This document shows positions 1-64,000 of a stretch of 64,000 bases of DNA, piece by piece (position 1 is the first letter of the stretch; every line of letters starts with the position of its first letter). The notes beneath the pieces were generated by a model, which searched no databases, had not been told where the DNA came from, and worked only from the letters and a program-made list of their open reading frames with translations. The DNA comes from Magallana gigas (lineage: Eukaryota). The translations under genes and the position numbers were made by a program. The stretch is taken from the NCBI RefSeq assembly GCF_963853765.1, contig NC_088859.1:48546001-48610000 (forward strand). Direction: 5' to 3'.

Positions 1-837
1 TTAGGATCATTAACTGAAGTGCACCTTCAGGTCACTCATTATCATCAACAACTCTGGAACAGAATTTTCGTCCCCAGTGCTATGAACAGAATTTGTCTTT
101 GCTATTTTTTTTATTTGTTGCTGGGATTATACCTCTGATTGTCAATATTTTATGTGGTGGATCTTGTATTAGGCTTTATTATATCATTGTATATTGAATA
201 AAATCTTTGGTATACTGTATAATGTTTTAAGCATTGATTGTGTTTGTTGACTAGACTTACTTTTACAAAACATACTGTACATTTTATATTGTTGAAAATA
301 TTGTGGGAAATAATGTGATTGTTGTTAATTAGCTCATTAACACAAACATTGTAGTTAGCATCCATTCCAACAGTGGTTGGAGTGGTTTATGTAATTAGAT
401 ATATAGATATATATATGTATATATACCTGTATACTTTGTTTTCTGTCAACTACAAATGTCTTGAACCAGTAATGGTGTTTGTTGTGGTCTGGGCCACAGC
501 ATTTATACCACTAGAATGCTCTTCCCTGAATTGGTCTATGATAGATTATGTTTCCATTTAAAATTAGATTGACACTTGTTAAATGCAAATCTCTTGTATG
601 TAATAAAGTTTTAAAATTTTAAGAGATTGCTACATGTATATTCTGAACACTGAATGTTTTTTGTTAAATACAGTTTTATGTAATTCCATAGAAAAGAAGG
701 CATTTACTTGAAAGTTCAAAATTATCACATGTAAGCAATACCATTAAATCGATTGAAAATATAGGATGAAATAAAGTTTAGGCTTAAACTCTAGATAATT
801 AAAGAATCTGTATTCCTTCTGTCACTCTTGTAAAGAT

Positions 838-1092
838 TGCCATTGGTCAGGATATTCTGATTCTGTGGTTGCCATTGGTCTGGATATTCTGATTCTGTGG
901 TTGCCATTGGTCTGGATATTCTGATATTGTGGTTGCAATTGGTCTGGATATTCTGATTCTGTGGTTGCCATTGGTCTGGATATTCTGATATTGTGGTTGC
1001 AATTGGTCTGGATATTCTGATTCTGTGGTTGCCATTGGTCTGGATATTCTGATATTGTGGTTGCAATTGGTCTAGATATTCTGATTCTGTGT
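838..1092. repeat. 32-bp minisatellite, about 8 copies, two variants
   Basis: Unit CTGATTCTGTGGTTGCCATTGGTCTGGATATT recurs at 857, 889 and onward, interspersed with a CTGATATTGTGGTTGCAATT variant. Confidence 0.92.
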
Positions 1093-1625
1093 GGTAAATG
1101 ATCCGTGTGATCACCGGCATCAATACAATCTAATGCAATACCTCGCTTTAGGTGTGATTCTATCAGATTGCATGTTGGTACAAGTACATGTAGTACATAT
1201 ATGTCCTTAGTGTAGTCCTAGTGTAGATCAGCAGTAAAAGCAATGCATTTAATCATATTACGTGGCTAAGCACACACGTACCAAAAAGCTACATACATGT
1301 ATTAAATGTAGTTACACCGTATTATCACTGATTTGATGGTGAGAGACTCAGAGATAAGCGATGTATGTTATTGATGATCAGGGCATATTAAGTTTGGATA
1401 TGTTTTATAATGTCAATGAATCACCTCAAGGCAGATGATTCCAATAAAGCTTGGCTTAATTACACTCAGTTTTTGACTTGTATATATCTCTTCATTAGAA
1501 GCTTCACTTTTGCCCCATACATCTTTGCTAAACAAAGTTTTTTAATCCATATGGAATATGGATCTGCATATGTAATTTACTGACCACTTAGAAACCATAT
1601 TAAGTCAACTGCAAACCATGTTAAC

Positions 1626-2090
1626 TATAGTCTGTCCCAAAATATTCATGCAGCGCATTTGGCCACTTTTAATGAAATTACACATACCTGTTTAGAAAGT
1701 GCAATTGAAATAAATGAAAGGGAAAATTTCCAAAAAATCTTCATTGACACATTTTCATTTTTCACTTGGAAAAGTTTACAGGAACAAAAACAGATTTCTT
1801 ATGGAGAATTATAATGGAGAATGTTTACATCTTTTCTTCATTCAGAAGTCACTCGGATTATCTCGTGCAATTTTTCAACGTTATCTGGGTCTGCTGCAAT
1901 ATAAAATCCCCATAGACATAACATTTTTTAGCTGTGTATTTAAACCTGATAAGCTAAATGTAGCGTTTCAATGGAAAAATTTTGAAAAATGTTCATACCT
2001 TTGAATAAACATCATTTGAACTCTGAGGTATATATGAATATCGAGTTATTAAGCAAAATGTGAGTCAAGGATATCTTGGGACAGAGTATA
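1626..2090. mobile_element. Non-autonomous TIR element (Tc1/mariner-like MITE)
   Basis: TATAGTCTGTCCCAAAATAT (1626-1645) is the inverted match of ATATCTTGGGACAGAGTATA (2071-2090). The outer TA dinucleotides fit a TA target-site duplication (TSD). Confidence 0.7.
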
Positions 2091-2649
2091 ATACATGAAT
2101 CCCATCAGTATAAGTGGCAGTATACCATAATTAAAACTGATGCATCTCACAAAAAGAGAATGACCAAATTCCTTGATATTCTAGGATTTTAATGTCATAA
2201 TCAGCTCAAGCAAAAAAAAAAAACATTTGTAATTAAAAAATAAAGATGCTTTAACAGATGTACATTGACTAAAAATGATGCAAAAGTGTTAGTACATATT
2301 CATGTAATTTTTTGTGTTTTGTATAAGAACAACTTGCATCGGAGGAAAATAAGATGTTCCATATATAACAGAAATTATTTCAAAATAAGCAGTTCTGTAT
2401 TCTAATGCTGATCAAACAATATGATAAAATGCACGTTCAGAGATGCTTCTGTATTCTACATGTTTCTACATGTACATAGAAAAGAAAATATTGTTAAAAA
2501 TTTCCAAATTTGGAAAGCTTTAGATGACTGAATAGGGGAATACATTTCAATCAACTAAAAAAACTCCTTGCTAGGCAAAACTTACTTAGAGACAATGGAC
2601 TAATATGATGTTTATGATTTGATATGGCAGTAAGTATTCATGGTGATTC

Positions 2650-3617
2650 TCAGAACATGTAATGTTCATTGAGTAAGGATCTGACAAATTCTGAGTAGAT
2701 AAGTTTCCCTGGACCATACTCAGCTGCTGCACAAGTCATGGCGAGAGGAAGGAAGTGGTCCATGGTAGGATGTGCCTTTGTAAAGTCTGGGAGAGACTTG
2801 AAGTCCAGCAACCTTGCCTTCCTTTCTACAGGGGAATAACTTTTGTTGGTTAAAACATCATTTAGCCACACTTTGAAATCCTTTGCCCACTGTGCTGGTA
2901 TGCTACTTTGTCCAATGGAGTGTGTAGCAAAACCACTTCCTATGATTAGAACATTGTTTTGTCTTAAAGGTGAAAGTGCCTCTGCTATCTTTAAATGGTC
3001 TTCCATTCTCATACTTTTTAACAAAGAAACCTGCACAACTGAAAAGATATAAACAATAGATCATATATGTCTTAATTATCAGTCATCAAATGTTTCCAGA
3101 AAAAGCTATAGTTACTAAAATCCCACATTTATATAGTATGTTTCTTAGTTAACATAATTTTGCAAGCAAAATACCCTGTACCTGGAATGTCTGCTTCAGG
3201 ATACACCAATTTCAGTGGAACAAAAACTCCATGATCGAGTCCCCTTTTAGATTCCTCGGAACACGAAATTCCAGCATCTTCCAGGTATTTTTTTACTCTC
3301 CGTGCAATGTCTGGAGCTCCACGTACCGGCCACTTTATCTTGTAGGTTTCTGGAGGGAATCCCCCATAGTCATATAGGATAGTATGATGACTGCCAGAGT
3401 TGACGGTACAAACACTCTCTTCCCAGTGAGCACTTAGTACTAATAAACAATCCGGGCGTTGGATTTGCTGGCTTTTTGTCAAATTTCTTAAGAATTGTGC
3501 TGCTTTCGAATCTTTGTCCAGACCTTTCAAAGCAGAAAATCTCGAAGTCGTGTCTTCTACTGAAATATAATAAGATGGCCCTCCTCCGTGTGAGAGAAAT
3601 ATTGATGGCTGTGACAT
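2650..3617 (-). CDS. 4,5-DOPA dioxygenase extradiol-like / LigB-family ring-cleavage dioxygenase, 2 exons, 274 aa
   Basis: Exons 3617-3182 and 3038-2650 joined by a phase-1 GT-AG intron. Family motifs FLSHGGG, VLSAHWE, YDYGGFP, GLDHGVFVPL, VVQVSL, IIGSGFATH and AHPTMDHFLPL are present. Confidence 0.9.
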
Positions 3618-3855
3618 TATTGGCGACAAGTTGTTTAGACTTTAGTTCACCAGTCTATAGAAGTCGTTTTCTCTTTTCTTATGTTCTAAATACTGATGAC
3701 CAATGACAATATATTGACAGTATTTCAGCATGTTCTTCTGAATTTTGTTCTAGATTTTGACATAAATCGGGAAAAGGTAAAACGAAACTGAAAGTAAAAA
3801 AGAAACAAGAAATGAAAAATCATTGTCAATTCGGCGCTTGAATCGACTGAAAAAA
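3618..3855. promoter_or_regulatory. Putative bidirectional promoter between the dioxygenase gene and DCTN4
   Basis: The two start codons diverge with only 238 bp between them. Confidence 0.6.
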
Positions 3856-6800
3856 ATGTCTACATTTGTAGACGTGAATATTGTTAAATATCTCTGTTCT
3901 TGTGGGAAAAGACATCCGATATGTCGTCTCTACCTTTGTCGGCATTGTTTAAAACTTAGATGCGGAGACTGTGTGCAGCATGAGGTAATTTTAAACTATG
4001 GTTGTAAATTTATTCCAGACGTCTGGACAAGATCACTGGGATGACTAATTGATTTCCACATATCACATATTTTTCTACATCAGCAGGTAGATTACATTGT
4101 TGACGGTGCAACCCTAAGGATAAATAAAGCATACCCATGTCAGGTCTAGATACAGAATTTTCTGATTCTTAAGGTTAATTTTAAGGTTTCTCCAATATTT
4201 AATGTTTTTTATTCAATGTTAATTTTTGTTTCTAAATTTGCTAGTCTGCATATATGGCAAGAAATTGGTCCTGATTTTTACCCCTTTCTATTTGTAACTA
4301 GTAACATTGGTTACATTGGTAACAATGCTTTATTATGAATAATTTTCAAACTTTGATGTATTTGTGACAGGTTACAGTGGTTATTGGTAACATTGGTTAC
4401 AAAATAGGGTTAGGTTTGGGTTTGGGTTAGGGTTAGTTTAGGGTTAGGGTAACCATTGTAACCAATGTAACCAAATAAAAAAAAAAACCTTGTAAATCAT
4501 GAAAATGACTGTTACCCTATGTTACCAAGAGAATATAGCTGTAACCATTGTAACCAAATAAAATAAGACCCTCTGCTAAACAGAGAAAGGCTTTCACCTA
4601 TGTTACCTCTTGTCACCAATAGATTATAGCTGTTACCATTGTAACCAAATAAAATAAGAACCCCAGCTAAACAGAAAAAGGCTTGTCACCTCTGTTACCT
4701 TTTGTCACCAATAGAATATAGCTGTAACCATTGTTACTGGATGAAATTAAACCATCCAGCGGAAAGAAAATAATCAGTTTTGTCATAGGTTATCTTATTT
4801 TTGTCACCAGAAACATGCAGTGCCTTGTTACTGGTTACAAATGAAAAGGAGTAAAAGTCAGGACTAATTTCTGGCCAATGAAATTTGCATATCTTATAAT
4901 CAATATGTTTACAATTGAATTAAACTAAAATATTATTATGTTTCAAATACCGGTATTTTTTTCATGCTGTAGGAGCTTACACACGTACACTTTCAGAACA
5001 ATTATAGCGTCAACTGCTCCTTAATCAAACATCCCTAATCAAACATCATATTCTTTACTGATTTCCATATAAAGTCTGTCAAAAGATTTTATGAAGCACA
5101 TTTGACCAATTTTACAGTGCATTCTAATACAAGTTTTTAACCAAAAAAAAAAAAAATACAGTTTAGCAATAGGAAATGTCTACAACTTTTTTAACTGAAA
5201 ATTTGTACATTAATTTGGAATTCATGATACATTCAATTGAAATCTGAAAAAAAATAATTACTTTGCCAAGTAAAAAACTCTTGAATTATAAAGTCTGTAC
5301 CCGGTATATGTTTCTATGTATGGCTTTATCAGTTTTTCATTGAATTCAGCGATTCTAACTTGAACAACTCTCTAAATTTTGCATTGTAAAGGACACAAAA
5401 AACCTAGATGATAATGTTGAAAAATAGGCGAGGTGTTCCAAGAACTTCCAAATGGAAAAAAGTTAGGGTTTTTTACCATTTTAAATTTTCATTTGAAATC
5501 TGTTTTTATTGGTTGCAAATTTCTCCCATTTGAAAGAGATGGCATTCAAGGAAGAAAACTTTTAGCAATTTCATTTGTTCTTCTTTGACAGGTATGTGAT
5601 AAGATTGCATTCAAAGCAAACTGCAGGATTCATTAATAATTGGGAACAAAGATTCACAATTGTCTACTTTTTATATATATTTTCTCATTAGGTTTTGGAT
5701 TCTTGATTAATTCATGTGATTTTGTTGCAGGTTGACACCCCTTACTGTCCAAACTGCTTGGAAAATATGCCATCTGCTGAGGCTAAGCTGAAGAAAAACA
5801 GGTACTTTTTACTCACAAAAAGGGTATCCCATCTATATTCTTTAAAAGGTGCATTTTATTTTGGTGAATTCTTATTGATTTGTTTGATTTCTACATTAGA
5901 TGCAGCAATTGCTTTGACTGTCCCAGTTGTGGCCACACCCTGACAACTCGTGCCACTAGCACCAGTGTTCCTGACCCAGAGGACCCCAACAAGACCACGC
6001 CCAAGAAGATGTACTACATGGTGTGTGGGTTCTGTCGGTGGACAACCAGAGACGTCGGAATCCAGGACAAACCAGTAGGTTAGTGAATCAGGCTCCCCAC
6101 ATCTACAACAACAAAAAATAAATCAACAATGCATGTATTGCATATTGAATATCTTTGATGGAGGAAAGTAATGTTAATGTCAGTGAATATGGTATATGAC
6201 TGGATGTCTACAAATAAAAACCTCATCAAAGAACAGATGTATCACTTAAACTGAAAAAAGTAACCGTAAGATCTGGTACTCTTTTACAGCCAGTGGAGGA
6301 TGGGAAGACTTGGAGAACAAGGACACAAAGCAGGTGAGTGTAACAGTGTTTACCTGTCTAATACCTGTAAAGTGTAACTGTTTTTACCTGTGTATCACCT
6401 GTAAAGTATAACAGTGTTAACCTGTCTAATACCTGTAAAGTGTAACAGTGTTTACCTGTGTATCACTTGTAAAGTGTAACAGTGTTTACCTGTCTAATAC
6501 CCGTAAACTGTAACAATGTTTACCTGTGTATCACCTGTACAGTGTAACAGTGTTTACCTGTCTAATACCCGTAAACTGTAACAATGTTTACCTGTGTATC
6601 ACCTGTAAAGTGTAACTGTTTTTACCTGTGTATCACCTTTTCAGTGTAACAGTGTTTACCTGTCTAATACCTGTAGAGTGTAACAGTGTTTACCTGTCTA
6701 TCAACTGTAAAGTGTAACAGTGGTTACCTGTCTATCACCTGCAAAGTGTAACAGAGTTGTCTATCACCTTAAAGTGTAACAGTGTTTACCTATCACCTAT

Positions 6801-9335
6801 AAAAGCTCACAGATCTTGTCAGAAAATTTTATGCCATTTCAAATAAGTCATTAAGAGCATTTTCATTTTAGATTTTTTCCTTGCTTGAAACCTATGAAAA
6901 AATTGCACAAAAGGAAAAGGCAGAGAAAGAGAGGAAGAAATATGTCAGAAGAAGGAGCTACCTAAGTTATGCTGTACGTAGATATTGCATTGTACAATCA
7001 TAATCTACATGTAGATTACTTAAATTATTAATCCCACCCAGTCTAAAAGCTTAATGAAAGTCTATTCATCCAAGTAGACATGCAAGTTATTTATTCTTTT
7101 ATTTTGTATGGTTATTAAGTGCAATTTGTGACAGAAATTAAAGAAATTGAAGTCATAAAATAAATGGATACAATACAATTATAGAGGCATTTAAAAACAA
7201 ATAATGCCCCTATGATAGAGCAGAAATGTACAGTATTTTATCATAATATGTAATAATGTATATATGCAGGCTGGTATGGATAAATATGGAATGGTCTCTG
7301 TCGCTGCCAAGAGAAAACAAGGCAATCTAGCAAATCTCAGGTTTGTACCTCTATCTAAAAAATCATATAACAGAGCTTCTATGATTATTAGTGTAAAATT
7401 GACTATTTCTTAATTTACAACAATGTTAAATTGTTTTTTTAGCATTAAGGAAAATGAGGAAGTAAGCTTTTCTATGGTTAAGCCATCAGAAACTGTCAAA
7501 AAATTTGATCCCCTCCCAGAAAGCATATTTACCGAGCCAATCCAGCTAGATAAGAGTAAGTAAGAACTAATTGATCTTTGTACTTTATGCTTTAATCCAA
7601 GTGATTAAGTGTTTGTGAAGGATATAGAGGTGATGTTTTTTTTTCAGTGAGCACCATTAGTCAGAGACACGCCTCTGCCGACTTTCAGCCCGGTGAGAGC
7701 AGTGCCCTCTATCCTTTACACAAGCACCTGCTTATCAGAAGATCCCTAAGGTGCAAGGTAAGCTGTGTACACAAGTTTCTCAGCTAAAACATTTCTGTTG
7801 AAGTCTGGAGGTCTTTGCCTTATTCTCCACCTCAACCTTCAAGAAACAGAGAATTTGCGCAACCAGATTGTTTCACTGTTTCCTGATAAAAAGCTAGTGA
7901 GATATGTTATGCTTTATTATTTCCTGTTAACAGAATATGTAAAGGGCATCATTGTAGCAATCTTTATTGATACATGTAATATTATCTTCATTTTATTTCA
8001 TAGGAATGTGAGCACAATCTGAGCAAACCAGAGTTCAACCCAATCTCCATCAAGTTCAAGATTCAACTTATTGCCTTGTAAGTTTTTGTATTTAATGCCA
8101 CCACAGTGTATTTAGAAGTTTCGGTATTTAATGCCAAAACAGTGTATATAGAATTGTCCACTGTCACTAATCACTAATGTTTCAAAAGAACCAAAATAAT
8201 ACAGAATGATTTCCTTTATCAGGCACCACATTCCTGAAATAAAGATCTTCTCACTACCAGAGCTGATTTTAAAGAAGGTAATAAAATAAATACTGGTGAA
8301 GTTCCTTTTTAGTTGACTTGAGTTTTTTTCTTCCCATTGTGGAATGTTTTATATTCTGCTGTATGGGTGTTCCAATAGCCCAAAAACATCCTCAATAAAA
8401 AATGTTATTTGAAAAGAGTATTTATTCAAGGTTCAAAATGTAAATGTACGGTACATGTGATTTTCTAATATTATTAATGATAACAAGGTCATGAAAGTTT
8501 CAATGTTTGTTCAGGAGTGTAAGGTAGTCCTGACACTGACCAACCCCAGTGCTTACAACTGTAGTATCTCCTTCCTACAGCCGGACCCCAAGGAAGACAA
8601 CTTCAGCAATGCTAAGGTAAGATAATAGGGGGAATCTTTGGAATAAATCTATCAGCCATTTCCTTTCAAAGATTTCATGCCAAACCCATATTTTTCTACA
8701 ATAGGTGGAGTTACCAAAGCATCCCATTGTTGTCGCCCAGAGAGATGACGCTGCTTTGTATGATGATGGAAGTCAAGGTCACGAAGCCTTTAAGGATGAC
8801 CCAAGGTCAGAAAGGAGCCAGTGTTTAGTCCTGTGATCATAGTATTATCTGTATGGATCATTGTAATGCACCGTAGTAAATACCAGTAACTACAGAGTTT
8901 TAAGTGACTTATTTGTTTCTGTTCCAGTGTCATAGCTTACAGAAAGTCCAACAAAGTGGGATTTTTTATGAAGGTTAAACCTCAAAATCCAGATGAAGAT
9001 GTCAAGGTAACACTTCAAATTGATTCAGTGCAATGAAGCATAAGAAAATACTTGTGAGTTTTGTATGTACATTTGGCACCTGTTGAACGACTTCTGACTC
9101 CTAGTTTGCTGAGTGTTTTAAATTTTACCACATGTCAAAACCTATAATACTTGCAAGCACAGGTAGTGATGTTGATGAACAGATATTTATGTGGTTCTAT
9201 TTGTAGTTGTCCTTCTTGTTGAAGCATGAGTACAGGAACACAGCCATAGCTCTCCCCAGTGAAAACCAGGAGCCACAGATCGCCTCACTCCAGCACCAGG
9301 TCTTCATCAACCTCGGGTCACCCAAAAAGAAGTGA
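3856..9335 (+). CDS. DCTN4: Dynactin subunit 4 (p62), 14 coding exons, about 452 aa
   Basis: Exons 3856-3984, 5731-5801, 5900-6078, 6290-6333, 6872-6973, 7270-7340, 7443-7555, 7648-7757, 8004-8077, 8223-8277, 8515-8616, 8705-8805, 8928-9006 and 9207-9335, all GT-AG and frame-consistent (1359 nt). Cys-rich N-terminus ([30 protein letters not shown]), [19 protein letters not shown] and [10 protein letters not shown] match DCTN4. Confidence 0.95.
4255..4877. mobile_element. Non-autonomous TIR element with internal TTAGGG-like tract, in DCTN4 intron 1
   Basis: Left GAAATTGGTCCTGATTTTTACCCCTTTCTATTTGTAACTAGTAAC is an inverted match of right GTTACTGGTTACAAATGAAAAGGAGTAAAAGTCAGGACTAATTTC. Internal GTAACCA/TGGTTAC repeats and a telomere-like tract at about 4405-4452. 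Confidence 0.7.
6338..6800. repeat. 34-bp minisatellite, about 13 copies, DCTN4 intron 4
   Basis: Unit GTGTAACAGTGTTTACCTGTCTAATACCTGTAAA at 6338, 6372, 6406 and onward, with largely alternating TCTAATA/TGTATCA variants. Confidence 0.92.
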
Positions 9336-12300
9336 ACAATCCCCCCCCTTCCCCCCCCCCCCCCAAATACTGTGGCTGTTGTACCACGTACCAAAAATAT
9401 AGATAACATTGTGCAATATGTTGTGAATGTACATTTTATGAATATAGTAGATGATTCCAGAGGCTTATAACATTAACTCTTGGTTGCCATGCTTAGGCTT
9501 CGGTTTTCTTCCAGGTAGAATGATAATGGAGGCATGATTCTGTTTCATTGTCTGATGTCAGAATGTTTATTTATAATTGTAATGGTTTTGGTTCCACTGC
9601 TAATAAACAAAGAGATTAGTTAAGCTGTTGTTATCTTGCAGTGATATTAATACCCCTGGAATAGATTTCTTTCATTCTGATAAAATCTCATTTTGTCATT
9701 ATGGCAGTACCAGTAACAAAAAAGTAATGAAACGCAAAGGGCCAAAATTGTGTGTTGTCAGTGGGGTGTCCAATGTCCAATTCTAGTTTACGCATTTGAT
9801 GTTAAAACCTAATTCAAACAAACGTGAATGATGATTTTCACAAAGTTTGAGCGCACTTGTTCTGAAGAAGAAGAAACACAATGTAATAAAAAAGTGATCG
9901 AACATGCAGACGGACGCCGGACAAATTCGGCTCCTGAAGGTGAGCTTAAACGGATGTAATCCCATAAAAATGACAATGTGGACAATGTAATATCAAAATG
10001 CTGTAAAAATATGACATGTAAATGGAGAGAGTCTGTATTATATCATAGAGCAGTTTAAGGAACAGTCATAAAAATTGTAACTTGCAATTGTCCCTTGCAG
10101 AAAGCGCTTATGTTTTGCTCCAATCAAATTAAACTGCGACTTCTTTTATTAATTTAATACTTAGACTTAAGTGCGATTTGGCCCGTGTCCTTAAATGTAA
10201 ACAATTCGATCAACGAGGAAGTTTGATAGTAATTTGTATCGCATTAAGGAGAGGACTCAACCCGGAAGTTAGAGAAGTGTTTTATTTAAGCACGACCAGT
10301 CTAAACTTCACACGGAATTCATTTAAGTTCGGAGGAATAATTCCAAAAACGTAGTAAGTCACTAGGCGCATGCTGATAAAGTAATTATCCATGTGTGGGT
10401 TTGCTATAAAGTTTTACGTATGAAGGTGCCCCTTCCTCTTTTTCATACAGTTGGTTTTTGTCAATCCATTTTGCTTTGGAGTCTCTATAAAAGTGTTAAT
10501 TCACTATGTTTTGTAGTATCTCAAAAATCCTTAATTTACTATGCTTTCGGGTATCTAAGAAACCGTACAAACCTCGCGAAATATTTTTTCGATCGCGAAT
10601 ATGATATTTTCATCATGTAGATATTTTTAGATCATTTTGTTCGAGTGTAATCTCTGCATGTGAGTCCTATGCCAGAAGAGAATATGAAATAAACAGGAAA
10701 ATATATTTCTCAAATATTTAAACTACCGGCAGTCATATGGTTCTGTTTACAAAAGGACATTTTATTTTTGGTAAGGGTTGTTTTCATTTGCATTCTTTGT
10801 CTTCTTTTTATCAATTTACTGTTGTGAAGATGTCATTTTAAAAAGTTGATGACCATTTGTGTTTCCATTATACATCATATGGCATGGGCACTTCACTCTT
10901 TACTTCATTGCCTTGTTACTCCAAATCAGACCATTGATCCTTATAGGAAAAACACTATAGTGCAAGACCTGGTGACCTAAGTATAAATTCTGCGGAAAAT
11001 TGTTACAAAAAAACCCCGAACTATACTTCTTAAAAAAATTATACTTCAGAGTCGTTTTAATTCATCTTAATTGGTAGTGTTAGCTGTTCACGGATCGCCA
11101 AACTGACACTGCTGTGGGGTTATTTTTGTAGGTAATACACAACAATTGCCAAATATACCCAATAGCAAGCTGCTTATTTTTCATATAGTTAGCCATTCAG
11201 AAACTTGAGGCGTCCCACAATCACAACAGTTCCCAACAGGAAGGACGCAATTCTTATTATATAGGTAAAAAAAACTGAATGTGTTTATGCGGCTTCTTAA
11301 ATTTCGTTCACCAGAGAGGCTAATTGAGTTTTTCTGTTCACCCTTTGTTTGCAAATCAAAGATGACCACACAATCTATAGCCATCTCACTTGTTTCCGTA
11401 TCGCCTTCGGTATCACACATCTTCCATCGTCCGTACGTCCGCCTGTTAACTGTTAACACGACTTCATCTCTGGATTTCCTGAGCCCGATTCTACCTATCT
11501 TGGCACAAAGAACATTGGTTGAAGGTGATGCTAACTGATAAAATAACGGAACACGCCTTTCTAAAAAATAAATGATAAAAAAAAAACAACGTAAATAGGG
11601 TTGGTTTTTCTCAAGAATCTCTGCAACAACTAGAAATGCTAATATATTCAGCATATAGTGAACATTTGTATGTTCCAAGTCGTTTAAATGGCGCCTCCAC
11701 CCCTCCCAAACAATATGAGCTTGAAGTAGTGCAAATTTTGTAGGAATATTATTATATATAAAATATAGTTTAAATTCTCTTCTAAAGATCTACAATGCTA
11801 CCATTTATTTTATCAATGTACTAGCATACTGATATAGTGTAGATTCTTAACCGTTATCTTCGACTAATATATCTAATCGGGCTCTATGAGAGCTGCAAAG
11901 TTCTACTAGAATAAGATTTCTTTCCTTTTTTTAATTTACTTCTCAAGAACTACAATGATATAATTTTTGTAATTTATGATACTGTTATAAACGCATAAAG
12001 TTATATTTTTTTCATTAACTTTATTGCATATCCTTGATTGATCAAAACCCCCCATTTTCCGAATATGGAAAAACATGCAGATCTCTTCCCTTCTTATCGA
12101 CTGCATGCCTGGGAACCCTAATGATGATTACATGGGGGGGGGGGGGGGGGGGCTGGTTTTAATCTGAATCTAAATTTGTTTTATCTTGGTACAATCATCC
12201 TCATATGCATTTATTTATCGATTCTCTTCTTTAAAGAATGCAGTCTCATGCTTCTGTGCTTAGAGTCATGGCCGGATTAAAATAAAAGCAACCCCCCCCC

Positions 12301-13064
12301 CCCCAAAAAAAAAAGACAACACCCAGAGATCTTTGAATCATGTGAGCTTTGTTGCCCGTGAGCCCCCTGTTATAACCTATAAAATACAAATCTGCAGTCC
12401 ATCATGAACTTCAGATACTGGGTAGAAATATATGGGCCTAAATCTGTCGATTTATTTATTCGTTGATCTTTTCTTTGTCATGATTTTAATTTTAAAAAAC
12501 CCAGCTATTTGTAATACACGTTATTTTTTTTTTCTTCATTTGAAATCAAAAACATTCAAGGTTGTTTTATACAGCTGTAATCAATTCAAATCAATTATTT
12601 GATAAAAACCACATGTGGCGCAAGTCAAATGTACAGTATACAAATAAAGTAAGTACATAGATTTTTTTTATGTGAAATGATTTAAAGGATAAAGCTCCAT
12701 AGATCTATAGAAATTTCATGATATAGAGGTGGAACATCAGATAGCTAGGTTTGTTTGAAATGAAATGTATTTCAGTATTATGGAGGGTTGACATAAAAAA
12801 AAGTCTAAAAGTGTCCTTTGTTATCTTTTCGTGATAAACACTGATAAAGCCATGGAAAAAATGTTTAATTTAAGTGAAATATTAATTTAAATATACTCAG
12901 ATACTATACTTTCACGTGTGCGTATTAACTGAAGCTATAAACAGTATCCTTTAATTAGGTAATTAAGATTATTATTTTTCCACGTCATGAAACTTTGAAA
13001 CCATCCGTCAAGTCAAGAGATGTCGATATACCTAATTTGCATCAATCTATTTTTGGAAACATAG

Positions 13065-13074
13065 GGGAATTCCC
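13065..13074. promoter_or_regulatory. Palindromic NF-kB (kappaB) consensus site upstream of the TNIP-like CDS
   Basis: GGGAATTCCC about 1 kb upstream of the inferred ATG at 14111. Function is inferred only. Confidence 0.45.
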
Positions 13075-24469: not shown

Positions 24470-26660
24470 TAGTACTGACAAACAGTACTAACTAAACACC
24501 ATATCTAAACAATCCATGTGGTTTTACAGTTATCTTTAAGTACTGGCAAACAATACTTCCTAAACAGTACCTGTAGACATTAGTTCTTGTGGTTTGTCAG
24601 TTACATATACTTACTGACAACATTATTACCTGCACAGTACCTATAGACATTAGTTCTTGTAGTTTCTCAGTTACAAATACTTATTGACAACAGTTCTACC
24701 TGAACAGCACATGTAGATATTAGTTCTTGTGATCTGTCAGTTCTTGTGGTTTGTCAGTTTTCTGTACCTTCTGACAAACAGAACTACCTGAACAATACCT
24801 GTAGACTTTAGTTCTTGTAATTTGTCAGTTATATGAACGTACTGACAAACATTACTACCTGCACAGAGCAAACTGTAATACCTGAACAATACCTGAAGAC
24901 TTTAGTTCTTGTGATTTGTCAGTTATCTGTATGTACTGACAAGCAGTAAAACCTGAACTGTACCTGTAGACAGTAGTTCTTGTGGTTTGTCAATTATACT
25001 GCCAAACACTATTACCTGCACAGTACCTATAGACATAAGTTCTTGTGGTTTGTCAGTTATCTGTACGTACTGAAAAACAGTAAAACCTGAACAGTATTTG
25101 TAGACACAAGTTCTTGTGGTTTGTCAGTTATCTGTACGTACTGAAAAACAGTAAAACCTGAACAGTATTTGTAGACATAAGTTCTTGTGGTTTGTCAATT
25201 ATATGTACCTACTGACAAACAGTACTACCTGAACTGTACCTGTAGACTTTAGTTCTTGTGATTTGTCAGTTATCTGTATGTACTGACAAACAGTAAAATC
25301 TGCACTGTACATGTAGCCTTTATAGTTCTTGTGATTTGTCAGTTATCTGTATGTACTGACAAACAGTAAAACCTGAACAGTACCTGTAGACTTTAGCTCT
25401 TGTGGTTTGTTAGTTATCTGTACGTACTGACAAACAGTTCTACCTGAACAGTATCTGTATTTATAGTTCTTGTGGTTTGTCAGTTATCTGTACGTACTGA
25501 CAAACAGTACTACCTAAACAGTATATGTAGACAACAGTCAATGTGGTTTGTCAGTTATATGTACATACTGCATGTATGTACTGAAAAACAGTGCTACCTG
25601 AACAGTATCTGTAGACATTAGTTCTTGTGGTTTGTCAGTTATATGTACGTACTGACAAACAGTAATACCTGAACAATACCTGTATAAATTAGGTCTTGTT
25701 ATTTGTCAGTTACATGTACGTACTGGAAAACAGTAGTACCTGAACAGTATCTGTAGACATTAGTTCTTGTGATTTGTCAGTTATATGAACGTACTGACAA
25801 ACAGTTAAACCTGAACAGTATTTGCAGACATTAGTTCTTGTGGTTTGTCAGTTCTATGTATGTACTGAAAAACAGTAATACCTGAACAATACTTGCAGAC
25901 TTTAGTTCTTGTGGTTTGTCAGTTATCTGTACGTAATGACAAACAGTTCTTCCTGAACAGTATCTGTAGTTATAGTTCTTGTGGTTTATCAGTTCTTGTG
26001 GTTTGTCAGTTATCTGTACCTTCTGACAAACAAAACTACCTAAACAATACTTGTAGACTTTATTTCTTGTGGTTTGTCAGTTAAATGAACGTACTGACAA
26101 ACATTAATACCTGCACAGTACCTATAGACATAAGTTTTTGTGGTTTGTCATTTATCTGTACGTACTGACAAACAGTTTTACCTGAACAGTATCTGTAGTT
26201 ATGGTTCTTGTGGTTTGTCAGTTATCTGTACGTACTGACAAACAGTAGTACCTAAACAGTATCTTTAGACAACAGTCGATGTGGTTTGTCAGTTATATGT
26301 ACGTACTGCATGTATGTACTGACAAACAGGTCTAGCTGAACAGTACCTATACACATTAGTTCTTGTGGTTTGTCAGTTACATGTACTTACTGACAAAAAG
26401 TTCTACCCGAATAGTACATGTAGACATTAGTTGTTGTGGTTTGTAAGTTATATGTATGTACTGACAAACAGTACTACCTGAACAGTATCTGTAGACATTA
26501 GCTCCCGTGGTTTGTCAGTTATATGAACGTACTTAAAAACAGTTCTACCTGAACAGTATCTGTAGACAATAGTTCTTGTGGTTTGTCAGTTATCTGTTAT
26601 ATATGCCTACTGACTAGATGAACAGTATGTGTAGACAGCAGTTAATGTGGTTTGTCAAAA
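24470..26660. repeat. About 71-bp satellite, roughly 30 diverged copies, each with an internal inverted repeat
   Basis: Unit starts at 25621, 25692 and 25763 (71-bp period). Consensus GTTCTTGTGGTTTGTCAGTTATCTGTACGTACTGACAAACAGTACTACCTGAACAGTATCTGTAGACATTA. Confidence 0.92.
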
Positions 26661-26699
26661 AAGCAATATCCTGTTTGGTTTGTCTGATGTGGTGACATA

Positions 26700-27766
26700 T
26701 TGCTTACTATTGCTGTTTTGTTTTCAGAAATAGTAATTCATTGCTTTTGTGTAGTATATACTCTATGTTGTGTTTGTATTCTGTGATATATTGCACAATG
26801 TTGTTGTGTTGTTTTGTAGTAAGCAATATATTGCATTTTGTCAGTTTTATGTTTGGTATGCAGATCCTGACCAATATTGTTGTTCTGAATAATTCTTGGT
26901 TTGCTGGTATATTTATTTACCCGGTATATTGCTGTATTTTATTAAGGTGATATAGTTTACTAAATTGCTATTATTTTCTTGTATTCTGAATTATTACATT
27001 TTATTGTGTTTTATTCTAGTTTCGTGGTGTATTACAGTTTATTGTTGTATTCATGCACGTTGATTTACTAGGGTATGTTGTTATATTGTGGTATTCTGTT
27101 TCATTGCAGTGTTACCGTGTTGTATTCTAGAATGATGATATATTGTAATATGGTATTGTATTCTGGTATTTAAATCCATTACACTGTATTGTTTTTGTTT
27201 TCTGATATCCTGAATCATTGTACCGTCTTGTTGTAATTCATTCTGGTATGTTGATATATCGTACTATTTTGTTATATCCCGGTATTCTAAGTTTCTGTTA
27301 TATTGTAGATGGTGATATATTGTACTATACTGTTATGTATTCTGGTATGTTGATATATCGTACTATTTTGTTATATTCTGATATTCTAAATTTCTGCATC
27401 ATGTTGTTGTGTTATTTTGTGGATTCTGATAAATTGCACTACATGCAATTCTGTTAAATGTTTTTATATCGTACTATGTGTTATATCTTGATTTTTTCCA
27501 CCCTGTTGTTATGTTATATTGTGGATGGTGATTAATTGTACTATACTGTTGTATTCTGGTTTGTTTTTATATCGTACTATTTTGTTATATCCCAGTTTTC
27601 TGCACCATGTGTTGTATTATAGTGTGGATGACGATAAATTGTATTATCGGTATATTGTTGTATTCTAGTTTTCTGATTCCTCGCATTGTGTTGTGTGTTT
27701 GCCTGGTACTGTGGTATATAGCATTATATTGTTCTATCCTGGTATTTATTTCGATATGTTGTTGTT
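26700..27766. repeat. T/G-rich degenerate low-complexity repeat region
   Basis: Recurrent TATTGTGTTGTATTCT-like words and ATATCGTACTATTTTGTTATAT at about 27256, 27356 and 27570. Confidence 0.65.
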
Positions 27767-28360
27767 ACCGGTACTCTGATTCAGTTCACTGTGTTGTATT
27801 GTTGTATTCTAGTTCATTAATATCCTGGACTGGGTCCATGTAGTATTGTTACCGGTACTCTGATTCAGTTCACTGTGTTGTATTGTTGTGTTCTAGTTCA
27901 TTAATATACTGGACTGGGTCCATGTAGTATAGTTACCGGTACTCTGATTCAGTTCACTGTGTTGTATTGTTGTATTCTAGTTCATTAATATCCTGGACTG
28001 GGTCCATGTACATGTAGTATTGTTACCGGTACTCTGATTCAGTTCACTGTGTTGTATTGTTGTATTCTAGTTCATTAATATACTGGACTGGGTCCATGTA
28101 GTATAGTTACCGGTACTCTGATTCAGTTCACTGTGTTGTATTGTTGTATTCTAGTTCATTAATATCCTGGACTGGGTCCATGTACATGTAGTATTGTTAC
28201 CGGTACTCTGATTCAGTTCACTGTGTTGTATTGTTGTATTCTAGTTCATTAATATCCTGGACTGGGTCCATGTAGTATTGTTACCGGTACTCTGATTCAG
28301 TTCACTGTGTTGTATTGTTGTGTTCTAGTTCATTAATATGCTGGACTGGGTCCATGTATT
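27767..28360. repeat. Near-identical 84/90-bp tandem repeat, about 7 copies
   Basis: ACCGGTACTC at 27767, 27851, 27935, 28025, 28109, 28199 and 28283 (spacing 84, 84, 90, 84, 90, 84). Confidence 0.95.
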
Positions 28361-29722
28361 ATGCCTACATTCTGGTTAATCATTGAACAGTGTTGATCTG
28401 GTGTGTTCTGATGTAAAGATATTACTTTATGTTGTTGTTTTCGGAAACAGTGATTTTTTTAATTTTTTGCACACGACCTTTTTCTGGTCTGGTGATATAA
28501 TCATATAGTGTAGTGATATATTGTGTTTTTAGTGATTCAAGATTGCAATTCTAGTATGTTGTTTTGAATTTAGTTACAGTAATTTATCGCTTTATGCTAT
28601 GCTACGTTGTATAGTTTAGAATTTTAGAAACATAATTTATTACGATTTATTGCAATTTGTTAGCGAATTCTGTTGTGTTGATTCGTTTTACTCATGTTAT
28701 AGTTGTATCCTGGTAGGGTGATTTATTGCATCATCTGTTGCACCGTTTATTTACCTAGATGGTTTATTATGCGATCTTTGACACGGCTTATATTATATGC
28801 AGTAAAGATACGACTTTGTTATACCTACAAAACCAACACCTGAATTTTAAATAAGTTTTTAAACTTTAATTCATGATTGATCTACGACTTCCTATTAAAA
28901 TGACGTTTTTTAGTGAACATGTAAGCAACTGACAACCTCTTTTAGTGGAAACAGCCGCCTTGTAAATTTTATATATGCCAGCAGTTTGAAATACCAATAT
29001 CATCATTGGACCTTGTGTTTGCAGTTTTTTTTTAATTGGGAACCCTTCTACCCTAAAATGTTCTGTAGACTTTACTTATTCATTCTTCATATTATATCTT
29101 AAAATCACAAGGCCCTGATATATTTATTTTTGGATAATGCACTAATTTCGGGAAATAACTAAAGCGGTAGAGACCCCAGAATATCTTTATTTTCACCACT
29201 GCAAGTAACTAATGAGCAGATCTTTTAGTCCTTGGACTGCCCACATATTTATCTGACTATACCTGACTCAAATAATAAACCTTTTCTTTGATTTCCTTTT
29301 ATAATTCATTCATAAAACCCAGAACCTTCGCCCTCAGGGTTCTTAACAGGGCTTTGCCTTGGACCCACTCTGTCTCAAACGGCCATGGCCTCCCTTTTAT
29401 TCTAGAGCACCCACTTTTCTGTATGCATTGCAAAATCAACTGATCAAATTTTAACAACGATGCAGTGAGAATAATTTATGCTAGAATTAAATACTAATCA
29501 AACATTCATTATTTTTATTTGACATTTCAACAGAAAGCTAGACAAAAGTTACAGACGTTTACTTTCGTCACATTGTCATCACTACAACGTGATGTCATTT
29601 TGAAAAACTATTGAATAATTTTTCAGGATCGATGGATTTTCTCTGGTTTTGTTTTTCCTTGAAAAAAAGGAATCGCTGTTCTTCCATGAAATTATCAAGG
29701 TTGTCACATTAAATTCAAACCT

Positions 29723-30655
29723 TCAAGTCACTAGAAGCCCATATTCCTTGAGATAGTGTTTGATCCGCGCCTCTCGCTCTAAGCGACTTGGGTGAATCTG
29801 TTTCGGTGGAACATGCAAAGCTTCAATTTTCTCTACTACACTTGACACATCTTTGTATTTGTTTGAAACGTAAACAGGACAGAGAAGTTTTTCGAGGCGG
29901 TTGTATCTTGGGTCAGAGGTTAATGGTGGCAGACGATTCCCAGGGTAAATAGAGGTGGATTTCATTTTGGACCAAGGAATCAAGGAAGGCATCGGTAAAC
30001 TTTTTGACTTGGATCTCTCGCGATGAATACTCGGAAGCCGATCCAGTGTTGGAGTCCTACTAATCTTTCGAGTGGTTTCACGGGTCTGTTCTCGACTGAT
30101 ATTCAGCTCCGTCTGGAAAACACTGGTGAACTGAACCATCTTTCCCCGCGAAGAAGGTTGACCAGAATTCTCTTTTGGCAACTTTTCGTCTTCAGTTTCA
30201 TCGCCAAATTTCGATACTAGAGTTTCTATTCGATCTCGATCTTCCTTGGTTTCTGCTTTGGATGTTTGACCAAACGCAGTGAATTCATTCCTGGAAGAGT
30301 CTTCCCGCGTGAGGAGTGCGCGGTCAGTCACTGTCCAACCACGTGACACTGAGTTTCTGTCTGCCAGTCTCCGGCGTATTGCGCTGGACTTTCGTTTCTG
30401 GTTTTCAATAAATACGGCCCGTTCGTTATCATACCTTGATATGTAAGTCATTCTCTTCCTACCCAAGTCATACAGCGAATCTTCCAATTTCCTTTCTTCT
30501 ACGAAGTATCTTGGTGGAAGCCCCGGAAGTCGGGTGTTGCTGACGTTGTAGAGGTTTCCGCCATGCATCCATTCTTGGATTTTGATAGCCTTCTTCTTCC
30601 TTCGGACAACGGCATTATTTATCCGCTCCCTGCGCCTTCGCTCTTCTCCTTTCAT
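29723..30655 (-). CDS. Uncharacterised basic protein, 310 aa, single coding exon (paralogue A)
   Basis: 933-bp ORF that is GC-richer than its AT-rich flanks, with blockwise protein similarity to the ORF at 35331-36227. Confidence 0.8.
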   Translation of the reverse strand: MKGEERRRRERINNAVVRRKKKAIKIQEWMHGGNLYNVSNTRLPGLPPRYFVEERKLEDSLYDLGRKRMTYISRYDNERAVFIENQKRKSSAIRRRLADRNSVSRGWTVTDRALLTREDSSRNEFTAFGQTSKAETKEDRDRIETLVSKFGDETEDEKLPKENSGQPSSRGKMVQFTSVFQTELNISREQTRETTRKISRTPTLDRLPSIHRERSKSKSLPMPSLIPWSKMKSTSIYPGNRLPPLTSDPRYNRLEKLLCPVYVSNKYKDVSSVVEKIEALHVPPKQIHPSRLEREARIKHYLKEYGLLVT

Positions 30656-31844
30656 TAATGATGACTTGGTTAATTCTTCGAGTTTCAGGCTACATGTTGC
30701 TACTTTGGTGTTGGGAACAACTTAGCATAAAGTGTTGACGTTATAAAATTCAATGCATACAGAAGGGCAATTTAATTGTTTTGTGCTCTATGCAGAAGCT
30801 ACATCAGATATGTCCTATTCAATGAGGACATATCAAGCGTGTTAAAGACACGTCGATCATCACTTCACGACATAGAAACGACTGCAACAATTGGACACCA
30901 GATCAAGTGATTGCATTTATAGGCGAAGACAGGACCGGGATAGTTGTGTATTGAAACCTTATCGGAATACTGCCTTAGTCTGATAGTGTTGCTCAATGTC
31001 CGATGTGTTTCTGAATCATTGTATGCATGCACCTTTACACGGATGATTTTTATGGTTATTGTAAATACCAAAACCCAAGTAAACGTTTTTCAGAATCGGA
31101 TTTCCGGACAATCCCTTGAAACCATCATTTTGTTGAGAAAAGGTTCAATAATGTCAGTCGATCTTGTTTATAAAGGAAACAGCTAGCAATATGTGAGATA
31201 GAATGCAGTACCAGTAAAACGAATTCAAAGTTTGGAAATGTGTATCAACATTTCCCAAAACGGTAAAATCTTGTAAAAATAGGGGGGGGGGGTAAATATT
31301 TTTAAGAAGCCTCGCTAGACTCGAAAAATAGTCTGTACCAGATTATCAAATGCCAATGTAAATTTTATGTATTCAACAGTACTGTCAACTCAACAGTACA
31401 ATGTAATTGGTTTAATGATATATGCTTTGCAAAAGTAAATGGTGTACATTCAAGTAAAAAACCGGAAAGGTAACAATCACATGACAGTTTTGAGGAGTTC
31501 TGATTGGCTTGCGTGTCAATTACAAGTCTTTTTAAAACTGTCTCGTGAGATAAAATGATTATATTTAGAGTTATATTATCGGATTTTAAATAACTCATTT
31601 ATATATTATCACAGATGTGCAGACAGAGAGTATTAAGTTATCTATCTGATCTTTTAAATGGTGATTTCAAATCGCACTGTTTAGGATACTGCTGGTTCTA
31701 CGCGAGATACGAGGCAGATATACCCTGTTCAAAACTTCACGGACAAGACATGAAACAAATCGAACACGACCGAAGAACTCTGGAAGATTTAACACGATCC
31801 AAACAAAGAAAAATGTATCTATATGTCTATACTCATAAACAAGG

Positions 31845-31876
<32 letters not shown>

Positions 31877-34386
31877 CCATCCTTATTGGATGTGTATACT
31901 GAGTAAAACGCTGTATTTTTACAGACAGGCGTTGGAAAATACTCAAATACTCGAAATTGTTTATTTCGTGAGTAATGAATTATAAGAATAGAAAAATAGG
32001 TTTGTCATTGGGGGGGGGGGGGGGGGGATGTTTCAAATATTAATGTAAATTAACCGCCCGCTATTTACATAACATAACATAACAATTAAATTTCTTTGAT
32101 TAAGTTTATATGTGTCCAATAAACATACATTATTTATTGATAAAATGACAAAGAATGCAGATAATAGTTAATGTATTTAAGCGTAGTACATTTTATGTAT
32201 GACAGCCTTAATTATGAAACGTGTTCGGGTCATAAAAAACAACCAGTAGTTTTGACGGGGTCATTTGATATTTTACACACAATAAGGTATAAAATCTACA
32301 TACATTGTACAGGTAGCGTAACACTTCATGTCAGCACAAAGCTGATCACCAAATGCCTCCAGTTCAACCCGTTCAATTTATATAAGAATTGACCGCTTTC
32401 AATAAAGCGTCAAAGAAGCCTATTGCTATGATTCAGATATGGTAGTATACAATCCCCAAATAAAAAATGATATTAAATCATCATAACATAACGCAAATGT
32501 GCAGATGTAAGATTTCCATCCATAATATGTGGGATTAATATATGAAATAATACTCTTTTTGTTGGAAAGTCGCTTCAAGTTTGTTTTTATCCAAATCGTT
32601 TCGAGTTTAAAAAAATGAGAAAAACATCAGCGAAGCTCACTCTATATAAATTGCCTTTAAAGCTAAAACTACAGATTTTTTTAAGGTTTTGGTACGTATA
32701 CCCGAGTGTCTATATATGTTTAAAGTAAAGCCAATAAAACCCGATATTTCACTATTCTGTTGAGGATTATGTTTTTAAAAATAAATGTTAGTATTTTTGT
32801 ATTTCATCAGTATTTTTGCCCTTCTTGTTCGTTCACCTTCAAATGAGTTCAATATTATAAACAGCCTGGAAGAGAACACAGAAACATGAGGCCAAACTTT
32901 CAGAATCTAATTTGAAAAAATGTCGGCATACTTTCAAACAATCAATATAATATTTCCTTAGAAATGTTTTAAAACATGATTTACATAATACAATAAAAGT
33001 TGCGTATGGTCTGGTTACCACCGTATACATTTCATTTAGTTATGATTTTCCCTCAGGAAAGAATTTTGTAAGATTTTAAGCAGAACCTAACTAGAAGTCT
33101 TTGGATGATGTTATATATCGTGGTCAGCTTCCAAAGTGTAATTTCAGCGAGAGATTAATAATGCAACGCTGCTTTATATGTGGCACTAGCTACATTAATG
33201 CTGTAATGCTCGTGTATTATACATAAGCATGCCCTCAAATTGCCCGTGGTAACCGATTGCTTAACGTTTGTAATCCACTGCAACGGTAAAGAATAGGTAA
33301 TGTTGTTTGAACTGTTCGCGGTTGGTCAGTCTTAAAACTTTAAATGTTACCAAAATAGCGGATAATTCATTTAACTGTCAATCAAACGTTTTCCCGTAAA
33401 TATGTTATTTATTGGTTTTGGCGACCTTTTTTTGGTTGATGATTTGGCAGATCCTGGCTCTGTGAGACAACACAAGGAACCGGACACCGTCGCAATTCAT
33501 TGGCACTGATAGAAACGCAGTATCCGGCGCCCTGTATTTAAACAATTAGACCAGACAGCAGGGATCGATCAGAGGATAATTCATTCTGAGGACGGCAATG
33601 GGAATTCAAATGAAGCGGAAAAAACAACATTCATGTTTGTATTTCTAGATCTAAGAAGAATAAAAAACCCTTCCATCTTGCGTACCTTTGTTAACCAACA
33701 TTTGAGGTCCAAGAATGAGAGTCCAGCTGCATAGTATGACTAAGGAACATACGTATATAATTCTTTCAGGCTGTAGAGAATTTCTGATTTGTTTTACTTT
33801 CTTTTACTTTATGAATTTGTTTTACTCACTGTTTTCCACGACATACAAATTTAATAATATTTACAACCATTACTCCCTACATTATTAAGGAGTAATGATA
33901 ATGGAACCAGCTATATGTAACTGCTTGATTTGATATTTTTCGTACATTTACAAAAAATGGTTGAAAGGAAAAGTACACAAACAAAGCATTGTAACGCCTA
34001 ATTCTAAACATCAATAAAAACATTATGTTTACACCTTTTGAGTATGTTATCCCCCATCAAAGAAATTCGATTGCATTCATACAGCTAACTGACACAAGCG
34101 ATATTCACTGAATATAAAGACACTCCGTGTACTTTTCAGAACTGCCCCCAAACACATTATATTAATCAACGTTCAGTTTTTTTAAATGATAGCACTTATT
34201 ATTCTATTACCTACACTTAGTAATTAATAGTGTATCATCTTATACTTTTGTGGTTGACTAAAGATGCTGGATTATTTTAAGATGTATCAACACAGCTACA
34301 TTGAGGACAAGTAATGGCGTCGAACTCCGAATATGGAGGAGTTTAATTTTTTTAAGTGCAACTTACTGATTGACAGTTACTTTGAT

Positions 34387-34524
34387 NNNNNNNNNNNNNN
34401 NNNNNNNNNNNNNNNNNNNNNNNNNNNNNNNNNNNNNNNNNNNNNNNNNNNNNNNNNNNNNNNNNNNNNNNNNNNNNNNNNNNNNNNNNNNNNNNNNNNN
34501 NNNNNNNNNNNNNNNNNNNNNNNN
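34387..34524. other. Assembly gap (138 N)
   Basis: Run of N. Confidence 1.
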
Positions 34525-35330
34525 ACAATTCATTGTTTGCTTTATTCTGTTTCTCTTTTGTAAATCCAGCTTTTCTTATACTTTTGTATATAATTCTTCT
34601 GCACCTCATGTAACATTATATGAGTGAAAAAAAAATGAACTTGAACTTGGTGGTCGTTTCATAGGACCATTCCAGAAATTGAATTGTCTGTTATTTTTCA
34701 TAAACGCTCGAAAATAGAATACCACAGGAACCATTAAAATCAATATAGAAAGCATTCACCAAATAATGATAATTTAAAACAACTAATTAGAAGATAACAA
34801 CAGAATGTAATCAATAATTTGAACAAATGCAACTTCAAATCAAATGTAACATTTACACTGTATATGATTCAAATAAATTGTCATTTTTTAAATGCAACAG
34901 TTTTGTGGAAACTCATTGGTGGTATTGTGATATTTAATAATATTGATGAATAATTTTAATGTACAAAGTTAGTTGTGACGCGCACCAACTCATTAATTCA
35001 TTTTAATCATCAAATCAAGTATTGAACAAAAAATGAGTTAAAATATCAGTGATTTCAAATTTAAAATATTTCTTGGAAATCCATAGGCAATAACTAAATT
35101 ACTTATTTCTCCACATTTATGATAGATCTACCATCAATAATTCAGGTTCATAATAATTTGGTCCTTAATAAATTTGAAAATCAAACTAAAGGAAAGGATA
35201 AGTAATTGGCAATAAAAATCAATAACATCCTTAGATTAACGCATGAATTTACCAAGAAAATCCGTCAGTTCGAGGACAACTCCTTGAAATGCAACACGCG
35301 TGAACGAGATAATTCCTGGGGTATCTATGT

Positions 35331-36227
35331 TCAGTCCTTCGCCCAGCTGATTCCAACTTCTTTCATAAAGGCGTAGATTTTCTCTTCCCACTTGGGTTTG
35401 GCTTCTTTGGCACTTTTGGAGGGTTTGTGGAGGGACTCTATTGTGTCCACTATATTTGTCACGCTTGTTTTGATTCTTTTGTCGTACGTGGAGGACAAAG
35501 CTTTCTCTAGCAAAGCGTAACGAGGGTCGCCAGCCACACTGGGACATTTCCCGCCAAATTTACTGAGTCTATTCCGGCGCGCCCTCTGGGCTTCCTCGTC
35601 CCGCTTGAAGGAGGAGACTGAGCTGTACACACTGGAGGCGGTGGTGTTCTCACGGCTCAGCCCGGGCCGAGCGGGCTCACTGACCACGGTCCGACTGTCC
35701 CTGGGGCGGAGCTTGTTGTGAAGGGGCTGAGGGGTGAACTGGACTGTCTTTGCTCGCTGAGGCTGGGGTGCCCGGTGATGGGGCTGGTTGGACTGTACGA
35801 ACTCCTTGGGACTTTTAAATTCGGTTTTCCGGGACACCACGCTCGCGGCGTCACTGCGTTCGTTTCCCGAATGGCGGGAAGAGGTTGTACTGGGTCTCCC
35901 GTAGCTCATGATGGGCTCGCTCATCGTGGAGTAAGATCGCACGTTTTTAGCGCTCACTTCTTTGCGCTTTCTGTTCTCCAGAAACTTCTGTTTCTCGTGA
36001 CTAAATTGTGAGAGGAACTTGTAGCGTTCGACACCAAGATCTATCAGCCTGGCCTTCAGCATCCGGACCTCTGTCACTGTGTCGTCATTTTTTCCTGACA
36101 TCCGGGTATTTCCCTGGTTGAGGTCTAATGTTAAGTCCTTTGTCATCCATTCCTCGATGTCTTTCATGGTGTGTTTTTTCTTCGCCTTCAATCTCGAAGA
36201 TGAACTAGCAGGTTTCGGTGGATGCAT
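35331..36227 (-). CDS. Uncharacterised basic protein, 298 aa, single coding exon (paralogue B)
   Basis: GC-rich ORF. First ATG at 36227, with an in-frame TGA upstream at 36248-36246 and a likely splice acceptor at 36251-36250. Similar to the ORF at 29723-30655. Confidence 0.82.
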   Translation of the reverse strand: MHPPKPASSSSRLKAKKKHTMKDIEEWMTKDLTLDLNQGNTRMSGKNDDTVTEVRMLKARLIDLGVERYKFLSQFSHEKQKFLENRKRKEVSAKNVRSYSTMSEPIMSYGRPSTTSSRHSGNERSDAASVVSRKTEFKSPKEFVQSNQPHHRAPQPQRAKTVQFTPQPLHNKLRPRDSRTVVSEPARPGLSRENTTASSVYSSVSSFKRDEEAQRARRNRLSKFGGKCPSVAGDPRYALLEKALSSTYDKRIKTSVTNIVDTIESLHKPSKSAKEAKPKWEEKIYAFMKEVGISWAKD

Positions 36228-49954: not shown

Positions 49955-50635
49955 ACTTGTCAATGTTAATAAAACAAAAATAATGGTTTTCTCCAAAGGT
50001 CCAACATCGAAAAAGCTTTTTTATTATAAAGGAGAAGTTATTGAAAATGTTAAAGAATTCAAATACCTGGGTATCGTTCTGTCAAGAACTGGTTCATTTA
50101 TTAAAGCAAAAAAGCATTTGTGTGAACAGGCTCAAAAGGCTATGTATGGTGTTATAACAAAAATTAAAAATTTTTAATTTACCTGTAAATTGTCAATTTG
50201 ATTTGTTTGATAAGGTTGTTTTACCAGTTTTATTGTACGGCTGCGAAATTTGGGGCTTTGAAAATCTAGATATTATTGAACGTGTACATCTGAAATTTTT
50301 GAAAACAGTACTTAATTTAAGAAGCACAACACCGAATTTTATGATATATGGAGAAACAGGGCGCTACCCGTTGTATATAAATGTTTATACAAGAATAATT
50401 ACATATTGGGGAAAAATGCTAATAAGCCCTGAGAACAAAATTGTATATACAGTGTACAGATATTTATTTTCACAACATTTTAATAGCGATTGTAAAAGCC
50501 CATGGATTGATTGTATTCAAAGGATTTTGAACATGTGCGGTCTACCATATGTCTGGCAGAACCATAATTTTGTCAATATAGAATGGTTATCTGCTACTGT
50601 AAACCAAAGATTAAAAGACCAATTTATGCAAATAT
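49955..50635 (+). pseudogene. Truncated, frameshifted LINE ORF2 fragment (RT C-terminal region)
   Basis: Motifs VNKTKIMVF, IENVKEFKYLG and VVLPVLLYGCEIWG are typical of non-LTR RT C-termini. The frame breaks near 50177 and no YADD region is present. Confidence 0.85.
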
Positions 50636-50757
50636 TGTATAAATTTTATAAATATAAACATAAATATAGAAAAAATATACTAAATTTTATAATGCAGTTT
50701 CCTTTTTCCGCTAGTATTATTGCTTGTTCATCAATGAACACATCAATAAATCAATAG

Positions 50758-51502
50758 AAAGAAGATGGGGGAATAAGATGGCGCAAATGCCCATTCGGTT
50801 TAGTAGTGAAATACAATTTTGAATTTATTTTTCCCAAATTAACTCTATTCAAATATATTATAATACAAGTTTGCAAAAGCAAAATTTCTAACAATAGTCA
50901 GTTTTTAATATATTTAACAAAAAATAAGAAAAAAAGTATATTGTTGGAAATTTTGGTGGTATCGAACCCGTAACATAAAAACCCTAGATATATAAGGTTA
51001 GCTTATGTCAGGTACTCTAACCACTGAGCCATTTCAGACACAACAAAGTGGGCTTTTTAAATATCATGTGTGACTTTGGCCACGAACTACCGGACTTGTA
51101 TTATTTTTTCAAAACGTTCAATTGTTGGGATATAAAATGATATTTTTAATATACAGTGGGTCATCTCTCCACGTTTTTGTTGATTGAAATCGCTTTGTTT
51201 TCCGACAGACCTTAATTAGACAATGAGAAAAATATGGAGCACAGACCCACTCTATAAAAGAAAGTGCCTTGAAGTTCTAAATAATGACAGTATTTGCAGG
51301 TTTTGATACTTATACGCCTGTTTGAGTCAATATATTCCAAGTATTGAATATACCTATAGGTTAAAAAGCAATGATTCGTTAAATATATATTGTTTTAAAT
51401 TATTTTTTTTTAAAAACATCAGATTTATTGATACTTTAATTTTTCAGTAGCCTGTCCGACCATGTATGGGCATTTTACACGCCTTATCCACCCATCTTCT
51501 TT
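50758..51502. mobile_element. TIR element containing a tRNA-like A/B-box segment
   Basis: AAAGAAGATGGGGGAATAAGATGGCGCAAATGCCCA is an inverted match of TGGGCATTTTACACGCCTTATCCACCCATCTTCTTT. The minus strand at 50955-51035 has TGGCTCAGTGG and GGTTCGATACC. Confidence 0.65.
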
Positions 51503-52172
51503 ATTTAAGGGATTTTATAAATATGTGAATTTGACCGTGATCTTTGTATTAGACCAGATTTGCGATTTGAGTCAAGTTTCATTCTAAACTGATAAATTAT
51601 TACTCAATTTGATAGCCATTTTTTTTCATTCAAATACACCTCTAAATGTATTTTTTATGAAGATTAAAAAAAAAATTTAGTGTAGACTCAATTATTGTGA
51701 AGAAATCCCCAGGATTATGGAAAGGCATCAATCAAATAATCTAACTGAGCAAAATCTCAGTCGAATTTACTATTTTTGGTATAAACATGTACCAATTTTA
51801 AGTTTCGTTGAAGGCAATCTAATTTATAAAGGAGAATAACTTTACCACGACTGAACAACATTTTACTTCTTTTTAAACAAAGATGAACATGTACATAAAC
51901 AAATTCAATGATAAAGAATAATATAAAAGACAGAGTTAGTCCATGAATAATGCCAAATAGGAGCGTTTGAGGTCCTACACGAACAACGTTAAACAGGTGT
52001 TCATGAGCTAGTGCACAGATATCATTAAACAGGGAAGCGTGAGTTAACGGTGCAGGGACATTGTTGAACAGATGGGTTTAGTTGGTGCACAGGCATCAAT
52101 AAGAAAGGTGAGCATGAGGTGGAGCATGCACAGACTTCAGTTAATACATGTTTAGGTTGTGTATGAACATCA

Positions 52173-53141
52173 TTAAACAGGTGTATTAGAGCTGGAGTAT
52201 GCTAAACTGTCTTCAGTGACTCCTATACCACAGCGGAGCAGATAAGTGAAGGCTTTTCTGAAATCGGCGTTTTTCAGTCCGAATATAATCCAATTCAGTC
52301 CGGAGTTTACCAGCCCCAGTACTGACAGGAACTTCCTGAGAGTAGCTATAGCGATGTTGTCTTCCAGAAATAAGGTGTCAAAAATCACGACGAGCAGGTA
52401 AGGGCCCCAGCAAACGGCGAAGGCTCCCAGTAACAACATCATGATTTTGGTCTTCTTGTAAGACTTGCTCGTAATTCGATTCCTTTCATGTGGTCGCTGA
52501 ATCGGTTTGTCACAATTCTTGAACTGTTTCCATGCTGTTCTTATAACTTTGACATACATGATAAAGTTTACAATAAGAGATGAGGCAAAAAACATAAACA
52601 TAAGACCCTTGTAAGCTTTTGTATAAATCAGCTCAATGTCACAAGGAAGGTTCTCTTCCCATTGGTTCCAGCCAAGAAGTGGAAGCGAGGCAAGTGATAT
52701 CGATAAAACCCAGCACGCCACGATAACCATCGACATCGTCTGCCAAGTGCATATCATGGCATGTTTAAGGGGGTGCAACACGGCGATATATCGCTCGAAC
52801 GATATCGCCAACAGATTCATAACGGAGGCTCCAAGGAACATGTTGCACAGAGAGTGGCGGATCAAACAAAAATACTTCCGTCGGGCGAGTTCTAGGTTGG
52901 ACAAGAAGACGAGGTCGTACGGAATAAAGACTATGCCAATCAAGAGATCGGACGCCGCCAAGTTCCCTATCAGGATGTAGATCCGTTTCCGGAGACGATG
53001 AAATCGAAGCAGACTGGTGATTATCAACAGGTTCCCTAGGACTATGGGTCCAATGATGGCACACTCCACGACAAAGAAAGTGGTGATCAAGGATTCGTAC
53101 GGAATGTGTGTCATGTTCCTCCACTCCAACATCGTGGCCAT
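52173..53141 (-). CDS. Class A (rhodopsin-like) GPCR, intronless CDS, 322 aa; ligand unknown
   Basis: Seven hydrophobic segments with GN (TM1), LAASD (TM2), ERY (TM3), W (TM4) and CWGP (TM6). TM7 reads NWIIF. Confidence 0.93.
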   Translation of the reverse strand: MATMLEWRNMTHIPYESLITTFFVVECAIIGPIVLGNLLIITSLLRFHRLRKRIYILIGNLAASDLLIGIVFIPYDLVFLSNLELARRKYFCLIRHSLCNMFLGASVMNLLAISFERYIAVLHPLKHAMICTWQTMSMVIVACWVLSISLASLPLLGWNQWEENLPCDIELIYTKAYKGLMFMFFASSLIVNFIMYVKVIRTAWKQFKNCDKPIQRPHERNRITSKSYKKTKIMMLLLGAFAVCWGPYLLVVIFDTLFLEDNIAIATLRKFLSVLGLVNSGLNWIIFGLKNADFRKAFTYLLRCGIGVTEDSLAYSSSNTPV

Positions 53142-55218
53142 CCTTCAGCTAGTCCAACATTGCAAGTAATTAAAATCGGAAGTCGTAATTATTAAAATTA
53201 TTAATTGCGTGGTATTGATCCTGTAGAGAGATATACCTGGCGCATGAGGCCCTGATGATGGGAGATAATGGTCCCTGTGGCTGAAGGCGGGTTCAGCAGT
53301 CATCACGGATACCAACTGATGTCGTATGTCAAATCAAACAAATGGGAGTATCATTTTGATTGATACCTACGTTTGTCAAGGCCCTTCATCAGTCCGACCG
53401 GGCGTCATCAGAGTAGTGCTTTATTCGAGGGAACAGGCCCCTTTACATCGCAATTACGGAGAAGATTTGTTCCAACGTAATTAGGATGGCTTTAATCTCG
53501 GGAGAATTTCCGTATATGGAAACTTTCTATCTACTCTATCAATCGTATTGCCGCGGGCGGTGTTTACCTGCATTATTGTTCGTTCGATTGGTCACGGTTT
53601 TGTCAACATGTGTCGGTGCCCAGCATCAATCTTGTGGATGGACACTCACAGTTAGAGCAAACTGAGGTCGAAACATCAAAAGACTGGTCAATTTTACCAT
53701 ATAGTGCACAACATACGTCAATGGTTTAAGTTTAAGTCCCAACCGCTGTAAATAAAATAAAATTATGTTGGGGTTATTCTTATCTCATAGATTGTTTTCA
53801 AAGATTTGTGATTAGTTACGCCTATAATGCAAGATATTTTTTTCAAAACCGCTTAAGATGCCATGTGTATTCTATTATATTCTATATTTCACTTAATTTC
53901 TCTTTGATTTAACATTGACATTTGTAATATCTTACACTTAATTAAAAAAGGGAGGAAAATGCAGTTGGTTGCAAATCATACGATTGATGAGATCCCCCCC
54001 CCCCTGTGAAGGGGTCATTCGGGCCATACGAAAAATTTGTGTTAAATCATTCACGAGAACAAGAAAAACAGAAGTGGGCCTGGGTATTTTAGCTAATGTA
54101 AGACTACACACTGTCCCGAGTTATTGCTTTTTGCTTGATATTTCAATAATAGTAAATACCTTTGTGCTCAAACTACGTTCATCCACTTATATGAAAAATG
54201 TCCAGATTATCTGTTTTAAAACGCCTCCTCTACCGCTTCAGGTTTCAATACACATCCCAAAATTGAAAGTCTACGGAGATTTTGCATTGCATCAGCCATT
54301 AATAAGCCCGGATGATAACGTTAAAAAGTTGCGCGAGGTATCCCGAGTACTTCCGAATGGAGAAAAGATCTAAAAATTTCCCATTATAAATCTCCGTAAG
54401 AAAATTGTTTTCGTTCCTGTGAACTTTTATCAGTGAAAAATGATCATTGTTCAATGAAGATATCTTGGATATATTCCCTTTTATCAATTTCAACTGTATT
54501 TCTTTCACATGTATGTGTATTTTTATCAAAAATCATCAAAAAATGATGGAAGCAATAACTTGGGACAGACTATAGTTGTGGGATTGGGATTATAATTTTC
54601 CCCATGTAAGTTTCGTTTCCGAAAGGGTTAATAAATGTCCGTCTTGTAATTATGAAAACAGTATTTTATCCTATACTGTCATTTTTTCAGTGACAATAAA
54701 CAGTTCTTTCCAAAATCGCCTATCGATACTGGGATAAAAATATATGTAGCTTGCAAAACATTATTTAAACAATAAAATGCTTTCTTTGGTGATTTATTCG
54801 GGATATGAAGGTAGCAACACTGCAGAATTTTTTTTCTGCAATGATCGCTACCTTCATAACCCATATGAATCATCAAAGAAAGCATTTTATTATTTATATT
54901 AACATCTTTCTTTTAACAGATTGATAAATTGATTATGAAAAGTGAGTAAAATTCACTAAATTACTGTTAATAAGTACTTAAGCTAAAAGAAACAGCCACA
55001 TCGTCTCCTGTGAGACTCTGAGTCTGACATCATCATGATTTTTTCATGCAGTCAGTGATTTTTTTAGGCCGATTTTTTTTTTTAGGTCGCTGAAGCTTCG
55101 ACCAATCGATAAACAGGGCGTGTCAATTTCACTCATGTCAGTTTCTTGTCAGTTTCAGCCGCTGTGGATTTCGACCAATCGATAAACGGGGCGTGTAGAA
55201 TTAGAGCTATGAATTAAC

Positions 55219-55708
55219 TATAGAACCATTATGATAAGACCATGGACTTTCGGTTAAACGTAACTTTCTTTTTCTTGCGTCAAAACAAGTTAAAAATAAC
55301 GCGGTTTCAAGCGAAATGTGCATAGACTGTGTAGTCATAGCTCAAAAGCCAGACAAATCTTGTTGATTTCAAAGAGTGGACGGCAAAGAAATAGACAGGG
55401 TTATGTCATATTGCTGTTTAACACAACTACCCAAAATCCAAGCTCTTGTTAAAATGGTTCTAAGTTTCCGTAAGAAATAGAATAATTTTACCAGAGCTTG
55501 GACTTTGGGTAGTTGTGTCAAACACCAATGAGACGTAAGCCTGTTTATTTCATTGCCAGCCACTCAGTCATGGTTCTTTGAAATTATTAGAACTAAGACT
55601 ACGCAATCGATGTATATTTCGCTTGAAACCGCGTCATTTTTAATTTGCAAGGAATAGATAAATACGCCCTACTGAAAGTCCAAGGTCTTGTTAAAATGGT
55701 TCTAATAC
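55219..55708. mobile_element. Two copies of the AGAACCATT-TIR MITE in inverted orientation
   Basis: The internal word GGTTTCAAGCGAAAT (about 55303) reappears as ATTTCGCTTGAAACC (about 55616). TIR ends AAAATGGTTCTAA occur at about 55463 and 55707. Confidence 0.75.
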
Positions 55709-58127
55709 TTGGTAGATGTAAATATTTGGGAATAAATGATGATATCATAACGTTTTGAACTCTTCCTTTACGAATCGAATTGGTTCTTTCTCTTGGTTAG
55801 GCAAATCTCATGGTATTCGGATAAAGTTTTACAAACATGTACCTTAACTTTACATGTAAGAATTAACCTCAATATTGTCATTTGTCAAATGCTCAAAGCA
55901 TCCTTTTTCACAAATGTTGGAAAAACGCCTCAAAGAAGACAGCACAATGGACTTTGTTTCGACGACAGACAGGACTACTCCATTTCTGCCCATAAAGCGC
56001 ATGAGAACTGACGTGTGGTGACGCGTCACACTAAAAGCTTTCTGACACATCACCATCACGCGGTCATTTTCTTTCCATTAAACTTTGGCTGGTGAGAAAT
56101 TGCTCTCTATTTTCACGAAAAATATGGCGTCTTTGGAAATATATACAATAATTTAATGTGGTACAGCTTAAAGATCTATGTACATGTATAGGCACAAATA
56201 TAAGCTTAACATATTTTCAAGGTAAATAAAAAAAATTAAGTTTATCGACTGACTGTAAACCATAGTTTATTATTGTCTCTGTCACTTACATGTACCAGTC
56301 TGCTTACCTTAGTTCAATACCATTTTTAAAACAAATAAACACCTGAACTTTCTTTACAGGACGTACAAAGTGTTTAGATTGTTAGTTGTTAGGAATATTT
56401 CCTCAATTTTTTTCTCAATGTTTTTTAAATTTTTTTTGAAGACGCCATTTTTATCGCTAAAATTATCCTTAAACGATAAAAAGCTCTATACACATTAAAA
56501 GCGAAGGCGAAATTCATAATACCAGAAAAGGGGGATAATTAATCAAAATATCTCCCTTGCAAGGTAAGAAAGTAGTCATGAAAATAATATGTTGTAGAGG
56601 ACATCTTAATGTTGTGTTAAAAATTTAAAAGCAAAAAAATTCATTGACAAATAATTTTACACTGCAACCTTTTCCCCCTTAAGCTATGATAAAAAATCTT
56701 CTTAAGCTATGATAATAAATCTTCAACATTATATATTGAAAATAACTCTCTCATTTATTTGTAAATAATCACATTTTTCACAGATCGTGACTAATTCATT
56801 ATCAACTGTGCAGTGGCGTCGGAAGCAAATTGAAAGTGGGGGGGGGGGGGGGGCTAGTCTAATCATCAGAAATCATGCAAAAAAAAAAACAAAAAAAAAC
56901 CCAACAAACAAACAAAACCCCCTAATTCCGATAATCATGAAAATCCTAATCGGGGGGAGTGGGGGGGGGGGGGGGTATACCTATTACTCCAAAACAATAT
57001 CCCTATTAAAGAAAATTCTCCCTAAATCATGAAAATCCTAATCCGGGAAGGGGGTGGGGGCTTTGACTGCAATTTTTAAGTACCGCTATTAATATTGCAA
57101 TCTTTTTTTTAGGAGGCCGACTTTAGTTTGCATTGCGCATGTTTTTGCGCATTCTAATATAATACAGTTGATTTATACTTCTTATGATTTTTTTTCGACA
57201 TCATCTATAAAATTGAATACAATAAACAAAATACAGATAAAACTATTTAGATTTTTAAAGGAAATTTTTATTTTTAACACGATTTTTACGTTGTGCGGTA
57301 GGGGAGCATTGCCATTGCGCTTTTAAGACCTTATGACTAAATGAAGCTTTGTAGGAGTACGTTATAAGAAATAACATAAAAGAAAAAGTAAAAATTGTAC
57401 GCTGTTGAAATTTTAAATACAGAATGATGCCATCCTCGAGGACATTTTCCTCATTTTTGGAATGAATCCATTATCATCAATCATCATTCGTGATGATCCA
57501 AATATATAGCAAAATTTGGTGCATTTTAATATTTTGAGATGGTCCCCACTAAAAACCAGACGGTAGAATTTTGTGTTTTTTGCATATAAGGTAGGAAATG
57601 ATATTACTAATGATATATAACAATTTGAGAAAAAAAGCTATTGTAGTATTTTTTTAAACTGCTTTGATGTGCGGAAAATGACAGTTTCCTATATATTCCT
57701 ATAGTAAATGTACCTCTATTTTGAGATGGTCCCTAAAAAGAACCAGACGGTCGATTTTCATGAACCTTCGCAAATAAACTAGAGTTGGTTTAAATAACAT
57801 ATGGTAAAAAAATAAAGAGTTATGCTATTGTAGTTTTTCCGCAAAAAAACCCAAATCGGCCTCCTTAAGTACCGCTATTAATATTTCAATCTTTTTAAAA
57901 AGTGGGGGGGGGGGTGGCCCCTCTTTGATGCTATGTGCCTAATGGTTAGGTCTACCTTTGCTAAAAAAGTGGGGGGGGGGGGCTAAGCTGTGTAATAAAA
58001 AACGTCTGCACGTAATCGATAAATAAAGACTTTTGAGAAGTCGAATTGTTTTACGAATGACCCATCAAATTGTGTATAACGTCATCAAATGTTGTGAATG
58101 TGACGTTTTGTGTATGTGCTTTTCGAA

Positions 58128-60742
58128 ATGGCTTCGACTCATGAACTGAAAGATGGTAAAATATACTGCTTCTAGTTTGAACGGCTATTTAATTATTCAT
58201 TGAATCCAAAGAAAAGCTATGTTGAACTTGTTTAATTCTTACCTTCAGTTAGGTAGTCGAATTAATCAATTTGAATACATTTAATAACTCATGAAAGCCC
58301 GTCCAACAAGTTGAATCTTGTATTTTTCTGAAATAAAGTGTAAACTACAGAGCATGTTTAAAGAATTGATATTTGTTTGATTATTTATACTTTTAGATAT
58401 CAATATATGAACATTGTTGATTCAATTTCCTTTTAAATAGACCATATAGCTTCTGCACGCTAAATAAAAATTTACCTACTATAATTGAATTAGCTGCAAG
58501 TCTGTAGCTCCCGGTCTGAAAAAATTCGGATTGACGACCTGGGAGTTACAGTTCCGAACGTGTTAAAAAGTTTCAATATACAGAGCACATAATATTGCGC
58601 CAGTTTTTGGACTGATTAACCTTATTTGCAAACAAATTATGTGGGAAAATTAATATGATTAAATTCTTCAGGCAATTTACTACTGATAATGTCACTTTAC
58701 TGCCTTAGACTTTCTCTTAAATACAATATCGAACCTCAAAAAATAAATATCACGTGCAGATAGAGAGTCGCCATTTATACATGTAAACAAACTGCACCAC
58801 TTCACTTTACAGGGCTGGTCATGGTGTTTTAAAGAATATCAGAGGCAAGTAAAGTGACGATATGAGTAGTAAAATGTCCGAGGAATATTTTGGAATAATA
58901 TATTTGAACAGAATGTGTTCAGAAATAAGATTAATAAGCCAAACCTAGTGCAATTTCTTGTGCACTGCAAATTGCAACTTTTTTTCACATATGGAACAGT
59001 CCAAACTGTAGCACCCTGGTTGTCAATCTGAATTTTTTTCAGACCGGGAGCTACAGACCTCACCTGCAGCAATAACTAAATGTTGTCCTCTTAGTGATTA
59101 GCAATTCTATTCAAGAAAACCCATGTGATTGACAACCAGTTATATGATTACATAGTTAAAGAGTTTTTATAGACTGCCAAAATTATTGTCATCCAAATTA
59201 CAATATTGGCCTTATCTAAGGAAACTTATTTGCCCCCTACATTCGAATGGAAATGGTCAATGGAGCTACTATGAGTCATTCTATTAATACAAATGTCAAT
59301 ATTCCTTCTGTGTTAATATTTTCATTTTTCAAAAGGGTTATGAAATTTTCCAAGTGCTTATGACAAGATGAGCCTTGCAATGAATTAAAGCTGGGTAACA
59401 GGGTGGGAGAAATAATGACGAACCAGACTGGCATTCAAGCCTAGGCAGGCCGAGCCCTCCCCCCATCCCAAGTCAGTTGCTCTAATCAACTGAGCTATCT
59501 GGCACCAGTATTCAAGCTGGACTGTAAAAAACAACTTCTTACAATTTTGCAATTACTATGCATACTAAAAATATTAAGCTACAGTGCCTTAAAAAAATGT
59601 TACATCAGTATTACAATCTCCTGTATTGTTGTTTATACTTTCAGTCATAAAAGAAACTTTGGAAAATCGTGGTTCACTTGGACAGATAAAGGCGAGGATC
59701 CGTGCTGAAGTGTTCAGTGCCTTAGATGACCAGAGTGAGGTGAAACCACCTCTGAGCAATGAAAATATGATAATCAATGAACTCATCCGAGAGTACCTGG
59801 ACTTCAATAAATATAAATATTCATCATCAGTTTTGGTTGCAGGTAACTTGAAATTTAATTTGCTATTAGAATCTTAAATTTAAAATTGGTGAATCATTGA
59901 AAAATTGTTTGGGTTACTGTAATAAACTTGTTATATTTAAAACACTGCTGTGGTGTCATTCCTTTGTTCCAGCAGTCTAAAATTTTACCTGTGATAGTCC
60001 GATATTAGTAAGCTTCATAATATCAGACTGTAACCAGTGGTTACAATACTGATATCCTGCAAAATTGGACTGTCTCAGGTAAATCAACAATGATATTCAA
60101 TGGCAGTGTTATATATATATGCCTCAAACACTTTTGTATGAAAAAAAAAATCAGTTCTCTGCCCTAAAAGGCCTTGAAACGCTATTTTCATACAGAACTG
60201 TTTTCGGCATATATTCATTACTTACCTTCCTAAACTTATGAAAGTTAATTATAAAATAAAATTCAACCATGTATCCCTTAGAATCTGGACAGCCCAAATC
60301 ACCATTAGACCGAGACTTTCTTACCAAAGAATTAAACATAAAGGAAGATTACAGATCAAAGTCTGTGTAAGTATGATGTATCACCGATCATCCTCAATAT
60401 GTAACCCATTTCAGTAAATTCCAAATAGGTAGTTGTTGTATGAGTTATCTCTCTTGTTCTTACAGTCCTCTGTTGTACAGCATTATTTCTAACCACCTGA
60501 GAGAGAACCGCCCCTCCTCCCCGTCCCGACAGCGCCCCCACGGAGCCTTCCTCCAACAGCTGGAGAGTGAACTAGGTAAACTTGTGTCCACATGTTAATT
60601 TATTTAGAAAATCAAGTTCTTGAATGATTCACATTGGTTTGAAATGGAGACTTGCTGACAAAATTCATCACAGTATAGCAGATTGACTTACATTTCAGAT
60701 AATGAACAAGAACCCTTTGTTGTAATGGGTGGCAAGAGGTGA
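58128..60742 (+). CDS. CEP20: Centrosomal protein 20 (FOPNL/FOR20), LisH domain, 5 exons, 154 aa
   Basis: Exons 58128-58155, 59645-59842, 60282-60366, 60466-60575 and 60699-60742 join in frame. MASTHELKDVIKETLENRGSLGQIKARIRAEVFSALDD...NELIREYLDFNKYKYSSSVLVAESGQP matches the FOPNL family. Confidence 0.93.
58493..59070. mobile_element. TIR MITE in CEP20 intron 1
   Basis: TCTGTAGCTCCCGGTCTGAAAAAATTCGGATTGACGACC (from 58501) is an inverted match of GGTTGTCAATCTGAATTTTTTTCAGACCGGGAGCTACAGA (about 59018-59057). Confidence 0.8.
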
Positions 60743-63539
60743 TGCTGATCCTTGTGTGATGTTCAAACTTCATGCATACTGACTGTTAAGTCTATTGGTT
60801 GTCAGTTGATGGACTGTAAAGGATACATTGGATATAGCATGATTACATTGAATGAGATGGCGTGGGTTATGCTAGAATCAACTTCCTTCTGTGTATTGGA
60901 CAAAGTGAGCATTCAGTTTATCCCACAATCATAGCTTAGAGTTGGGATGTACCATATTTTAACATGTGTATTTCCTTGTTGATTATGATAGATTTGTGAG
61001 AGATATTTTAAATGAATCTTTTGTACAGTGATTGACGTAACATATCTTGTCGGGAGATGTGATGACTGTGTAAATGACTCCTGGGAATACTAGAGCTTGT
61101 CATAAACTTGTGTAATATATTAAAACTGTGAATATAGTAGCAGATTGTATTTATGTCTATGTTTATCTATAAGATTCAGAATGCAAAGATTCTGTGATAC
61201 AATGGTACCCGCCTGTGTAATTACAAAGCTATTGTAAAAATATATGGAATTTACATAAGCTGTGAAATTGGCCGTAAAAGTATGAATAAAAATGAGCTGC
61301 ATTTATTGGCCTATCAGTTGTAAATGTTTATGAATTTTGATACCAGTTATTAAACTATTGTTACATGAATACGAAGGTTGCTTAAGGATCCTTGACACTC
61401 CGTGACTTCTTTTTATGACAGGTCGTCACAACATAGCGATTTGAACGCATTGTGAACCAGTTTTATCGCCTGAATTTGTTGTCTATCTCTGTGGTACAAT
61501 GGGTGTATCTTTAATAAATAGCAGTACAATTAAAGAAAATAACACCCCCTCCCCCCCCCCCCCCCCCCAAAAAAAAAATAAAATAAATAAATTGTCATTT
61601 TCAAGTCGGTCACATGCTAGAAATCCATATATTTACAAAGTAATTTAGAATTTCGGGTTTGTATGCAGAACTTTTCCTAGGCGTGCGGAGGACCCTTAAA
61701 CAAGTTATAAAATAAAATAGAAAAAACCATTTTTGTGACACTTGTTCCCGGTGTGTAAAAAATATATATGAAAAAAAAAACGGCCTACTTACAACAATGT
61801 TGAAAATTGTTTGTACGATTTAGTTTGTATGCATGAACGACTTAGAAAATCGAGAGTTGGTTATCAAACGGCATTTTAATTTTGGTCTTAGAACTCTTAG
61901 TTGTGCTGAAATAGCAGTTGCATTAGAGCACGCTTATCATAACTTTTTTTTTCTTTAATATTTTTTACACTCCGTGAGTATAAGCCCTTGTGTTCTGACT
62001 TTGACCTATTTTATCGTGATCTTGTAAATTACGATAATAAATTGTTCCCGTAAAGTTATTTTACTAAATTATTCGGCAGTTGCTTCCTTATCTGAGCGCT
62101 TCTAAAACTGCTCGATATTTGTATGTCCGGTATCCAGTAAATGTCATATCCAGATCTCTTTATTGCGATGTTGAACGTTAGCCAACTTTTGTGAATATAT
62201 CGAACGAGGGATTCCATGCATTGTATTGCTATTTCTCAACTGCCCCGGACCACAACACAACCTCAGATGTCGAACCGAGTATGTCTCTTATACTAGCCGC
62301 GGATCCAGGTTTTTTTTATCCTTAACACTTAACCCCCCCCCCCCCCAAAAAAAAAATAAAGTTCATAAAAAAATCAGCATAACGAAAATTCTAATTCATT
62401 ATCAAGACAACCATAAACATGGGCACCTTGGATAAGTTAATTCGTAAGAATAGATGTACCCCCTCCTCCCTTCCTTTTACAAATTCATTGCGACTTGCCT
62501 ATACATCGACAACCTCTAAATCCACTTACTATTACACCACTTTGACCTGGGTTCTTGGTGCGATTTTCTTTATTTTTACGTTTATGACGGGTTGGACGCC
62601 CTGAAATGAGAGTCGTGAAATGCCTGGTAGTATATAGTTATAGCCACAGACTGACGATGTCCAGAATGTAGTGTATAGGTGCCAAGTGCGTCGGTATTTA
62701 GTTGGAGATATCTCAATGCTATAAGTTAGGTAACAATCGATCATTTTCATGTAATCATGCTGGAGAAGAAAAAAATATTTTGAAGATTAGGAATTGGCAA
62801 ACAAATCTTGTACCAAATTTCAATTTACACGGACAGTCACCAAAAGTTAACCTAACTCGTGACATGATGTGCAAATACTTTTACAAATCTGTAAATTGAT
62901 ACTTAGAGCTGGGATGTATGTTTTGTTTATAACTATAAGTATATCTTGAGGTTGACTTGACTACTTTGAGAATGCCTTGTTGACGGTACACAAACGCTGT
63001 CTCTTTGTACTCTCTGTGATGTGAACACCCTTCAACATTTCCCTCAATCCTCAACATCTTTCTTTAATACTGGATCCTATGTGTTCTATGTATTACATAT
63101 ACTAGTAGTACATTGTTATTCCATGGGACGTTGAATGAATATTCGACCTTAGTGAAATATTGACATTACTTGTTTCGTAAAGTTTATATCTTTCATTTTA
63201 GACATGCCTTTAGAAGTCATCAAGTTTAAAAAATAAAAAATAAATATGCATTATACATGTATATTATAAGCCTTACAAATGAATCGCCTCCTCGTTTTCG
63301 ACCGAAGAACAGTATTTACGTGTACATGTATTGTATATTAATACATATCCTAGATGATCACAGAATAATATTGTATCAATTGTACCTGAATCGTCATGCA
63401 TTATCGACATGCATATCTTTATATAGAAAATGGGGCTAATTGTATGTCAATGTACAACAGCTGAATTCCGAAATAGCAATAAGGGAAAAACTCAAGGTTA
63501 ACAACCGATGGGCGAACGAAGCGACTTATCATATATAAT

Positions 63540-63684
63540 NNNNNNNNNNNNNNNNNNNNNNNNNNNNNNNNNNNNNNNNNNNNNNNNNNNNNNNNNNNNN
63601 NNNNNNNNNNNNNNNNNNNNNNNNNNNNNNNNNNNNNNNNNNNNNNNNNNNNNNNNNNNNNNNNNNNNNNNNNNNNNNNNNNNN
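63540..63684. other. Assembly gap (145 N)
   Basis: Run of N. Confidence 1.
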
Positions 63685-64000
63685 GTTTCGTATCATGTTT
63701 TTTAATGGATACAAATATACAGGCAGTCATGCGGTCAATGACTTGTGGGGGTGAATTGAAAGACGACATTAGTTTTTGTTAATGTGAATAATCAAAATTG
63801 ATTTTTTTCCACTTTGTATGTCGATAACTTGCTGCATTTCACATAAATAACATGAGATTTATTAGTCTTTTGGAATATAAAAGAACTTGAACTTGAGTTT
63901 TAAGCAGGACACGATAACAGAAACAGAACAAAGCACTGTCGTAATATTACATCTTTTATAAGGTCGTTGCCCCCAAGATTTTAAAAAGACAACCGGCATG

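What the first reader, a model, noticed from the sequence alone, without database searches (positions are those of the whole stretch)
29723..36227. Tandem pair of divergent orphan basic proteins sharing a PP1-docking-like KxVQF motif and a DPRY-LEKxL domain
Seen in sequence: two same-strand single-exon ORFs 4.7 kb apart align in blocks. N-terminal KKKAIKIQEWMHGGNLYNVSNTRLPG matches KKKHTMKDIEEWMTKDLTLDLNQGNTRMSG. LYDLGRKRMTYISRYDNERAVFIENQKRK matches LIDLGVERYKFLSQFSHEKQKFLENRKRK. C-terminal SDPRYNRLEKLL...IEALHVP...RIKHYLKEYGL matches GDPRYALLEKAL...IESLHKP...KIYAFMKEVGI. In the otherwise unalignable middle, both keep KMVQF (30128-30142) and KTVQF (35736-35750). Established: [RK]-x-V-x-F is the RVxF docking motif for protein phosphatase 1. 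Inference: an old duplicated family of PP1-targeting proteins that I cannot assign to any named family.
Basis: partly seen in the sequence, partly recalled or inferred. Interest (0 to 1): 0.75.

Follow-up and report, generated by a model that had tools for sequence, protein, structure and literature searches.

The report
Oyster gene pair with PP1-docking-like motif
Two neighbouring intronless oyster genes are real, ancient duplicates from an unnamed family of mostly disordered basic proteins found in molluscs and at least a sea urchin. A short, strictly conserved motif suggests, but does not prove, that the bivalve and many gastropod members dock protein phosphatase 1.

Summary
Two minus-strand ORFs, A (29723-30655, 310 aa) and B (35331-36227, 298 aa), are paralogues (27% identity, E 8e-16). 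KMVQF and KTVQF sit at the stated coordinates. The assembly gap (34387-34524) lies between the genes, outside both ORFs and outside B's transcript.

The proteins are not orphans. A profile search finds 117 cluster representatives, in oysters, pearl oyster, scallop, several gastropods and a sea urchin. All named ones are "uncharacterized". None matches Pfam or a PDB sequence.

The B-then-A tandem order also occurs in Pinctada and Pecten, so the duplication predates the split of those bivalve lineages. B is transcribed unspliced from the minus strand.

AlphaFold2 gives protein A two long N-terminal helices, a disordered middle and short C-terminal helices around DPRY..LE. RxKxVQF is an island of conservation in the disordered part. 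16 of its 18 natural variants fit the strict PP1 RVxF consensus.

The motif is absent in heterobranch snails and sea urchin, so it is not family-wide. A PP1-peptide complex prediction gave only weak support (0.58 against a best control of 0.01). My verdict is a plausible new RVxF-type PP1 partner, unproven and of moderate interest.

The parts
29723..30655 (-). Gene A coding sequence (310 aa plus stop), the fast-evolving paralogue (clade A)
   Evidence: ORF. Orthologues at 83, 79, 47 and 39% identity. Colinear Logan contig L001 = window 29250-31228. RNA runs hold 57-70% of that stretch.
30356..30652 (-). A residues 2-100: two long helices (2-31 and 49-100), a conserved N-terminal module with IxEW, a TEER.L-type helix and a QKRK basic patch
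   Evidence: AlphaFold2 with the 67-sequence alignment gives pLDDT 90-97 here. Invariant and near-invariant columns. Only generic long-helix matches in PDB, Z about 6.2.
30128..30142 (-). A KMVQF (residues 172-176), an RVxF-type motif in the disordered middle
   Evidence: pLDDT is about 50 in the blocks around it and falls below 50 in nearby segments. The column is invariant across 11 orthologues.
30107..30124 (-). A SVFQTE (residues 178-183): second, older conserved island of the type [VIL]-F-x-T-E-P
   Evidence: Alignment block. It is kept out to the sea-urchin group, where KxVQF is absent.
29726..29923 (-). A residues 245-310: C-terminal module with DPRY..LE..L (29891-29914), LH.PP and short helices 249-258, 270-276 and 291-304
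   Evidence: D248, R250, L254, L258 and L280 are 90% or more conserved or invariant over 67 sequences.
35331..36227 (-). Gene B coding sequence (298 aa plus stop), the slower-evolving paralogue (clade B)
   Evidence: ORF. Orthologues include Saccostrea echinata LOC133204411 (81%) and Pinctada imbricata FSP39_009511 (51%).
34856..36561 (-). Gene B transcript, unspliced, about 1.6-1.7 kb (5' UTR about 330 nt, 3' UTR about 420-475 nt)
   Evidence: RNA run X13 gives a 1726-nt contig at 34856-36561 and X1 a 1559-nt contig at 34912-36470, both colinear. Stranded polyA reads of X21 have the first mate on + only, opposite to the spliced + strand neighbour. The flank 36525-38100 is nearly silent.
35736..35750 (-). 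B KTVQF (residues 160-164), an RVxF-type motif in the poorly conserved middle that aligns with A's disordered stretch
   Evidence: In the 26-row bivalve clade the top-residue shares are R 0.88, K 0.92, V 0.96 and F 0.88, against a mean of 0.27 for the disordered region.
35673..35690 (-). B TVVSEP (residues 180-185): counterpart of the [VIL]-F-x-T-E-P island
35505..35528 (-). B DPRYALLE (residues 234-241), core of the C-terminal module
34387..34524 (.). Assembly gap in the spacer between the two genes. It is not part of either gene.

Best explanation
A and B are two real, separately transcribed, intronless genes. They come from a tandem duplication that predates the split of oysters, pearl oysters and scallops. 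They belong to an unnamed family of basic (pI about 10), largely disordered proteins of about 300 aa. Protein A has three parts: an N-terminal pair of long helices, a disordered S/T/P/R-rich middle, and a short helical C-terminal module centred on DPRY..LE..L. B shares the conserved end blocks and the poorly conserved middle. In bivalves and in vetigastropod and caenogastropod snails, the disordered middle carries a strictly conserved short linear motif, R-x-K-x-V-Q-F. I think the most likely mechanism is that this motif inserts its V and F into the RVxF groove of the PP1 catalytic subunit. On that reading these proteins act as PP1 regulatory or targeting subunits, and the helical ends set where or on what the phosphatase acts. 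Shown: paralogy, family range, synteny, transcription of B, disorder around the motif in A, motif conservation and its substitution pattern. Inferred: PP1 binding, and the targeting role of the helical ends.
For: Paralogy is E 8e-16. The family has 117 representatives at E<=1e-3 and 87 at E<=1e-10. Named members are Saccostrea, Pinctada, Pecten, Haliotis, Nucella, Lymnaea, Aplysia, Biomphalaria, Physella and Strongylocentrotus. This genome holds only these two copies. The B-then-A order on one strand recurs in Pinctada (L089), Pecten (L090) and an ENA contig. B is transcribed, unspliced, from the minus strand. The motif lies in a stretch with pLDDT of about 50 or less, between confident helices. 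It is a conservation island: 0.88-0.96 against 0.27 for the disordered region in the bivalve clade. Both paralogues kept it in every lineage examined since the duplication: KMVQF, KSVQF and KMVSF in clade A, and KTVQF and KTVSF in clade B. Of 57 full-length representatives, 30 have [KR]x[VI]{P}[FW] 55-125 aa upstream of DPRY, against 2.7% of shuffled windows. 16 of 18 distinct natural variants fit the strict 5-mer [HKR][ACHKMNQRSTV]V[CHKNQRST][FW], against 22% of chance matches. So the tolerated substitutions follow the published RVxF pattern. The consensus definitions are as quoted in PMC4794898. Complex prediction of PP1 residues 1-300 with B 135-200 scored ipSAE 0.58, 0.58 and 0.44, against a best control of 0.01.
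Against: No binding has been measured. The complex prediction is only 'weak support': partner pLDDT was 40-42, the runs agree in at least 46% of contacts, and no interface was reported. In the tool's calibration, only 5 of the 78 solved complexes scored 0.60 or under, and all 4 mismatched pairs that passed did (they scored 0.34-0.59); the tool says such a pass is more often wrong than right unless the guess was likely beforehand. A pass may also reflect memory of solved RVxF-PP1 complexes. The PP1 used was a metatranscriptome surrogate. It is 100% identical to the oyster PP1 exon tested, but it is not the oyster protein itself. The loose RVxF pattern occurs in about 30% of shuffles of these proteins, and the strict 5-mer in 3.5-4.5%. 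The extended 6-mer with two basic residues is not met, and there is no SILK or MyPhoNE motif. The motif is missing in heterobranch gastropods and the sea-urchin group, while the helical ends and the F-x-T-E-P island persist. The family's core function therefore does not require it. There is no similarity to any named PP1 regulator family.
Confidence: 0.48

Rival explanations
1. The R-x-K-x-V-Q-F island is a functional short linear motif, but its partner is not PP1. It could be another protein bound by strand addition, or a self-contact with the helical ends. The family would then have a PP1-independent role. The language-model look-alikes hint weakly at testis or cilia-type disordered proteins.
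For: The family's oldest conserved parts (N-terminal helices, F-x-T-E-P, DPRY..LE) persist where the motif is absent. The Atlas feature search for both A and the urchin member returned CIMIP4/TEX33, and for A also CFAP77 and C10orf120, at 0.77-0.80. The complex score is only weak. There are no accessory PP1 motifs.
Against: The substitution pattern follows the strict RVxF consensus (16 of 18 variants against 22% by chance). V and F never vary within the 32 motif-bearing sequences. The Atlas scores are at noise level by the tool's own calibration. None of the 67 aligned members matched any Pfam family beyond scattered single weak hits, and none of those was TEX33 or CFAP77. The profile had no PDB sequence hit even at E 10, although sperm and cilia doublet structures are in the PDB. 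AlphaFold2 predicts no intramolecular packing of the motif.
Confidence: 0.35
2. The proteins bind PP1, but as regulated inhibitors or substrates of the inhibitor-1/DARPP-32 type rather than as targeting subunits. RVxF would dock the protein, and a nearby basophilic phospho-site would then occupy or modulate the active site.
For: The proteins are largely disordered. B has a conserved R-P-R-D-S-R-T stretch 10-16 residues after the motif, in oysters and Pinctada. The RVxF evidence is the same as for the main explanation.
Against: This is pure inference. There is no sequence similarity to inhibitor-1/DARPP-32 or any other Pfam inhibitor family. The putative phospho-site is not conserved in clade A. 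The large conserved helical ends are more typical of a targeting or scaffold role.
Confidence: 0.12
3. The ORFs are not functional genes. They would be chance ORFs, pseudogenes or parts of a mobile element.
For: Both are intronless and lack any known domain.
Against: Full-length open frames are conserved in at least two phyla. The genome holds only two copies. Tandem synteny is conserved in Pinctada and Pecten. B gives a stranded, unspliced polyA transcript with silent flanks. RNA runs hold A.
Confidence: 0.01

Closest known systems
RVxF-type PP1-interacting proteins (PIPs), the general class of disordered PP1 regulatory or targeting subunits such as spinophilin, PNUTS, NIPP1, Repo-Man and inhibitor-1
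   Same: A 5-residue K-x-V-x-F motif fits the loose consensus [RK]x0-1[VI]{P}[FW] as quoted in PMC4794898. It also fits the strict 5-mer and Hendrickx-type patterns that I wrote into the regex check, the Hendrickx pattern from memory. The motif lies in a disordered stretch, is conserved while its surroundings drift, and sits between other modules that could provide targeting.
   Different: There is no sequence or Pfam relationship to any named PIP. There is no SILK or MyPhoNE motif and no two-basic-residue prefix. The motif is absent from part of the family. Binding is untested.
Uncharacterized orthologues: Saccostrea echinata LOC133204411, Pinctada imbricata FSP39_009511, Pecten maximus LOC117328787, Haliotis rufescens LOC124132621, Nucella lapillus ACOMHN_063600, Aplysia californica LOC101864130, Strongylocentrotus purpuratus LOC100889927 and LOC115923525
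   Same: Same family by profile search, with full-length matches. Same three-part layout and the DPRY..LE module.
   Different: None has a name, a function or any mention in the papers searched. The heterobranch and sea-urchin members lack the KxVxF motif.
CIMIP4/TEX33, CFAP77 and C10orf120 (chordate testis or cilia disordered proteins)
   Same: They are the nearest named clusters by protein-language-model features, for both A and the urchin member. They are of similar size and character.
   Different: Scores of 0.77-0.80 are at the tool's noise level. None of the 67 aligned members matched these Pfam families. No solved ciliary protein matches the profile. This is a lead only.

Membership tests
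RVxF-type PP1-interacting proteins | A motif fitting the RVxF consensus | tested here: met
   KMVQF and KTVQF fit the loose consensus, the strict 5-mer and the Hendrickx-type pattern. Consensus definitions as quoted in PMC4794898, except the Hendrickx pattern, which I gave from memory.
RVxF-type PP1-interacting proteins | Extended high-specificity 6-mer [KR][KR][ACHKMNQRSTV]V[CHKNQRST][FW] | tested here: not met
   The residue before K is G in A and A in B. A conserved R sits two residues before K instead.
RVxF-type PP1-interacting proteins | Motif lies in an accessible, disordered region | tested here: met
   The AlphaFold2 model of A has pLDDT of about 46-51 over residues 101-220, which include the motif at 172-176. 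B itself was not folded; its motif lies in the poorly conserved middle that aligns with that stretch.
RVxF-type PP1-interacting proteins | Motif conserved among orthologues, with substitutions that PP1 tolerates | tested here: inconclusive
   Met in bivalves, Haliotis and Nucella: 30 of 57 representatives carry it, and 16 of 18 variants fit the strict pattern. The island scores 0.88-0.96. It is absent in heterobranch gastropods and the sea-urchin group.
RVxF-type PP1-interacting proteins | Physical, V/F-dependent binding to the PP1 catalytic subunit | not testable with these tools
   The only proxy is an in-silico one: ipSAE 0.58, 0.58 and 0.44 against a best control of 0.01, verdict 'weak support', partner pLDDT 40-42, runs agreeing in at least 46% of contacts, no interface reported.
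Named PP1 regulator families in Pfam (from memory, e.g. PPP1R32, PPP1R35_C, PPP1R36, inhibitor-1/DARPP-32, inhibitor-2) | Match to the family's Pfam model | tested here: not met
   No Pfam family at E<=1 for A or B. Among the 67 members, the only hits at E<=0.1 are scattered single ones to unrelated families.
   117 representatives of 50%-identity clusters at E<=1e-3, including gastropods and Strongylocentrotus purpuratus.
CIMIP4/TEX33 (PF15400) | Match to PF15400, or to solved ciliary inner proteins | tested here: not met
   No Pfam hit. No PDB sequence hit even at E 10. There is only a noise-level feature similarity.

The most novel reading that the evidence does not exclude
This is an ancient, intronless bilaterian protein family with no name. 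Either a PP1-docking RVxF motif arose in the disordered linker by the time of the last common ancestor of bivalves and gastropods, or other lineages lost it. Both tandem paralogues have kept it since before the oyster-scallop split, and heterobranch snails then lost it. If so, A and B would be previously unknown, mollusc-type PP1 regulatory subunits. The family would also be a natural experiment in the gain and loss of a phosphatase-docking motif on a constant scaffold.
Probability: 0.4. Interest if true: 0.5.

Novelty: new member of a known kind. Interest (0 to 1): 0.38.

Why it matters
PP1 gets its specificity from several hundred mostly disordered partners, almost all of them defined in vertebrates, yeast and flies. 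Mollusc-specific partners are essentially unknown. This finding offers a well-defined candidate: two expressed genes, a clear motif, natural motif-less relatives as controls, and cheap decisive binding assays. It also gives a layout and a taxonomic range to a family that currently carries only "uncharacterized" labels and has no Pfam entry. If PP1 binding fails, what remains is an ordinary conserved family of unknown function.

Tried and rejected
- **Pfam:** scans of A, B and 67 family members found nothing meaningful.
- **PDB by sequence:** the family profile had no hit at E<=1 or at E<=10.
- **Foldseek against AlphaFold DB clusters:** only TM<0.2 noise.
- **VIA-align against 48,161 PDB chains:** only generic long-helix or coiled-coil matches to residues 45-105, Z about 6.2, below the tool's threshold for helical models.
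- **ESM Atlas feature searches (three):** all scores at or below about 0.81, which is noise level. CIMIP4/TEX33 recurs but has no other support.
- **Third word-indexed protein search, with the alignment:** it returned only known members because of the candidate cap.
- **Literature:** the motif string KTVQF appears only in unrelated SARS-CoV-2 epitope papers. The orthologues' LOC identifiers appear in no paper.
- **Intronless PP1 gene in this genome for the complex test:** none found. PP1 matches exon by exon, with open frames of 48-72 aa. I therefore used an unaltered metatranscriptome PP1 ORF, identical over the oyster exon.
- **Within-species differences in the CDS:** A has 4 synonymous and 1 non-synonymous difference; B has 3 and 2. 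That is too few for a dN/dS statement.
- **Other motifs:** SILK, MyPhoNE and Fxx[RK]x[RK] are absent from A and B. I checked LC8 TQT-type and PP2A-B56 LxxIxE readings of the conserved islands by eye only and rejected them as not fitting.
- **Chance ORF, pseudogene or mobile element:** rejected.
- **Careful ML tree:** it did not finish in the time allowed. The quick IQ-TREE tree was used instead.
Full report
**1. What is in the sequence**

The region holds two minus-strand ORFs. A runs 29723-30655 (310 aa). B runs 35331-36227 (298 aa from its ATG). KMVQF is A residues 172-176 (30128-30142). KTVQF is B residues 160-164 (35736-35750). Both proteins are basic, with pI 10.16 and 10.14.

The assembly gap at 34387-34524 lies in the spacer between the genes. 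It is outside both ORFs and beyond the 3' end of B's transcript, so no frame depends on it. Only the 4.7 kb spacing is uncertain. I left the gap unread. Reads were laid from 34525 onward, and the loose-end letters the tool printed at that edge were not used.

**2. Are these real genes?**

Yes. In RNA run X13 a 1726-nt contig covers 34856-36561. In X1 a 1559-nt contig covers 34912-36470. Both are colinear with the genome, at depths of 35.6 and 60.8, while the flank 36525-38100 is nearly silent.

In the stranded polyA run X21, all reads over B have the first mate on the + strand. That is the opposite of the spliced + strand neighbour gene (GT..AG joints at 38692/39143 and 39194/39896). B is therefore transcribed from the minus strand as an unspliced mRNA of about 1.6-1.7 kb that stops before the gap.

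For A, a 1979-nt Logan contig is colinear with 29250-31228. Fourteen small RNA-type runs, one of them recorded as RNA, hold 57-70% of that stretch, whereas genome-sized runs hold 90-99%. This fits a transcript of about 1.2-1.4 kb. A's ends were not mapped.

The genome (564 Mb, 29 contigs) holds only these two copies.

**3. Not orphans**

Word-indexed searches found close orthologues: A at 83, 79, 47 and 39% identity; B at 82-83%, 81% (Saccostrea echinata LOC133204411), 51% (Pinctada imbricata FSP39_009511) and 47%. The host is therefore an oyster.

A profile of 11 orthologues (alignment A1) was searched against 1.84 billion representatives. It found 117 proteins at E<=1e-3, 87 at E<=1e-10 and 22 at E<=1e-30.

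Named members are:
- Pecten maximus LOC117328787
- Haliotis cracherodii and H. rufescens
- Lymnaea stagnalis
- Aplysia californica LOC101864130
- Biomphalaria pfeifferi
- Physella acuta
- Nucella lapillus
- Strongylocentrotus purpuratus LOC100889927 and LOC115923525

. Every name is "uncharacterized" or "hypothetical".

None of 67 aligned members (alignment A2) has a meaningful Pfam match. The profile hits no PDB sequence even at E 10. No paper in the library mentions the orthologues' identifiers.

Most members were recovered as single uninterrupted ORFs on genomic contigs. This suggests, as an inference, that the coding sequence is intronless across the family.

**4. Age of the pair**

A quick maximum-likelihood tree, midpoint-rooted, gives:
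- a mollusc clade of 42 rows (SH-aLRT support 99);
- inside it a gastropod group and a bivalve clade of 26 rows (support 91);
- the bivalve clade splits into clade A (8 rows, support 100, long stem of 1.04) and clade B (16 rows, support 93), with two further rows (P0030, P0072) grouped beside clade A.

Synteny agrees with the tree. On one strand, B is followed by A in three other places:
- in Pinctada imbricata (L089: B at 10001-10936, A at 11847-12788, 313 aa, motif KSVQF);
- in Pecten maximus (L090: B at 10001-10915, an A-type ORF at 17509-18339 with KMVSF, plus an extra N-terminal fragment copy);
- on an unnamed ENA contig.

The duplication therefore predates the split of oysters, pearl oysters and scallops. 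From general knowledge, not tested here, that split is several hundred million years old. The two genes have stayed adjacent in the same order since.

**5. Layout of the proteins**

AlphaFold2 on protein A with the 67-sequence alignment (mean pLDDT 68.6, pTM 0.38) gives:
- two long helices, residues 2-31 and 49-100, at pLDDT 90-97;
- a disordered stretch, about residues 105-245, at pLDDT about 46-58;
- short helices at 249-258 (the DPRY..LE..L segment), 270-276 and 291-304.

Structure searches return only generic long-helix matches.

Across all 67 sequences, the conserved parts are the N-terminal helices (IxEW, a TEER.L helix, a QKRK patch), the C-terminal DPRY..LE..L / LH.PP module, and a small island of the type [VIL]-F-x-T-E-P in the linker. 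These occur even in the sea-urchin group.

**6. The KxVQF motif**

Within the disordered middle, R-x-K-x-V-Q-F stands out. In the 26-row bivalve clade the most common residue accounts for 0.88 (R), 0.92 (K), 0.96 (V) and 0.88 (F) of rows. The mean for the disordered region is 0.27. V and F are invariant across the 32 motif-bearing sequences.

Both paralogues have kept the motif in every bivalve examined.

Of 57 full-length representatives, 30 carry [KR]x[VI]{P}[FW] 55-125 residues upstream of DPRY. Only 2.7% of shuffled windows do. Of the 18 distinct natural variants, 16 fit the strict 5-mer [HKR][ACHKMNQRSTV]V[CHKNQRST][FW], against 22% of chance matches. The two misfits lie in the non-mollusc clade and overlap the other island.

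The consensus definitions are as quoted in PMC4794898. That paper also notes that the loose pattern occurs by chance in about 25% of proteins. My shuffles of A and B give about 30% for the loose pattern and 3.5-4.5% for the strict 5-mer. So a single match means little. The evidence lies in the conservation and in the pattern of tolerated substitutions.

Against the PP1 reading:
- the extended 6-mer with two basic residues is not met;
- SILK and MyPhoNE are absent;
- the motif is missing in Lymnaea, Aplysia, Biomphalaria, Physella and the sea-urchin group.

**7. In-silico binding test**

The genome has no intronless PP1 gene. I therefore took an unaltered 327-aa PP1 ORF from a metatranscriptome contig (L020:125-1105). 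It is identical to the oyster PP1 exon over 78 residues.

PP1 residues 1-300 with B residues 135-200 scored ipSAE 0.58, 0.58 and 0.44, against a best control of 0.01. The tool's verdict is "weak support". Its caveats are:
- partner pLDDT was 40-42, and the runs agree in at least 46% of contacts;
- no interface or contacts were reported;
- the mark was reached by 51 of 78 solved complexes and 2 of 108 mismatched pairs;
- only 5 of the 78 solved complexes scored 0.60 or under, and all 4 mismatches that passed did (0.34-0.59);
- a pass may be memory of solved RVxF-PP1 complexes.

I treat this as a small upward nudge only.

**8. Conclusion**

The "orphan" label is wrong. The PP1 reading is plausible but unproven, and it can apply only to the motif-bearing part of the family.

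My best explanation, at about 0.48, is that A and B are RVxF-type PP1 partners: the disordered linker docks PP1, and the conserved helical ends provide targeting. The main rival, at about 0.35, is that the motif serves another partner and the family's role is unrelated to PP1. An inhibitor-1-like mode is a minor variant. Non-functional ORFs are excluded.

In kind, this would be a new member of the known class of disordered PP1-interacting proteins, so interest is moderate.

Noticed in passing
window 38296-40524 and beyond, + strand: A spliced, well-expressed gene lies upstream of B on the opposite strand. Its exons are about 38296-38692, 39143-39194 and 39896 to at least 40524. RNA reads and contigs in all four runs support GT..AG joints at 38692/39143 and 39194/39896. 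I did not identify its product.
   Followed up: no
L090 18700-19044 (Pecten maximus LR736838.1): Just downstream of the scallop A-type gene there is a second, partial copy that encodes only the N-terminal 70-80 residues of the A-type protein. The ORF is 114 aa and ends early. It looks like a fragmentary extra duplication.
   Followed up: partly
window 34525-34622 and 34914: Reads and contigs break with loose ends right beside the assembly gap (34527-34622), which suggests repeated or divergent sequence there. One RNA contig carries a 19-nt insertion after 34914 in B's 3' UTR, probably an allele. I did not use the loose-end letters.
   Followed up: no
alignment A2; window 30107-30124 (A) and 35673-35690 (B): A second short island, [VIL]-F-x-T-E-P, lies about 2-20 residues after the KxVQF position. 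It is older than KxVQF and is present in the sea-urchin group and other non-mollusc members. I know of no matching short linear motif.
   Followed up: partly
window 39366-39397: Several RNA reads and contigs end here with unlike sequence on one side, inside the neighbour gene's second intron (table 7). This may be a repeat or an alternative exon.
   Followed up: no
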